From Alphaproteobacteria bacterium (GTDB lineage: Bacteria; Pseudomonadota; Alphaproteobacteria; Bin95), in contig CBDBIS010000001.1 in assembly GCA_965206075.1 (NCBI GenBank), forward strand, positions 12,928 to 76,927: a stretch of 64,000 bases of DNA. The letters are read 5' to 3'. A program made the position numbers and the translations under genes. Shown one piece after another: positions 1 to 64,000 of this stretch. Each line of letters begins with the position of its first letter. Within the stretch, counting starts at the first letter, position 1. The notes beneath the pieces were generated by a model, which made no database searches, was not told where the DNA came from, and saw nothing but the letters and a program-made list of their open reading frames with translations.

Positions 1-536
1 TGCTGTTCCAGGACCCGGTGGACGAATTCTGGGTGCCGACGGTCGGCGAATATAAGGGCAAGCGGTTCGTCTCCGCCTCGCGCGGCGGTATCGACCTCAG
101 CGCCATTCCGCTGGCCGATGACAAGGAGGCGGAAGAGGAGGACACAGCGGAAGCGGATATCGCCTCGCTGATCGCGCTCTTCAAGGTGACACTCGGAGAA
201 GCGGTCAAGGATGTGCGCGGCTCGGAGGCGCTGACCGAGAGCGCCGTGCGCCTGGTGGCGGACGAGGGCGACATGGACCTGCATCTGGAACGGATGCTGC
301 GCCGCCACGGCCAGATCGACGGCGCCGTGTCGCGCCGCGTGCTGGAACTCAATCCACGCCACCGGCTGGTGCAGGGTCTCGCGCGCTCGATGGCGGCGGG
401 CGAGGACCGCGCCGCGCAGCTTGCGCCGCTGCTGCTGGACCAGGCGCGCATTGCCGAGGGTGAGGCGCCGGAAGACCCCGCCGCCTTTGCGCGTCGCCTG
501 GCCGATGCGCTGGCGGACAGCCTGCCGGGTCAGTAG
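1..536 (+). CDS. htpG: Molecular chaperone HtpG (Hsp90), C-terminal fragment; 5' end lies outside the window
   Basis: In-frame ORF running from window start to stop at 536. The translation (acidic linker EAEEEDTAE..., C-terminal dimerisation region) matches the HtpG C-terminus. The stop sits in a hairpin shared with the convergent truA. Confidence 0.8.
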   Translation, partial: LFQDPVDEFWVPTVGEYKGKRFVSASRGGIDLSAIPLADDKEAEEEDTAEADIASLIALFKVTLGEAVKDVRGSEALTESAVRLVADEGDMDLHLERMLRRHGQIDGAVSRRVLELNPRHRLVQGLARSMAAGEDRAAQLAPLLLDQARIAEGEAPEDPAAFARRLADALADSLPGQ

Positions 537-1267
537 CTGACCCGCGTCAGGCAGAGGCCGTGTGGCGGGGCGGTAGGCCCGGCCGCAGGGCGCGAGGCCG
601 CTGCGAGGGCCTCGGATATATCGTCGGGCGTGCGCTTTCCGGTGCCGGCTTCGCGCAGCGTTCCGGCGATGATCCGCATCTGGTGGTGCAGGAAGGAGCG
701 CGCTTCCGCATAGAGCACGATCTCGTCGCCCTCGCGGCGGACATCGAGGCGGTCGAGCGTCCGGACGGGCGAATTGGCCTGGCATTCCGAGGAGCGGAAG
801 CTGCTGAAGTCGTGCCGCCCGAGCAGGCGTTTTGCGGCTTCTCCCATCGCCCCGGCGTCGAGCGGCGAGCCGATATGCCAGACCCGGCCGCGGTCCAGCG
901 CCGGCGGCGCGCGGCGGCTCAGGATGCGGTAGCGGTAGGCGCGGCCCGTGGCCGAGAAGCGGGCGTGGAAATCCGGCGCGGCCTCGCTGGCCTCCAGTAC
1001 CGAGACCGGCAGCAGGCCCAGATGGTGGTTGACCGCATCGCGCAGCACGGCCGCCGGCCTCGCGCTTTCGAGGTCCAGATGTGCAACCTGGCCTTCGGCA
1101 TGGACGCCGGCATCGGTACGGCCCGCGCCCTGCACACGGACCCGTTCGCTGCAGAAACGGAAGACGGCCTCCTCCAGCGCCGATTGAACCGAGGGGCCGT
1201 TCGCCTGGGCCTGCCAGCCGACGAACGGCCCGCCGTCATATTCAAGCAGGATGCGGTAGCGCGGCAT
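530..1267 (-). CDS. truA: tRNA pseudouridine(38-40) synthase TruA
   Basis: MPRYRILLEYDGGPFVGWQ...GRTDAGVHA...FLHHQMR motifs typical of TruA. Start refined to the Met at 1267 within the longer 530..1642 ORF. The 5' end overlaps fmt by ~26 nt. Confidence 0.9.
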   Translation of the reverse strand: MPRYRILLEYDGGPFVGWQAQANGPSVQSALEEAVFRFCSERVRVQGAGRTDAGVHAEGQVAHLDLESARPAAVLRDAVNHHLGLLPVSVLEASEAAPDFHARFSATGRAYRYRILSRRAPPALDRGRVWHIGSPLDAGAMGEAAKRLLGRHDFSSFRSSECQANSPVRTLDRLDVRREGDEIVLYAEARSFLHHQMRIIAGTLREAGTGKRTPDDISEALAAASRPAAGPTAPPHGLCLTRVSY

Positions 1268-2180
1268 CGAGCAGCTCCGTTCCCGGCGGCAGGGGGAAGC
1301 CGCGCAGGAAGGCGTCGGCTTCCATGGCCGAACGCCCCGGCCGCTGCAGGCGGAGAAGGCGAAGCACGCCCTCGCCGCAGGCGACAGCGGCGCCGTCGTC
1401 CAGCACCCGGCCGGGCGGCCCGTTGCCGGCTTCCACAGCCGCCGCCTCGACCCTGATGCTTTCGCCCCGAAAGGCGAAGCGGGCGCCGGGCCGGGGCGCA
1501 AAGGCGCGCACCCGCCGCTCCAGCTCGGCCGCCGGGCATGTCCAGTCAAGGAGGCTGTCCTCGCGGGCGATTTTGGTTGCCCAGGTAACGCCCGCCTCAG
1601 GCTGCGGAATCGGTACGAGGCTGCCGTTCTCCAACCCTGCAAGCGCCGTCACCGCTGCCTCGCCGGCGATCTGCGCCAGCCGGTCGTGCAGGGCTCCGCC
1701 GGTGGTTCCCGGCCCGATGGGCGTGCGCCGCACCAGAAGCACGGGGCCTGTATCCAGGCCTTCGTCCATCGCCATGACGGAGATGCCGGACTCGCGGTCG
1801 CCGGCGAGGATCGCATGCTGGATCGGAGCCGCGCCCCGCCAGCGCGGCAGCAGCGAAGCATGAAGGTTCAGACAGCCGAAGCGCGGCGCGGCCAGAATGG
1901 CGGGCGGCAGCAGGAGGCCGTAGGCGGCGGTAATGGCGGCATCGAGGCCAAGAGCGGCGAAGTCCTGCTGGAGCGCGGGATCGCGCAGGCTCGTGGGCGT
2001 CGCAACCGGGATGCCGCGCGCCTCGGCAAAGGCCTGCACCGGCGAGGGCCGAAGCCGGTGCCCGCGGCCGGCGGGGCGGGGCGGCTGCGCATAGGCGCGC
2101 ACGACCTCATGGCCAGCGTCAAGCAGCGCTTCCAGGGCGGGCAGGGCGAATTCCGGCGTGCCCAGGAAGGCCAGGCGCAC
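1242..2180 (-). CDS. fmt: Methionyl-tRNA formyltransferase
   Basis: MRLAFLGTPEFA...NLHASLLPRWRGAAPIQ formyltransferase signature. Lies directly downstream of def (classic def-fmt operon). Confidence 0.92.
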   Translation of the reverse strand: MRLAFLGTPEFALPALEALLDAGHEVVRAYAQPPRPAGRGHRLRPSPVQAFAEARGIPVATPTSLRDPALQQDFAALGLDAAITAAYGLLLPPAILAAPRFGCLNLHASLLPRWRGAAPIQHAILAGDRESGISVMAMDEGLDTGPVLLVRRTPIGPGTTGGALHDRLAQIAGEAAVTALAGLENGSLVPIPQPEAGVTWATKIAREDSLLDWTCPAAELERRVRAFAPRPGARFAFRGESIRVEAAAVEAGNGPPGRVLDDGAAVACGEGVLRLLRLQRPGRSAMEADAFLRGFPLPPGTELLDAALPHPA

Positions 2181-2186
2181 GGGCCG

Positions 2187-2702
2187 TCAGTCCTTCTTGC
2201 GGCGCTTCGACTTGTCCAGCCGCCGCAGGATCACGCCGCGCTTGATCGCCGAGAGGTAGTCCACATGCAGCACGCCGTTCAGATGGTCGATCTCGTGCTG
2301 GAGACAGCGGGCGCGCAGGCCCTCGGCTTCGATCTCCTGCGGCTCGCCGTTCTCGTCCAGATAGGCGACGCGCACCGCTTCCGGCCGTTCGACATCCACA
2401 TAGACCTCGGGCAGGGAGAGGCAGCCTTCATTGCCGATGACGAGCTCGTCCGAACGCCAGACGATTTCAGGATCGACCAGCTTCAGCGGGGCCGGCTCCT
2501 CCTCGTCGCGCGCGCAGTCGATCACCACCAGGCGCTTGAGCACGCCGACCTGCGGGGCCGCCAGTCCGATGCCGGGCGCGGCATACATGGTCTCCAGCAT
2601 GTCGTCGAGCAGGCACCGGGCCGCGTCGTCCACCGCGCCCATTGGGGCGCACCGGGTCCGCAGCCGCCGGTCGGGCGCGATCAGGATGTCGAGCGTGGCC
2701 AT
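2187..2702 (-). CDS. def: Peptide deformylase
   Basis: GIGLAAPQVG, EGCLS and HEIDHLNG metal-binding motifs of Def. 171 aa. Confidence 0.92.
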   Translation of the reverse strand: MATLDILIAPDRRLRTRCAPMGAVDDAARCLLDDMLETMYAAPGIGLAAPQVGVLKRLVVIDCARDEEEPAPLKLVDPEIVWRSDELVIGNEGCLSLPEVYVDVERPEAVRVAYLDENGEPQEIEAEGLRARCLQHEIDHLNGVLHVDYLSAIKRGVILRRLDKSKRRKKD

Positions 2703-2763
2703 GTCCGCAGGTCGTCGATTCCGGGCCGCCTTATGCCACGGCGCGTCGCCTCCCGGAAGTCCG

Positions 2764-4312
<1,549 letters not shown>

Positions 4313-4462
4313 GGGCTCTGCCCTCCGGTGCGCCCGTGGAGTCCCGCCTCGGGCGTCACCGCCAGTATGGAGGCTGTCCCGCTATTTCAACAGCGGTTTG
4401 CTCATAAATCCGCGATTGCGAAGACGGGCGCCCCGTTCCGGCAGGGCGCCCGGCCCGATCGC

Positions 4463-5812
4463 TCAGAAGGCTGCGTCGCGTCCCTTGGCCCTGGCGAGCT
4501 CGCGGGCATTGGGGTTGACGGAGGGGCGGAACGGCATTTCGCAGACTTCCGCCGCCACGGGCCGTCCCGGCTCGTCGGCATAACGGTCCGGCAACCAGAC
4601 GGCATATTCGGTGCCGACACCCGACTTCTCCACCGGCACATAGCCCATGGAAATGTTGCAGCCGAGTTCGGGCGAGTACCAGGGCGAAGTGAGATAGCCC
4701 ACCGGCTCGCCGCCGCCCGGCTCCGACACCAGCCAGAAATCCGGCGCATAGTCGTCGATCGGCCTGCCGCCCATGCGCAGGCCGACCAGCTGCTGGCGCC
4801 AGGGCGGGTTTCCGGCCCCCAATTCCGCGCGCATCCGCTCCAGCGCCGCCTTGCCGATATAGTCGGCGGTCTTTTTGCGCGGCACCTGGTAGGCGAGGTT
4901 GCACTGGAAGGGATTGGTCTCGTGGTCCAGATCCTGGCCCCAGGAGAGGATGCCGGCCGCGATCCGGCGCTGGTGGCCCGGCGCAATCACCATAAGATTA
5001 TGCGCCTTGCCGGCTTCCAGCACTGCCTCCCACATGGCGTTGGCGTGGAGCGTGGCGTCGCGCAGGTAGATTTCGTAGCCCTTCTCGCCGGAGAAGCCGG
5101 TCTGAGAGATGACGACGGCGCAGCCGCCGACCTCCGCCTCCATGATTCCGTAGAACGGAATGTCGCGGACCGCCGGCCCCACCAGGTCGGCCATCAGCGC
5201 TTCCGACTTCGGTCCCTGGATCTGCACGGGGCAAACGTCGATCTCGTCGATCTCGACATTCATCCGCGCGCCGACATTCACGCCCTGCAGCCAGAACAGG
5301 ATGTCGCTGTCGGAAAGCGAGAACCAGAACTCGTCCTCCGCGAGCCTCAGCAGCACGGGATCGTTGAGGATGCCGCCCTTCTCGTTGCAGAGGATGACGT
5401 ATTTCCCGTGCATCGGCTGGATGCGGGCCGCATCGCGGGTGATGACGTAATTCACGAACCGCTCGGCATCCGGGCCCTTCACGCGGATCTGCCGCTCGAC
5501 CGCCACGTTCCACATGGTGACGTGTTTCGTGAGCGCCTCATATTCCACCGAGGCGCCGCCGTCCTCCGGGCGCACATAGCCGCGCGGGTGATAGACGCGG
5601 TTATAGACCGTCGCCCGCCAGCAGCCGGCCTCATGACTGAGATGCCAGTAGGGCGACTTGCGCACCCGCGTCGAGATCAGCAGTTCGGTCTTCGTCGGGC
5701 CGCTCTGGCGCAGGTTGTAGGGCACGACGCGGTCGGACTGGTCCACGCTCGTCGCCTGTTCCCTGCGATAGTGTGAAACGAGGCTGGGGGAATCGTCGAG
5801 GGGCATGGGCAT
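4463..5812 (-). CDS. Aminomethyltransferase (GcvT/DmdA-like, folate-binding) family protein
   Basis: GcvT-family signature over ~450 aa. Start refined to MPMPLDD, which has GGAGG 5 nt upstream; the upstream ORF extension looks non-coding. Confidence 0.78.
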   Translation of the reverse strand: MPMPLDDSPSLVSHYRREQATSVDQSDRVVPYNLRQSGPTKTELLISTRVRKSPYWHLSHEAGCWRATVYNRVYHPRGYVRPEDGGASVEYEALTKHVTMWNVAVERQIRVKGPDAERFVNYVITRDAARIQPMHGKYVILCNEKGGILNDPVLLRLAEDEFWFSLSDSDILFWLQGVNVGARMNVEIDEIDVCPVQIQGPKSEALMADLVGPAVRDIPFYGIMEAEVGGCAVVISQTGFSGEKGYEIYLRDATLHANAMWEAVLEAGKAHNLMVIAPGHQRRIAAGILSWGQDLDHETNPFQCNLAYQVPRKKTADYIGKAALERMRAELGAGNPPWRQQLVGLRMGGRPIDDYAPDFWLVSEPGGGEPVGYLTSPWYSPELGCNISMGYVPVEKSGVGTEYAVWLPDRYADEPGRPVAAEVCEMPFRPSVNPNARELARAKGRDAAF

Positions 5813-5992
5813 CGTGCCTCCACTGGGGTCAGGAGGCCAGATTGGGAGGGCAATTGCGGATGGATGCGCCCGTTCGCGACGATTTTCGCGGCATGGACGA
5901 CAGAATTTCGCTTGCGGGGCGCCTCCAGGCGATTGACAAGGCCGCGACACAAGGGCATTTGGGCTGTAGCGACATCTTGCCGGAGTCGGCCG

Positions 5993-7018
5993 ATGGCTGG
6001 CGAGCAGGTCTTCCGCGGGAGCGACGGCGCACCTGTCGAGGTGACGCTACTTCCTATTCCGAACTTCTCCTTCTCGAGTTTTGCAGCGCTGGTGGAACCC
6101 CTGCGCCTTGCGAACTATGTCGCGGAGCGCCCGCACTACAGTTGGCGCGTCGCGACGCCCGAGGGGATGCCGGTCCGGTCCAGTTGCGGCGTTGCGGTGG
6201 CGGCGGACGAGCCGGCCGAGCGGATCCGGCGCCCGGAGAATGTCGTCGTCTGCGGCGGCGTGGACGGCTGGGCGTTCGAGGACCCCGCTACCTTCGCGCT
6301 GTTGCGCCGCTGGGCGCGGGACGGCGCGCATGTCGGCGCGGCATGCACCGGCGCTTACGTGCTTGCGCGGGCAGGCCTCCTGCGCGACCGGCGCTGCACC
6401 ATCCATTGGGAGAGTCTCGACGGGTTCGCAGAGCGTTTCCCGGATATCGACCTGCGCGCGGCGCTGTTCGAGATCGACCGGGACCGGTTCACCTGCACGG
6501 GCGGCGCCGCGGCCTGCGACATGATCCTGCAGGACATCGGGTGGCGGTTCGGGGAGCAACTGGCGGCGGCGGTCGCCGGCCAGCTTCTCCACGACCGCAT
6601 CCGCAGCGGCCGGGACGAGCGCTACCTGCCCCACCAGGCCTGGCTCCGCACCAGCCATCCGGTGCTGGTGAAGGCGCTGACCGCGATGGCCGAACATCGC
6701 GAGGAGCGCCTTTCCCTGGTCGAGATCGCCCGCGAGGCCAATGTCTCGCCGCGCCAGCTTGAGCGGCTGTTCCGGCGCTATCTCGATTCGACCCCGGCGC
6801 GCTGGTATTTGCGGATGCGCCTCACGCGGGCGCGCCAACTGCTGATCGAGACGCAGATGCCGGTGACCTGGATCGCCGTTGCCTGCGGCTTCGGTTCGAC
6901 CTCGCACTTCTCGAAGAATTACAGGCAGTTCTTCGGCGTCTGCCCGCGAGAGGAGCGGCGCCAGCGCCGCGCGGCCCGCGAATCGGCCGTCCCGCCGCCG
7001 GTAAGCCGCGCCGCATAG
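5993..7018 (+). CDS. GlxA-family transcriptional regulator (DJ-1/PfpI domain + AraC HTH)
   Basis: N-terminal class-I glutamine-amidotransferase-like/DJ-1 fold (VVCGG...CTGA). C-terminal AraC HTH (IAVACGFGSTSHFSKNYRQFFG). Divergent from the nbaC-DapA-like-GcvT-like operon. Confidence 0.8.
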   Translation: MAGEQVFRGSDGAPVEVTLLPIPNFSFSSFAALVEPLRLANYVAERPHYSWRVATPEGMPVRSSCGVAVAADEPAERIRRPENVVVCGGVDGWAFEDPATFALLRRWARDGAHVGAACTGAYVLARAGLLRDRRCTIHWESLDGFAERFPDIDLRAALFEIDRDRFTCTGGAAACDMILQDIGWRFGEQLAAAVAGQLLHDRIRSGRDERYLPHQAWLRTSHPVLVKALTAMAEHREERLSLVEIAREANVSPRQLERLFRRYLDSTPARWYLRMRLTRARQLLIETQMPVTWIAVACGFGSTSHFSKNYRQFFGVCPREERRQRRAARESAVPPPVSRAA

Positions 7019-7065
7019 AGCGCGGCTCGACCCGTCCGCCCCTTCCGGGAAGGGGCGCCGGGCGA

Positions 7066-7092
7066 TGTCATGAGATGTCATGTTTTGTCATG
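7066..7092 (+). repeat. Iteron array A: 3x TGTCATG direct repeats, 10-bp period
   Basis: gaTGTCATGagaTGTCATGtttTGTCATGttcc read directly from the sequence. Confidence 0.9.
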
Positions 7093-7169
7093 TTCCCCAT
7101 GTGTAGGTCTTATGTTCTAGAGCGCGATCCGTTCGAGTTGAAACGGACTTACCGGTAAAGCCTCAATCG

Positions 7170-7450
7170 TCACCCCGGACGGTGCGCCAGCGGCGATCCG
7201 GGGTCCATCTTCCGGCATTTCCACCGGACTGAAACGGCAGTGGATGGGCCCCGGATCGGGGTCCGGGGCGACGAATTGGGTCAAGGACGGCAGCGTTTAG
7301 GGCGGAGCCCGATCTGTATGGATCGCAATTCAGTCCAAACCCGGAATTGTCGCCCCGGCCTCCGAGCCGGGGCCCAGTACCGCCGGCGCAACACGGCGGA
7401 GACCCGATTGCCTGGACCCCGGATCTCCGCTTCGCTCCGTCCAGGCATAA
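7170..7450. repeat. Cluster of REP/RIME-like GC-rich hairpin units (GTCACCCCGG..CCGGGGTCC / GGGCCCCGG..CCGGGGCGAC types)
   Basis: Four palindromic units at ~7170-7212, 7247-7280, 7350-7388 and 7410-7445. Near-identical units recur at >10 other sites in the window. Confidence 0.85.
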
Positions 7451-7548
7451 CGCCCGACCTGCCGTGCTTCCCTCCGTGTCGCGGGAGAGAAGCTTCGCGG
7501 CGGAAATCCGGGCCTACGGACCCGAAACCCCCGCGATGCGTCATCGGA

Positions 7549-7574
7549 TGTCATGTTCTGTCATGTTTTCCATG
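7549..7574 (+). repeat. Iteron array B: TGTCATG x2 + degenerate TCCATG, 10-bp period
   Basis: gaTGTCATGttcTGTCATGttttCCATG. Followed by hairpin GGGCATattcgaATGCCC. Confidence 0.85.
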
Positions 7575-7735
7575 CGCACGGGGCATATTCGAATGCCCGT
7601 TCCGGCATGACGCCGTCCTTTCCCGCGGGGTCTTGGGGTATTCCTCCCTGTTCCGGTGCCTGTCTGTCTTCGGCATAGGTCCCTCCTCTCGACCCGGTTT
7701 CACTCCCACCGGGCGGTTGGCGGCGGGACCCTTTT

Positions 7736-7850
7736 TGCGCGCGTATCCTGCGTGCGCGCCCGCGCCCGGCCGCCCGCGTCTTGCGCCGACGCGGTTCGTG
7801 CGCCTGATTGCGCGCGCGAGACGCCGGACGCACCTGTCCCGTCGCCTCCC
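7736..7850 (-). repeat. ~115-bp conserved GC-rich segment (copy 1). It is the paralog of the leader upstream of the TerS-like gene at 32926-33040
   Basis: Shared blocks ttttgcgcgcgt.tc..gcgtgcgcg ... gcggttcgtgcgcctgattgcgcgcg.gag.c.gga.g.gcac.t.gcctgtc between the two loci. Confidence 0.8.
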
Positions 7851-7924
7851 GCCGGGGCTTTTTTGCGGGCCCCAGTCCTTGCTTCCCTCTGCAGAAAAGC
7901 CGAAAGGCGGCCCCGGAAGCCGCC

Positions 7925-7962
7925 TCTCTCCACTCTCATCATACTACACTTTTCTCCAGGTC
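7925..7962 (-). promoter_or_regulatory. Putative sigma70-type promoter (minus strand) in an AT-rich islet, reading toward the conserved segment and array B
   Basis: Minus-strand reading gCTTGACctggagaaaagtgtagTATGATgag (TTGAC - 16 bp - TATGAT). Adjacent palindrome GAAAAaTTTTC. Confidence 0.4.
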
Positions 7963-8027
7963 AAGCCCTCTGGCGGGAAAAACATGAAAATTTTTCTAAT
8001 TTCCTGCCACAAGCCGAACGGCGCGCG

Positions 8028-8230
8028 GGCGGGAGCCATGGACGAACCCCGGTTCGGGGGCCGGGGTGACAATTGAGAGGCCGCCCCTCTTTCTCCCCTC
8101 GCTTGCGGGAGGGGCCGGGGGACGGCCCACTCTCTCAACCCGACGGGTCTTTGCCGGGCTTCGCCCACCGCTTCCGCTGGCGCGCAAGCGGTCCCCTCAC
8201 CCAACCTCTCCCCGCAAGCGGGGAGAGGGG
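8028..8230. repeat. RIME-like hairpin plus 'ccctcaccc/ctccccgcaagcggggagagggg' repeat family
   Basis: The motif family recurs at 33170-33470 and 43380-43520 (gcttccgc..gcggaagcgg, ctctcccc..ggggagag palindromes). Confidence 0.75.
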
Positions 8231-8328
8231 GAAACGCCGATGCGCCCGATGATCCCCGCAAGCGCCCCCTTGTCGCCCCGAACCCCGGATCGCAGTCCGG
8301 GGCGGAGATACGAGGACGCGGTCTTCCT

Positions 8329-8596
8329 GTGATACCAGCGGCTCCGGTTTGTGACTCATGGAGATCGCCGCCCGGTTTTCCCTCTGCGTCACCCCGGCCG
8401 GAGCGAAGCGGAGAGCCGGGGTCCATCCATGGCTCTCGACGATGCCGTAGCCGGTGGGGAGCAGGCTCGACCGCTGAAGTTGCCGCGAGAACCGAGGCTG
8501 GGCCCCGGCTCGGGGGCCGGGGTGACGGCGGGCGCCATCACAATAGGTTCCGATCGACGACCGCTGGTATGAGCCCCAAGTTGAGGCCGCTGGTAT
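8329..8596. repeat. MITE-like composite element bounded by GTGATACCAGCGG ... CCGCTGGTATGA inverted repeats with internal RIME hairpins
   Basis: Near-identical copy at 43565-43881 (identical spurious peptides in the ORF track at 8329 and 43565). Inverted copy at 54693-54990. Confidence 0.85.
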
Positions 8597-8759
8597 AAGC
8601 AGGAAAAATTTCGAAGACATACAGCCGATCCGACCGTTCGGCGGGAGGCTGTAGCTTCTTCGCCCGGCGCAGCCGTCCCGCTCCGGCCAAGCATCGACAA
8701 TGAAAAAATGCAACTGTAGGCTCCATCATCCGAATCCGCCTGTGGAGGATTGCGCGCCA

Positions 8760-9386
8760 ATGCCGTCCCGCATCGCTCTCGCCGCCCTGCCGCTGCTGCT
8801 TGCCGCCGCGCCCGCCTTCGCCCACCACCCGTTGGGCGGTATGGTGCCCAAGACCTTCATGCACGGCCTGCTTTCCGGCATCGGCCATCCGGTGATCGGG
8901 CTCGACCATTTCGCCTTCGTCGTTGCGCTCGGCCTGGCGGCGGCCTTCATGCGCAATGTCTGGCTGCCGCCGCTCGCGGCCATTATCGCCATGGCGGCGG
9001 GCTGCCTGCTCACCGTCGGCTCGGTGGCCCTGCCGGCGGTCGAGCCGGTCATCGCGGTTTCGGTGGTGCTGCTCGGCGGCATGGTGCTGTTCGGGCGCAG
9101 CCTCCCGGTTCCGGGCGCAGCCCTGCTGTTCGCCTTTGCCGGTCTTTTTCACGGCGCGGCATACGGCGAGGCCGTCATCGGCGCCGAGCCGACGCCGATT
9201 CTTGCCTATCTGATCGGCCTTGCGGCCGTGCAGATGGCGATTGCGCTCGCCGCCGCCTATCTGGTGCGGGGCGTCTGGAAGGCGGGCTCGGCCGCGGCGC
9301 TGCAACCGCGGCTGGCGGGCGCGATCTGCGCCGGCATCGGGCTTACCTTTACCGTCGAGTTGCTGGAAGGCGCGCTCCTCGGCTGA
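8760..9386 (+). CDS. HupE/UreJ family metal (Ni/Co/Cu) transporter
   Basis: Signal peptide ending AFAHHPLGG, the hallmark HupE N-terminus. Multi-TM hydrophobic body. Start refined to the internal Met (MPSRIALAALPLLL). Confidence 0.82.
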   Translation: MPSRIALAALPLLLAAAPAFAHHPLGGMVPKTFMHGLLSGIGHPVIGLDHFAFVVALGLAAAFMRNVWLPPLAAIIAMAAGCLLTVGSVALPAVEPVIAVSVVLLGGMVLFGRSLPVPGAALLFAFAGLFHGAAYGEAVIGAEPTPILAYLIGLAAVQMAIALAAAYLVRGVWKAGSAAALQPRLAGAICAGIGLTFTVELLEGALLG

Positions 9387-9416
9387 GCGCGCTCCGGACC
9401 GGCGCGTTACCGACGG

Positions 9417-9863
9417 CTATTGCTTCGGCATCGTTTCTGCGAGCGGCGCGACGCGGACCTCCACGGTCACGGCGCCGGCCTTCTCGAAGAGGAGCGTGAG
9501 CGGAAAGCTGCCGCCCGGTTTCAGTCGGCCCTTCAGGCCGAACAGCATCAAATGGTCGCCGCCGGGCTCCAGCGCGGCTTCGCCGCCGGCCGGCACATTG
9601 AGGGCTTCCACCCGGCGCATCATCACCACGCCGCCTTCGTGGATGTGGGTGTGAAGCTCGACGCGCTCCGCTGCCGGGCTTTCCGCACCGACCAGCCGGT
9701 CTTCGCCGCCGGCATTGCGGATCGTGAGCCAAGCGGCGCCCGGCCGGCTCGGCAGCAGGATACGCGCGCGGGCGTCCTCCACCGTCAGCGACCCGTCGGC
9801 CGAGGCCGGATCGATGCCGGCAAGGGAGGCGACAAGCGCCGCCGCAAGGGCGAACCGCAGCAT
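9417..9863 (-). CDS. Copper chaperone PCu(A)C (DUF461)
   Basis: Signal peptide plus H(x)nM motif region (ELHTHIHEGGVVMMRRV). Start ATG overlaps the stop of the upstream VWA gene (TGATG). Confidence 0.8.
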   Translation of the reverse strand: MLRFALAAALVASLAGIDPASADGSLTVEDARARILLPSRPGAAWLTIRNAGGEDRLVGAESPAAERVELHTHIHEGGVVMMRRVEALNVPAGGEAALEPGGDHLMLFGLKGRLKPGGSFPLTLLFEKAGAVTVEVRVAPLAETMPKQ

Positions 9864-11047
9864 CAGGCGGCGGTGAGCACCCTGAGGCCCCGGTCGAGGC
9901 CGTCGATAGAGAGCGGGAACATGCGGTTGGCCATGACCTCCTTGACGATCATCGTCGAGGGCGTGTGGTCCCAGCGGGTCTCGGGGCGCGGGTTCAGCCA
10001 GATCGAATTCGGCCACTGGTCCAGCATGCGCTGCGCCCAGAGCAGGCCCGGTTCCTCGTTCCAGTGCTCCACGGAGCCGCCCTTGTAGGTGATCTCGTAG
10101 GGACTCATGAAAGCGTCGCCGACGAAGATCACCTTGTAGTCCTTGGGATAGGTGTTGATGACATCCCAGGTCGGCGTGCGCTGCTCGTGCCGCCGGCGGT
10201 TGTCCCGCCACATATATTCGTAAGTGAAGTTGTGGAAATAGTAGTATTCGAGATGCTTGAACTCGGTACGCGCGGCCGAGAACAGCTCTTCGCAGACCCG
10301 GATATGGTCGTCCATCGAGCCGCCGACATCGAAGAACATCAGCACCTTGACGCGGTTGCGGCGCTCCGGGCGCATGACGATGTCGAGCAGCCCGCCATTA
10401 TGCGCGGTGCTGCGGATCGTTTCGTCGAGGTCGAGCTCGTCGTCCTCGCCCACCCGCGCGAACTCCCGCAGCCGCCTGAGCGCAAGCTGGATGTTGCGGA
10501 TGCCGATCTGGACGTCGTCGTCGTAGTTCTTGTATTCGCGCTTGTCCCATACCTTGAGCGCGCGGCCCTGCCGGCGGCGGCGCTGGCCGATGGCGACGCC
10601 TTCGGGGTTGTAGCCGCCCGTGCCGTAAGGCGAGGTCCCGGCGGTGCCGATCCAGCGGTTCCCGCCCTGATGACGCTCCTTCTGTTCCTCCAGCCGCTTG
10701 CGAAGCTCCTCCATGAGCTTCTCCCAGCCGCCCATGGCCTCGATGGCCGCCTTGTCCTCCTCGCTGAAATACTTCTCCGCCTGGAGCAACAGCCATTCTT
10801 CGGGAATGTCGTCACCGAATAGCGTCGCCGTCAGTTCTTCCACGCCCTTGAAGAACGTGCCGAACACGCGATCGTAGCGGTCGAAATATTTCTCGTCCTT
10901 CACCAGCGCAGAACGGGAGAGATAGTAGAAATCGTCGATATTGTACATCACGAGGCGCTTGTCCATCGCCTCGATCAGCATGAGGAACTCGCGGATCGTC
11001 GCCGGGATCTTCGCCTTCTTTACGTCGAAGAAGAAGTTGATGAGCAT
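9863..11047 (-). CDS. VWA domain protein, CoxE-like (partner of the MoxR ATPase)
   Basis: C-terminal VWA with MIDAS DxSGS (FFDVGGSMDDH). Start ATG overlaps the MoxR stop (ATGA). Confidence 0.85.
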   Translation of the reverse strand: MLINFFFDVKKAKIPATIREFLMLIEAMDKRLVMYNIDDFYYLSRSALVKDEKYFDRYDRVFGTFFKGVEELTATLFGDDIPEEWLLLQAEKYFSEEDKAAIEAMGGWEKLMEELRKRLEEQKERHQGGNRWIGTAGTSPYGTGGYNPEGVAIGQRRRRQGRALKVWDKREYKNYDDDVQIGIRNIQLALRRLREFARVGEDDELDLDETIRSTAHNGGLLDIVMRPERRNRVKVLMFFDVGGSMDDHIRVCEELFSAARTEFKHLEYYYFHNFTYEYMWRDNRRRHEQRTPTWDVINTYPKDYKVIFVGDAFMSPYEITYKGGSVEHWNEEPGLLWAQRMLDQWPNSIWLNPRPETRWDHTPSTMIVKEVMANRMFPLSIDGLDRGLRVLTAA

Positions 11048-11901
11048 CAGCGGCCCTCGCGTCTCGCCATGAAGATCAGGCGCTCGAACAGATGCACGTC
11101 CTGCTCGTTCTTCAACAGCGCGCCATAGAGCGGCGGGATGGACTTGTTGCCGTCCTTGCCGCGCAGGACCTCGGGCGGGATATCCTCCGCCATCAGCAGC
11201 TTCAGCCAGTCCAGGAGCTCGGAGGTGGAAGGCTTCTTCTTCAGGCCCGGAACCTCGCGCATCTGGAAGAAGGCTTCCATCGATTCCTTCACCAGATCCT
11301 TCTTGATGCCCGGATAGTGGACATCGACGATCTCCTGCATCGTCTCGGGGTCCGGGAAGCGGATATAGTGGAAGAAGCAGCGGCGCAGGAAAGCGTCCGG
11401 AAGCTCCTTTTCGTTGTTCGAGGTGATGATGACGATCGGGCGTACCTTCGCCTTGATCGTCTCCCCGGTTTCGTAAACGAAGAACTCCATGCGGTCGAGT
11501 TCCTGCAACAGATCGTTCGGGAACTCGATATCCGCCTTGTCGATCTCGTCGATCAGCAGGACGATCTTCTCGTCCGAAGTGAAGGCGTCCCAGAGCTTGC
11601 CGCGGTCGATATAGTTGGCGATGTCCTTCACCCGCTCATCGCCTAGCTGGCTGTCCCGCAGGCGCGACACCGCGTCATACTCGTACAGGCCGTGCTGGGC
11701 CTTGGTGGTGGACTTGATGTGCCAGGTGATGAGCCGCATGCCGAGCGCCGAGGCGACTTCCTCCGCGAGCATGGTCTTGCCGGTGCCGGGCTCTCCCTTG
11801 ACCAGCAGCGGCCGCTCCAGGGTGATGGAGGCGTTGACCGCCAGCATCAGGTCTTCGGTGGCCACATAGCTGTCGGTGCCGGTGAAACGCATCTCGCTCA
11901 T
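11047..11901 (-). CDS. MoxR-family AAA+ ATPase (CoxD-like)
   Basis: Walker A GEPGTGKT and Walker B LLIDEIDK. Start refined to MSEMRFTGTDSY. Confidence 0.88.
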   Translation of the reverse strand: MSEMRFTGTDSYVATEDLMLAVNASITLERPLLVKGEPGTGKTMLAEEVASALGMRLITWHIKSTTKAQHGLYEYDAVSRLRDSQLGDERVKDIANYIDRGKLWDAFTSDEKIVLLIDEIDKADIEFPNDLLQELDRMEFFVYETGETIKAKVRPIVIITSNNEKELPDAFLRRCFFHYIRFPDPETMQEIVDVHYPGIKKDLVKESMEAFFQMREVPGLKKKPSTSELLDWLKLLMAEDIPPEVLRGKDGNKSIPPLYGALLKNEQDVHLFERLIFMARREGR

Positions 11902-12082
11902 GGGGGCGCCTGTTTCCTCGTGTCTTGTCGCTCTCGCGGTCGGGCGGACCTTAAAGACGGTCTCGGTTCCAATCAAGGCGCGGCGCGGTGACGCGGGAGG
12001 GCGTCGCCCGGGGCCGGCCGGCGTTGAACGCTCCGCCCCGGTCGGCTAGAACCGGGCGGACGACAAGGGGAGGGTCCGGGCC

Positions 12083-12274
12083 GTGTGGGACAACGGGGTC
12101 GGCAAATATCTCTACGGGATGACGATGATCCTCTGCGCGGCGGGCTTCCTGTTCGTGGCGAGCCGGATGCACGGCGCGATGGAGTGGATCGCCTGGGCCG
12201 GCTTCCTCGGCTGCACGGCCTTCGTCTACTGGCTGATCGCGCACCACACGCGCGCGCCGCGCGGCAGGCACTGA
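12083..12274 (+). CDS. Small two-TM membrane protein (hypothetical; GTG start)
   Basis: 63-aa hydrophobic ORF with an AAGGGGAGGG purine tract ~10 nt upstream. No homology recognised. Confidence 0.3.
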   Translation: MWDNGVGKYLYGMTMILCAAGFLFVASRMHGAMEWIAWAGFLGCTAFVYWLIAHHTRAPRGRH

Positions 12275-12308
12275 GGCGGGCAGCGCGCCGATTGCGGGTT
12301 GGCCGCGG

Positions 12309-13181
12309 TTACGTTCCGTCGCCAACGCGGTGGCCGCCAGCTTTCGTGTAGCGACTGCCTTCCGGCCCGTATTCGGCAATCAGTCGGGCAATCATCTCGC
12401 GGTCGATGCCTTCGAATGAAGGCATACAGCCGCCCGGCTGCGGTACAACCCAGCGGCCTCCGCGCTCATCCACTCGCGAAATCACGACGAGCCCGTCGGA
12501 AGCGACCTGCAGCTGCCCGTAACGTCTTTCCGGAAGGGCGTCCAGGATCAGATGGGCTTCTCCGATGCTGGCCCGAAGTTCAGTACCCATGTTCTCCAGT
12601 GAGATATCGAAAGTCGCGTCATAGGTGTCTTCATCCCGCGCCCGGGCGAAGTGCCAGTTGCGCGATATCTCCTCCAGGAGCGACTGCGGACTGAAATCGG
12701 GGTCTTTGCCCGGCGCGGCGCACGCGCTCCTCCAAAGCGGAAGCACATGCCGGTCCAGCATCCACAGATCGATGAAGTCTCGCACGACCATGCGGTTGCC
12801 GGCGGCCAGCGCCTTGTTGACTGCCAGATCGGCGAAATGCAGGCGGAACCCGAACAACTCATCGGGAACGGGCCGATAGAATTCCCGGCTCAGCCCGTGA
12901 GTCCATTGCAGGACCGTCCTGCCGGCCGCCGGTTTGGATACGATACATTCCCTGAAACCGTCGCGGAGCCGTCCGGGAGAAACCGTGTAGCCGGCGCTTT
13001 CGAGCGTCGCGATGTCCCGCTCGGCAATGTCTTCCAGGTCCCAGCCTGTGAAGATGTCCTGATCGTTGCTCAGCCTGAAGCCGTGCTGTTGAATTACCGC
13101 GCCGCCGGCGAATGGACTCCCGGGGTCCCTGTTGGCGCTGAGAACGGCGGCGATGGCCTTCTGGAAATCATCGAGCGGCAT
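12309..13181 (-). CDS. Nucleotidyltransferase of the AbiEii/AbiGii (DUF1814) toxin family
   Basis: hGG-x8-RxSxDxDh motif (FAGGAVIQQHGFRLSNDQDIF). Second conserved block LAVNKALAAGNRMVVRDFIDLWML matches the AbiEii EK..A..R...RDlyDL signature. Confidence 0.65.
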   Translation of the reverse strand: MPLDDFQKAIAAVLSANRDPGSPFAGGAVIQQHGFRLSNDQDIFTGWDLEDIAERDIATLESAGYTVSPGRLRDGFRECIVSKPAAGRTVLQWTHGLSREFYRPVPDELFGFRLHFADLAVNKALAAGNRMVVRDFIDLWMLDRHVLPLWRSACAAPGKDPDFSPQSLLEEISRNWHFARARDEDTYDATFDISLENMGTELRASIGEAHLILDALPERRYGQLQVASDGLVVISRVDERGGRWVVPQPGGCMPSFEGIDREMIARLIAEYGPEGSRYTKAGGHRVGDGT

Positions 13182-13464
13182 CGCCGCTCTGCCGTTCGAC
13201 TTCGCGGAGGATAGCGGCCGCCAGGTGAGCGGCTTCACGGTCGCCGTAGAGGCGTAGTGACCGCGCTACCCCGCGCATCGCATTCAGCGTTGCGTCGCCC
13301 CGCCTGTTCCAGAGGGCCCGCAAGTCATACCTGTCCCATGCTTCCTTCCGGAGTGCCATCAGCCTGTCGCCGATATCGTCGTATTTCAGCGTCCGGCCCT
13401 GCTGCGCAGCACGCTCTTCGGCACGGCACGCAAAGCGTCCGTCAATGTCGGCAGCGGTTGTCAT
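13168..13464 (-). CDS. Small helical protein overlapping the AbiEii gene start by 14 nt; candidate cognate antitoxin/partner (hypothetical)
   Basis: 98-aa ORF (63 aa if the internal Met is used). Plausible CTGACA-17bp-TAGTCT promoter immediately upstream. No recognisable domain. Confidence 0.4.
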   Translation of the reverse strand: MTTAADIDGRFACRAEERAAQQGRTLKYDDIGDRLMALRKEAWDRYDLRALWNRRGDATLNAMRGVARSLRLYGDREAAHLAAAILREVERQSGDAAR

Positions 13465-13580
13465 ATCGCTTCATCCGGCATGAGCCGCCAGACTATATGA
13501 GGCTTCAAGAGATGTCAGCGCAGGCGTCCCGGTCGAAGGGGCTGCTTCTCCCTGAAAAATTTCGCTTGGCGGCGCTGCAC

Positions 13581-13994
13581 TCAGGGCGATTTGCGCGGAT
13601 CGCCGCCGGGCGCGCCCAGGCTGTCGATAATCGGGCAGTCCGGCCGGTCGTCGCCCCGGCAGGCATCGACGAGATGAGCGAGCTCGTCGTGCAGCGACTG
13701 GAGTTCGCGCTGCTTCTTCGCAATGTCCTCCAGGCGCGCCGTTGCGATGCGCTTGACGTCCGCGCTGGAGCGCCGGCGGTCCTCGTAGAGGCCGAGCAGC
13801 TCCCGGCATTCCGAGATCGAAAACCCGAACTCCCGCGCCCGGCGCACGAAGATGAGCTTCCGCACCGAGGCGCCGTCATAGCTCCGGTAGCCCGATTCCG
13901 ACCGCGCCGGGGCGGGCACCAGTCCGATATCGGCGTAGTAGCGCACCGTCTTGGCCGGCAGGTCTGCGGCTTTCGAGGCGGCGGAAATGTTCAT
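13581..13994 (-). CDS. cueR: MerR-family Cu(I)-responsive regulator (CueR/HmrR-like)
   Basis: N-terminal MerR HTH (AKTVRYYADIGLV). C-terminal metal-binding C-x8-C (CRGDDRPDC). Confidence 0.85.
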   Translation of the reverse strand: MNISAASKAADLPAKTVRYYADIGLVPAPARSESGYRSYDGASVRKLIFVRRAREFGFSISECRELLGLYEDRRRSSADVKRIATARLEDIAKKQRELQSLHDELAHLVDACRGDDRPDCPIIDSLGAPGGDPRKSP

Positions 13995-14006
13995 GGGCCC
14001 AGGCGC

Positions 14007-14037
14007 TTGACCTTCCAGTAACTGGAAACATTATCTT
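14007..14037 (+). promoter_or_regulatory. CueR-type operator/promoter: TTGACC - 19-bp spacer containing the perfect palindrome TTCCAGtaaCTGGAA - TATCTT
   Basis: MerR-type promoter with a 19-bp spacer. The dyad matches the CueR box consensus (CCTTCC-N7-GGAAGG). Sits between divergent cueR and the DUF4396 gene. Confidence 0.7.
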
Positions 14038-14067
14038 GCCGTTAAGGACGAGGCAAGAGGCATCGCC

Positions 14068-14514
14068 ATGGTCGCCATAGCTGCAAATTTCGCCATAGAC
14101 TGGCGCTGCCGCCACACTTGGCGGCGGGCCTCGAAGAATACGGCCTGGTGCCTGCTCGGCTGCGCCATCGGCGACCTGGGCACCATCGCCTTCTTCCAGT
14201 TCACCGGCATTCCCTGGCCGACCATGGCGATCATGATCCTCGCCATCGTGAACGGCCTGCTGACCTCCATCGCGCTGGAAACCTTCATTCTCTCCCGCCA
14301 GATGGACTTGGCGACGGCGTTCCGGACGGCCATCGGCATGTCGTTCATCTCCATGATCGCCATGGAAGCCATGATGAACGCGGTGGACTGGGCGCTGACC
14401 GGCGGCGCCGTGCTGACATGGTGGGTCGTGCCGCTCATGCTGGCTGCCGGCTTCGTCACGCCGCTTCCCTACAATTACTGGCGGCTGAAGGCGCTCGGGA
14501 AAGCCTGCCACTGA
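14068..14514 (+). CDS. DUF4396 family membrane protein (commonly Cu-regulon associated)
   Basis: Multi-TM sequence with the characteristic C-rich N-terminus. Lies downstream of the CueR-box promoter. Confidence 0.78.
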   Translation: MVAIAANFAIDWRCRHTWRRASKNTAWCLLGCAIGDLGTIAFFQFTGIPWPTMAIMILAIVNGLLTSIALETFILSRQMDLATAFRTAIGMSFISMIAMEAMMNAVDWALTGGAVLTWWVVPLMLAAGFVTPLPYNYWRLKALGKACH

Positions 14515-14527
14515 GGGCGGCGGGCCC

Positions 14528-14962
14528 GTGAGACACGCTCTTGCGCTCCTCGCGTTTCTGGTTCCGGCGGCTGGGTTCGCCGGCCACGAATTGGACGACC
14601 GCGACCTGGAAAACGGGCAGGCGCTCTATGCCGAACACTGCGCCTCCTGCCACGGGGCGAAGCTGGAGGGCCAGCCCGATTGGCGGCAGCCCGGTCCGGA
14701 CGGCGTCTTTCCCGCGCCGCCCCACGATGCGACGGGCCACACCTGGCACCACGACAACCAGCTACTGTTCGACTACACGAAACTCGGCGGCGAAGCGCTG
14801 TTCGCGACGCGCGGCATCCGTGGGCCGAAGAGCGGAATGCAGGGGTTTGCGGATGTGCTGAGCGATGACGGCATCTGGGACATTCTCGCCTATATCCGCT
14901 CCACATGGCCGGAGCGGGTCAAGGAAGTGCAGGCCGCGAGGAATCCGCCCCACAACCGGTAG
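14528..14962 (+). CDS. Periplasmic c-type cytochrome
   Basis: Signal peptide plus haem-binding CASCH motif. Confidence 0.8.
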   Translation: MRHALALLAFLVPAAGFAGHELDDRDLENGQALYAEHCASCHGAKLEGQPDWRQPGPDGVFPAPPHDATGHTWHHDNQLLFDYTKLGGEALFATRGIRGPKSGMQGFADVLSDDGIWDILAYIRSTWPERVKEVQAARNPPHNR

Positions 14963-15058
14963 CCGCCTTCTGTCGCCGGATGCCGCGCAAGGCTTCGCTT
15001 GAAGGGAAATTCCCGCCGCGCTATCCAGAAAGAGGGCGAAACAGCGAGGCAATCTTCC

Positions 15059-15829
15059 ATGACCGGCACGCCGGGCTACTTCCAGGGCAAGACCATCGTC
15101 ATCACCGGGGCTGCGAGCGGCATCGGCCGTGCGACCGCGCAGATCTTCACCCGCGAGGGCGCCAATGTCGTCGCCTGCGACATCGACGATGAAGGCAACG
15201 AGAACACGGTGGAGATCATCCGCCAGACCGGGGGCCGGGCGCTTGCCGTCGCGACCGACGTAACCCGGCGGGAGGATGTCGATGCCGCGGTTGCGGAGGC
15301 CATCCGGGAGTTCGGCCGGATCGACTTCATGTTCAACTGCGCGGGCGCGGCGGTGCGCCGATCCGCCTTTCTCGATATCGACGACGATCTCTGGCGGCGC
15401 ACCTGGGCGATCAATGTGGACGGCGTGCTTTACGGCATGCAGGCGGTGCTGCCGCACATGCTGGAGAACGGCCGGGGCGTGATCGTGAATGTCGCCTCCA
15501 TGTCCCACAAGCGCGGCGGGCCCGGCACCTCGGTGCACTATGCCTCGGCGAAGGGAGCGGTACTGACCATGTCGCTCGGCGTGGCCAGGGAGTTCGCAAG
15601 CCGCGGCATACGCTGCCTGTCGATCTCGCCGGGTCCCGTCGAGACGCCGTTCCAGGCCGCGGCCGCGACGACGCCCGACACGATGGCGACCTTCCTCTCG
15701 GACGTGCCGATGGGCCGCTTCGGCAAGCCGGAGGAGATCGGCGAGCTCGTGCTCTTCATGTGCTCCGACGCCTGCGAGTTCATGACCGCCGACACCGTCT
15801 ATGTGAACGGCGGCGGCGGCTGGCGGTAA
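15059..15829 (+). CDS. SDR family oxidoreductase
   Basis: TGAASGIG Rossmann motif and S...Y...K catalytic triad region (YASAKGAV). Start refined to MTGTPGYF. Confidence 0.88.
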   Translation: MTGTPGYFQGKTIVITGAASGIGRATAQIFTREGANVVACDIDDEGNENTVEIIRQTGGRALAVATDVTRREDVDAAVAEAIREFGRIDFMFNCAGAAVRRSAFLDIDDDLWRRTWAINVDGVLYGMQAVLPHMLENGRGVIVNVASMSHKRGGPGTSVHYASAKGAVLTMSLGVAREFASRGIRCLSISPGPVETPFQAAAATTPDTMATFLSDVPMGRFGKPEEIGELVLFMCSDACEFMTADTVYVNGGGGWR

Positions 15830-15835
15830 GACCGC

Positions 15836-16402
15836 CTACTGCCCGAAGCGGTTTTCGGGGTCGGCGGCGAAGGCTTCCTCCTCGGGCGTCGACGGGCGGC
15901 CGAGGACGGCGTTGCGGTGCGGGAAGCGCCCGAAGCGGCGGATGATGTCGCGGTGCTTGCGGCCGTATTCGCCGCTGCCGGCCCCGCCATAGGCATCGAA
16001 CAGGCGGACCGCGAGCTCCTGGTCGGCAAGCGACTCGCTGTGCTCCAGCGGCAGGTAGAGGAATGTGCGCAGCGTGGCCGGCAGGGCCCGGTCGAAGCCG
16101 CGCGCCACCGCGAAATGCGCAAGCTCGCAGGCGCGCGGGTCGCCTGCAAACGCCCGCGCCGTTCCCCGGTAGATATTTCGGGGGAACTGGTCGAGCAGCA
16201 GGATGAGCGCGAGGCAGGACCGCGGCCGCCAGCGCCAATCCTCGAAGCCGCCGGCGATGGCCTCTTCGACCGCAGGCTCGAACCGCCGGCAAAGCTCGTC
16301 GAACGCCGGCCCGCCCTTGAACCAGACCTCGCGCTGCCAGCCGAAATCGGGGGCGTCGGGCGGCCCGAACCAGAACTCGAACACGGCATCCGGGTCCGTC
16401 AT
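15836..16402 (-). CDS. DUF924 family protein
   Basis: Conserved DQFPRN...RFPHRN motifs. Start refined to MTDPDAV. Confidence 0.75.
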   Translation of the reverse strand: MTDPDAVFEFWFGPPDAPDFGWQREVWFKGGPAFDELCRRFEPAVEEAIAGGFEDWRWRPRSCLALILLLDQFPRNIYRGTARAFAGDPRACELAHFAVARGFDRALPATLRTFLYLPLEHSESLADQELAVRLFDAYGGAGSGEYGRKHRDIIRRFGRFPHRNAVLGRPSTPEEEAFAADPENRFGQ

Positions 16403-17358
16403 GCTATCAGTCCTTTCTCCTGCAGTATTCGGTCGAGGCCGCCGGGGTCGCGCCATTCGATATTGACGGGCACGGTCTCCACCGCGCCGCGTATGTCCGC
16501 CGGCAGGCGCACGGCGTCCTTCTCCGTCGTGACGCATCTTGCGCCGAGTGCTGCCGCCCGCTCCAGCAGCGCCATTGCCTCCTCCGGCCGGTAGGCGTGA
16601 TGGTCCGGGAAGGCGCGGAAATCGACCAGCCGCGCGCCCAGCTCCTGCAGCGTCTCGGCGAATTTGCCCGGCCGGCCGATGCCGGCGAAGCCGAACACCG
16701 CCTCGCCCGCGAGCCGCTCGCTGCCCGGCGCCGGTATGAGACGCGCCTCCAGACGGGGCAGGCCGTTCGGCAGGACGCAACGGGGGTGGCCCACCACGAC
16801 GAGGGCGTCGGCGCGTGCATGGGCGGCCCCGGCGGGCTCGCGCAACGGGCCCGCGGGAAAGACGCGCCCGTTGCCGTAGCCGACCGCGCCGTCGGCCACC
16901 AGGATCGCCGCGTCCTTGGCGAGGCTTCCGTTCTGGAAGCCGTCGTCCATCACGATGACGGTAGCGCCCGCCTCGGCAGCGGCGAGCGCGCCGGCAGGGC
17001 GGTTGCGCGCAACCCAGGCCGGGGCGGCGCGGGCGAGCAGCAGCGGTTCGTCGCCGACATCGCCCGCGCCATGCGCCGCCGGATCGACCTGCACCGGGCC
17101 GCGTTTGCGTCCCCCATAGCCGCGCGAGAGGAAGTGCGGGCGGTGCCCGGCGGCGGCGAGGCGTTCGGCGACGGCCAGCGCAACCGGTGTCTTGCCGGCC
17201 CCGCCCAGCACGGCATTGCCGATGCAGACGACCGGCGCCGGCGCCCGGCGGGCCTTGCCGCGCCCGGGCCGCGAAAGCAGCGCGTAGAGCCGGCCGACGG
17301 GGGCGAGCAGCCGGCCTTGCAGCGCGCCCGCATCGTTCCAGAAGGCGGGCGGGCGCAC
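16399..17358 (-). CDS. lpxK: Tetraacyldisaccharide 4'-kinase
   Basis: PAFW N-terminus and Walker A GNAVLGGAGKTP. Start assigned to GTG (VRPPAFW), overlapping the waaA stop. Confidence 0.83.
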   Translation of the reverse strand: MRPPAFWNDAGALQGRLLAPVGRLYALLSRPGRGKARRAPAPVVCIGNAVLGGAGKTPVALAVAERLAAAGHRPHFLSRGYGGRKRGPVQVDPAAHGAGDVGDEPLLLARAAPAWVARNRPAGALAAAEAGATVIVMDDGFQNGSLAKDAAILVADGAVGYGNGRVFPAGPLREPAGAAHARADALVVVGHPRCVLPNGLPRLEARLIPAPGSERLAGEAVFGFAGIGRPGKFAETLQELGARLVDFRAFPDHHAYRPEEAMALLERAAALGARCVTTEKDAVRLPADIRGAVETVPVNIEWRDPGGLDRILQEKGLIA

Positions 17359-17362
17359 AGGC

Positions 17363-18631
17363 TCAGATGCGGGCGAGCAGCGGCGAGAGCGCGCCCAGCA
17401 CCTCGTCCAGCACGCCTCCGCGGGCGTTGGCCACCGCCGCCGCGCGGGCCGCCTGCAAGCGCCGCGCTTCGCTGTCGGAAAGCAGCTGGCCAATGGCAGC
17501 CACCAGCTCGTCCCGGTCCGCAACCCGGCGCGCACCGCCCGCCGCCGCCAGCTCAGCCACGATCTCGGTGAAGTTGAACATGTGCGGCCCATAAACGAGA
17601 GCCGCGCCCAACCGCGCCGGTTCGAGAGGATTCTGTCCGCCATGCGGCACCAGCGAGCCGCCGACGAACACCGCTTCGGCAACGCGGTAGAACAGCCCGA
17701 GTTCGTCCAAGGTGTCGATGAGGTAAACCTCGGTCGCCGCACCCGGCAGCTCCCCGCGCGAGCGCCTTGCGACGGCCAGACCGTTCTTGGCCGAAAGCAG
17801 GGCTTCGATCTCGGCGCCGCGTTCGGGATGGCGGGGCGCCAGCAGGGTCAGGACGCCGGCATGGTTGTGCCGGAGCGCCTCATGCGCGTGGGCGACCTGT
17901 ACTTCTTCGCCGGGATGGGTGGAGGCGGCGAGCCAGACCGGCCGGTCGGCGACGGAGTCCAATACGGCTTCGAGCGCCGCTTCGTCGGCGCCGAGCGGCG
18001 GGGCGGCGTATTTCAGGTTGCCGGGAATACGGACGGGGTCGGCGCCCAGCAGGCGGAAGCGCGCTGCGTGCTCGGCGTCCTGCGCGAGCGTTACCTCGAA
18101 CGAGCCGAGCAACCGGCGCGCAAAGCGCGGGAACCGCTGCCAGCGACGGAAGGAAGCGGGCGACATGCGGGCGTTCAGAAGCGCAGCCGGCACGCTTTGC
18201 GCGCGGAGCTCGTGAAGCATGTTGGGCCAGAGTTCGGACTCGATCCAGAGCGCAAGGTCCGGGCGCCAGTGCTTCAGGAAGCGGCGCACCCAGGCCGTCC
18301 TGTCCATGGGATAGTACTGGTGGATGACGCCGGGCGGCAGCCGCCGCGCCAGCAGGGTAGCGGCGGTGCGGGTGACGGAGGTCGCGAGCACCGCTGCATC
18401 CGGCCGGGCGGCGATGAGCCTGTCGATCAGCGGCAGGACCGAGGCGGTCTCGCCGATACTCGCGCCGTGGAACCATACCAGCGGGCCGTCGGGCCGGGCC
18501 GCGCCGGCGATGCCCCGCCGCTCGGGCAGGCGTAGCGGGTCTTCCCGGCCGCGCCGCCGGCGGTGGGCGACATAGAACGGCAGGACGGGCGCCAGCAGGC
18601 CGGTCGCCGCCCTGTAGGCGAGATGCATCAT
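17363..18631 (-). CDS. waaA: 3-deoxy-D-manno-octulosonic acid transferase
   Basis: KdtA/WaaA glycosyltransferase family sequence (WFHGASIGE...). Start at MMHLAYRAATG. Confidence 0.86.
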   Translation of the reverse strand: MMHLAYRAATGLLAPVLPFYVAHRRRRGREDPLRLPERRGIAGAARPDGPLVWFHGASIGETASVLPLIDRLIAARPDAAVLATSVTRTAATLLARRLPPGVIHQYYPMDRTAWVRRFLKHWRPDLALWIESELWPNMLHELRAQSVPAALLNARMSPASFRRWQRFPRFARRLLGSFEVTLAQDAEHAARFRLLGADPVRIPGNLKYAAPPLGADEAALEAVLDSVADRPVWLAASTHPGEEVQVAHAHEALRHNHAGVLTLLAPRHPERGAEIEALLSAKNGLAVARRSRGELPGAATEVYLIDTLDELGLFYRVAEAVFVGGSLVPHGGQNPLEPARLGAALVYGPHMFNFTEIVAELAAAGGARRVADRDELVAAIGQLLSDSEARRLQAARAAAVANARGGVLDEVLGALSPLLARI

Positions 18632-19347
18632 GGCGCGGCCGTGGATGGCAGCGGTTCGTGTCCGCACAGCCGGTCGGCGCGGTCGGTCAGGCTGTCCAGC
18701 GCTTCCTTGAGGCGCGGGAGGGCGTCATCGTCCGAAACCGGCAGTGCCTCGCCGATAAGATAGACACCCCGGTTGACGGGAAGCGGTACCAACAGCCGGT
18801 CCCAGCTCCCGAGCAGGATGCGCCGGCGCACCGACCAGGACACCGGCAGGATGCGCACGCGCGTGAGCCTGGCCAGCGCCGCGGCGCCCGGATGCGGCAC
18901 GCCGCGCGGCCCGCGCGGCCCGTCGGGGGTGATCGCTACGATGTCGCCCGCGCGCACCAGGCGGACCAGCCGGCGCAGCGCCGGCGCCCCGCCGCGCTCC
19001 GTCGAGCCGGACACGGTATGCAGGCCGAAGCCTTCCGCGATAGCGCCGCCGATCTGGCCGTCGCGATGCGCCGAAATGAGCACATGGGTGCGGTTGGGCC
19101 ACGGCCAGTCCACAGGGAACAGCATCAGCCTGCCGTGCCAGAAGCACACCACGGCGCTGCCGTCTTCCTCCAGTGCCGTTTCCAGATGCTCGCGCCCTTC
19201 GACGCGCCAGCGCGTGGTGGCGGCCACCAGCCGGACATAGGCGACCAGCAGCCGCTTCGCGAGCCGCTGTGTCGCAGGGTGCCGCAACAGCCGCCTGCCG
19301 AGGCGTCTAGGCAATGCGGCGGCCCGCTTCGACGAACTGGAGCGCAT
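18628..19347 (-). CDS. DUF374 family lysophospholipid-acyltransferase-like protein (lipid A cluster)
   Basis: The conserved DUF374 partner in msbA-waaA-lpxK clusters. Confidence 0.72.
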   Translation of the reverse strand: MRSSSSKRAAALPRRLGRRLLRHPATQRLAKRLLVAYVRLVAATTRWRVEGREHLETALEEDGSAVVCFWHGRLMLFPVDWPWPNRTHVLISAHRDGQIGGAIAEGFGLHTVSGSTERGGAPALRRLVRLVRAGDIVAITPDGPRGPRGVPHPGAAALARLTRVRILPVSWSVRRRILLGSWDRLLVPLPVNRGVYLIGEALPVSDDDALPRLKEALDSLTDRADRLCGHEPLPSTAAP

Positions 19348-21076
19348 GCAGGCGCGCATAGGCGCCGCTTTGCGCCAGCAGCACCCCATGCGCGCCCGAC
19401 TCGATAACCCGGCCCTTGTCGATGACATGGATGACATCGGCATTTGCAACGGTGGAGAGGCGGTGTGCGATGACTACGGTGGTGCGCCCCTGCTTCAGGC
19501 GCTCCAGCGCAGCCTGCACCAGCCGTTCGGTTTCGGTGTCGAGCGCGGAGGTCGCCTCGTCCAGCAGCAGGATCGGCGCATCCTTCAGCATGGCGCGCGC
19601 AATGGCGATGCGTTGGCGCTGGCCGCCCGAAAGCCGGACGCCGAACTCGCCGACCCGCGTCCCGTAGCCCTCCGGCATTGTCTCGATGAAATCGTGCGCG
19701 CCCGCATTGCGCGCGGCTGCCTCGATTTCCTCCTCCGACGCGCCCGGCCGTCCGCAGGCGATATTGGCGTGGATGCTGTCGTCGAACAGCGACACCTCCT
19801 GGCTCACCAGCGCAATTTTGTCCCTAAGCGAAGCCAGCGTGACGCCGCGCAGATCCTGCCCGTCTATGGCGACCCGGCCGGATTCGACATCGTAGAAGCG
19901 TGGGATGAGGTTGAGGACCGTGGTCTTGCCGGCCCCGGAAGCCCCGACCAGCGCCGAGGTGCGGCCGGCCGGGAACGTAAGCGACAGGCCGGAGAGCGCC
20001 GCCGGTCCGCCCGAATAGGAGAAGGACACGTCTTCGAAGGCGATCTCGCCCCGGCCGACGCAGAGCGGGGCAGCGTCCGGCGCATCGATGATTTCAGGCT
20101 TCCGGTCCAGCAGTTCGAAGCAGCGCTGCGCGCCGACCAGCCCCTGCTGGATGGCGGCATTGACGCTGACAAGGTGCTTGACCGGCCGGTAGGCGACCAG
20201 GAAGGCGGTGAGGAACGCGACGATGGTTCCCGGCGTGATGTTGCCGGAGGCGACCTGCCCGCCGCCGTAAAAGATGACGGCCGCAATGGCAACGGCGCCC
20301 AGAAACTCCATAATCGGGCGGGAGATCGCCTGCACGCGCACGGTCTTGATCGTCAGGCGGCGGATGCGATCGATCGCGGCGTCGGCCTCTCTTTGCTCGC
20401 GTTCCTCCAGCCGGTAGGCCTTGACGTGGCGAATGCCGGTGAGGGTCTGTTCGAGCGTGGCGGTGAATTCGCCCCAGCTTGTCTGCGCGGAGCTCGTGAT
20501 CCGGCGAATGCGCCGGCCGATGCGCAGGACCAGGATCAGCGTCGTCGGGAACACGAACAGCACGATGAGTGTTAGAAGCCAGTCCTGGTAGAACAGCACG
20601 CCCAGCACGAAGACGATGGTGAGGCTGTCCCTGCCCAGCGTGAGCAGGGTTGTGGACAGCGCCTGGCGCATCAGGTTCACGTCGTTGGTGAAGCGCGAGA
20701 TGAGCGCGCCGGTGCGGCTGTTGTCGAAAAACACCAGGTCGGCATGGACAAGATGGCCGAACATGGCGGATTGGAACGAGGCGACCACGCCTTGGCCGAC
20801 CCTCGCGAGTATGACGGCCGAGAAATAGGCCGAGAAGCCTTGCACCAGGCCCAGCGCGAAGATCGTGAGCGACACGAAAACGATCAGAGCTTCGTTTCCG
20901 GCGACGAGAACCTCATCGACCAGCTCCTGCACCACGCGGATGTATCCGGCCTGCGCGGCGGCGCTCAGCGCCATCGCCAGCGCCGCCAGGCGGAGCGAAG
21001 GCAGGCTGGCGCGGATATGGCCTCGCCAGAGGCGGCCGATCAGTGCGCGAACGGGAAGATCCTGGGGCGAGTCCAT
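19307..21076 (-). CDS. msbA: Lipid A export ABC transporter (permease/ATPase fusion)
   Basis: Six-TM domain plus NBD with Walker A GASGAGKTT, LSGGQRQR signature and Walker B LLLDEATSALD. Confidence 0.9.
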   Translation of the reverse strand: MDSPQDLPVRALIGRLWRGHIRASLPSLRLAALAMALSAAAQAGYIRVVQELVDEVLVAGNEALIVFVSLTIFALGLVQGFSAYFSAVILARVGQGVVASFQSAMFGHLVHADLVFFDNSRTGALISRFTNDVNLMRQALSTTLLTLGRDSLTIVFVLGVLFYQDWLLTLIVLFVFPTTLILVLRIGRRIRRITSSAQTSWGEFTATLEQTLTGIRHVKAYRLEEREQREADAAIDRIRRLTIKTVRVQAISRPIMEFLGAVAIAAVIFYGGGQVASGNITPGTIVAFLTAFLVAYRPVKHLVSVNAAIQQGLVGAQRCFELLDRKPEIIDAPDAAPLCVGRGEIAFEDVSFSYSGGPAALSGLSLTFPAGRTSALVGASGAGKTTVLNLIPRFYDVESGRVAIDGQDLRGVTLASLRDKIALVSQEVSLFDDSIHANIACGRPGASEEEIEAAARNAGAHDFIETMPEGYGTRVGEFGVRLSGGQRQRIAIARAMLKDAPILLLDEATSALDTETERLVQAALERLKQGRTTVVIAHRLSTVANADVIHVIDKGRVIESGAHGVLLAQSGAYARLHALQFVEAGRRIA

Positions 21077-21227
21077 AAGGTCCGCTTCATACCACGGGCG
21101 GACGCCGGGCGGGAGCGCCTATGCGCGTCCGGACGGGACAGTTGCTTGTCTCGCGGGAGCCGGCGTAAAGTCGCCGAGGCTAAAGCAGGGTCCGGGGACC
21201 GGGCCTTCCATCGGGAGGATGCAAGAC

Positions 21228-22400
21228 ATGAAACGTTCGCTTCTTGTTGCGACAGCGGCGGCAGCAATGCTGACCGCGGGCGCCGTGCAGGCCGACGAGA
21301 TCAGGATCGGGGTGCTCTACCCGATCGCCGGGACGGGAGCCGTTTACGGCGAGCCGGCAATGCACGGCCACAATATGGCCGTGGATGAACTCAATGCCGC
21401 AGGCGGTATCCTCGGCAAGAAGATCGTGAGCTTCGCCCGCGACACCAAGCTGAAGCCGGCTGCCGCTTCGGCCGCCGCCAAGGAGCTGATTACCAAGGAC
21501 GGCGTGAATGTGCTGGTCGGCGGGCTCTCTTCGGCCGTCGGCCTTGCAATCTCGGAGGTCGCGCGCCAGGAGGGGGTCGTCTATGTCGCGACGATCCCGA
21601 AGACGATCAAGCTCACCACCGAGAAGCGCCACGCCCACGTGTTCCGCACGGCCTCGCATACGGATTTCGAGGGCGATGCGATGGGCCAGATCGTGGCCAA
21701 GCTCGGCCTGAAGAAGATCTGCGACATCCAGCTCGACTATGCCTACGGCCACGACCTTGCCGCCGGCATCGAGAAAGGGCTGAAGCGCCATGCACCGGAC
21801 GCCGAGAAGGTGCTCGACCTGCGCGTCAAGCTCGGCGCGACGGACTACAACGCCTTCATCTCCCAGATCATGGGCGCGGGCTGCGACGGCGTGACGAGCG
21901 GACTCTGGGGCTCCCACTTCGTCAATTTCGCCCAGCAGGGCAGCCCGTTCGGCCTCTTCAACCAGATCACCTACATCTCGGGCGGCGAGATCGCGAGCCA
22001 TGAGATCGCCGGCAAGATGAAGGGCGACTATCCGGACAATGTGTGGTCCAACACCTACGAACTCTGGTACCACCACCACGATCCGAGCCATGTCGCCTTC
22101 CAGGAGGCGCTGGCGGAACGCTCCGGCACCAAGGAAACGGCCATGTGGCCGGTGCTCGCCTATATCGGCGTGAAGTTCATCGCGGCCGCCGCCGAGAAGG
22201 CGGGCTCGATGGACGCGGACGCGCTCGCCGGCGCGCTGAAGGGCATGAGCATCTCGACGCCCGTCGGCCCGCGCACCATCGATCCCGAGACGCACCAGGC
22301 CGACACCGGCCAGTTCTGGGGCCCGATGGTCAAGAAGGAAGGCGTGGACTACCGCGTGATGGACCCCGTGACCTTCATTCCGGCGGTCATCGAAGACTAG
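21228..22400 (+). CDS. Branched-chain amino acid/amide-type ABC transporter substrate-binding protein
   Basis: Type-I PBP (LivK family) with signal peptide. GGGAGG RBS 9 nt upstream of MKRSLLV. Confidence 0.87.
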   Translation: MKRSLLVATAAAAMLTAGAVQADEIRIGVLYPIAGTGAVYGEPAMHGHNMAVDELNAAGGILGKKIVSFARDTKLKPAAASAAAKELITKDGVNVLVGGLSSAVGLAISEVARQEGVVYVATIPKTIKLTTEKRHAHVFRTASHTDFEGDAMGQIVAKLGLKKICDIQLDYAYGHDLAAGIEKGLKRHAPDAEKVLDLRVKLGATDYNAFISQIMGAGCDGVTSGLWGSHFVNFAQQGSPFGLFNQITYISGGEIASHEIAGKMKGDYPDNVWSNTYELWYHHHDPSHVAFQEALAERSGTKETAMWPVLAYIGVKFIAAAAEKAGSMDADALAGALKGMSISTPVGPRTIDPETHQADTGQFWGPMVKKEGVDYRVMDPVTFIPAVIED

Positions 22401-22477
22401 CGGCGCACAAGGAACGCGGCCGGCCGCGCGGCCGGCCGCATTTCTCACTTTCCCGACACCGCTGACGGAGCCCGTCC

Positions 22478-23422
22478 GTGGACTCCCTGATCCAGTTCGC
22501 GCAGCAGGACCTGGGCAATCCGGGGCTGGCGGCTCTGCTGTCCAACCCCTCCTTCGCCTTCATCCAGCTGATGAATTCCTTCTCGCAGGCGATGAACCTG
22601 TTCATCATCGCTGCGGGCCTGTCGCTGATCTTCGGCGTGTTGCGCGTCATCAACTTCGCGCACGGCGCCTTCTACATGTTCGGCGCCTATATCGTTTATT
22701 CCGTAGCCCAGGAATGGACCGGCAATTTCTGGCTGGGCGTCGCCGCCGCCGGACTCGGGCTCGCGGTCATTGCGGTCGTCATCGAGCGCGGGCTCTTCCA
22801 GTATATCTACGACAAGGAGCATCTCATGCAGCTGCTCCTGACCTTCGCCGTCGTGCTGATCCTCTCCGACGTCGCCAAGATTATCTGGGGAACCGACCAG
22901 TACAGCGTCTCCTACCCGGCGGGCATGAAGGGCGCCGTCGACCTGGGCGTCACCTTCTATCCCACCTACCGGCTGTTCCTGATCGTGGTCGGCCCTGCCA
23001 TCGCCATCGGGCTCTGGCTGTTCACCGAGCGCACGCGCTTCGGGCGGCTCACGCGCGCCGCGACGCAGGACCGCGAAATGCTCTCCGCCCTCGGCGTCAA
23101 TGTGCCGATTATCTACACGGGCGTCTTCATCCTGGGCTCGGTGCTCGCGGGCATCGGCGGCGGGCTCGCCGCGCCCTTCAACTCTCCGACGCCCGGCATG
23201 GACGCAACGATCATCGTGGACTGCTTCGTCATCGTCATCGTCGGCGGCCTCGGCTCGATCTGGGGCAGCTTCATCGGCGCCATCATTTACGGGCTCGTCT
23301 TCAACTACGGCTCGGTGATCGTGCCCAACTGGCAGGACGTGTTTCCCTTCCTGATCTTGCTCGCGGTGCTGCTCATCCGGCCGTGGGGCCTCTTCGGCAG
23401 GCCCGAGGGAGGCAACGCCTGA
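22478..23422 (+). CDS. Branched-chain amino acid ABC transporter permease (LivH-like)
   Basis: LivH-family permease sequence. Confidence 0.9.
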   Translation: MDSLIQFAQQDLGNPGLAALLSNPSFAFIQLMNSFSQAMNLFIIAAGLSLIFGVLRVINFAHGAFYMFGAYIVYSVAQEWTGNFWLGVAAAGLGLAVIAVVIERGLFQYIYDKEHLMQLLLTFAVVLILSDVAKIIWGTDQYSVSYPAGMKGAVDLGVTFYPTYRLFLIVVGPAIAIGLWLFTERTRFGRLTRAATQDREMLSALGVNVPIIYTGVFILGSVLAGIGGGLAAPFNSPTPGMDATIIVDCFVIVIVGGLGSIWGSFIGAIIYGLVFNYGSVIVPNWQDVFPFLILLAVLLIRPWGLFGRPEGGNA

Positions 23423-23423
23423 T

Positions 23424-24365
23424 ATGACCGGCCGCATGACCCGCCCGGTGCTGGCCGCCTGCCTCGCAGTGCTCGTGCTGCTGGCGCTGGTGCCGTTGCT
23501 GGAATCGAACTACCTGATCGACCTCTTCAACGAGATCATGATCTACGCGCTCTTCGCGCTCAGTCTGAATGTCATCATCGGCTATTCGGGCAATGTCTCC
23601 TTCGGGCACGCCGCCTATTTCGCCATCGGCGGCTACACCATGGCGATCCTGCTCACCACCTACGAGTGGCCGCTGCTGCCGGCGTTCGCCGCCGCGGTTG
23701 CGTTTTCGTTCGTCGCCTCCGGCGTCGTCGCCTATTTCTGCACGCGGCTGACCGACATCTATTTCGCCATGCTGACGCTTGCCTTCTCCATGCTGGTCTG
23801 GGGAGTCGCCTTCAAGTGGCGCTCGATGACGGGCGGCGACGACGGCTTCGTCGGCGTGGACGTGCCGGCCTTCATCGCCGAGCGGGTGCCGTTCTACTAT
23901 TTTTCGCTGGTCGTGATCGCCATAGCGGTGGCGGTGCTTTGGGTTATTTGCCATTCAGCTTTCGGGCGCGCGCTGCTGGCGGTGCGCGAGAATCCGATCC
24001 GCGCGGGCTTCGTCGGCATCAACACGCGGCTAATGCGCTGGTGGGCGTTCGCGGTGGCGGGCACGTTCGCCGGAATAGCGGGCGCGCTGTTCGCCATGGT
24101 GCATCGGGGCATGTACACGGAATCGGCGTTCTGGCCCGAGAGCGCGACCGTGCTCATCATGACGCTGCTCGGCGGCATGTATTCCTTCTTCGGCCCGGCG
24201 ATCGGCGCGGCGAGCCTCTTCCTGCTGGAACGGCTCACCAACGAGTACACCGAATACTGGCCGCTCGTGCTGGGCGCGATCCTGGTGGCGATCCTGATGT
24301 TCCTTCCGGAGGGGCTGGCGGGGCTGGCGCAGGCGGTCCGCCGCCAGATATTGCGGGGGCGATGA
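23424..24365 (+). CDS. Branched-chain amino acid ABC transporter permease (LivM-like)
   Basis: LivM-family permease sequence. Confidence 0.9.
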   Translation: MTGRMTRPVLAACLAVLVLLALVPLLESNYLIDLFNEIMIYALFALSLNVIIGYSGNVSFGHAAYFAIGGYTMAILLTTYEWPLLPAFAAAVAFSFVASGVVAYFCTRLTDIYFAMLTLAFSMLVWGVAFKWRSMTGGDDGFVGVDVPAFIAERVPFYYFSLVVIAIAVAVLWVICHSAFGRALLAVRENPIRAGFVGINTRLMRWWAFAVAGTFAGIAGALFAMVHRGMYTESAFWPESATVLIMTLLGGMYSFFGPAIGAASLFLLERLTNEYTEYWPLVLGAILVAILMFLPEGLAGLAQAVRRQILRGR

Positions 24366-24369
24366 GGCC

Positions 24370-25125
24370 ATGCTGAAGATCGAGGGCCTCTTCAAGCAGT
24401 TCGGCGGGTTCGTCGCCATAAACGATGTCTCCTTCGAGCTCATCGAGGGCGAGAAGCACGCCATCATCGGCCCGAACGGCGCCGGCAAGACCACCTTCTT
24501 CAACCTGGTGACCGGGCATTTGCTGCCGGACCGGGGCACCGTCGCCTTCCGGGGAGACGACATCACCGGCCGGCCGCCGCACCGCATCGTCAAGCTCGGC
24601 CTCGCGCGCTCCTTCCAGCGGATCAACATCTACCCGCGCATGTCGGTATTCGAGAATGTCCAGGTCGCTCTGATCGCCCGCGAGCGCCAGGAGTTGCGCT
24701 TCTTCCGGCTCGCCGCCGGCCTCTGCGGCCCGGAAACGAGCGGGCTGCTGGAGCTGGTCGGGCTGGACGAAGAGGCGGACGAACTCGCCGGCGAACTCGC
24801 TTACGGCAAGCAAAAGCAGTTGGAGCTCGCCATTGCGCTTGCCGAAAACCCGACCGTGCTGCTGCTCGATGAGCCGACCGCCGGCATGTCGCCGAGCGAG
24901 ACCGAGGAAGCGATCCGGCTGATCCACGAAATCGCCGACGCGCGGGGGCTGACGCTGCTGTTCACCGAGCACGACATGACGGTCGTGTTCGGCATCGCCG
25001 ACCGGATCACCGTGCTCCACCACGGCGAGATCATCGCGTCGGGAGCGCCGGAGGCCGTGCGCAGCGACCCGATGGTCCGGCAGGTCTATCTCGGCGAGGA
25101 GGAGGGGGCGGATGGCGCAGCTTGA
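24370..25125 (+). CDS. ABC transporter ATP-binding protein (LivG-like)
   Basis: Walker A GPNGAGKTT, signature and Walker B motifs. Confidence 0.9.
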   Translation: MLKIEGLFKQFGGFVAINDVSFELIEGEKHAIIGPNGAGKTTFFNLVTGHLLPDRGTVAFRGDDITGRPPHRIVKLGLARSFQRINIYPRMSVFENVQVALIARERQELRFFRLAAGLCGPETSGLLELVGLDEEADELAGELAYGKQKQLELAIALAENPTVLLLDEPTAGMSPSETEEAIRLIHEIADARGLTLLFTEHDMTVVFGIADRITVLHHGEIIASGAPEAVRSDPMVRQVYLGEEEGADGAA

Positions 25126-25819
25126 AGCCCGGAACCTGCACACCTCCTACGGCCTGTCGCGGGTGCTGTTCGGCGTCTCCTTCGAGGTCGAGCAGGGCTC
25201 CTGCATCGCGCTGATCGGGCGCAACGGCGTCGGCAAGACCACCACCATGCGCTCGCTGATCGGGCTCACGCCGCCGTCCGAGGGCGAGGTGGTCTGGGAA
25301 GGGCGGCAGATCGCCGGGCTCGCCCCGCATGCCGTCGCCAAGCTCGGCATCGGCTTCGTGCCGGAGGACCGGCGCATCTTCCCGGAGCTCACGGTCTGGG
25401 AGAATCTCGATATCGCGCGCCGGCCAGCGGAACCCGGCCGGCAGGCGTGGGGAGAGGACGAGGTGTTCGACCTCTTCCCGGACCTGAAGGATATCCAGTC
25501 GCGGGCCGGCGGCGTGCTGTCCGGCGGCCAGCAGCAGATGCTGACCATCGCCCGCTCGCTGATGGGCAATCCGAGGCTGCTGCTGCTCGACGAGCCGTCG
25601 GAGGGCCTGGCGCCGCGCGTGGTGGAGACGCTCCGCGAGCGCGTGCGCACGCTCAAGGAAAGCGGCCTGTCCATCGTGCTGGCAGAGCAGAATCTCCGCT
25701 TCGTGCTGGCGCTTTCCGACACATGCCATATCATGGAGAAGGGCGAGATCGTCTATTCCGGCACGCCGGACCATTTGCGGGAGAACCGCGATGTGCTCGA
25801 CCGGTATCTGACGCTGTGA
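25112..25819 (+). CDS. ABC transporter ATP-binding protein (LivF-like)
   Basis: Walker A GRNGVGKTT, LSGGQQQM signature, LLLDEPSEG. Confidence 0.9.
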   Translation: MAQLEARNLHTSYGLSRVLFGVSFEVEQGSCIALIGRNGVGKTTTMRSLIGLTPPSEGEVVWEGRQIAGLAPHAVAKLGIGFVPEDRRIFPELTVWENLDIARRPAEPGRQAWGEDEVFDLFPDLKDIQSRAGGVLSGGQQQMLTIARSLMGNPRLLLLDEPSEGLAPRVVETLRERVRTLKESGLSIVLAEQNLRFVLALSDTCHIMEKGEIVYSGTPDHLRENRDVLDRYLTL

Positions 25820-26610
25820 GGGAAGCGGAGACCTTTCGCGAGGAGGGCGTCGTCGCTGTGCGCGGCGTGCTCGACGCAGCATGGCTCGACCGGCTGGCCG
25901 AGGCGGTGGCCGCCAACATGGCCGCGCCCGGGCCTTACGGGCGCGACCATGCCGAAGAGGGGCAGGGCAGCTATTTCGGCGACTATGTGAACTGGAGGCG
26001 CTTCCCGGCCTATCTTGAGATCGGCCGCGAAGGACCGCTCGGGCGCCTCGCCGCAGAGCTGACCGGCGCTTCGCGGGTCCAGTTCTTCCATGAGCATGTG
26101 CTGGTGAAGGAACCCGGGACTTCGCAGCCGACGCCCTGGCACCAGGACATGCCCTATTACTGCATGTCCGGGGCGATGACGGTGAGCTTCTGGGTGCCGC
26201 TCGACCCCGTGCGGGCAGAGGTCTGTCCGCATTTCCTGGCCGGCAGCCACCGCTCGCGCACCGCCTGGCTGCCGCGCCGCTTCAAGACCATGGCGGCGCT
26301 GGAAGGCGACACCAGCGAATACGAGCCCTTCCCGGAGATCGACGAGGCGGCGCAGGCGGCGGACATTCGCGCCTTCGACCTGGAGCCCGGCGATGCGGTC
26401 GCCTTCGACTTCCACACACTGCACAACGCCCCGCCCAACCGCGCGGCGACGCGCAGACGCGCCGTCAGCCTGCGCTATGTCGGCGAGGACGCCCGCTATC
26501 TGGAACGCCCCCACGCCGTCTCTCCGCCCTTCCCCGATCTCGGCCTCCGCGCCGAGCCGGGCGAGCCGCTGCCGGAAGACTGGTTTCCCGTCGTCTGGGA
26601 GCGGGGCTGA
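25816..26610 (+). CDS. Phytanoyl-CoA dioxygenase (PhyH) family Fe(II)/2OG oxygenase
   Basis: PhyH-family sequence (WHQDMPYY...). Putative GTG start overlapping the livF stop (GTGA), so the start is uncertain. Confidence 0.7.
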   Translation: MREAETFREEGVVAVRGVLDAAWLDRLAEAVAANMAAPGPYGRDHAEEGQGSYFGDYVNWRRFPAYLEIGREGPLGRLAAELTGASRVQFFHEHVLVKEPGTSQPTPWHQDMPYYCMSGAMTVSFWVPLDPVRAEVCPHFLAGSHRSRTAWLPRRFKTMAALEGDTSEYEPFPEIDEAAQAADIRAFDLEPGDAVAFDFHTLHNAPPNRAATRRRAVSLRYVGEDARYLERPHAVSPPFPDLGLRAEPGEPLPEDWFPVVWERG

Positions 26611-26655
26611 GGAAAGTCGCCGTCCCCGCGGGACCTCGGGAGAGGACAGACGGTC

Positions 26656-27606
26656 ATGCCGATTTCGGAGGAGAGCAGGGGCGTCTTCGTCATTATGGCG
26701 ACTCCGTTCGCCGATGACGGGGCGCTCGACCTCGATAGCGCCGACCGGCTGGTCGAGTTCTACCTGGAGGAGGGCGTTCACGGCTTCACCTTGCTCGGCG
26801 TCATGGGCGAGGCGCCGAAGCTTTCGCTGGAGGAGCAGGCCGCGTTCACGGACCATGTGCTGAAACGGATCGACGGGCGGGTCCCGGTCATCGTCGGGGT
26901 CAGCAATCCCGGCATGGACAATCTGGCGGCGCTGTCGAAGAGCGCGATGGACCTGGGCGCGGGCGGCGTGATGGTCGCCGGCATGCCGGGGCTCAAGACC
27001 GACGAGCAGGTCGAGACCTACTTCCGTGCGGTCGGCGAGCGGCTCGGCGAAGAGGTGCCGATCTGCCTGCAGGACTACCCGCCGACGACCACGGTGTTCC
27101 TGTCGGTCCCGGTCGTGAACCGGCTGATCGGGGCGCTCCCCCAGCTCAGGATGTTCAAGCACGAGGACTGCCCCGGCCACCGCAAGCTGACCCGCCTCCG
27201 GGAAGCCCCGGAAACGGATGGCGTGCGGCGGGTGAGCATATTGACCGGCAATAACGGACTCTATGTGCCGCAGGAGCTCGCGCGGGGCGCCGACGGCATC
27301 ATGACCGGCTTTGCCTTCACGGGCATGCTGGTGGAAGTCTTCGACCTGTTCGAGGACGGCAGGGCGGAAGAGGCCGAGGACCTGTTCGACCTCTATCTGC
27401 CGGTGTTGAGGCATGAGGCGCAATTCGGCTTCGGGCTGGCGCTCCGCAAGGAGGTGCTGCGCCGCCGGGGCGCCATCGCCTCCGCCAGGGCCCGCGCCCC
27501 GGGCCCGAGCATGGACGCGAGGGACCACGCCGAACTGGACGCCCTCCTCGACCGCCTCAGGGCCAAGCTCGCCGCGACAGGCCGCCCGCTCCCCGCCGGC
27601 CTTTAG
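26656..27606 (+). CDS. Dihydrodipicolinate synthase family protein
   Basis: DapA-family TIM barrel (TPFADDGALD..., active-site Lys region MFKHEDCPG). Confidence 0.8.
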   Translation: MPISEESRGVFVIMATPFADDGALDLDSADRLVEFYLEEGVHGFTLLGVMGEAPKLSLEEQAAFTDHVLKRIDGRVPVIVGVSNPGMDNLAALSKSAMDLGAGGVMVAGMPGLKTDEQVETYFRAVGERLGEEVPICLQDYPPTTTVFLSVPVVNRLIGALPQLRMFKHEDCPGHRKLTRLREAPETDGVRRVSILTGNNGLYVPQELARGADGIMTGFAFTGMLVEVFDLFEDGRAEEAEDLFDLYLPVLRHEAQFGFGLALRKEVLRRRGAIASARARAPGPSMDARDHAELDALLDRLRAKLAATGRPLPAGL

Positions 27607-27672
27607 TCTTCGAGAGCGGGGAAGTCCGAATCCGGGTGGATCGTTGGCGACCGAGGCAGTAGGCCTGCATCC

Positions 27673-28374
27673 ATGAGCAGGGAAATCGACAATCTCGACT
27701 GGCCGGGGCTCGGGGCCGGCCTGCTGGAATGCGGCCATGCGCGGGCGGCGGGCGTGCTGTCCCCGGACGCATGCGCCGCGTTCCAAGCCTTCTGGGAGCG
27801 GGACGAGATGTTCCGGCGGCGCATCGTCATGGCGCGGCATGGCTACGGTGAGGGCGCCTACGCCTATTTCGCCGACCCGCTGCCGGAGGCGGTACGGGCG
27901 CTGCGCGAGGGCCTCTACCGCCGTCTTGCGCCGCTCGCCAACGAGGCCATGGCCCGGCTCGGCAGGGAGACCCGCTATCCGCCGGGCCATGCCGCCTACC
28001 GGGACGTGTGCCATGCGGCGGGGCAGACGAAGCCGACGCCGCTCATGCTGCGCTACGGGGAAGGAGGCTATAACCGCCTGCATCGCGACCTCTACGGGGA
28101 CCTCGCCTTTCCGTTCCAGGCCGTATTCCTGTTGTCCGAACCCGGAACCGACTTCACCGGCGGGGAGTTCCTGCTGGTCGAGAACCGGATGCGTATGCAG
28201 GCGATGGGCGAGGCGGTGCCGCTGGGGCAGGGGGACATGGTCGTCTTTGCCGTGCGGGACAGACCGGTTGCCGGCAGGCGTGGTTATGTCCGGGCCGAGA
28301 TGCGCCATGGCGTGTCGCGGGTCCGTTCCGGCGAGCGGTTCACGCTCGGCATCATCTTCCACGACGCGGCTTAG
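27673..28374 (+). CDS. 2OG-Fe(II) oxygenase family protein
   Basis: HxD...H jelly-roll region (NRLHRDLYGD...). ~233 aa. Confidence 0.72.
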   Translation: MSREIDNLDWPGLGAGLLECGHARAAGVLSPDACAAFQAFWERDEMFRRRIVMARHGYGEGAYAYFADPLPEAVRALREGLYRRLAPLANEAMARLGRETRYPPGHAAYRDVCHAAGQTKPTPLMLRYGEGGYNRLHRDLYGDLAFPFQAVFLLSEPGTDFTGGEFLLVENRMRMQAMGEAVPLGQGDMVVFAVRDRPVAGRRGYVRAEMRHGVSRVRSGERFTLGIIFHDAA

Positions 28375-29332
28375 CCCGCCGGGACCGCTCGGGGGCAGGG
28401 CCGCTTCGCGGCTTCGGCGCGGGACGGACCGTATCCGGAAGGATTCCGGCAACGGTCTCCGCCAGTTTCTCGACCAGGGCCATGCGTGGATAGCCCTTCC
28501 GGTGCACCAGCCGGATCGTCCGCCCGGCTGTGCCGCTCCGTTCGCGGCGAATGGCGATGCCCGTATCTGCCGCCCGCCTGCCCGCCAGGCTCATGGCCGG
28601 CACCAGGGTAATGCCGTCGCCCGAACCGACAAGCGCCAGGATCGTGGGCAGGCTGGTCTTCTGCGTCCTCGGGCCGGACATGTCGAACGCACGCGACCGG
28701 TCCAGCTTGCACGCCTCGAATACCTGGTCCCTCAGGCAATGGCCGTCGGAGAGCAACAGCATTTCCTCCGGCTCGATCTGCTCGATATCGACGGTATCGT
28801 GCCGGGTCAGCGGGTGCTCCTCGGGAACAGCCACCCAGAAAGGCTCGTCATAGAGGACGATCTCCGAGAGGTTCGCGCGGGTGGGGGCCGTGGCGAGGAT
28901 GGCGAGGTCGAGGCGCCCGTCGGCCAGCTGCTGTTCCAGGTGGTCGGTGAAGTCCTCGATCAATTCCAGTCCGACCTCCGGCAGATGCTGCTTGAGCGCC
29001 GGCAGCAGCACAGGTGTCAGGTAGGGGCAGACCGTCGGAGGCATACCGAGCGTGCAGGCGCCGACGAGCGGGTCGCTGTGCGCCGCCGCGATCTTCTCCA
29101 TCTCCTCCACCTCGCGCAGGATTTCCCGCGCGCGGTCCACGATCCGGGCGCCGACCGCCGTCACCCTGACATATCGCTTGGTGCGCTCGAACACCTTTAC
29201 GCCGAGGCGGTCCTCCAGCTTGCGCAACTGGCCGCTCAGGGCCGGTTGGCTGGCGTTGCAGCGCTCCGCCGCCCGGCCGAAATGCAACTCCTCGGCGACG
29301 GCGACCAGATATTCGAGATCGCGGGTGTTCAT
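28352..29332 (-). CDS. oxyR: LysR-family hydrogen peroxide-inducible activator
   Basis: LysR HTH (TRDLEYLVAVAEELHFGRAAERCNASQPALS). Redox cysteines (GACTLG ... DGHCL). Divergent from katG. Confidence 0.87.
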   Translation of the reverse strand: MNTRDLEYLVAVAEELHFGRAAERCNASQPALSGQLRKLEDRLGVKVFERTKRYVRVTAVGARIVDRAREILREVEEMEKIAAAHSDPLVGACTLGMPPTVCPYLTPVLLPALKQHLPEVGLELIEDFTDHLEQQLADGRLDLAILATAPTRANLSEIVLYDEPFWVAVPEEHPLTRHDTVDIEQIEPEEMLLLSDGHCLRDQVFEACKLDRSRAFDMSGPRTQKTSLPTILALVGSGDGITLVPAMSLAGRRAADTGIAIRRERSGTAGRTIRLVHRKGYPRMALVEKLAETVAGILPDTVRPAPKPRSGPAPERSRRAKPRRGR

Positions 29333-29389
29333 GACGGCATTGCCTCCGTTCGACCCCCGGTATCGACTCTCATTTGTAATCGGTATTAA

Positions 29390-29475
29390 CGATAAAAACA
29401 ATGCTTTTTGCTTATTTGACTTATTTCAATCACCGAAATATCTTCCCCGTCCGGGCTCTGCAGCATGCTGCCGCG
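29390..29475. promoter_or_regulatory. AT-rich oxyR-katG intergenic region with OxyR-type binding repeats (ATcG..ATTaacGAT..AAT..)
   Basis: Marked AT-rich stretch in an otherwise GC-rich context between divergent oxyR and katG. Resembles the ATAG-N7-CTAT tetrad architecture. Confidence 0.45.
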
Positions 29476-29523
29476 ACGCGGCATCTCCGGGCCTTCCGAA
29501 CGGCGCGGATGACGAGACGATGA

Positions 29524-31743
<2,220 letters not shown>

Positions 31744-31764
31744 CCTTCGCGCAGGTTTGCCTGA

Positions 31765-31802
31765 GAGGCCCCCGGGGCGCATTGGCCCCGGGGGCCTTTT
31801 GC
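31765..31802 (+). terminator. Rho-independent terminator after katG
   Basis: GAGGCCCCCGGGGCgcattgGCCCCGGGGGCCTTTT perfect GC stem followed by a T-run. Confidence 0.75.
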
Positions 31803-31874
31803 ATGGGCAGGCCGTTCGGTCCGGGAGACGTTGCGCCGGGCGGGGTCCTGCCGGGCAAGAGGACCCCAGCGAAG

Positions 31875-31901
31875 TGTCATGGAGTGTCATGAAATGTCAT
31901 G
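31875..31901 (+). repeat. Iteron array C: 3x TGTCATG, 10-bp period, overlapping the 3' end/stop of the TerS-like gene
   Basis: aagTGTCATGgagTGTCATGaaaTGTCATGttc. The gene's stop codon (TGA on the minus strand) lies inside repeat 2. Confidence 0.9.
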
Positions 31902-32876
31902 TTCGAGGGCGGAACCGGCGTCCTCCGGCCCGGTCTTCCTCTTCTTCTTTTTCTTCTTCTTTCCCGTCGCCGGTCCACTCCAGCCACCGTCTTCGCCGCC
32001 CTGCCATTCGTCGCGTTCGATCCGATCCCGCCTTCGCTCCTCGCGTTCGGCCGGCGACCAGGGGTCGTAGATGTCGGCGTAGCCGTTGCGGCGCTGGTAG
32101 AGCCAGTCGTGCTCCGCGCCGTCGGCCCGGTCGTCGTCGATCATGCCGTCAGTCCGGTCGTCGTAGGCGGACCTGTCGTCGCCGGCCCAGGGGCAGTCTT
32201 CATAGGCCTCCTCGGGCGGGTCGTCGGCGGGCGGCAGGTCGTTTGCCGGTGCGGGCGGGGTCTCGAAGCCGACGGGCAGGCATGCGCGCTCCTCGACCGC
32301 CCCGGCGAGCCTCCGGGCGGCCTCCTCATGCGCGGCTTCGTCGAAACCCTCCTGCGCCTCCAGTTCCTCGCGGCTTTCGCGGTGGCGGGCGAGCGCGCGT
32401 TCGGCCCGGTCCCGGCCCCGGCGCACGGCCTCGGCCAAGGGTCCGGGCTCGGTGCCGACCTCAAGCGCCTCGCCCGCCTCGATCTCTCCGAGTTCGTCCT
32501 CGTGCGGCAGCGGCCAGAGCCGGGCGCGGGCTCCGCCGGCGGGCGCGACCAGCCCGGCAATCTCCGCCTGGAAGCGCAGGACCCGGAGCATGGTATAGGC
32601 GGACCCGCTGGCAACGGCCGCATCCCACGCCTGCTCCAGCCGGGCCAGCACGATCTGCGCCTCGTCGCGCTCGGTGCGCTTCCAGGACAGGCGGATGCGC
32701 CGCAGGCGCTCCACCACATAGGGGCGTTCGAGCAAGGCGCATCCGGTCTGGCGGGCGGAGCGCTCGGAATAACCGGCCTGCCTTGCGGCGCCGGCGGCAT
32801 TGCCGGAGACGGCATAGTGGCGGCAGAAGGCTTCCTGACGGGTGGAGAGGGCAATGGCGGGCTGGATGATGGGCAT
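31887..32876 (-). CDS. Orphan phage terminase small-subunit (Terminase_2/P27-family HTH) domain protein with long acidic tail and poly-Lys C-terminus
   Basis: N-terminal LSTRQEAFCRHYAVSGNAAGAARQAGYSERSARQTGCALLERPYVVERL matches the TerS DNA-binding domain. The rest is D/E-rich low complexity ending KKKKKKKRK. AGGAG RBS before MPIIQ. No large terminase or other phage genes nearby. Confidence 0.7.
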   Translation of the reverse strand: MPIIQPAIALSTRQEAFCRHYAVSGNAAGAARQAGYSERSARQTGCALLERPYVVERLRRIRLSWKRTERDEAQIVLARLEQAWDAAVASGSAYTMLRVLRFQAEIAGLVAPAGGARARLWPLPHEDELGEIEAGEALEVGTEPGPLAEAVRRGRDRAERALARHRESREELEAQEGFDEAAHEEAARRLAGAVEERACLPVGFETPPAPANDLPPADDPPEEAYEDCPWAGDDRSAYDDRTDGMIDDDRADGAEHDWLYQRRNGYADIYDPWSPAEREERRRDRIERDEWQGGEDGGWSGPATGKKKKKKKRKTGPEDAGSALEHDIS

Positions 32877-32925
32877 GGCGGCTCCTCGGTTCGGTTCCCG
32901 TTCTTTCCGTCCCGTCATCGGAGCG

Positions 32926-33040
32926 ACCCTGTTTTGCGCGCGTTTCGCGTGCGCGGGCGGCTGGGCGCGCGTCAGCGCCGGCGCGGTTCGTGCGCCTGAT
33001 TGCGCGCGTGAGCCGGAGGGCGCACTTCGCCTGTCTGCCG
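32926..33040 (-). repeat. ~115-bp conserved GC-rich leader (copy 2) upstream of the TerS-like gene
   Basis: Paralogous to 7736-7850 (see feature there). Confidence 0.8.
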
Positions 33041-33097
33041 AATCGGGGTCGTTCCGCGCCGGGCCGGCACGGGCGGGAGGCGGTCCATGGTCACCGC

Positions 33098-33135
33098 CTC
33101 CCTGGAACCTATTCTAGCATATTTTCCTAGAATGC
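33098..33135 (-). promoter_or_regulatory. Putative promoter with overlapping palindromic operator ATTCTAG-N9-CTAGAAT for the TerS-like gene
   Basis: Minus-strand reading gcTTGCATtctaggaaaatatgcTAGAATagg. The dyad ATTCTAGcatattttCCTAGAAT overlaps the -35/-10 elements. AT-rich islet. Confidence 0.4.
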
Positions 33136-33592
33136 AAGCCCCTGTCCCGAATTTATTTTCGAGACCTTCGGGAAAGACCCGTCGCGCCGGGAGGGAGAAG
33201 CCGCGCGCATCTCTCCTCTCCCCGCTCCCGCTGCTGCCGGTGGAAAGCGGGCCGGGGTTCGGGGGACAGGCGGCCTTCCTCTTTTCCCCCTCCCTCGCTT
33301 GCGAGGGAGAGCCTGCCCCGGACCGCGATCCGGGGGCCGGCGTGGGAGCCTCTCTCTCGGCGTGACGGGCGGTTGCCGGGGCTTCGCCCGCCGCTTCCGC
33401 AGGCGGAAGCGGCCCCTCACCTTGCCTTCTCCCTGAGGGAGAGGGTCTTCCGGGAGTGTGTTTCCGTCCTCTCCGTCATGGGGACCGGCGCGCCCACCGC
33501 TTTCGCCAGGGCAGGCGGTGGGATGGCATTCTCTGTGAGTTGCAACCCGGCGCCGTCGGTATGGGTTCTCCGGGAGCGCGGCCGGGAACCGC

Positions 33593-34096
33593 TTAACCCC
33601 GTTCCGCCCGGTAGGCTTCGAGCGCGGCGAGCAGCGCCTGGACGAACGTCATGCGCGGGGCCCAGGGTTGGAACCGGCGTTCGGGGAACTCGGGCAACGG
33701 GATGAAGAGGCTTGAGGCGACCGCCAGCGGGTGGTCGGCGGAATTTGCGAAGGCGAGCACCGGAACCCCGCGCGCCTGCGCCGCCGCCGCGACCCTGACA
33801 GCGGAGACGTCATCATCGGAAAGGCAAATGGCTACAACCAGATCCTCCCTGTCGAGGGCCGAGACATGCCGCTGAGCCGCATCGGCGGGCGACTCGACCC
33901 GGAAGCAGCGGCAACCGAGCTGCGTCAGGCCGTAGAACAGGTAGGCGGCAATCCAGGAAGCAGGCCGATATCCGACAATATGGATGGAGCGGGCCCGGTC
34001 CAGCATCCCGATCGCCTGGCGGAGAGCGACCGCGTCGACATTCCGTTTCAGCTCTTCGATGGCCGCAATGGACATGTCCGCAACGTTATGGAGCAT
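33593..34096 (-). CDS. SIS-domain protein lacking the N-terminal HTH; possible truncated MurR/RpiR paralog or pseudogene
   Basis: ~35-40% identity by eye with the SIS half of the adjacent RpiR regulator. No HTH in any upstream frame. Confidence 0.5.
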   Translation of the reverse strand: MLHNVADMSIAAIEELKRNVDAVALRQAIGMLDRARSIHIVGYRPASWIAAYLFYGLTQLGCRCFRVESPADAAQRHVSALDREDLVVAICLSDDDVSAVRVAAAAQARGVPVLAFANSADHPLAVASSLFIPLPEFPERRFQPWAPRMTFVQALLAALEAYRAERG

Positions 34097-34664
34097 TGCG
34101 CGGCTCCTGTTTCGACCGTTCCAGGCAATGGCCGGGCGGAATGCCAGCCCGGCGTGGGTCGCGCAGATGCACAGTGAGGAGGATGGTCGGTTTCGGACAG
34201 GGAAACGACGGTCTGCAGGGGTAACGGCGCCCCCGGTCAGCCCGGAATCGAAATGAGCCTCCGGCGGATTTGCCGAGCGACAGACAAGACGGGCGCATAC
34301 CCACAGAAAATAGAAATGCCTTGGCCTTGGCGAACGAGATTGGCGATCCGCTTCCAATCCGGCGACCGCGGCCCGGTGAAGCGGATCGACCCAGCGTCGA
34401 GCGAGCCTGGTCCGCCACGGTCCGGCAAAGCCGGTAGGAGGTTGACATAACTGGAGTTTCCGTCCGGTCTGCTGCGTGCTGTCTTGCGAGGCACGGCATC
34501 TCCCCTTCGATATTAGTAGGCATTATAATAGAAAATATATTTCATTGACAATAACTAAAGAGAATATAGACTTCGATCCTCTTGGCTCAGGCCGTAGAAA
34601 ATTGTTTCATCCTGTGCCATCAAGCCGCTGTCAGGCTCCGGGCTATGCTGCGTTGGAGAAGAGT

Positions 34665-35534
34665 ATGGCGAGCACAAAGCTGCCGTGGGACTATCCCCGG
34701 CTGCACAGAGCTTTTTTGGACCGGTTCGAGACGCTCAGCCCCCATCTGAAGCGCATTGCGCGCTACGCCTTGTCGGATCCCAGCCGGTTCGCATTGCAGA
34801 CGGTGGCAGAGATTTCGCAGGGCTGCGGGGTCCAACCCTCCACGGTTGTTCGTTTCGCCAAGACATTCGGTTTTTCGGGCTTCTCCGACATGCAGAATGT
34901 CTTTCGATTGCGCCTGATCGGAGGCTCCGAATCCTATCGGGAACAGGTTCACGAGCATCGGGGCAGGCTCGGAGCCGTTTCCGGCGACGATCCGGCGGCC
35001 ATACTCCACGAGTTCGCAAGCGCGTCCGTCCTCGCAATCGAGCGTCTGAAGGAAACGCTCGACGCGGACATGTTGCGGGAGGCGGCTGCGATGATGAACG
35101 AGGCGGCTTCCATTTACCTTGTCGGGGAACAGCGCGCGTTTCCGCTCACTTCCTGCTTTGCATATGCGTTGATCGAACTCGGATGCCGATGCCATATGCT
35201 GGACCCTGCCGTCGGGACGATGGCTCGCCAGATCGCGGCCGTCGCCACGGACGAGCTTCTGGTCGCGATCGGCTTGGACGAGCTACCGGAGGCGGTTCTG
35301 GACGCCGTTTCGGATGCGCATGAGCGCGGAGTTCCGGTGCTCGCGATCACCGATTCGGAGGTAAACCGGCTTGCGCGCGATAGCAGGCTCTGCTTCGTGC
35401 TGCGCGATGCGGAAGTGCACCGGATAGCCCCGTTGGCTCCACACGTCGTCCTGGCCCAGTCTCTTGTCATTGCGCTTGACGGGCTGAGATACGGGGAGCG
35501 GTCGGGCGTCATGCAGCGAGAGGCGGTCGGATAG
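34665..35534 (+). CDS. MurR/RpiR family transcriptional regulator (HTH_6 + SIS)
   Basis: HTH_6 (LQTVAEISQGCGVQPSTVVRFAKTFGFSGFSD) plus SIS domain. GGAGAAG RBS before MASTKLP. AT-rich promoter islet 34500-34660 upstream. Confidence 0.85.
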   Translation: MASTKLPWDYPRLHRAFLDRFETLSPHLKRIARYALSDPSRFALQTVAEISQGCGVQPSTVVRFAKTFGFSGFSDMQNVFRLRLIGGSESYREQVHEHRGRLGAVSGDDPAAILHEFASASVLAIERLKETLDADMLREAAAMMNEAASIYLVGEQRAFPLTSCFAYALIELGCRCHMLDPAVGTMARQIAAVATDELLVAIGLDELPEAVLDAVSDAHERGVPVLAITDSEVNRLARDSRLCFVLRDAEVHRIAPLAPHVVLAQSLVIALDGLRYGERSGVMQREAVG

Positions 35535-35724
35535 CCCGGTAGCTGCGGAAGCCTTTGCCTGTCCGGCGGGTGCATTTGCCGCAATATCCTTCCTGACAGT
35601 TCGGTCCGGCAGCACGAAGGGTGCCCTCACGCGCGCGTTCGAGTTCGCCTAACGTCTTGTATTGGGAAATCAAAATGCAATTTTCGGAAAATTAGATGCA
35701 AAAAACGCATATCGGGCCAACGGT

Positions 35725-35975
35725 CATCGATCGGAACCGATTGCGGGGCCGTCGCCCCGGACCCCGATCCGGGGCCCATCCCTGAACGGAGAGGCGCGCA
35801 CAGCCGGCCGTTACAGGGCGGATGCCCTCGGCAACCCTTCATTTGCACCGCCCAAGCAGGTCGAGATGGCCGGAGATGGGCCCCGGATCGGGGTCCGGGG
35901 CGACGATATGGAGACGCAATCTGCGTATAAGTTCGAAGTTGAGCCCGCTGGTATCGGGTGCGGTATGGAACCGGA
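35725..35975. repeat. Composite RIME/MITE-like repeat block
   Basis: GGGCCCCGGATCGGGGTCCGGGGCGAC and CCCGCTGGTAT units shared with other copies. Confidence 0.75.
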
Positions 35976-35981
35976 TATCGG

Positions 35982-36941
35982 CTAAGCGCCGGTGCTGTAG
36001 TAAGCCCGGTACCAGGAGGCAAAGCGGGGCAAGCCCTCGTCGATGGCGGTTCGGGGAGCGTAGCCGAAATGCCGGGCTGCTTCGCCGATATCGGCGCAGG
36101 TCTCCAACACGTCGCCCGGCTGCATTGGCTTGAATTCGATATGCGCCTGCGTTCCGAGCGCGGCTTCAAGCACGCCGATGAAGCGCATCAGCGGCTCAGC
36201 GCGGCCGTTGCCGATATTGTAGATCCGATGCCCGTCCCCGGTCCGGTCGAGCGCGCCGAGCGTGCCCGCCACCGCGTCCTCGACGAAGGTGAAGTCGCGG
36301 GCGAGCCGGCCTTCGTTGAAGACCGGGATCGGCTTGCCGGCGAGCATGGCGCGGGCGAACAGGGTCGGCGCCATGTCCGGCCGGCCCCACGGCCCGTAAA
36401 CCGTGAAGTAGCGCAGCCCCGTCGCGCGGAAGCCGTAGAGATGCGCGTAGCTCTCGGTCATCATCTCGTCGGCGCGCTTGGTGGCGGCGTAGAGCGAGCG
36501 CGGCCGGTCCGCCGCCGCATCCACAGCGAGCGGCCCCGAGCCCGCATCCCCATAGACCGAGGAGGAGCTGGCATACACGAAGTGCGACACGCGCCGCCGC
36601 CGCGCCAGCTCCAGCAGGTTCAGATGCCCGGCGATGTTGGCGCGGACATAGGCGCGCGGGTTCTCCAGCGAATAACGCACGCCGGCCTGCGCGGCGAGGT
36701 GGAGGATGCGTTTCACCCCGCCCGCTGGCAGACGGTCCATCGCTTCGTCGTCGGCGATGTCGGCGCGCTGGAAGGCGAAGCCGGGCAGGCCGATCAGGCG
36801 GGCCAGCCGTGCGCGTTTCAACACCGGGTCGTAATAGCCGTCGAGATTGTCGATGCCGATAACGGCTTCGCCGCGAGCGAGCAGGGCGGCGGCGGCGTGC
36901 ATGCCGATGAAGCCGGCGACGCCGGTGACGAGAATGCTCAT
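35982..36941 (-). CDS. NAD-dependent epimerase/dehydratase (UDP-glucuronate 4-epimerase-like)
   Basis: GVAGFIG Rossmann motif and YxxxK (YAATKRA). Confidence 0.87.
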   Translation of the reverse strand: MSILVTGVAGFIGMHAAAALLARGEAVIGIDNLDGYYDPVLKRARLARLIGLPGFAFQRADIADDEAMDRLPAGGVKRILHLAAQAGVRYSLENPRAYVRANIAGHLNLLELARRRRVSHFVYASSSSVYGDAGSGPLAVDAAADRPRSLYAATKRADEMMTESYAHLYGFRATGLRYFTVYGPWGRPDMAPTLFARAMLAGKPIPVFNEGRLARDFTFVEDAVAGTLGALDRTGDGHRIYNIGNGRAEPLMRFIGVLEAALGTQAHIEFKPMQPGDVLETCADIGEAARHFGYAPRTAIDEGLPRFASWYRAYYSTGA

Positions 36942-37082
36942 GGGCTCGGGTTTCGCGCTGCGGGCAGAGCCGCACCATAGCCGAGGCGACACGACGCGCA
37001 ATCTCCGGGCAGTCGCCAGCCTCGACCCCGGCCGGCCGGGGCGCTATACCGCGCGCGCCCGCCCAAGCTCCGGGAGCCCGGC

Positions 37083-38669
37083 ATGAGCGACGACCGCCTC
37101 TACCTCTTCGACACGACCTTGCGCGACGGCGCCCAGACTCAGGGCGTGGATTTCAATATCGCGGACAAGGCCGCCATCGCCCGCGACCTCGATGCGCTGG
37201 GCATCGACTATGTCGAAGGCGGCTGGCCGGGCGCCAATCCGACCGACGACGGCTTCTTCGCCGATCCGCCCGTGCTCTCCCGCGCGCGCCTCACGGCGTT
37301 CGGCATGACACGCCGGGCCGGGCGGTCCGCGGCCAACGATCCGGGCCTCGCGGTCACGCTGCGCTCGCGCGTCGATACCGTCTGCCTGGTCGGCAAGGCC
37401 GACGCGCGCCATGCCGAATCGGCCCTTGGCGTATCGCTGGACGAGAACCTTGCCATGATCCGCGATTCCGTCGCGGAGATCGTCCGGCGCGACAAGGAGG
37501 CACTCTTCGACGCCGAGCATTTCTTCGACGGCTACAAGGCCCGTCCGGACTACGCGCTCAAGGTCCTGGAAACGGCGCTCGAGGCCGGCGCGCGCTGGGT
37601 CGTGCTCTGCGACACCAATGGCGGAACGCTTCCCGATGAAATCGAGGCCGCCGTCTCGCGGGCCGCGCAAGCGGTGCCCGGCGCCCGCCTCGGCATCCAC
37701 ACGCACAACGATACCGGCAATGCCGTCGCCAACACGCTCGCCGCCGTGCGCGCCGGCGCGCGCCAGGTGCAGGGCACCTTGAACGGCCTCGGCGAACGCT
37801 GCGGCAATGCCGACCTTGTGGCGCTGCTGCCGACGCTCACCCTCAAGATGGGCTTCGGAACCGGGGTTCCGGCGGAAGGGCTGGAGCGCCTCACGCAGGT
37901 CTCGCGGGCGTTCGACGAGCGGCTCAACCGCCCCTCGAACCGCCATGCTCCCTATGTCGGCGCGTCGGCCTTCGCGCACAAGGCGGGCCTGCACGTCTCG
38001 GCGGTGGAGAAGGACCCGGCCTTCTACGAGCATGTCGCGCCGGAGGCGGTCGGCAACAAGCGCCAGATCCTGGTGTCGGACCAGTCCGGCCGTGCGAACA
38101 TTCTCTCGCGCTTCCGGGAGATCGGGCTTGAGGTGGACCGGGACGATCCGCGCGTCGCGCGCCTGGTCGATCTGGTGAAGGAGCGCGAGTTCGAGGGCTA
38201 TGCCTATGACGGCGCGGTGGCGAGCTTCGAGCTGCTGGCCCGCCGGATGCTCCAGACCGTGCCGGACTACTGGTCGCTGGACAGCTTCCGCGTCACCGAC
38301 GAGCGGCGTTTCAATGCAAGGCGCGAGCTGGTGACGATGTCGGAGGCGGTGGTGAAGCTTTCCGTCGAGGGGCGCCGGTCGATGCAGGTGGCGGAGGGCA
38401 ACGGGCCGGTGAACGCGCTCGACGCCGCGCTCCGCCTCGCGCTCCTGCCGGACTATGCCCGTCTCGAAGGCGTGCGGCTGACCGACTACCGCGTGCGCAT
38501 CCTGACGCCCGGCGACGGCACGGCGGCCGTCACGCGCGTCCTGATCGAGAGCGCCGACGAGACGGGCGCGCGCTGGACCACGGTCGGCGTTTCGGGGAAC
38601 ATCATCAATGCCTCCTACGAAGCGCTGAACGACAGCCTGACCTACAAGCTGCTCAACGCAGGACGGTGA
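37083..38669 (+). CDS. cimA: (R)-citramalate synthase / 2-isopropylmalate synthase family protein
   Basis: LFDTTLRDGAQ...HTHNDTGNAVANTLAAV HMGL-like TIM barrel plus C-terminal LeuA-dimer domain. 528 aa, typical of CimA. Confidence 0.85.
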   Translation: MSDDRLYLFDTTLRDGAQTQGVDFNIADKAAIARDLDALGIDYVEGGWPGANPTDDGFFADPPVLSRARLTAFGMTRRAGRSAANDPGLAVTLRSRVDTVCLVGKADARHAESALGVSLDENLAMIRDSVAEIVRRDKEALFDAEHFFDGYKARPDYALKVLETALEAGARWVVLCDTNGGTLPDEIEAAVSRAAQAVPGARLGIHTHNDTGNAVANTLAAVRAGARQVQGTLNGLGERCGNADLVALLPTLTLKMGFGTGVPAEGLERLTQVSRAFDERLNRPSNRHAPYVGASAFAHKAGLHVSAVEKDPAFYEHVAPEAVGNKRQILVSDQSGRANILSRFREIGLEVDRDDPRVARLVDLVKEREFEGYAYDGAVASFELLARRMLQTVPDYWSLDSFRVTDERRFNARRELVTMSEAVVKLSVEGRRSMQVAEGNGPVNALDAALRLALLPDYARLEGVRLTDYRVRILTPGDGTAAVTRVLIESADETGARWTTVGVSGNIINASYEALNDSLTYKLLNAGR

Positions 38670-39385
38670 GCCGCCCGCCCGCCATCGTGCTGGTGCGCCC
38701 GCAGCTCGGCGAGAATATCGGCATGGCCGCGCGCGCGATGCTGAATTGCGGGCTGGACGAACTCAGGCTCGTCGCCCCGCGCGACGGCTGGCCGAACCCG
38801 GCGGCGCAGGCAGCCGCAGCCGGCGCGGACGCCGTGATCGACAAGGCGCAGGTTTTCGGCACGGCGGCCGACGCCGTTGCCGAGCTGCAGATCGTGCTGG
38901 CGGCGACGGCGCGGCGGCGCGATGTCGAAAAGCCCGTCCACGGTCCGCGCGAGGCGGCGCGGCTGCTGCGCGAGTCCGGCGCGCGGACGGGTGTGCTGTT
39001 CGGCCCGGAGCGCAGCGGCCTCGACAATGACGAGCTGGGCCTCGCCGCCGCCATCGTCGAAGCGCCGCTCAACCCGGCCTTCCCTTCGCTCAATCTCGCG
39101 CAGGCCGTGTTCCTGGTGGCGTGGGAGTGGCGCATGGCCGGCCCGCCGCCCGTCCCGCCGCCGCCGAGCGAACTGGCAACGGCGGACGCTTTCGAGGGCT
39201 TCTGGCAACATCTGGACGGCGCGCTCGACGATGCCGGCTATTACCGAGAGCCGAAGCTCAGGCCCACCGTCCAGCGCAATCTCCGCGCCCTCTTCGCCCG
39301 CGCCGGCCTCACCGGCCAGGAAGTCCGCACGCTGCGCGGCGTCGTCGCCCGGCTTGCGGCGGGAGGGCGGGGAAAGGACGAATAG
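38666..39385 (+). CDS. SpoU/TrmH-family RNA 2'-O-methyltransferase
   Basis: SPOUT fold motifs (LVRPQLGENIG...VLFGPERSGL). GTG start overlapping the cimA stop. Confidence 0.8.
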   Translation: MSRPPAIVLVRPQLGENIGMAARAMLNCGLDELRLVAPRDGWPNPAAQAAAAGADAVIDKAQVFGTAADAVAELQIVLAATARRRDVEKPVHGPREAARLLRESGARTGVLFGPERSGLDNDELGLAAAIVEAPLNPAFPSLNLAQAVFLVAWEWRMAGPPPVPPPPSELATADAFEGFWQHLDGALDDAGYYREPKLRPTVQRNLRALFARAGLTGQEVRTLRGVVARLAAGGRGKDE

Positions 39386-39403
39386 CGTCCCCGAGGAGCG
39401 GTT

Positions 39404-39757
39404 TCATGCGGCGCGGCGGGGCGCGACCTCCCGTTCGATCCGCGTACGCAGGGCGTCGGAGGCGTCCAGTTCGTACCGGATCTGGAGATTGATCCAGAAT
39501 TCCGGCGTGGTCCCGAAATAGCGCCCCAGCCTGAGCGCGGTATCGGTCGTGACGGCCCGCCGGCCGCGCACAAGGTCGTTCAGGCGCGCCCTGGAAACCT
39601 TCAGCGCCCCGGCCAGCGCATAGACGCTGAGGCCCATCGGCGCCAGGAACTCGTCGCGCAGGATTTCGCCGGGATGCACCGGCGCCAGCCGCCCGCCGGC
39701 GGCGATATCCGAAAACTGCACCGCGCCCCGGTCGAGGTCAGCGGCATATCCGGACAT
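39404..39757 (-). CDS. higA: HigA-family antitoxin (XRE HTH)
   Basis: VHPGEILRDEFLAPMGLS...LAGALKVSRARLNDLVRGRRAVTTDTALRLGRYFGTTPEFWINLQ is the HigA signature. The start could also be the upstream Met at 39778. Confidence 0.75.
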   Translation of the reverse strand: MSGYAADLDRGAVQFSDIAAGGRLAPVHPGEILRDEFLAPMGLSVYALAGALKVSRARLNDLVRGRRAVTTDTALRLGRYFGTTPEFWINLQIRYELDASDALRTRIEREVAPRRAA

Positions 39758-40064
39758 ACAGAAAATACTCGGACGCATAGGGATCTAATCCTCCTCCGCC
39801 ACCATTGCGATTTTCGAGTCGTCTCCTTTTCCGGCCAACGAGCATTTTCTCAGCTTCTTTGATTCTTTCATATGACCTCGTTTTCCAAAGAAGCCTTAAC
39901 TCCGATCCCTTAACTTTCCTCTCGTGCTGCCTTTCGCGCCTTGCAGGATAGGAAGTTACTCCAACATATACAGAACGGTTATGGCGGAGATAAGCGCCTA
40001 CCTTTCTACGCAAAATTGTTCCTACGCGCCCGAGAGGGCCAGTTATGTACTCTCGTCTAGCCAT
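39738..40064 (-). CDS. GIY-YIG nuclease superfamily small protein (YhbQ/UPF0213-like) overlapping the higA 5' end
   Basis: GAYLRHNRSVYVGVTSYPARRERQHE...RLLWKTRSYERIKEAEKML fits Y..h...lYvGvT.d..rR..qH...E..iK. AAGGAG RBS 9 nt upstream. Encoded in a ~45-50% GC islet (39780-40180). Confidence 0.6.
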   Translation of the reverse strand: MARREYITGPLGRVGTILRRKVGAYLRHNRSVYVGVTSYPARRERQHERKVKGSELRLLWKTRSYERIKEAEKMLVGRKRRRLENRNGGGGGLDPYASEYFLYVRICR

Positions 40065-40182
40065 TCGGATTTTCTCCTTCCAAAGTGTAGATTGTAGAGA
40101 AAATATCTTGCCCCGAAGCCTTGCAAGTTGTCAAGCGTTTCGCCTTGGCTCCATCTCGCCCTTACGGAATATTTCGTCCTGC

Positions 40183-41097
40183 TCACTCCAGCCCCATGAG
40201 GCCCCGGGCGAAGTCTTGGGGGGTGAAGGGGCGGAGGTCTTCTTCGCCTTCTCCGACGCCGACGGCGTGGACGGGCAGGCCGACATTCTCCGCGAGCGCC
40301 ACGACGACGCCGCCCCTGGCCGAGCCGTCGAGCTTGGTCACGACCAGTCCCGTCACTTCCGCCATGTCGCGGAAGGCGCGGACCTGTTGCAGCGCGTTCT
40401 GCCCGGTGGTGGCGTCGAGCGTGAGCACCGTGTCGTGCGGCGCGTCCGCGTCCTGCTTGGCGATCACGCGGGTTATCTTGCCGAGCTCGTCCATCAGGTT
40501 GGCCTTGTTGTGCAACCGCCCGGCCGTGTCGATCAGCAGGATGTCCGCCCTCTCGCGGATCGCCTGCGCATGGGCGTCGAAGACGAGGCCCGCGGCGTCC
40601 GCTCCGGTCGGCCTCGCGACCACGGGAGCGCCGGCCCGCTCCCCCCATAGCTGCAACTGCTCGACGGCGGCCGCGCGGAAGGTGTCGCCCGCCGCCAGCA
40701 GCACGGACTTTCCCTCGGCGCGGAAGGCGTGCGCCAGCTTGCCGATGGTCGTCGTCTTGCCGGTGCCGTTCACGCCCACCACCAGGATGACATGCGGCTT
40801 GCGCGCCGGGTCGGCGATGAGCGGGCGCGCCACCGGCTCCAGCAGGCCGGCGATCTCGTCGGCCAGCACGCCGCGCACCTCTTCGTCCGACACCTCCTTG
40901 CCGAAGCGCGTGCGCGCGAGGCCGGCGGCGAGGCGCGCTGCGGTAGCCGGCCCGAGGTCCGCCATGATGAGCAGGTCTTCCAGTTCCTCCAGCGCTTCGG
41001 CGTCCAGCCGGCGCCGGTTGAAGATGCCCGCAATCCCGTCGGCGAGGCGGTCGGAGGATCGCGACAGCCCCTGCCTCAGCCGCTGAAGCCAGCTCAC
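40183..41097 (-). CDS. ftsY: Signal recognition particle receptor
   Basis: NG domain with [15 protein letters not shown] and DTAGR motifs. Confidence 0.92.
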
Positions 41098-42338
41098 GCC
41101 GCCAGCACCTCCGCGACGAGGCGTTCCTTCTCGACCCGTTGGACATGTGCGCGCCGCACCGAGCCTGGCCGCGCGGGTCCTTCGAGACGGGCCAGCGCGA
41201 ACTGCTCGGTGCGTCCGATGCCCTCGCGCTCGACGGCGACGCGCTCAATGCGTCCGACCCTGCTCGCGAGGAAGCGTCCGGCGGCGGCTTCGCCCGCGTC
41301 TCTGAGCCGACGGGCGCGCTCCTTGCGCACGGGCGCGTCCACCTGGGGCATGCGCGCCGCCGGCGTGCCCCGGCGCGGCGAATAGGGGAAGACATGCAGC
41401 CAGGTGAGCGGGCAGGCCTCCACAAGGTCGAGGCTTCCGGCGAACATTGCCTCGGTCTCGGTCGGGAAGCCGGCGATCAGGTCCGCGCCGAAGGCGATCT
41501 CCGGCCGCAGCGCCCGCAGCCGCCCGCAAAGCGAGATGACATCGGCCGCCAGATGCCGGCGCTTCATCCGCTTCAGCACCATGTCGTCGCCCGCCTGCAC
41601 GGAGAGATGCAAATGCGGCATCAGCCGGGGTTCCTCCGCCAGCAGCCGGAAAAGCTCGTCGTCGATGGCGGCGGGATCGACGGAAGAGAGGCGGAGCCGG
41701 CGAAGCTCCGGCACCTGCGCCAGCAGGCGGCGGACCAGCTGCCCGAGCCGGGGCTTGCCCGGCAGGTCCGCGCCCCAGGAGGCGATGTCCACGCCGGTCA
41801 GCACGATCTCGGCCGCGCCCGCCTCCAGCAGCCGGCGGGTCTGCGCCGCGATTTCGCCGAGCGGCACGCTGCGGTTGGGGCCGCGCCCATAGGGGATGAT
41901 GCAGAAGGTGCAGCGGTGGTCGCAGCCCTGTTGCACCTGCACGAAGGCCCGCGCCCGGCCCCCGAAGCCGTCCAGCAGGTGCGGGGCCGTCTCCCGCACG
42001 CTCATGATGTCGTCCACCAGCGCTGCCGGCGCATCCGGCCTCCAGGCGTTGGCGGTCAGCTTCTCGACGTTGCCGACGACCCGGTCCACCTCTTCCATCG
42101 CGAGCCAGCGCTCGGGCGCGATCTGGGCGGCGCAGCCCGTGACGACGATCTCTGCCTCCGGCCGCTCGCGCCGGGCCTTGCGGATCGCCTGCCGCGCCTG
42201 CCGCTCGGCTTCGGCTGTCACCGCGCAGGTGTTGAAGACCACGGTCCCGCCGAGCCCGGCCTCGGCCGTCAGCCGGCGCATCGCCTCCGACTCCCAGGCG
42301 TTGAGGCGGCAGCCGAAAGTGACGATTTCGGCGCTCAC
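41094..42338 (-). CDS. mtaB: tRNA t6A37 methylthiotransferase (radical SAM, MiaB-like)
   Basis: N-terminal MTTase domain (FGCRLNAWESE), radical-SAM CDHRCTFC and TRAM domain. GTG start overlapping the dapF stop. Confidence 0.86.
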   Translation of the reverse strand: MSAEIVTFGCRLNAWESEAMRRLTAEAGLGGTVVFNTCAVTAEAERQARQAIRKARRERPEAEIVVTGCAAQIAPERWLAMEEVDRVVGNVEKLTANAWRPDAPAALVDDIMSVRETAPHLLDGFGGRARAFVQVQQGCDHRCTFCIIPYGRGPNRSVPLGEIAAQTRRLLEAGAAEIVLTGVDIASWGADLPGKPRLGQLVRRLLAQVPELRRLRLSSVDPAAIDDELFRLLAEEPRLMPHLHLSVQAGDDMVLKRMKRRHLAADVISLCGRLRALRPEIAFGADLIAGFPTETEAMFAGSLDLVEACPLTWLHVFPYSPRRGTPAARMPQVDAPVRKERARRLRDAGEAAAGRFLASRVGRIERVAVEREGIGRTEQFALARLEGPARPGSVRRAHVQRVEKERLVAEVLAA

Positions 42339-43174
42339 GGCGCCGCCTCCGGCACATGCGCCTCCAGCTCGCCCCGGAAGCTCACCGCCGCAGGCCCGGT
42401 CATCAGCAGATGGCCGTCGCTCTCGCGCCACTCGATGCCGAGCGGGCCGCCGTCGAGCCGCACTTCCATCCGGCGGTCGCCGAGGCGCCGGCGCACGGCC
42501 GCCGCGACCGCCGCGCAGGCCCCGGTGCCGCAGGCGCGGGTAATCCCGACGCCGCGCTCCCAGACGCGGAGCCGCATGGTGTCCCGTCCTTCCATGTGGG
42601 CCACGCCCACATTGGCGCGCTCGGGGAATGCGGGGTCGTGTTCGATCCGGGGTCCCCAGCTTTCGAGGTCCACTGCCTCGGCGTCCTCCACGAAGAAGGT
42701 GGCGTGCGGATTGCCGACATTGGTGGCTGTCGGCCCTGCCAGCGGGCCGCAGTCCAGGTCGAGGCGGAGCGTGTCTGCCGGGCCGGCCAGCGGTATCTCG
42801 TCCCAACCGAGCCGCGCCGGTCCCATATCCACCCGCACCGCACCGCCGGGCGACCGCGCCGCGAGCAGTATGCCGGCCACCGTCTCGACCGCCGCCTCGC
42901 CGCGCCCGCGCTCGTCGAACAGGAGCGCCGCCACGCAGCGCGTGCCGTTTCCGCAGGCCTCGACCTCGCCGCCGTCGGCATTGCGGATTTCCATGAAAAC
43001 ATCGCCGTCGCGCAGGGGCGGGCGCAGCACCATGAACTGGTCGCAGCCGATGCCGGTGCGCCGGTCGGCCACGCGGCGGTAGCCTTCCTCGGACCAGCCG
43101 AGCGGCCGGGCGCGGGCATCCAGCACGACGAAATCGTTGCCGAGCCCGTGCATCTTGACGAAGGGAATACCCAT
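42335..43174 (-). CDS. dapF: Diaminopimelate epimerase
   Basis: FVKMHGLGNDF N-terminus and two catalytic Cys (GNGTRC, CGTGA). Confidence 0.9.
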   Translation of the reverse strand: MGIPFVKMHGLGNDFVVLDARARPLGWSEEGYRRVADRRTGIGCDQFMVLRPPLRDGDVFMEIRNADGGEVEACGNGTRCVAALLFDERGRGEAAVETVAGILLAARSPGGAVRVDMGPARLGWDEIPLAGPADTLRLDLDCGPLAGPTATNVGNPHATFFVEDAEAVDLESWGPRIEHDPAFPERANVGVAHMEGRDTMRLRVWERGVGITRACGTGACAAVAAAVRRRLGDRRMEVRLDGGPLGIEWRESDGHLLMTGPAAVSFRGELEAHVPEAAP

Positions 43175-43564
43175 GGCCTGCCTGCGACCTCCGACTGCCG
43201 CTCCCGCCAGCGGCCGGACCCTATCTAGGTGCGAAGCCCGCCCTGCGCAATGGCGGGGACCGCCCGGATTGCCCGGCACGCCGAGAGGCCCTCCTCCGGC
43301 CCCTCCCGCAAGCGCTACTGGATTCGCACATCGGCGCCCGGTGGCGTGGCATTGCATAACCCCGACCTCCTGTCCTCGCGAAAGCGGGAGTCGCCCCGGT
43401 CCCCATGACGAAGGGGGCGCAACACGCCCCCGGAAGACCCTCTCCCTCGGGGAGAGGGCAGGGTGAGGGGCCGCTTCCGCCTGCGGAAGCGGCGGGCGAA
43501 GCCCCGGCAACCGCCCGCCCAGCAAGGCTAGCAAGCGTACCGAATACAAGCCAGCAAGAGAGGT

Positions 43565-43881
43565 GTGATACCAGCGGCTCCGGTTTGTGACTCATGGAGA
43601 TTGCCGCCCGGTTTTCCCTCTGCGTCACCCCGGCCGGAGCGAAGCGGAGAGCCGGGGTCCATCCATGGCTCTCGACGATGCCGTAGCCGGTGGGGAGCAG
43701 GCTCGACCGCTGAAGTTGCCGCGAGAACCGAGGCTGGGCCCCGGCTCGGGGGCCGGGGCGACGGTTGGTGTAGTGCAATACCACACCACCAAGCGGAAAT
43801 GTGTGAATCCAGTAGGGCTCGGGGGCCGGGGTGACGGTGGGGGCCGTCACCATAGGTTCCGATCGGCGACCGCTGGTATGA
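43565..43881. repeat. MITE-like element, near-identical copy of 8329-8596 (GTGATACCAGCGG...CCGCTGGTATGA TIRs) with an extra internal hairpin unit
   Basis: Aligns almost base-for-base with the 8329 copy. Appears to interrupt a small minus-strand ORF fragment (43895-44075). Confidence 0.85.
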
Positions 43882-44241
43882 ATGCGGTAGCCCGCAAGCG
43901 GGAGGGGAGACAGGGAGCCGCCGCCGAGCACGAGTCCTGCCTTATGCACCTTGGTATTATTCACCGTGCGGTCCTGGGTCGTGGTGCCGTCCGCCGCCGT
44001 CACCGTGACCCAGCGGTCGTCCACCAACGCGGTGTAGGCCGTCGTGGCCGGCGCGAAGGCCGGGTTGAGCGGCACGGCGGAGCCGCGCCGCTGAACCGTC
44101 GGAGCGCGAGGCCGCCCCTGGAAGCCGTTGCAGCCGGCTACCCCGACGACCGGCTCCCGTGAACCTTCGCCGGCTCGTCAAGCTGCAACCGGCCTGCCGC
44201 GTTCGAACCGCTTGCAATACTTGCGGCACGCTGCGGCAAAT

Positions 44242-44871
44242 TCAGGCTGATCGTCCGGGCGGTGGCGTTTCCCGGGTTTGCGGCTGCGCCGAGCGACCGC
44301 GGGCGTTCCCGGGGAATCTCCGGCTGTCGTCGGACAGCAGGTCGAGTTCCTGCGCGCGCTGGACGGCCTCGTTGCGGTTGTTCGCGCCCAGCCTGGAGAA
44401 CAGCTTGCGGAGGTGGTATCGCACGCCCTCGGTCGTAAGGTCGAGCTCGGCGGCGATCTCCTTGTCGGTCCCGGTGTCGAGTCGCAAAAGGATCTTCCGC
44501 TCGCGCTCGCTCAGCTCAAGGGTGGGGTCGGCATCGGCGCTCTGCATCGCGGCGAGAAGGGCCTCGGCCGGTTCGCGCAGCGGAGAGTCGCCCGCGTCCC
44601 CCAGGAACCGCTCGACCGCAGGCAGGCAGACGCGCCGTTCGCAGACCGCCGCCCACGCATAGTCGGTTTCGGCGAAGAGCGTGAGGAATTCCTCCAGGCG
44701 CCGGCGCTGCCGGGCGGGGTTGCCCGCCCGGTCTTCCAGGACCATGCCGAGCGCGAGCGCGCGCATCAGCGTGCGCCGCAGCCCGCCTTCGGCCGCCGAC
44801 GCCGAGAGCGCCTCGGCGAAGCGTTCCTGCGCGATCGAGAGCCTGAGGCGCGCGCAGGAGAGCGCCTCCAT
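44242..44871 (-). CDS. LuxR-family (HTH) transcriptional regulator
   Basis: C-terminal LSERERKILLRLDTGTDKEIAAELDLTTEGVRYHLRKLFSRLGANNRNEAV. Start uncertain. Confidence 0.72.
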   Translation of the reverse strand: MEALSCARLRLSIAQERFAEALSASAAEGGLRRTLMRALALGMVLEDRAGNPARQRRRLEEFLTLFAETDYAWAAVCERRVCLPAVERFLGDAGDSPLREPAEALLAAMQSADADPTLELSERERKILLRLDTGTDKEIAAELDLTTEGVRYHLRKLFSRLGANNRNEAVQRAQELDLLSDDSRRFPGNARGRSAQPQTRETPPPGRSA

Positions 44872-44914
44872 CTCCCGCCAGCACCGACACCTGCATAAGC
44901 GTCGAGCAGGTGGG

Positions 44915-45844
44915 CCGATGACGGGGCCCGGCATCCACCGCGAGGTGCTCGACAATCTTGAGGACGGCGTGCTGGTGGTCGGCACGGGCGGGCGGATCGA
45001 GACGCTCAATCCGGCGGCGGAGCGCATTCTCGGCCTGGAGGCCGGCGAGGCGGCGGGGCGGGGCTTCGCCGAACTCTTCATCCTGCGGGAGGGCTTCGAC
45101 GACTTCACGCAGCTCATCATCGACGCGACGACCGCCGGCACCGGCGGGGAGCGCCGCGTCGCGGTCCGGGTCGAGGGCGACGGCGAGGCGCGTTCGCTCT
45201 CCGTCGCCACCTCCTGGCTCAGAAGGCCGGGCGCCGACGGCTCGTCGGAAGCGGTGGCGGCGATTGCCGTGTTCAGCGATATCACCGAGCTGCGCGAGCT
45301 TCGGGAGACCGAACTCAGGCTGGCGAAGGAGACGGAAGCGCAGCACCGCCGGCTCCAGGACGCCTACCGGGAGATCGAGGACCGCAATGCGGCGCTCGCG
45401 TCCGCGCTGCGCAAGGTGCGCATCGTGCAGGGGCTCGGCGTGGTGCTGGCGGCGACAGCCCGATCCCCTGCGGCGGCGGAGGACAGGGCTGCGCTGGACA
45501 TAGGGGTGCTGCATGAAGGCTCGGCCGTCGTCCTCTCGCTGCGCGGCCGGCTGGACGGCAGCAATGCGCCGGCGCTGATCGCGCGGATGTCCGGCGCGCT
45601 CGAGGATGGCGTCGGCGATCTGGTGCTGGACTGCGCTGGCATGAGCTATATCAGCAGTGCCGGGTTGCGCGTCCTGCTGGTCGGCGCCAAGACCTGCCGG
45701 CAGGAGGGCGGAAGGTTCGCGCTCGCCGCCCTCGCGCCGCAATGCCGCTCCGTTCTGGAAATGAGCGGCTTCCTTTCGGTCGTCGAGCATCACGAGACAC
45801 GCGGGGCCGCCCTCGCCGCCCTTGGAAGGTCCGAGTCCGCATGA
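44915..45844 (+). CDS. PAS domain + STAS (anti-sigma-factor antagonist) domain protein
   Basis: PAS (LDNLEDGVLVVGTGGRIETLNPAAERILG) and C-terminal STAS (VLDCAGMSYISSAGLRVLL). Divergent from the LuxR gene. Confidence 0.75.
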   Translation, partial: PMTGPGIHREVLDNLEDGVLVVGTGGRIETLNPAAERILGLEAGEAAGRGFAELFILREGFDDFTQLIIDATTAGTGGERRVAVRVEGDGEARSLSVATSWLRRPGADGSSEAVAAIAVFSDITELRELRETELRLAKETEAQHRRLQDAYREIEDRNAALASALRKVRIVQGLGVVLAATARSPAAAEDRAALDIGVLHEGSAVVLSLRGRLDGSNAPALIARMSGALEDGVGDLVLDCAGMSYISSAGLRVLLVGAKTCRQEGGRFALAALAPQCRSVLEMSGFLSVVEHHETRGAALAALGRSESA

Positions 45845-46572
45845 TGCCGGTCTCGTGTACGCAGCGCCGGCCTCCGGCTTTCTTCCCGATCGACGAAACC
45901 GGGACAGGGCGGACTGCCGACCGGACATTCGACGACCGTTCAGCGGCCCATTGCGACCGGGGCGAAGTCCGGCGAGCGGCGGATTGCGTGCATCCGGCGC
46001 CGGGCAACGGCAGAGACACGGCTCCAGCGCTTCATCGGAAGGAGAAGTTCGATGCCGAAGAACGCCTGCGGCCCGAAAGACACGAACGGGATGCAGCGCA
46101 TGTCAGCCGCGAGGCGGCCCCAACGCGTGGAGCTGCCCGACGGGGAGGAGGGAATCGACAGGCGGGACAGTCTTCATAGGCGACGCTGTTGAGATGGAGG
46201 AAATTCCGGCCGCATACTCGGTTCTTACCCCGCCACCCTGCGGGGTCACGGAACGGGGACCGGCCCGCCCCGTGCTGCCTCCCTTACGGGAACGCCCGGG
46301 GCGGGCGCCTGTTGCGGTCGTCGTTGGGCACCGGGGCGCAAGGTTCGCCAGCGAGCCGGCGGGGTGGATATGCGAGCGTTGCCCGGATTTCCGCGTCGGC
46401 CCGCGACGGCCTCCGCTGCTCGGTATTCGGTCTGCCGCCCCGAGCTATGGGCGCGTCAGGCCGGGCGCGTATCCCGGCCGGAAAACCAGCAAAACCGGGC
46501 CGTTTCTGTGCCATGGCACAGATACAACCCGGTCCTATCCGAGCGGAATGTCCGCTAAGTCGTTGATTCGAA

Positions 46573-46647
46573 TGGTGGGCGCGGCTGGGTTTGAACCAGC
46601 GACCCCTGCCGTGTGAAGACAGTGCTCTCCCGCTGAGCTACGCGCCC
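46573..46647 (-). tRNA. tRNA-Val (anticodon CAC), CCA encoded
   Basis: Manual fold: acceptor GGGCGCG/CGCGCCC, D stem GCTC/GAGC, anticodon stem CTGTC/GGCAG with loop TTCACAC, T arm GCTGG-TTCAAAC-CCAGC. Confidence 0.85.
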
Positions 46648-46684
46648 GGAAAGACAGGTCGTCTAGGCTTGCGTCCCGCCGCTG

Positions 46685-47824
46685 TCAAGCGCCGGCCCAG
46701 GGATCGTCGAGGTCGAGAAGCGCGTTGTCTGCGCCGAGGCCGGGCGCGGGCGCACGCACCGCCGGGCGCCGTCCGTCGAAGGAAATCGGCAGCGCCAGCG
46801 CCTGCATGCCATCCCGCTCCGGCACGTCCACGACCATGTCGAGCGCCTGCACCTGCGGCTCCTCAAGCGCCTCGGCAAGATTGTTGATCGGCGAGGCCGG
46901 CACGCCCGCGGCCTCGAAGACTTCCATCCATTCCCTGACGCTTCCGTCCGCCAGGGCCGCCTGGATGTCGCGCACGATCTCGTCATGCCGTTCCATGCGC
47001 GCGGCGTTTCCTTCGAACGCAGGATTCTCCGCCCAGTCGCTGCGGCCGAGCGCCAGCCCGAGCCGCTTGAACAACCGGTCCGTCGCCGCGGTAATCAGGA
47101 TGCGCCCGTCGGCGGCGTCGAACGCCTCGAACACGACGACGCGGGGGCTGCCGGTCGGATGGCGCACCGGCCTCCTTCCCGTCGCCTTGTGGGAGACGAA
47201 CTGCGTGGTCAGCAGGAACATCGCCGTCTCCAGCAGCGAGGTGTTCACCACGACGCCCTCGCCCGTCCGCTCCCGCTGGCGCAGCGCGGCGAGCGCGCCG
47301 AGCGCGGTCCAGAGCCCGGTGCCGAGGTCGCAGACCGCAGCCCCCATCCGCATCGGTTGCCCCTCCGGGTCGCCGGTATTGTCCATCAGCCCGGAGAACG
47401 CCTGGAAGAGGACCTCGAAACCCGGGTCGAGCCGCTTCGGCCCCTTGTGGCCGAACGCGCCCATGTCGCAATAGACGAGCCGCGGGTTCTCGCGGAGCAA
47501 CGCTTCCGGTCCGAGGCCGAGCTTCGCCGTGACACCGGGGCGGAGATTCTGGAGGAACACGTCCGCTCCGCGCACCAGTTTCATCAGGCCCGCACGGCTC
47601 TCCTCGGTCGTCAGGTCGAGCGACACAGACCGCTTGGAGCGGTTGACGCCGTGGAAGGTGGGGGCGGCTCCGAACCAGACCGGCGGCGTCCAGCGGCGCG
47701 ACTCGTCTCCTTCCGGACGCTCGACCTTGATGACCTCGGCCCCGAGCTCGGCCAGCACCTGCCCGACGACGGGGCCGGCGATGATCTGCGCTAGCTCGAC
47801 GACGCGCACTCCCGAAAGCGGCAT
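46685..47824 (-). CDS. CoA-transferase family III (CaiB/BaiF) protein
   Basis: Family III CoA-transferase sequence with conserved Asp region (VLFQAFSGLMDNTG). Confidence 0.87.
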   Translation of the reverse strand: MPLSGVRVVELAQIIAGPVVGQVLAELGAEVIKVERPEGDESRRWTPPVWFGAAPTFHGVNRSKRSVSLDLTTEESRAGLMKLVRGADVFLQNLRPGVTAKLGLGPEALLRENPRLVYCDMGAFGHKGPKRLDPGFEVLFQAFSGLMDNTGDPEGQPMRMGAAVCDLGTGLWTALGALAALRQRERTGEGVVVNTSLLETAMFLLTTQFVSHKATGRRPVRHPTGSPRVVVFEAFDAADGRILITAATDRLFKRLGLALGRSDWAENPAFEGNAARMERHDEIVRDIQAALADGSVREWMEVFEAAGVPASPINNLAEALEEPQVQALDMVVDVPERDGMQALALPISFDGRRPAVRAPAPGLGADNALLDLDDPWAGA

Positions 47825-47938
47825 GCCGCATCCCCTCCCCGTTTTGCGGCCGGCTCCGTCGCACGCTCTGCTTGATGCAGGTCCGCCGGCCGCCTAACTC
47901 TAGATCGCAGAAAGATGGCACATCCGGGGAGACGGCGC

Positions 47939-48394
47939 ATGTTGGGCAGATGGGCACTGGCGGCCGCTTTGTTGTGTATGGCGGGAACCGCCTTCGCTCT
48001 CGGCAGCGGCAGCGGCGGCACGGACGAGTCCGGCCCGCTCGCGGCCATCGAGAAGAAGATCGAGGCCGCCGAATACGAACAGGCGCTCGCCGACCTCGAT
48101 CGATATATCGAGAAGAACCGCACCAGCGCCGACGCCTTCAACTGGCGCGGCTACGCGAACCGCAAGCTCGGCCGCTTCGAGGAGGCCCGGAAGGCCTATG
48201 CCCGCGCGCTCTTCCTCGACCCCGACCACAAGGGCGCGCACGAATATGCGGGCGAACTGCGCCTCCTGCTCGGAGACCTGGAAGGCGCGGAGCGGCACCT
48301 GGCGGAGCTCGACCGCATCTGCCTGTTCGGCTGCGAGGAATATGACGAGCTGAAGGAAGAGATCGCCGCCTGGAAGAAGGCGAACGCCAAGTGA
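47939..48394 (+). CDS. Secreted tetratricopeptide-repeat protein
   Basis: Signal peptide plus TPR-like helical repeats (AFNWRGYANRKLGRFEEARKAYARAL). Start could be 47915. Confidence 0.62.
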   Translation: MLGRWALAAALLCMAGTAFALGSGSGGTDESGPLAAIEKKIEAAEYEQALADLDRYIEKNRTSADAFNWRGYANRKLGRFEEARKAYARALFLDPDHKGAHEYAGELRLLLGDLEGAERHLAELDRICLFGCEEYDELKEEIAAWKKANAK

Positions 48395-48431
48395 GGCCGG
48401 GCGGGCGCCGGGCCGGACCGGGAGCCGGGCC

Positions 48432-49235
48432 TTGCGGACCGGCATGAGCCCCGGGCGCATCGGTGCCATGCTGGGGCGCTACTACTACCTGTTCCGGGGC
48501 TCGGTGCCGCGCATGATCGAGCTCGCCTACTGGCCCATCGTCCAGGTCGCGCTCTGGGGCTTCATCACCAAGTTCTTCCTGGAGCACAGCAGCTGGCTGA
48601 TAAACGCCGCCGGCGCGCTGCTGGCGGGAGTGCTGCTCTGGGACGTGCTTTTCCGCAGCCAGCTCGGGCTCAGCATCTCCTTCCTGGAGGAGATGTGGGC
48701 GCGCAATCTGGGCCAGTTGTTCGCAAGCCCGCTCCGGCCCGGCGAACTCATGGCGGCGATGATGCTCGGAAGCCTGCTGCGCACCTCGCTCGGCCTGATG
48801 CCGGCGACGCTGGTCGCCTGGCTGCTCCACGAATATTCGATCTATTCGCTCGGCCTGCCGCTCATCGCGTTCTTCGCCAACCTCATGGTCTTCGGCTGGG
48901 CCATCGGGCTTGCCGTCTGCGCGCTGCTCATCCGTTACGGGCTCTCGGCGGAGAGCTTCGCCTGGGCGTCGATCTTCATCCTGGCGCCCTTGAGCGCGGT
49001 CTATTACCCGGTCGACGTGCTGCCGGAAGCGGCGCAGACGATTGCGGCAGCACTGCCGTCAGCGCACGTCTTCGAGGGCATGCGCGCGGTCATGATCGAG
49101 GGCGTGTTCCGCACCGACCTGTTCCTCTGGGCCGTCGGGCTGAATGTCGCCTACATCGCGGGCGGCGCGGCGCTCTTCCTCTACGCCTTCGAGATCGCGC
49201 GCCGGCGCGGCCTCATCCTGCAATCCGGCGAGTAG
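48432..49235 (+). CDS. ABC-2 type transporter permease
   Basis: 6-TM ABC-2 family sequence. No cognate ATPase adjacent. Confidence 0.72.
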   Translation: MRTGMSPGRIGAMLGRYYYLFRGSVPRMIELAYWPIVQVALWGFITKFFLEHSSWLINAAGALLAGVLLWDVLFRSQLGLSISFLEEMWARNLGQLFASPLRPGELMAAMMLGSLLRTSLGLMPATLVAWLLHEYSIYSLGLPLIAFFANLMVFGWAIGLAVCALLIRYGLSAESFAWASIFILAPLSAVYYPVDVLPEAAQTIAAALPSAHVFEGMRAVMIEGVFRTDLFLWAVGLNVAYIAGGAALFLYAFEIARRRGLILQSGE

Positions 49236-49281
49236 GAAGGCGATTGCCCGACGGCCCCCCTTGGTGTAGCCAAGTTCCGCC

Positions 49282-49764
49282 ATGAACCATGACAGCTATA
49301 CCGACGCCCATCTCAAGGGCGTGCTGGAGAGTGTGCGGACCGTCGCGATGGTGGGCGCCAGCCCCTACTGGAACCGGCCCAGCTATTTCGTGATGAAATA
49401 CCTCCAGGCGAAGGGCTTCCGCGTGCGCCCCGTCAATCCGGTCGCGGCCGGCGAGACGATCCTGGGCGAGACCTGTTTCGGCGACCTCGCCGACCTGCCG
49501 GAGCCGGTCGATATGGTCGATATCTTCCGCAACTCCGAGGCCGCCGGCCCGCTGGCCGACCGGGCGGTGGAAATCGGCGCGAAGATCGTCTGGATGCAGC
49601 TCACCGTGCGCAACGACGCGGCCGCCGAACGCGCCGAGGCGGCGGGCCTCACCGTGGTGATGAACCGCTGCCCGAAGATCGAATATGCGCGCCTCTTCGG
49701 CGAGCTCTCCTGGAACGGCTTCAACTCCAGGCGCATCTCCTCCAGGCGCCGCCGGATCAATTGA
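49282..49764 (+). CDS. CoA-binding domain protein (YccU family)
   Basis: VAMVGASPYWNRPSYFVMKYLQAKGFRVRPVNP Rossmann-like CoA-binding signature. Confidence 0.8.
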   Translation: MNHDSYTDAHLKGVLESVRTVAMVGASPYWNRPSYFVMKYLQAKGFRVRPVNPVAAGETILGETCFGDLADLPEPVDMVDIFRNSEAAGPLADRAVEIGAKIVWMQLTVRNDAAAERAEAAGLTVVMNRCPKIEYARLFGELSWNGFNSRRISSRRRRIN

Positions 49765-49765
49765 C

Positions 49766-51049
49766 ATGAGCGGCAACGAATCCCCCTACGGCCTCGAAAC
49801 GCTTGCGATCCATGCCGGCGCGGGCCCGGACCCCGCCACCGGCGCGCGCTCGACGCCGATCTACCAGACGACCTCCTATGTCTTCGATGACGTGGACCAC
49901 GCGGCCTCGCTCTTCAACCTCCAGACCTACGGCTTCATCTATTCCCGCCTCACCAACCCGACCGTCTCGGTGCTGGAGGAGCGGGTGGCCGCGCTGGAGG
50001 CCGGCAAGGGCGGCACGGCCACGGCGTCGGGCCATGCCGCGCAGATGCTGGCGCTCTTCCCGCTCATGCAGCCGGGCTCGCACCTGCTGTCGTCGAACAA
50101 GCTCTACGGAGGCTCGGTGACGCAGTTCACGCGCACCTTCGCCAAGTTCGGCTGGCAGGCCTCGCTGGTCGATTTCGACGATCTCGACGCGGTGCGGGCC
50201 GCCATCCGGCCGGAAACGCGGGTCGTATTCTGCGAGTCGCTCGCCAATCCGGGCGGCATCGTCAGCGACATGGAGGCGCTGGCGGACATCGCGCACGAGG
50301 CGGGCATCCCGCTGATGGTGGACAACACCATGGCCACGCCCTTCCTCTGCCGGCCGTTCGAGTGGGGCGCGGACCTGATCGTGCATTCCATGACCAAGTT
50401 CCTCTCCGGCCACGGCAACGCCATGGGCGGCATGGTGGTGGACAGCGGCGCCTTCGACTGGGGGCAGAACGACAAGTTCCCCTCCATGACGGAGCCGGAA
50501 GGCGCCTATCACGGCCTGCGCTTCTGGGAGACCTTCGGCGACCTCGGCTACACGGTGCACTGCCACGCCGTCGGCCTGCGCGACCTCGGCGCGACCATGG
50601 CCCCGCTCAACGCCTTCCTCGCGATCACCGGCATCGAGACCCTGCCGCTGCGCATGGCGCGGCACAGCGAGAACGGGCTGGAAGTGGCGCGTTACCTCTC
50701 CGGCCACCCGGCCGTCGCCTGGGTCTCCTATGCGGGGCTCGACGACAACCCCTACAAGCCGCTGGCCGACAAATATCTGAAGGGCTCGGGCGGCTCGGTC
50801 TTCACCTTCGGCCTCAAGGGCGGCTACGAGGCGGGCGTGAAGCTGGTGGAGGGCGTCGAGCTGTTGAGCCATCTCGCCAATATCGGCGACACGCGCTCGC
50901 TCATCATCCACCCCCGCTCGACGACGCACCGCCAGCTTTCCGAGGAGCAGGCCGCGGCCGCCGGCGCGGGCGACGAGGTGGTCCGCCTCTCCGTCGGCCT
51001 GGAAACCGCCGCTGACATCGTCGCCGACCTGGAGCAGGCGCTCGGCTGA
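49766..51049 (+). CDS. metY: O-acetylhomoserine aminocarboxypropyltransferase (sulfhydrylase)
   Basis: PLP-dependent Cys/Met-metabolism family with the PLP-lysine motif (HSMTKFLSGHGN). Confidence 0.9.
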   Translation: MSGNESPYGLETLAIHAGAGPDPATGARSTPIYQTTSYVFDDVDHAASLFNLQTYGFIYSRLTNPTVSVLEERVAALEAGKGGTATASGHAAQMLALFPLMQPGSHLLSSNKLYGGSVTQFTRTFAKFGWQASLVDFDDLDAVRAAIRPETRVVFCESLANPGGIVSDMEALADIAHEAGIPLMVDNTMATPFLCRPFEWGADLIVHSMTKFLSGHGNAMGGMVVDSGAFDWGQNDKFPSMTEPEGAYHGLRFWETFGDLGYTVHCHAVGLRDLGATMAPLNAFLAITGIETLPLRMARHSENGLEVARYLSGHPAVAWVSYAGLDDNPYKPLADKYLKGSGGSVFTFGLKGGYEAGVKLVEGVELLSHLANIGDTRSLIIHPRSTTHRQLSEEQAAAAGAGDEVVRLSVGLETAADIVADLEQALG

Positions 51050-51293
51050 GGGGGCGGCTGGCCCTGCGAAAGCGGGGGCGCCCCGGCCCCCCAATTCGTC
51101 ACCCCGGCCTCCGAGCCGGGGCCCGTCCATGGACCCCAATGCCGCCGTAGCGAGTGGAGAGCCGGCCGCCCGATCCGAAGGGTCCCGACGGCATGCGCGA
51201 CTACCCGAGCCGCATCGCCGCCATGGACCGCAGCGCGCTGGTTGGACAGACCCTTGCCTCAAAGAGGCCGCCGAAGAAAACTGGCTGCCCTAG

Positions 51294-52335
51294 CTGTGAT
51301 CTCTCAATAGGTTGTCCATCCGGGACTGATTCTCGGAAGCTGATGGGTGACGAAAACCTGTCAGCGAACCGAGAAGCGAGCCCCGGATGAACGTCCACAA
51401 GAATGCAAAACTCACGCCGCGCGGTCGAGCCGAGATCGTCCGCCGCGTGATCGACCAGGGGCAGACCCCGAAGGCCGTGGCCACGGCCTTCGGGGTCTGC
51501 GAACGCACCGTGCGCAAGTGGGTCCGGCGCTTCCAGGCCGAGGGAGCCGAAGGCCTGCGGGACCGCTCGTCGCGACCGCACACCCTGCGCCGACCGACCC
51601 CGGCCCCGGTGGTCCGCCGGATCGCCGCGCTGCGCCGGCGGCGCTGGTCCGGCGCGCAGATCGCCGCCCAGCTCGGCGTCTCCACCGCAACCGTCAGCCG
51701 CGTCCTCAGGCGCCTCGGCCTCAACCGCCTCAAGGCGCTCGAACCGCCCCAGCCGGTCAGGCGCTACGAGCGCGAGAACCCGGGCGAACTCATCCACATC
51801 GACATCAAGAAGCTCGGACGCTTCGACCGACCGGGACACCGCGTCACCGGCGACCGTACCGGCCAAAGCAACGCGCGCGGCATCGGATGGGAGTATCTCC
51901 ACGTCTGCATCGACGACCACTCCCGCGTCGCCTTCAGCCAGATCCTGCCCGACGAGAAGAAGGAAAGCGCCATCGCCTTCCTCAACGCCGCAATCGCCTA
52001 CTACAAGAGCCTCGGCGTCGCCGTCAGCCGCGTCATGACCGATAACGGGTCCTGCTACAGGGCCCACGCCTTCCGCGACGCCTGCAAAACCCGCGGCCTC
52101 AAGCACATCCGAACCAGACCCTACACGCCAAGAACCAACGGAAAGGCCGAACGCTTCATCCAGACCGCCCTCAGAGAATGGGCCTACGTTCGCGCCTACC
52201 AAAACTCAGGCCAACGCGAACACCACCTCCCGCACTGGCTCCACCGATACAACTGGCACCGACCGCATGGTAGCCTGAAGGCAAATACACCCATCAGCCG
52301 ACTCCGCCTGACCCAGGACAACCTGTTGATGCTCC
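51294..52335 (+). mobile_element. IS481-family insertion sequence (~1.04 kb) with ~27-bp imperfect terminal inverted repeats, inserted at a CTAG
   Basis: Left end ctag|CTGTGatctctcaatAGGTTGTCCatc. Right end ggtcaGGACAACCTgttgatgctcCACAG|ctag. CTAG on both flanks is the typical IS481 target duplication. Confidence 0.8.
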
Positions 52336-52343
52336 ACAGCTAG
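51387..52343 (+). CDS. IS481-family DDE transposase
   Basis: MNVHKNAKLTPRGRAEIVRRV N-terminal HTH and rve integrase core (DIKKLGRF...YTPRTNGKAERF). Confidence 0.92.
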   Translation: MNVHKNAKLTPRGRAEIVRRVIDQGQTPKAVATAFGVCERTVRKWVRRFQAEGAEGLRDRSSRPHTLRRPTPAPVVRRIAALRRRRWSGAQIAAQLGVSTATVSRVLRRLGLNRLKALEPPQPVRRYERENPGELIHIDIKKLGRFDRPGHRVTGDRTGQSNARGIGWEYLHVCIDDHSRVAFSQILPDEKKESAIAFLNAAIAYYKSLGVAVSRVMTDNGSCYRAHAFRDACKTRGLKHIRTRPYTPRTNGKAERFIQTALREWAYVRAYQNSGQREHHLPHWLHRYNWHRPHGSLKANTPISRLRLTQDNLLMLHS

Positions 52344-52492
52344 AGCACGGTCCGTTCCGGTTGCAACGGGGCCGAATGCGCGGCTCCAGGTGTCACCCCG
52401 GACGGAGCGAAGCGGAGATCCGGGGTCCAGGCAGTCCAAGTCTCTGCCAGGTTGCAGCGGCGTTACTGGGCCCCGGCTCGGAGGCCGGGGCG
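52342..52492. repeat. ~110-bp repeat (AGAGCACGGTCCGTTCCGGTTGCAACGGGG...) plus RIME hairpin; copy A abutting the IS right end
   Basis: Near-identical copy at 58607-58727. Confidence 0.85.
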
Positions 52493-52664
52493 GCAATTTC
52501 GAGCTTGGCCCGAAATACGGTCCAATCGGAACGGATTCTGCCCTAACTCGGAGAGGTGCGAGGTGGGCAGGGCATTCGCGACGAGATGTAGCCGCGGCGG
52601 CCCGGGTCAATTCCGCCATCCGTTTTTACACCCAGGCCGCAGCGCCTGGGCAACTTCGGGGTGG

Positions 52665-53387
52665 TTACACGGCCACGCCCAATTGCCGCGCCATGTCGGG
52701 GAAACTGTCGGCGACGATGTCGTGGGCCGGATTCGGGTCCCGGTCGGGCGGGCCTTCGGGCCCCCACTCGTCGGGCCGCTTCACGAACGCGGTCCTGAAG
52801 CCGCAGCCCTTCGCCGCGTCGAGGTCGAAATTGTGGCAGGCCACCATGCATATTTCGCCCGGCTCCAGCTGCAGGAACTTCGCGACGGCGTTGTAGGCTT
52901 CCGGCAGAATCTTGTATTTGCCGATCGCCTCGCAGGAGAAGACGGCGTCCCAGCCGAGCCCGTTGCGCCTGGCCGTATCCATGATGATTCGGAAGCTGAG
53001 GATCGTGAACGACGCGCACAGGAAACTCTGGCGGAGCTTCGGCAGGGTGGCCGGAAAGTCGGGCCAGCACTGCAAATTGTGCATCGTGTCGTATGAAATC
53101 GCGTGGCGCTCGTCCTCGGTGAAGGCGTCGAGTCCGTGCTCCCCGACAAGGCTCTCCAGCGCCATCCGGTGGGCGTCGTCGATGTTGTAAGCCGGCGGTT
53201 CCCTTTCGCCCAGATTTATCATCTTCCCGAGCGAGCGGCGGCGGAACTCGTTGGCGATGTGAGCCCAGTCCTTCTCGATCCCGTGTCTGGCGCCGGTCCG
53301 GGCCAATGCGCCTTTGACGCCGGAATGCCAGTCGAGAACGGTCCCGCCCGTGTCGAATGTCAGAGCCTTCACGCTTGCCAAGCTCAT
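52665..53387 (-). CDS. Haloacid dehalogenase type II (HAD superfamily)
   Basis: FDTGGTVLDW nucleophile motif. L-2-haloacid dehalogenase family length and pattern. Confidence 0.83.
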   Translation of the reverse strand: MSLASVKALTFDTGGTVLDWHSGVKGALARTGARHGIEKDWAHIANEFRRRSLGKMINLGEREPPAYNIDDAHRMALESLVGEHGLDAFTEDERHAISYDTMHNLQCWPDFPATLPKLRQSFLCASFTILSFRIIMDTARRNGLGWDAVFSCEAIGKYKILPEAYNAVAKFLQLEPGEICMVACHNFDLDAAKGCGFRTAFVKRPDEWGPEGPPDRDPNPAHDIVADSFPDMARQLGVAV

Positions 53388-53502
53388 CGCGCCTTCCCCC
53401 GAAATTTCAGCGGCCACAATTTCATGCGCCGCCGCCAACCGCAATCTGCGGCTTCGCGGGCGAGTATTCCCCATTCGGCTTGAGCGCGGGCCTGTTCGCG
53501 CT

Positions 53503-54690
53503 TCACGTCACCCGCGCGCGGACCCGGTATTTCGGATCGCGCCAGAGCTCTTGTGCGATCACGGTTTCGAGGGTTTCGACGGCGGCGAGCACGTCGGCCT
53601 CGTCGAGATAGAGCGGCGTGAAGCCGAAGCGCATGATGTCGGGCGCGCGGAAGTCCCCGATCGTGCCCCGGTCGATCAGCGCCTGCATGGCGGGATAGCC
53701 GTGCTCGAAAGCGAAGGACACCTGCGAGCCGCGTTCGGCCGGGTTGCGCGGCGAGGCGAGCGCGAGGCCGGGGCAGCGGGCCTCGACCTCGGCGATGAAC
53801 AGCTCGGAAAGCGCGATGGAGGCCGCGCGAATCTCCGCCATGTCGACGCCCTCCCACACGTCCAGCGCCCGGTCCAGGATGGCGAGTTGCACGACGGGCG
53901 GCGTGCCGACCCTGAGCCGCTCTGTGGACATAGCCGGGCGGTAGTCGGGCTCCATGGCGAAGGGCGCCTCATGGCCCAGCCAACCCGCCAGCGCCGGCTC
54001 GACCTCCTCCACGATGTCGGGCCGGACATAGATGAAGGCCGGCGCGCCGGGGCCGCCGTTGAGATATTTGTAGGTGCAGCCGACGGCGAACTCCGCCCGG
54101 CTTGCGGCCATGTCTATCGGCAGGGCGCCGGCGCTGTGGGCGAGGTCCCAGATCATCGCCGCGCCGGCATCGTGGGCGCCCCTTGTGATCCGGTCCATGT
54201 CGTGCAGCCGGCCGGTGCGGTAATCGACTTGCGTCAGCATGACCGCCGCGACTTCGCCGGAAATGTTGCTCGGCAGGTCTTCCGGAGCAGGCGTGCGCAG
54301 CTCGTAGTCCTTGCCGATCGTGCGGATCAGCCCCTGGGCCATGTAGAGGTCGGAGGGGAAGTTGCCGGAGTCCGAAAGGATTACCCTGCGTTCCGGGCGC
54401 AGTTTCAGGGCTGCGGCCAGCGCCTGATAGACCTTGATCGACAGCGTGTCGCCGGTCGCGACGGAGCCCTCGGGCGCGCCGATCAGCCGGGCGATCCGAT
54501 CGCCCACATGTTGCGGCAGCGACATCCAGCCGGCCGTGTTCCAGGCGCGGATGAGTTCCTGCCCCCATTCCCCGACGATCGCGGCGCGCGCGCGTTCGAG
54601 GGCTCCTTTGGGCAGGGGGCCCAGGGAGTTTCCGTCGAGATAGACCACCCCGTCGGGCAGGTCGAAAAGCTCTTTCCTCGGCAGGTTCAT
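53503..54690 (-). CDS. kynU: Kynureninase
   Basis: PLP fold-type I sequence with the characteristic kynureninase N-terminus (YLDGNSLGP) and PLP-lysine region (TYKYLNGGPG). Confidence 0.88.
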   Translation of the reverse strand: MNLPRKELFDLPDGVVYLDGNSLGPLPKGALERARAAIVGEWGQELIRAWNTAGWMSLPQHVGDRIARLIGAPEGSVATGDTLSIKVYQALAAALKLRPERRVILSDSGNFPSDLYMAQGLIRTIGKDYELRTPAPEDLPSNISGEVAAVMLTQVDYRTGRLHDMDRITRGAHDAGAAMIWDLAHSAGALPIDMAASRAEFAVGCTYKYLNGGPGAPAFIYVRPDIVEEVEPALAGWLGHEAPFAMEPDYRPAMSTERLRVGTPPVVQLAILDRALDVWEGVDMAEIRAASIALSELFIAEVEARCPGLALASPRNPAERGSQVSFAFEHGYPAMQALIDRGTIGDFRAPDIMRFGFTPLYLDEADVLAAVETLETVIAQELWRDPKYRVRARVT

Positions 54691-54692
54691 GG

Positions 54693-54990
54693 CTCATACC
54701 GGTGGTTGTCGATCGGAACCGATGTCGCTTGCAGCCGGAAATCTCCTCTCCCGCTTGCGGGGAAGGTTATACCAGCGGTCGTCGATAGGAACCGATGGCG
54801 GCCTCCCCCATCGTCACCCCGGCCTCCGAGCCGGGGTCCATCCATGGCTCCCGATGCCGCCGCAGTCGGTGGAGAACAGGGTGAACCGGCGAGGCTGCCG
54901 CCAGAACCGAGGCTGGGCCCCGGCTCGGGGGCCGGGGCGACGGGTTGGGTGGCATTCTTCATGAGTCGCAACCCGACGCCGTTGGTATCA
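54693..54990. repeat. Inverted-orientation MITE-like composite element with degenerate TACCAGCGG TIRs
   Basis: Shares the internal RIME hairpin and TIR with the 8329 and 43565 copies, in opposite orientation. Confidence 0.8.
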
Positions 54991-55199
54991 GGTGGGCCGC
55001 TTCCGCGTCAGCGCAAGCGGCGGCGGCGCCGTATTTCGTAGTGCTCGTCGCGTTCGGCCCGTCGGCGGGCGAAGCCAGGCAAAGGCACGTCACGCTGAGA
55101 GGCCCCGGGCCCCTTCCGCCGGGCGGGAGGGGAGCATGACGAAGCGCTCCCGAACATCGGTCTCGCGTTGAGCGCATTCGGATTACCTCGGGACCCGGC

Positions 55200-56285
55200 C
55201 TAGCGGAACTTCGGCATGATCTCTTCGGCGAACCGGCGGAAATTGCGCCGGTCCACGGCCTTGGGCGGCAGCAGCACGATCTCTCGGCAGCCGGCGGCCT
55301 CCATCGACCGGATGCGCTCCACGATGAGGTCCGGCTCGCCGACCAGCCCGCCCGTCGCCTGCACCGTGGCGGGCGTGACAAAGCGATGCTCGGCCTCGGG
55401 CAGATAGGAGCAGTGGCCCCGATGCACGCGAAGATGCATCCGGTCGTCGGGGATGCCGAGGTCCTTCAGGAAGCGGTTGTAGAGCTCCCAGTCGTCGCGG
55501 GCGTAGTCGGGGACGAAACCGTCATGGCCGACGATGCGCGCATGCTCCCACCAGTAATGGAGCGTTGCGCCGACCTGCGCGCCGATCTCCTCCACGATAT
55601 GCGGGTCGCTCACCTGTTCTCCCGGCTTCATCGCGCAGTAGAAAGTGAGGGTCGAGGCGTGGAAGTCCTCCGGCAGCGTGCGGCCGGCCTTCTCGGCGCC
55701 GGCCTTCACCCGGTCGAGATTGCGCGCCATGACGCCGAGCGGCTCTGCGCCTGCGCAGATGCGCCCGTCGCCGAGCTCGCCCGCGATCTCGAGCGCCCTG
55801 GGCCCATTGGCCGCGACATGGATCGGCACCGGCGGCTCGAAGCCGATGAAGCCCATCTCCCGGTTCTGGAACCGGATCGGCCGCGTCACGCCGTCATGGG
55901 TGAACGCGACCTCCTCGCCGTGCAGCAGGCCGCGCACCACGCGAAGATACTCCCGGAAGGAGCCGGGCTTCATCGGCTTCAGGCCCATGATGCGCATGGC
56001 GGTGTGGCCGGTGCCGATGCCGAGAAAGGCGCGGCCGGGCGCGAGGCGGTTGATGGAGGCGATGGAATGCGCCGTCACCGGGGCGAGCCGCGTGCCGGGA
56101 ATGGCCACGCCGGTGCCGAGGCGGATGCGCGAGGTATTGGCGGCCGCCAGGGCCAGCACGGCGTAGCAGTCCGACCAGATCATCTGGCTGTCCGGCGCCC
56201 AGCCGGAATCGTAACCGAGCTCCTCGGCGAGCTTCAGCGTCTGCCACTCGTCGATCTTGGTGTTGACCATCGCGCCGAACTGCAT
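55200..56285 (-). CDS. LLM-class (luciferase-like) flavin-dependent oxidoreductase
   Basis: Luciferase-like monooxygenase TIM-barrel sequence. Start refined to MQFGAMV. Confidence 0.82.
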   Translation of the reverse strand: MQFGAMVNTKIDEWQTLKLAEELGYDSGWAPDSQMIWSDCYAVLALAAANTSRIRLGTGVAIPGTRLAPVTAHSIASINRLAPGRAFLGIGTGHTAMRIMGLKPMKPGSFREYLRVVRGLLHGEEVAFTHDGVTRPIRFQNREMGFIGFEPPVPIHVAANGPRALEIAGELGDGRICAGAEPLGVMARNLDRVKAGAEKAGRTLPEDFHASTLTFYCAMKPGEQVSDPHIVEEIGAQVGATLHYWWEHARIVGHDGFVPDYARDDWELYNRFLKDLGIPDDRMHLRVHRGHCSYLPEAEHRFVTPATVQATGGLVGEPDLIVERIRSMEAAGCREIVLLPPKAVDRRNFRRFAEEIMPKFR

Positions 56286-56316
56286 GGGGGCGTTTCCTTC
56301 CGTCGCTCGGCCCGGA

Positions 56317-57027
56317 CTATAGCGCGCCGCTCGGCGCGTCGCGCCACGGATCGTCCGTCTTGGCTCCGATGAACGCGACCTCCAGCAGATCGTCCGGCAG
56401 GGGCCGCTGGAGCGCCGCTGCCTTCTCGGCGCTGCCCGTAAGCCAGGTCTCGAATTCCTCTTCCGTGCGAAGAACGACGGGCATGGCTTTCGGATGAATG
56501 GGCTCGACAATCCCGTTCGCCGGGCAAGTCAGGATGACGGTCGCCAACAGGGGCGCATCGGCGCTGGCGAGTTCCTCGTCCGACTTTCGCCGCAGGCCCT
56601 CTGTCCGCCAGTCCCAGCGGCGCCAGAAACCCGGAAAGGCGAAGGGCGGGCGGTCCTCCGCCCCTCCCCGGAGGCGAAACCAGGCCGCCGCCTTGACGGG
56701 CCTGCCCCGGCCGCCCGGTGTCGTGACCGTCGGATGGTACTCCGCGAAGGAGGTCGCCGGGACGAGGCAGCGCTGGCGCACATTGCGGATCGCGGGCCAG
56801 CTGCGGCCCAGATTGCGCGCATTGGTCACCCAGCCGCGCGGCGTGCGGTCCCAGCCCCACCTGGCCCGCACCAGTTCCCGATGCCCGTCATCGCCGATAC
56901 GGGCAATCGGCACCTCGCCATCGGGGAAGATCGCCGGCAGCGGTGCGAAATTGCCGAGCCTGTCCGTCGCCCGGAAGAGGCGTCGCATCGCTTCCTGCGG
57001 CAGCGTATTGGAAAACAGGTTGCACAA
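56317..57027 (-). CDS. SOS-response-associated peptidase (SRAP/YedK, DUF159)
   Basis: Family signature. The catalytic Cys directly follows an in-frame TTG (DL-CNLFS), so a TTG start giving Met-Cys2 is inferred. No ATG gives the obligatory N-terminal Cys. Confidence 0.78.
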   Translation of the reverse strand: MCNLFSNTLPQEAMRRLFRATDRLGNFAPLPAIFPDGEVPIARIGDDGHRELVRARWGWDRTPRGWVTNARNLGRSWPAIRNVRQRCLVPATSFAEYHPTVTTPGGRGRPVKAAAWFRLRGGAEDRPPFAFPGFWRRWDWRTEGLRRKSDEELASADAPLLATVILTCPANGIVEPIHPKAMPVVLRTEEEFETWLTGSAEKAAALQRPLPDDLLEVAFIGAKTDDPWRDAPSGAL

Positions 57028-57203
57028 ATCTTCTTTCCCGCCCCGTCGGGCTGCCGGCGCCCCGGGTTCTGCGAAGCGCCAGGCCGTCAATACACCATGT
57101 CGCGATCGTCGGGCGAACCCCCTCTCGTCCGCCGCGGTTTCGGTTTGTCTGAGGCCCATATATCCTTGCACGGTGAGCGACTCCGGGGGCGGAGAGACGG
57201 ACC

Positions 57204-58340
57204 ATGACGATTGCCGAACCGGCCTTCACTCTGGGCGTCGAGGAAGAGTATCTGCTGGTCGATGCCGGGACGGGCGACCTGGCGTCCGACCCGCCGGAAA
57301 GCCTGATCGACGAATGCGTGGGCGCGCTCGGCGAGCAGGTCACCAACGAGTTCCTCCAGGCGCAGATCGAAATCGGCACGAAGGTCTGCGCCGATACCGG
57401 CGAGGTGCGGGCCGAGCTGCGCCGGCTTCGGAGCGGCGTCGCGCGGGCCTGCGGCAATCACGGCCTCGCCCCGGTCGCGGCCTCGACGCACCCCTTCGGC
57501 GACTGGCGCAAGCAGGACTATGTCCAGAAGGAGCGCTATGTGGGCCTCGCCCACGACATGCAGGCCGTGGCCTACCGGATGCTCATCTGCGGGATGCACG
57601 TCCATGTCGGCATCGAGGACGAGGAGCTGCGGATCGACCTGATGAACCAGGCGCGCTACTTCCTGCCGCATCTCTTGTGCCTCACGACCTCCTCGCCCTT
57701 CTGGCAGGGGCAGGATACGGGGCTCGCCTCCTACCGGCTGACGGTGTTCGACGCCATGCCGCGCACCGGCCTGCCGGAGCCGATGGCCAGCTGGTCGGAA
57801 TACCAGCGCATGATCGGGCAGATGACGAGCTCGGGCCTCCTGGAGGACGGCTCCAAGATCTGGTGGGACCTCAGGCCGAGCTCCCGCTTCCCGACGCTCG
57901 AAATGCGGATCTGCGACGTCTGCCCGGACATGGAGGACGCGATAACCGTCGCGGCGATGTTCCAGTGCGTCCTGCGCATGCTCTACCGCCTGCGCCTCGG
58001 CAACCAGCGCTGGCGGGACTACCCCAATATGCTCATCCAGGAAAACCGCTGGCTGGCGCAGCGCTACGGCAGCCGGAGCAGCCTGGTGGATTTCGGCAAG
58101 CAGACCCTGGTTCCCTTCGCCGATCTTACCGACGAGCTTCTGGAAATCCTGAGGGAAGACGCCGAGGCGCTGGGCTGCACGGCCGAGTTGGAGCGCGCCC
58201 GGCGGATTGCGGGCGCCGGCACGTCGGCCGAACGCCAGAGGGCGGTGTACGAAGCCGCGGGCGGAGAAGCCAATAACGACGAAGCGCTGCGCGCGGTCGT
58301 CCGCGAACTGGCGGCGGAGACCGTCAACAGCGCGGGTTAG
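57204..58340 (+). CDS. ybdK: Carboxylate-amine ligase (YbdK/GCS2 family)
   Basis: TLGVEEEYLLVD N-terminus and GCS2 fold. Confidence 0.88.
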   Translation: MTIAEPAFTLGVEEEYLLVDAGTGDLASDPPESLIDECVGALGEQVTNEFLQAQIEIGTKVCADTGEVRAELRRLRSGVARACGNHGLAPVAASTHPFGDWRKQDYVQKERYVGLAHDMQAVAYRMLICGMHVHVGIEDEELRIDLMNQARYFLPHLLCLTTSSPFWQGQDTGLASYRLTVFDAMPRTGLPEPMASWSEYQRMIGQMTSSGLLEDGSKIWWDLRPSSRFPTLEMRICDVCPDMEDAITVAAMFQCVLRMLYRLRLGNQRWRDYPNMLIQENRWLAQRYGSRSSLVDFGKQTLVPFADLTDELLEILREDAEALGCTAELERARRIAGAGTSAERQRAVYEAAGGEANNDEALRAVVRELAAETVNSAG

Positions 58341-58602
58341 CCCGCATTTCTCACCGGGGTCACGGCCTGCGTCGCTGTCCAGGCGTTCGCTCCGCAAGGA
58401 GTGGGCCGAAAAGCGTAGCGGTGCCTACGGTCGAGGCCCGCGACGCCGCGGGCGGACGCCTGGACGCGACCCGGAGGGCGGCGCTGTCGGGCCGGCATGG
58501 TGCGTCGAGCCGCTTGCCCGATGCCCCGCATCGCGCTGCACGGCTCTCCTTCCCTGCCGGCCCGACAGCGCCGCGCAGACCATGACCCCGGTGAGAAATG
58601 CG
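58341..58602. repeat. MITE-like element with perfect ~23-bp terminal inverted repeats (CCCGCATTTCTCACCGGGGTCAC / GTGACCCCGGTGAGAAATGCGGG) flanked by TTAG, inserted at the ybdK stop codon
   Basis: TIRs read directly. Both flanks carry (gcggg)TTAG. Internal sequence is non-coding. Confidence 0.75.
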
Positions 58603-58606
58603 GGTT

Positions 58607-58981
58607 AGAGCACGGTCCGTTCCGGTTGCAACGGGGCCGAATGCGCGGCTCCAGGTGTCACCCCGGACGGAGCGAAGCGGAGATCCGGGGTCCAGGCAGT
58701 CCAAGTCTCTGCCGGGTTGCAGCGGCGTTATACCAGCGGCCCCAACCTGGGACTCATAGGGAGACCGCGTCCTCATATCGTCGCCCCCGCGAAGGCGGGG
58801 GCCCATCTCCGGACCTTTCGGCCTGCCTCGGCGGCACAAACGGAGTGCTGCCGAGGGCGCGTCCGCCCCGTAACGGCCGGCTGTGCGCGCCTCCCGGTTC
58901 AGGGATGGGCCCCCGCCTTCGCGGGGGCGACGAACAGGGGCGCCGCCGCTATCGGTTCCGGTCAATGACCGCTGGTATTAC
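58607..58981. repeat. Copy B of the 110-bp repeat, then a TACCAGCGG-bounded MITE containing a 28-bp-arm inverted repeat (GTCGCCCCCGCGAAGGCGGGGGCCCATC)
   Basis: 58607-58727 is near-identical to 52342-52459. 58728-58981 is bounded by TTATACCAGCGGC / GACCGCTGGTATTA. Confidence 0.8.
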
Positions 58982-60246
58982 TGGGCCCCGGCGTCCGACA
59001 GGTCCAGCATGGCGCCCTGTTTCCTCAGCGCCTGGCGGACGGCGGCGACTCCGAAGCGGCCGTCGGCTTCGAGCGCGGCGGCGATGCCGGCCGCCTGGCC
59101 GGTCGCGTAGGCGGTGCCCATGACCCGGATGGCGGCCCCGGCCTTCCGGTCCCCGTCGGCGAGGCGCCCGGCGCAGAACAGGTTCGCCGTGTCCGCGCTG
59201 CGCAGGCAACCGAGCGGTATCTCGTAGGCGCCGCGCTCCGGCGGGTAGTCGTAGGTGCTCCAGTACGTGGCACGGTCGTGCCATTCCGCGCCCCAGCCGC
59301 CGAGCGCGATACAGTCGTCGAACCGCGTCCGATTTTCGATGTCGGCCCAGGCGAGCTGCCGCAGGCAGTTGAGATGCCGCGACTCGCGCGTGCCGAATTC
59401 CGGGCCCGTTGCGACGAGATAGGCGTTTTCGCAGCCTTCGACGGTCCGGAGCGCGTCCAGATAGACCCAGGCCTGCCGCCGGCCCCGGGCCTCCGCTGCC
59501 GACATGGAGAGGCTGTCGCGCGGGTCGTAGTCTTCCGAAGCGAGATAGACCACGAGATCGCCCGATATGGGCAGGCGCGCGACGACGCTGCGGTCCTTGG
59601 TGACGGCGTTCGCCTTCGCTCCCAGGCCCGCTACCGCCTCCGCAATGCGCTCGGCCGTCACGGGCACGGAAGGGGCGATGCCGCCGAACCGCGTGCCGAG
59701 CGTGCCGAGATTGATGTCGGCGCCGTTGCCGTAGCGCGTGCTCGCGCCGGCGAAGGCGGCGAGGTCGCCTTCTCCCGTGCAATCCACGAAAGCCCTGGCG
59801 GAGAAGGTCGCAAGGCCGGAATGGCCGGCGACCGCGATGCTGCGCATCCGGCCGTTGCGCCGCTCCGCGTCGGCGACGAAGCTGGAGAACATCACGGTCA
59901 CGCCGGCCGCCGCAGCGAGGTCGTCGAGGACGGGTTTCACCGCTTCCGGCTCGAAGGTGACGAACACGCCCCGGTGCCGGTGCGGCCCGTCGACGGCGCC
60001 CCGCCTGCGCAAGCCCTGCATGACCTCTTCGGCGACGCCGCCGACGACGCGGCGCGGCGTCTCCCCGAGCGTGTAGAGGCCGCAATAGGTGACGACGTTG
60101 CGCATCGTCGCTGCGCCGCCCAGGCAGTTGTAGCGCTCGACGAGAAGCGTCCGGGCGCCCAGGCGCGCGCTCGCCACCGCTGCCGCCACGCCCGCCGACC
60201 CGCCGCCGGCGACGATGACATCGTAGTTTTCACGATCGGCCGTCAT
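58978..60246 (-). CDS. FAD-dependent oxidoreductase
   Basis: DVIVAGGGSAGVAAA dinucleotide-binding motif. FAD_oxidored family. Confidence 0.8.
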   Translation of the reverse strand: MTADRENYDVIVAGGGSAGVAAAVASARLGARTLLVERYNCLGGAATMRNVVTYCGLYTLGETPRRVVGGVAEEVMQGLRRRGAVDGPHRHRGVFVTFEPEAVKPVLDDLAAAAGVTVMFSSFVADAERRNGRMRSIAVAGHSGLATFSARAFVDCTGEGDLAAFAGASTRYGNGADINLGTLGTRFGGIAPSVPVTAERIAEAVAGLGAKANAVTKDRSVVARLPISGDLVVYLASEDYDPRDSLSMSAAEARGRRQAWVYLDALRTVEGCENAYLVATGPEFGTRESRHLNCLRQLAWADIENRTRFDDCIALGGWGAEWHDRATYWSTYDYPPERGAYEIPLGCLRSADTANLFCAGRLADGDRKAGAAIRVMGTAYATGQAAGIAAALEADGRFGVAAVRQALRKQGAMLDLSDAGAQ

Positions 60247-60288
60247 CGCATCGCTCTCCCCGGCCGTCCCGCTGTCGGGACTTCCTGC

Positions 60289-61281
60289 TTATGAGACGAA
60301 GGGATGGGAGGCCCAGGCGCGGCGGAGCGCGGCGAGCGCGTCCTCCTCCAGCGGCCCGAGGCCGGGCGCGGCAAGCGCCTGGCGGACATGCGCCATCTCG
60401 GCCACGCCGAACACCACGGTCGAGACTGCGGGATGGGCGAGGCCGAACCGGATCGCCGTCTGCGACCGCGTTTCGCTGCGCTCGCCGAGTGCAGTTCGCA
60501 CCGCCCGGGCGCGCGCCTCTTCCGCCGCCATTTCCGCGTTGGCCGTGATCGGGATTTCGCGCCCGTGGCGCTCGTCCGCCGCGAGCACGCCGGCTGCGAA
60601 GATGCGGATGTTCATCACGCCCACATCGTGTTCCCGGCAGGTGTCCAGCAGGCCGGTAAAGTCCGAATCCGACCAGTCGGCGCTCATGCCGTCGCCGAGC
60701 GCGAACCCCGCCGTCGGGTTCAGCATGTTGTAATAGACCTGCGCCATGTCGAAGCGGCCCGACGCGATGGCTGCGCGGACGGTCGGCCCGTCGCCGAGCG
60801 CAGTGAAGCCCACATGGTCGAACAGGCCCTCCTCGCGAAGCCGGTCGAAACAGTCGATGACCCCGAGCGCCTCGTCGAGCGTGAGAGTCGCGCGGTCCGG
60901 CTCCGCGGGAACCAGGGGGTTGTGCAGGATCAGCAGGTCCACCCGGTCCATGCGAAGCCGTTCCAGGCTGCCCTCTATCGACGCGCGGACCTGGTCCGGG
61001 AAATTGTCGCGCCGCGTCGCGTCCAGCCGGACCTTGGTGCTGATATGCGGGCGCTTCTCCGCCGGCAGCTCCCCGACCAGCCAACCGATCGCCTTCTCGG
61101 ACTCGCCCCCGCCATAGTCTGCCGCCGTGTCGACCCAGTTCATGCCGGCATCGAGGCAGGCCGCGATGCATTCCCGCTTCACATCGTCCGGCTGGTGGAG
61201 CAGCAATCCGCCCACAAAGCCGCCTCCGAGCGTCATTTCCGAAATCTCGACATTCGTGCGGCCGAAACGTCGCCTGTTCAT
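60289..61281 (-). CDS. Aldo/keto reductase
   Basis: AKR family (DTAADYGGGESE, LILHNP). Start refined to MNRRRFG. Confidence 0.85.
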   Translation of the reverse strand: MNRRRFGRTNVEISEMTLGGGFVGGLLLHQPDDVKRECIAACLDAGMNWVDTAADYGGGESEKAIGWLVGELPAEKRPHISTKVRLDATRRDNFPDQVRASIEGSLERLRMDRVDLLILHNPLVPAEPDRATLTLDEALGVIDCFDRLREEGLFDHVGFTALGDGPTVRAAIASGRFDMAQVYYNMLNPTAGFALGDGMSADWSDSDFTGLLDTCREHDVGVMNIRIFAAGVLAADERHGREIPITANAEMAAEEARARAVRTALGERSETRSQTAIRFGLAHPAVSTVVFGVAEMAHVRQALAAPGLGPLEEDALAALRRAWASHPFVS

Positions 61282-61340
61282 GGGGCCGGGTCTCCGATGG
61301 TGTCCTGGGATGAAATATGCCGGCGCTTCGGCGCGCCCCG

Positions 61341-62117
61341 TCAGCCGCCGGCCGCGAAGGAAGAGCGGAAGGCCCACCGCGTGGTTCGCATCTCGATGAA
61401 AGCGAACAGCGCATACATGGCGATGCCTTCGATGGCGAGCGCAACCAGCCCGGCGAAGACGAGCGGCATCTGGAAGTTCGTGCCCGCCACGCTCATCAGG
61501 TAGCCGATGCCGGCATTGGCCGCGATGGTCTCGGAAACGACCGAGCCGACGAAGGCGAGCGTGATCGCAACCTTCAGCGAGCCGTAGAAGTAGGGCTGGG
61601 CGCGCGGAATGCCGACCTTGAGGATGACGTCCAGCTTTCGCGCCCCGAGCGCGCGCAGCACGTCCTCCAGCTCCGGCTCCGTGGTGGCGAGCCCGGTGGC
61701 GACATTCACCACGATGGGGAAGAAGGAGATGAGGAACGCGGTCAGGATCGCCGGGATTTCGCCGATGCCGAACCAGATGACCAGGATCGGCACGACGGCG
61801 ACCTTGGGGATCGAGTTGAAGCCCACCATCACCGGGTAAAGCCCGCGATAGATCGCCCGCGACCAGCCGACGATCATGCCGAGGACGACGCCGAACGCGA
61901 CCGCGATGGCGAATCCGGCGAGCGTCGTCCACATGGTCGCGCCGGAATGCCGGAGCAGCGGTTTCCAGTGCGTTACTGCGGCCTCGACGATGGCGGAAGG
62001 CGCGGGCAGGATGATCGGGTTGATGCCGAAGAGCTGGCAGACCGCCTCCCAGACAATGAACAGGCCGAGCGTGAACGCCACAGGCGCGGACTGCTCCACT
62101 AGGGACGCCCGCATCAT
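61341..62117 (-). CDS. ABC transporter permease (NitT/TauT/SsuC family)
   Basis: SsuC-like permease sequence. Start refined to MMRASLV. Confidence 0.85.
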   Translation of the reverse strand: MMRASLVEQSAPVAFTLGLFIVWEAVCQLFGINPIILPAPSAIVEAAVTHWKPLLRHSGATMWTTLAGFAIAVAFGVVLGMIVGWSRAIYRGLYPVMVGFNSIPKVAVVPILVIWFGIGEIPAILTAFLISFFPIVVNVATGLATTEPELEDVLRALGARKLDVILKVGIPRAQPYFYGSLKVAITLAFVGSVVSETIAANAGIGYLMSVAGTNFQMPLVFAGLVALAIEGIAMYALFAFIEMRTTRWAFRSSFAAGG

Positions 62118-62878
62118 TGCCGGACCTCCGAAATGCGGCTGCGCAGGTCGTGGACGATATCCACGAATTCGGGCTCGAAGCAGATGTCGAGCTCGCGCGG
62201 GCGCGGCAGGCCGATGGCGCGCGAGGCCACGATCCGGCCCGGCCGCGCGCTCATGACATGGACCGTATCGGCGAGGAAGGCGGCTTCCCTGAGGTCGTGC
62301 GTGACGAGGATGACGGTGAAGCCGATCCGCGCCCAGAGGTCGCGCAGCACGCACCAGAGCTCCTCGCGCGTGAAAGCGTCGAGGGCTGCAAACGGCTCGT
62401 CCAGCATGAGCAGCGCAGGCTCGTGGATGAGCGCCCGGCAAAGCGAGGTTCGCTGTTGCATGCCTCCCGAAAGCTCCCAGGGAAAGCGCTCGGCAAAGCC
62501 GTCGAGCCCTACCAGCGCCAGCAGCCCGTCCGCGCGCTCGGCATATTCCGCCTTGTTCCTGCGGAACCGCCGACGGTGCGGTTCGACGATCTCCAGCGGC
62601 AGCAGGACATTGTCCCGGATGGTCCGCCAAGGCAGCAGGTTGGCGTTCTGGAACGCCATGCCGGCGATCTTGACCGGCCCCTCCACGGTGGCCCCGTCCA
62701 CCGCAATGCGCCCTGCGGTCGGCCGGACGAGGCCGGTGGCAAGCTTCATCAGCGTGGACTTGCCGCACCCCGACGGGCCGACCACGGCGGCGAAGGCGCC
62801 GCGCTCCACATTCAGGTCCAGTCCCTGGACTGCGGTGACGCCTCCGCCGGCGGAAGCGCCCGCATAGGTGAGCGTCAC
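62114..62878 (-). CDS. ABC transporter ATP-binding protein (SsuB/TauB-like)
   Basis: Walker A GPSGCGKST, LSGGMQQR, LLMDEPFAALD. Confidence 0.88.
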   Translation of the reverse strand: MTLTYAGASAGGGVTAVQGLDLNVERGAFAAVVGPSGCGKSTLMKLATGLVRPTAGRIAVDGATVEGPVKIAGMAFQNANLLPWRTIRDNVLLPLEIVEPHRRRFRRNKAEYAERADGLLALVGLDGFAERFPWELSGGMQQRTSLCRALIHEPALLMLDEPFAALDAFTREELWCVLRDLWARIGFTVILVTHDLREAAFLADTVHVMSARPGRIVASRAIGLPRPRELDICFEPEFVDIVHDLRSRISEVRQ

Positions 62879-62936
62879 GTCCTCGACGATAACGATGGCG
62901 CGTCCTCCCCCCCTTTTGCGGGCGTCCGGTCAGGCG

Positions 62937-63977
62937 TTAAAGCTGGCGGTCCGCAGCAGGAGGCAGGTAGGACGAATCGAAGACCGCCGAAGGCTCCGGT
63001 CGGTTGGTGAACTCGTAGGTGACGCCGATCTGGTCGAGCGATGTGGCCAGCCTGTCCGCATCCACGCCGCCGAAGCCGTTCTGCTTCACCTCATCGGTCA
63101 CGATATTGTCGCGGATCGCCATTTTGAGCCGTGCAAGCTCAAGCGCCTCGTCGGCGATCTCGTTGCGCTTCATGACGGACTTGATCGCGGTCTCAGGGTC
63201 GGCGACGGCGGCCTGGACGCCCCTGATAGTCGCGGCGACGAAGCCCCTGACGACTTCCGGGTTGGCCTTGGCGTAGTCCGTGTTGACCATGATCGCGTTG
63301 CCGTAGAGCTGCAGCCCGTAGTCGGCCATCATCATGACCTTCACGTCCTCCGGCGCGATGCCGTTGCGGATCAGGTTGAAGTGGGACGAGAAGGAATAGC
63401 CGGTGATGGCATCGACCTCGCCGCGGGCCAGCATCGGCTCGCGCACCGGGAAGCCCACATTCTCAATCTGCACCTTGGAGGCGTCGATGCCGTTTTCCTT
63501 CACGAAGGCCTTCCACTGGGCGTAGGCCCCGTCCGGCGCCGGCGCGCCGAGGATGCGGCCTTCCAGGTCCTTCGGCTTCAGCACGCCCCGTTCCGCGGTC
63601 GAGACGATGGCGAAAGGCGGGCGGTTATAGACCATCAGCACGGCGGTCACCGGCGAGCCCGGGTTCTGGTCCAGGAACTTGGCGAGCGAGTTGATGTCCA
63701 TGAAGCCGATGGGATAGGTGCCGGCGGCGATGCGCGTGATGCCCTTCACGGAGCCCGGACCGGAGTCGATGGTGACGTCGAGCCCTTCGTCGGCGTAGTA
63801 GCCATTGTCTATGGCGACGAAATAGGGCGCCGACGGACCCTCGAATTTCCAGTCGAGCGCGAACTTGACGGCGGTTTCCGCGGCGGCGGCATGCGCCGCA
63901 AACGCAAGCGTGGCTGCCGAGAGGAGAGCTGCGCCCTGCCGGCGCAGTCGAGCAAAGCGAATGAAGTCTGACATCAT
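62937..63977 (-). CDS. ABC transporter substrate-binding protein (NMT1/SsuA/TauA family)
   Basis: Signal peptide plus SsuA-like periplasmic binding domain. Confidence 0.85.
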   Translation of the reverse strand: MMSDFIRFARLRRQGAALLSAATLAFAAHAAAAETAVKFALDWKFEGPSAPYFVAIDNGYYADEGLDVTIDSGPGSVKGITRIAAGTYPIGFMDINSLAKFLDQNPGSPVTAVLMVYNRPPFAIVSTAERGVLKPKDLEGRILGAPAPDGAYAQWKAFVKENGIDASKVQIENVGFPVREPMLARGEVDAITGYSFSSHFNLIRNGIAPEDVKVMMMADYGLQLYGNAIMVNTDYAKANPEVVRGFVAATIRGVQAAVADPETAIKSVMKRNEIADEALELARLKMAIRDNIVTDEVKQNGFGGVDADRLATSLDQIGVTYEFTNRPEPSAVFDSSYLPPAADRQL

Positions 63978-64000
63978 GGGTCTCGTTCTCCCGTTTTGTG

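What the first reader, a model, noticed from the sequence alone, without database searches (positions are those of the whole stretch)
31875..33135. Orphan TerS-like DNA-binding protein embedded in a promoter / conserved leader / TGTCATG-iteron cassette
A gene with a phage terminase-small-subunit (P27-type) HTH domain sits alone between katG and a regulator pair, with no large terminase, portal or integrase nearby. It is fused to ~230 aa of acidic low-complexity sequence and a KKKKKKKRK tail, the latter encoded by a (TTC)n-like tract. Its stop codon lies inside an array of three TGTCATG direct repeats with exact 10-bp periodicity, i.e. on one helical face. Upstream lie a ~115-bp conserved GC-rich leader and an AT-rich promoter whose -35/-10 elements are overlapped by the dyad ATTCTAG-N9-CTAGAAT. 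I do not recognise this combination as a described system. It resembles a domesticated phage DNA-binding module with its own iteron target, for example a plasmid or GTA-like regulator, or a recombination site.
Basis: partly seen in the sequence, partly recalled or inferred. Interest (0 to 1): 0.75.

Follow-up and report, generated by a model that had tools for sequence, protein, structure and literature searches.

The report
Multi-copy orphan small-terminase-like gene cassette
The gene is one copy of an apparently undescribed 1.3-kb cassette, repeated 5 to 11 or more times per genome in sponge-associated Alphaproteobacteria, that pairs a phage small-terminase-like DNA-binding protein with a DNA-damage (SOS)-type operator and three phased CATGACA repeats, possibly marking the chromosome for phage-type DNA packaging or recombination.

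Summary
A 329-aa gene (31887-32876, minus strand) has an N-terminal SPP1/SF6 G1P-type small-terminase (TerS) domain (Pfam Terminase_2, not P27). Its stop codon lies inside three TGTCATG repeats spaced exactly 10 bp apart.

It is not a lone oddity. It is one member of a ~1.3-kb cassette family: 114 relatives, 5 to 11 or more per genome, all in uncultured Alphaproteobacteria or Rhodospirillaceae MAGs, at least one from a sponge.

Conserved parts:
- a promoter with an extended -10;
- a ~235-nt GC-rich leader;
- a GAAC-N7-GAAC box (the alphaproteobacterial LexA-site form) abutting the ribosome-binding site;
- the TerS-like gene, with a family-specific C-terminal region under purifying selection;
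- the 3' heptamer array.

All 88 phased arrays found in 674 kb sit in or at cassettes, in gene orientation, and are read in different frames. They are therefore nucleic-acid elements.

No partner gene, transposase, large terminase (TerL) or target-site duplication was found. Copies evolve in concert within genomes and lie at rearrangement breakpoints. The promoter dyad is not conserved.

Best reading, by inference: an SOS-induced TerS-like oligomer binds its own phased array as a pac-like site. New variant of a known kind; interest 0.68.

The parts
31842..31867 (-). GC-rich hairpin (GGGGTCCT...AGGACCCC) just 3' of the array; a possible transcript end.
   Evidence: Read from the sequence. Similar GC-rich palindromes follow the array in many loci. 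It has no T-run and the terminator scan did not call it.
31864..31874 (-). Conserved 3' flank of the array (CTTCGCTGGGG on the minus strand); roughly the 3' limit of family homology.
   Evidence: C(T/G)(T/G)CGCnGGGG follows the last heptamer in most copies.
31875..31901 (-). Array of three CATGACA heptamers (TGTCATG on the + strand) with exact 10-bp spacing. It holds the stop codon, and because 10 is not a multiple of 3 it places a TGA and an ATG in every reading frame.
   Evidence: It is read in different frames in different copies (...HDIS*...TMTFHDIP*).
31902..31926 (-). About 25 nt just 5' of the array, conserved as DNA even where paralogs read it in different frames.
   Evidence: L038 and L042 differ at 1 of these 25 nt, yet the peptides read ...PATPVSHPTMTFHDIP and ...PRNPGFSPDHDIS.
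31887..32876 (-). CDS of the 329-aa TerS-like protein. The layout is: aa 8-133, TerS-like (helix-turn-helix plus core helices); aa 136-290, family-specific acidic region; aa 291-329, hypervariable tail.
31935..31961 (-). Tract encoding KKKKKKKRK (aa 306-314), within the hypervariable tail.
   Evidence: Other copies have K-rich or D/E-rich tails.
32882..32887 (-). Ribosome-binding site GAGGAG.
   Evidence: a conserved (A)AGGAG lies 7-10 nt before the ATG.
32889..32903 (-). GAACGGGAACCGAAC, a GAAC-N7-GAAC direct repeat. This is the form of the alphaproteobacterial LexA (SOS) box.
   Evidence: It is the only exact match in the 64-kb window. The same position holds an exact box in 43 related loci as well as the window, with invariant half-sites and 14 different spacers. 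The motif form is taken from PMC3091678.
32877..33104 (-). Conserved GC-rich 5' leader, including the potential 5' hairpin at 33075-33102.
   Evidence: Its divergence is about half the synonymous rate. There is no Rfam match. Covariation is inconclusive.
33111..33137 (-). Promoter-like region: -10 TAGAAT (33111-33116) preceded by TG (extended -10), and TTGCAT (33132-33137) 15 nt upstream.
   Evidence: CTTG(A/C)(C/A)-N15-TGnTAnnAT is conserved in 45 copies. The consensus scan, which requires a 16-18 nt spacer, does not call it.
33111..33133 (.). Dyad ATTCTAG-N9-CTAGAAT. It is present here but is not a family feature.
   Evidence: 6 of 45 copies have at most 1 mismatch.
33138..33158 (-). AT-rich upstream block (CGAAAATAAATTCGGG; GAAATAATTCC in the family); roughly the 5' limit of family homology.
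7539..7982 (-). Decayed second cassette. It keeps a promoter-like -10 (7938-7943), the leader (7727-7982), an unrelated 41-aa ORF (7551-7676) and an array (7549-7565, plus a degenerate copy at 7539). The TerS-like CDS is missing.
   Evidence: Its leader differs from copy A by d~0.5, about the neutral level.
7066..7092 (-). Solo array of three CATGACA heptamers at 10-bp spacing, in the same orientation and ~450 bp beyond the array of the decayed copy.
   Evidence: A second downstream array is also seen in L030, L043 and L074.

Best explanation
WHAT IT IS (shown). The locus is one copy of a ~1.3-kb single-gene cassette. The family is confined to a clade of uncultured Alphaproteobacteria (Rhodospirillaceae-like), at least partly sponge-associated, with 5 to 11 or more copies per genome.

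Each cassette carries, in order:
- a promoter with an extended -10;
- in this subfamily, a ~235-nt conserved leader;
- a GAAC-N7-GAAC box next to the ribosome-binding site;
- a protein whose first ~133 aa are a small terminase (SPP1/SF6 G1P-type helix-turn-helix plus core helices), followed by a family-specific acidic region;
- a 3' module of three CATGACA heptamers, one helical turn apart.

HOW IT MOST LIKELY WORKS (inferred).
1. LexA represses the gene through the GAAC-N7-GAAC box, and DNA damage releases it.
2. The protein oligomerises like a TerS ring. Neighbouring helix-turn-helix motifs, about one DNA turn apart, dock on the three phased heptamers at the end of its own gene.
3. The gene plus its array therefore forms a self-contained 'TerS plus pac-like site' unit.
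4. The resulting nucleoprotein complex recruits a nuclease or motor encoded elsewhere, such as the large terminase of a prophage or gene transfer agent (GTA), or another nuclease.
5. DNA is then cut, and possibly packaged, starting at the cassette.

Breaks and transferred DNA repaired against other copies would add to the concerted evolution and rearrangements seen.

My confidence by layer: anatomy and family, ~0.9; the protein binds its own array, ~0.5; SOS control, ~0.5; a packaging outcome, ~0.25.
For: TerS identity:
- Pfam Terminase_2 and PHROG terS families.
- PDB SF6/SPP1-like G1P DNA-binding domain by sequence and by fold: target-normalised TM 0.82-0.86 on the domain.
- Phage TerS proteins align over aa 8-133.

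Cassette unity:
- Homology among 80 loci begins ~260-280 bp upstream of the ATG and ends ~15-40 bp past the array. The flanks are unrelated.

The array belongs to the unit and acts as nucleic acid:
- It is present at nearly all intact 3' ends, down to 41% protein identity.
- All 88 phased arrays in 674 kb lie in gene orientation at or in cassettes.
- It is read in different frames.
- The distant subfamily keeps in-frame internal arrays in which the stop-creating copy has changed from CATGAC to CCTTAC.

Geometry:
- Adjacent helix-turn-helix motifs on TerS rings are about one B-DNA turn apart (PMC4737164).
- The SPP1 pac site contains sets of direct repeats spanning the terS promoters and the gene start.

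SOS box:
- An exact GAAC-N7-GAAC sits at a fixed position in 44 cassettes (43 related loci plus the window), with 14 different spacers.
- In the distant subfamily and in L072/L076 the box lies just downstream of the -10 hexamer.
- This is the reported alphaproteobacterial LexA-site form (PMC3091678).
- Distant orphan TerS-like genes on Skermanella megaplasmids carry GTTC-N7-GTTC upstream.
- Precedent: the SaPI packaging operon, which includes terS, is LexA-controlled (PMC5052747).

The protein is functional:
- dN/dS is 0.13-0.28 for the N-terminal part and 0.2-0.58 for the C-terminal region.

Consistent downstream effects:
- Every cassette's best match is a paralog in the same genome (86-99% identity in five of the six genomes; ~80-86% in OZ253490). 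Positional orthologs are 78-85% identical, although their flanks are 85-94% identical.
- Many loci share only one flank, which places cassettes at rearrangement breakpoints.
Against: - No binding, oligomer or expression data exist. Every functional step is inference.
- The SF6 DNA-binding domain itself binds pac DNA weakly and without sequence specificity (PMC4737164). Heptamer-specific docking is therefore not a given.
- The Pfam match stops at profile position 73 of 141. No beta-barrel or known TerL-binding C-terminus is predicted.
- No TerL, portal or capsid gene is near any cassette or among the 30 window ORFs scanned. Whole genomes could not be scanned.
- The family is absent from IMG/VR viral contigs.
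- In the window's own subfamily the box lies ~215 nt downstream of the promoter, an unusual place for a LexA operator.
- No canonical SOS gene with an exact box was available to validate the motif in this lineage. The only hint is a conserved one-mismatch site upstream of ssb.
- Concerted evolution and breakpoints are expected for any 1.3-kb dispersed repeat. They do not require a site-specific break.
- The Skermanella relatives lack arrays.
Confidence: 0.4

Rival explanations
1. A domesticated TerS-derived DNA-binding protein that acts as an SOS-induced regulator or nucleoid-associated protein. It would bind elsewhere or non-specifically. The 3' array would be only a punctuation element (a stop in all three frames plus the transcript end), not the protein's target.
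For: - The helix-turn-helix domain is under the strongest purifying selection.
- No packaging partner lies nearby.
- The C-terminal region is unique and partly disordered, as in many regulators.
- Skermanella relatives have SOS-type boxes but no arrays.
- The 10-nt spacing places TGA in each of the three frames (from the sequence).
- A GC-rich hairpin follows the array.
Against: - A frame-independent stop does not need three perfectly conserved 7-mers, ~25 conserved nt upstream and ~12 downstream.
- The distant subfamily keeps internal arrays inside the ORF, where they cannot act as stops.
- A plain regulator gives no reason for 5 to 11 near-identical copies, each with its own array.
Confidence: 0.25
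2. A recombination module. The array is a site where the TerS-like protein, with a host nuclease such as an Rpn-type enzyme, promotes DNA breaks or exchange. The result would be gene conversion among copies and reshuffling of flanks, with no packaging involved.
For: - Concerted evolution within genomes.
- Cassettes at one-flank-shared junctions.
- The hypervariable, indel-rich segment lies directly next to the array.
- In Skermanella, 2 of the 3 pTT6-2 copies examined lie next to genes annotated as Rpn family recombination-promoting nucleases.
- An SOS-type box.
Against: - Ordinary RecA-dependent recombination between 1.3-kb repeats explains the same patterns.
- No nuclease gene is linked to the sponge-type cassettes.
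- Crossover points could not be mapped.
Confidence: 0.15
3. A selfish mobile element (IS-like or MITE-like) whose ends are the AT-rich 5' block and the 3' array. It would be mobilised in trans or by the helix-turn-helix protein itself.
For: - Many dispersed copies with sharp boundaries and unrelated flanks.
- Internally deleted derivatives that keep both ends (window 7539-7982) and solo arrays.
- Stops in all frames at one end, as is common at IS ends (my own knowledge).
Against: - No transposase or integrase fold or domain.
- No target-site duplication: shared k-mers between the two flanks are no longer than in mismatched pairs.
- No terminal inverted repeats were seen by inspection.
- Several positions are conserved between genomes whose flanks are only 85-94% identical.
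- Copies within a genome differ by 1-24% (most by 3-15%), unlike an actively transposing IS.
Confidence: 0.1
4. A decaying remnant of a prophage or gene transfer agent, annotated as terS but without present function.
For: - Databases name members 'terminase small subunit'.
- About 15% of copies are truncated or interrupted.
Against: - Purifying selection along ~290 codons.
- The non-coding parts are conserved.
- Dozens of intact copies, with no neighbouring phage genes at any locus.
Confidence: 0.03

Closest known systems
Small terminase (TerS, G1P) and pac site of Bacillus phages SPP1 and SF6 (Pfam Terminase_2)
   Same: - Homologous N-terminal helix-turn-helix domain (39% identity; target-normalised TM 0.82-0.86 to 4zc3 and 2cmp) and the helices that follow it.
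- Sets of direct repeats lie beside or inside the terS gene (PMC4737164).
- Helix-turn-helix motifs on TerS rings are spaced about one DNA turn apart, which matches the 10-bp phasing seen here.
   Different: - No adjacent large terminase, portal or other phage genes.
- The C-terminal half of the TerS profile is missing and is replaced by a ~200-aa family-specific region.
- The repeats lie at the 3' end, not at the promoter or 5' end.
- Many copies per chromosome.
- A putative LexA box.
TerS of phage-inducible chromosomal islands (SaPI terS in LexA-controlled operon I)
   Same: - A chromosomally resident terS, separate from any TerL, that works with a helper's packaging machinery.
- Its operon is controlled by the SOS repressor LexA (PMC5052747, citing Ubeda et al. 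2007).
- From my own knowledge: the island-specific pac site lies close to terS.
   Different: - SaPIs and PICIs are ~10-15-kb islands with an integrase, att sites, replication functions, a repressor and capsid-remodelling genes. They excise and replicate.
- Here there is a single gene in 1.3 kb, with no integrase and no att sites, positions conserved between genomes, and 5 to 11 copies.
Orphan 'terminase small subunit' genes on Skermanella (Azospirillaceae) megaplasmids, e.g. WP_201082974.1 and WP_201083329.1 on pTT6-2
   Same: - Solitary, multi-copy TerS-like genes among metabolic genes in Rhodospirillales: 4 matching places on pTT6-2 (3 inspected).
- The N-terminal domain is ~33% identical, followed by a disordered C-terminal extension.
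- GTTC-N7-GTTC lies upstream in 2 of the 3 pTT6-2 copies inspected and in 1 S. rosea copy.
   Different: - No CATGACA array and no long leader, and a different C-terminal region.
- Some copies are adjacent to Rpn-family nuclease genes.
- The organisms are cultured.
- As far as I found, these genes carry only automatic annotation and no functional study.
Small terminase of the Rhodobacter capsulatus gene transfer agent
   Same: An alphaproteobacterial, host-maintained small terminase used for DNA packaging outside a true phage (PMC6854486, title and abstract).
   Different: - It is encoded within the GTA structural gene cluster, next to the large terminase.
- It is single-copy.
- It was not compared by sequence here.

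Membership tests
Phage small terminase, Terminase_2 (SPP1/SF6 G1P type) | N-terminal helix-turn-helix DNA-binding domain homologous to G1P | tested here: met
   Pfam PF03592, E=4.7e-13, 50.4 bits against a cut-off of 26.1. PDB 4zc3, 2cmp and 3zqp by profile search. Foldseek target-normalised TM 0.82-0.86, 39% identity.
Phage small terminase, Terminase_2 (SPP1/SF6 G1P type) | Central helical oligomerisation core that forms 8- to 11-mer rings | tested here: inconclusive
   Phage TerS proteins align to aa 8-133. AF2 predicts helices at 52-90 and 93-106. The Pfam match ends at profile position 73 of 141. Oligomeric state cannot be tested with these tools.
Phage small terminase, Terminase_2 (SPP1/SF6 G1P type) | C-terminal beta-barrel and tail that engage the large terminase | tested here: not met
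   No beta structure is predicted. The region after aa 135 is helical or disordered. It has relatives only within this family: 30 hits in 1.84 billion representatives, and the 8 scanned all share the same architecture.
Phage small terminase, Terminase_2 (SPP1/SF6 G1P type) | Encoded beside the large terminase, portal and head genes | tested here: not met
   Window neighbours are housekeeping genes. No recurrent neighbour was found in the 80 related loci plus the window locus. The family is absent from IMG/VR.
Phage small terminase, Terminase_2 (SPP1/SF6 G1P type) | Binds a pac site next to or within its own gene | not testable with these tools
   A candidate site exists, the phased CATGACA array. 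Binding was not tested.
Phage small terminase, P27 family (Terminase_4) | Match to the P27-type small terminase profile | tested here: not met
   The Pfam scan at E<=1 returned only Terminase_2. NCBIfam returned nothing.
Phage-inducible chromosomal island (PICI/SaPI) | Integrase, att sites, replication module, master repressor; size about 10-15 kb | tested here: not met
   The conserved unit is ~1.3 kb with a single gene. No conserved neighbours.
Phage-inducible chromosomal island (PICI/SaPI) | terS under LexA control | tested here: inconclusive
   A conserved box of LexA-site form is present. LexA binding was not tested. The precedent is PMC5052747.
Alphaproteobacterial LexA (SOS) regulon | GTTC-N7-GTTC or GAAC-N7-GAAC direct repeat in the regulatory region | tested here: met
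   Exact in 44 cassettes (43 related loci plus the window), with invariant half-sites and 14 different spacers. It is the only match in the window. The motif form is from PMC3091678.
Alphaproteobacterial LexA (SOS) regulon | Operator overlapping the promoter or transcription start | tested here: inconclusive
   The box lies just downstream of the -10 hexamer in the distant subfamily and in L072/L076. In the window's subfamily it lies ~215 nt downstream of the promoter.
Alphaproteobacterial LexA (SOS) regulon | LexA binding and induction by DNA damage | not testable with these tools
   No lexA or recA gene is present in the sequence held. ssb upstream regions in L031 and L057 share a conserved one-mismatch site, GTTACCCATTCGTTC.
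Insertion sequence or MITE | Transposase (autonomous element), or terminal inverted repeats with a target-site duplication | tested here: not met
   No transposase domain or fold. No excess of shared k-mers between the two flanks. No inverted termini were seen in the boundary alignments.
Iteron-regulated replicon (plasmid Rep plus iterons) | Rep-family initiator with adjacent iterons on an extrachromosomal replicon | tested here: not met
   No Rep domain. No member in PLSDB apart from distant Skermanella TerS-like genes. Carriers include Mb-sized chromosomes.
Known structured RNA (Rfam) | Leader matches a curated RNA family | tested here: not met
   No match at gathering score in the window. 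Nothing relevant at E<=5 in 31800-33250.

The most novel reading that the evidence does not exclude
The cassettes are minimal 'TerS plus pac' beacons scattered around the symbiont chromosome. After DNA damage (and prophage or GTA induction) each copy would load a trans-encoded terminase at its array. Headful packaging would then start at 5 to 11 or more fixed chromosomal sites. This would amount to a host-wide lateral-transduction system, or the smallest known phage satellite, in sponge symbionts. It would also drive the observed homogenisation of copies and the reshuffling of flanks.
Probability: 0.2. Interest if true: 0.9.

Novelty: new variant of a known kind. Interest (0 to 1): 0.68.

Why it matters
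Small terminases are known as parts of phage, satellite or GTA packaging modules. Here a TerS-like gene has become a free-standing unit. It is multi-copy, conserved in position and under purifying selection, and it carries its own phased repeat array and an SOS-type operator. It occurs in bacteria that live in dense animal-associated communities.

- If the arrays are pac-like sites, this would be a simple, testable route by which whole chromosome segments of uncultured symbionts become transducible on stress.
- If the arrays are recombination sites, they would explain genome rearrangement hot spots in these lineages.
- In either case the family defines a new protein C-terminal region and a conserved leader of unknown role.
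- A related multi-copy orphan TerS-like family with LexA-type boxes exists in cultured Skermanella, so experiments are feasible.

Tried and rejected
- Pho box. The heptamer core resembles CTGTCAT, but Pho boxes repeat every 11 bp (my own knowledge). Here the period is exactly 10 bp, and the arrays never lie upstream of other genes.
- Generic repeat. Rejected: all 88 phased arrays are cassette-bound.
- Viral origin of the arrays. A scan of IMG/VR for CATGACA-N3 x3 gave 12 unrelated tandem repeats with no TerS-like gene nearby. A protein-profile scan of IMG/VR gave only 30-36% matches to the helix-turn-helix domain.
- Known RNA family for the leader. None.
- RNA structure of the leader. RNAalifold found 1 covarying pair. 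The 5' hairpin is 90% paired, against 46-66% in the slid controls, but it is not better than shuffles (109 of 500). Inconclusive.
- Upstream ORF in the leader. The ATG is not conserved (by inspection).
- Conserved partner gene. The recurring neighbours were only common paralog families: a short-chain dehydrogenase and an acyl-CoA dehydrogenase.
- Remnants of the CDS near the second copy or the solo array. None by tblastn.
- Target-site duplication. None.
- The dyad as an operator. Not conserved.
- Positional ortholog of the window copy. The closest relative (P0001, 95% identity) sits in a different context. Exact-sequence look-ups of the window protein and of P0004 found nothing.
- Validating the LexA motif on recA or lexA. 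Neither gene is present in the 1 Mb of sequence held.
- Literature searches for orphan or TerS-like proteins and for terminases in sponge symbionts. No description found.
Full report
OBSERVATION

The minus strand of 31887-32876 encodes a 329-aa protein.
- Residues 25-96 match Pfam Terminase_2 (E=4.7e-13) and PHROG small-terminase families.
- A profile of the family hits the solved DNA-binding domains of the SF6/SPP1-like small terminase G1P (4zc3, 2cmp, 3zqp).
- The AlphaFold model superposes on those domains with target-normalised TM 0.82-0.86 and 39% identity.
- Phage TerS proteins of ~150 aa align to residues 8-133 at ~30% identity.

So the first ~133 residues are a nearly complete TerS of the Terminase_2 type. 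They are not P27 type.

Three exact TGTCATG heptamers lie at 31875, 31885 and 31895, and the stop codon is in the middle one. The KKKKKKKRK tail (31935-31961) and the dyad at 33111-33133 are also present. The neighbours are katG, an OxyR-like LysR gene, an RpiR/SIS pair and other housekeeping genes. None of the 30 window ORFs scanned is a terminase large subunit, portal or capsid protein; the only mobile-element gene is an IS481-type transposase at 51387-52340.

IT IS A CASSETTE FAMILY

A protein search gave 404 relatives at 66-95% identity over the full length. Several of them share the same Mb-sized contig.

A scan of one genome per species found 114 encoding loci.
- All are in MAGs labelled Alphaproteobacteria or Rhodospirillaceae.
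- There are 5 to 11 or more per genome.
- One carrier, bin65 (MPMX), is a symbiont of the sponge Aplysina aerophoba (PMC5649159). Another is named Spongia_Bin9.

DNA homology between the window copy and the 80 fetched loci starts ~260-280 bp upstream of the ATG and ends ~15-40 bp past the array. This corresponds to window ~31861-33158. The flanks are unrelated.

The window also holds two further traces of the family:
- a decayed second unit (7539-7982) that keeps the promoter, leader and array but not the CDS;
- a solo array (7066-7092).

ANATOMY, 5' TO 3' ON THE GENE STRAND

1. AT-rich block (GAAATAATTCC-like).

2. Promoter. CTTG(A/C)(C/A), 15 nt, then TGnTAnnAT, an extended -10. It is conserved in 45 copies. 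The consensus scanner misses it because of the 15-nt spacer. The dyad that overlaps it in the window is kept in only 6 of 45 copies, so it is incidental.

3. GC-rich leader, ~235 nt here.
   - It has long invariant blocks.
   - Its divergence is about half the synonymous rate.
   - It has no Rfam match.
   - Evidence for RNA structure is inconclusive.
   - The leader HMM found no match upstream of the more distant members. In those, the promoter runs almost directly into the next element.

4. GAAC-N7-GAAC box, ending 1-4 nt before the ribosome-binding site.
   - It is exact in 44 cassettes (43 related loci plus the window), with invariant half-sites and 14 different spacers.
   - It is the only match in the 64-kb window.
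   - This is the published form of the alphaproteobacterial LexA site (PMC3091678).

5. CDS.
   - dN/dS is 0.13-0.28 for residues 1-135, 0.2-0.58 for 136-290 and about 1 for the last ~40 residues.
   - The middle region has invariant motifs and predicted helices.
   - It has relatives only inside this family: 30 hits among 1.84 billion representative proteins. The eight scanned against Pfam all carry the Terminase_2 N-terminus.

6. 3' module: ~25 conserved nt, the three heptamers, then C(T/G)(T/G)CGCnGGGG and often a GC-rich hairpin.

THE ARRAY IS A NUCLEIC-ACID ELEMENT TIED TO THE CASSETTE

- In 674 kb of window plus loci there are 88 runs of at least two C[ACG]TGAC units at 10-bp spacing. 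All are in gene orientation, and all are at or inside cassettes.
- The array is read in different frames in different paralogs (...PDHDIS* against ...TMTFHDIP*), while the DNA around it stays nearly the same.
- Because 10 is not a multiple of 3, the three copies place a TGA and an ATG in every frame. This follows directly from the sequence.
- In the distant subfamily (55-60% identity over residues 11-200) two additional arrays lie inside the ORF. They read CATGAC-N4-CCTGAC-N4-CCTTAC and encode (M)T(N/E)PDISLH. The copy that would create a stop has changed.
- A member at 41% identity still has the array.

POPULATION BEHAVIOUR

- Some cassettes are positional orthologs between genomes, with both flanks shared: L004/L042, L007/L024/L069, L013/L038 and L031/L057. 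Many others share only one flank, so cassettes lie at rearrangement junctions.
- Every cassette's best match is a paralog in its own genome (86-99% identity in five of the six genomes; ~80-86% in OZ253490). Positional orthologs are only 78-85% identical although their flanks are 85-94% identical. This is concerted evolution.
- There is no target-site duplication, no transposase and no recurrent neighbour gene.
- About 15% of copies are truncated or interrupted. In the closest relative, an IS110-family element sits between the second and third heptamers.

MECHANISM

Shown: the anatomy, the family, the selection pattern, the exclusive link between array and gene, and a box of LexA-site form at a fixed position.

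Inferred:
- SOS control. The box lies just downstream of the -10 hexamer in the short-leader subfamilies, but ~215 nt downstream of the promoter in the window's subfamily.
- Binding of a TerS-like oligomer to the three heptamers. The basis is that adjacent helix-turn-helix motifs on TerS rings are about one turn of B-DNA apart (PMC4737164), and that the SPP1 pac site is built of direct repeats around terS.
- The caveat is that the isolated SF6 domain binds pac DNA weakly and non-specifically.

What follows binding is open. The canonical TerS role is to recruit a large terminase for cutting and headful packaging.
- A precedent for a chromosomal, LexA-controlled terS that redirects a helper's machinery is SaPI operon I (PMC5052747).
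- Against this, the known TerL-binding part of TerS is absent.
- No packaging genes are linked.
- The family is absent from IMG/VR.
- I could not scan the carriers' whole genomes.

The rivals are a regulator or nucleoid protein with the array as mere punctuation, a recombination site, a mobile element, and a prophage remnant. They are weighed in their own section.

WIDER CONTEXT

PLSDB holds no member of the family. Megaplasmids of cultured Skermanella (Azospirillaceae) carry solitary, multi-copy 'terminase small subunit' genes with ~33% identity in the N-terminal domain.
- Three of the four copies inspected (two on pTT6-2, one in S. rosea) have an exact GTTC-N7-GTTC upstream.
- Two copies lie beside genes annotated as Rpn-family recombination-promoting nucleases.
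- They have no CATGACA array.

This suggests that orphan TerS-like genes with SOS-type boxes are a broader Rhodospirillales theme, and that the sponge-symbiont cassette is an elaborated form. It also offers a cultured model.

VERDICT

- The system is best filed as a new variant of the TerS-plus-site theme: it works like a TerS with its site, but it fails the membership tests for a phage packaging module, a PICI and an IS.
- I found no description of it in the held literature.
- Interest is 0.68.

Noticed in passing
window 7539-7982 and 7066-7092: A decayed second cassette keeps the promoter, leader and array; only an unrelated 41-aa ORF (7551-7676) lies between them. A solo three-heptamer array lies ~450 bp further on. 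Both sit just after an AraC/DJ-1-type regulator gene (5864-7018). A second array 200-450 bp downstream also occurs in L030, L043 and L074.
   Followed up: partly
L096 5617-7100 (ENA contig carrying P0001, the closest relative at 95% identity): An IS110-family element (DEDD_Tnp_IS110 and Transposase_20 domains, ~1.45 kb) is inserted inside the array, between the second and third CATGACA. This suggests the array, or its spacer, is a preferred IS110 target.
   Followed up: partly
L080 4820-7258: About 2.4 kb is inserted between a truncated TerS-like CDS and its array. The leader is also displaced (2159-2408). The inserted DNA was not identified.
   Followed up: no
L061-L079 (distant subfamily), e.g. 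L066 4001-5260: Longer proteins (350-446 aa) contain two in-frame internal arrays that encode the repeated peptide (M)T(N/E)PDISLH, plus a terminal array. This looks as if the C-terminus grew by read-through from one array to the next.
   Followed up: partly
L072 1330-2920 and L076 700-3020: A third subfamily (41% identity) sits directly downstream of a gene whose product ends ...FCIGK (mnmE-like, from my own knowledge). It has a canonical TTGACA-16-TAGATT promoter and a GAAC-N7-GAAT/GAAA box.
   Followed up: partly
Skermanella sp. TT6 plasmid pTT6-2 (NZ_CP067422.1): 93083-93703, 159717-160391, 303155-303787: Solitary multi-copy TerS-like genes lie among metabolic genes. Two have GTTC-N7-GTTC at -69. 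Two are next to genes annotated as Rpn-family recombination-promoting nucleases (160873-161886 and 301407-302396). The 160-kb copy is followed by a second gene that starts with the same TerS-type HTH motif (AGYSPQGARQRG), annotated 'hypothetical protein'. The fourth copy was not located.
   Followed up: partly
L031 5244-5258 and L057 6334-6348: ssb lies just downstream of these two orthologous cassettes. Its upstream region keeps GTTACCCATTCGTTC, a one-mismatch LexA-type box, identical in both genomes.
   Followed up: partly
window 33180-33460 and 8040-8230: GC-rich REP-like repeats (for example ...CTTCGCCCnCCGCTTCCGC... and TCTCCCCGCAAGCGGGGAGAGG) lie upstream of both cassette copies. They are not part of the family-wide conserved unit.
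   Followed up: no
window 51387-52340: An IS481-family transposase gene (LZ_Tnp_IS481 and rve domains), the only clear mobile-element gene among the ORFs scanned.
   Followed up: no
window 27673-28371: A gene with the Pfam 'Oxygenase-NA' domain (PF09859, described by Pfam as acting on damaged DNA) sits next to the divergent OxyR-like/katG pair, so oxidative-stress and DNA-damage genes cluster beside the cassette.
   Followed up: no
L081-L092 (IMG/VR contigs): Unrelated viral contigs carry CATGACA-N3 x3 arrays in AT-rich intergenic contexts (for example L087, L090, L091) or as longer 10-bp tandem repeats. No TerS-like gene was detected on them.
   Followed up: partly
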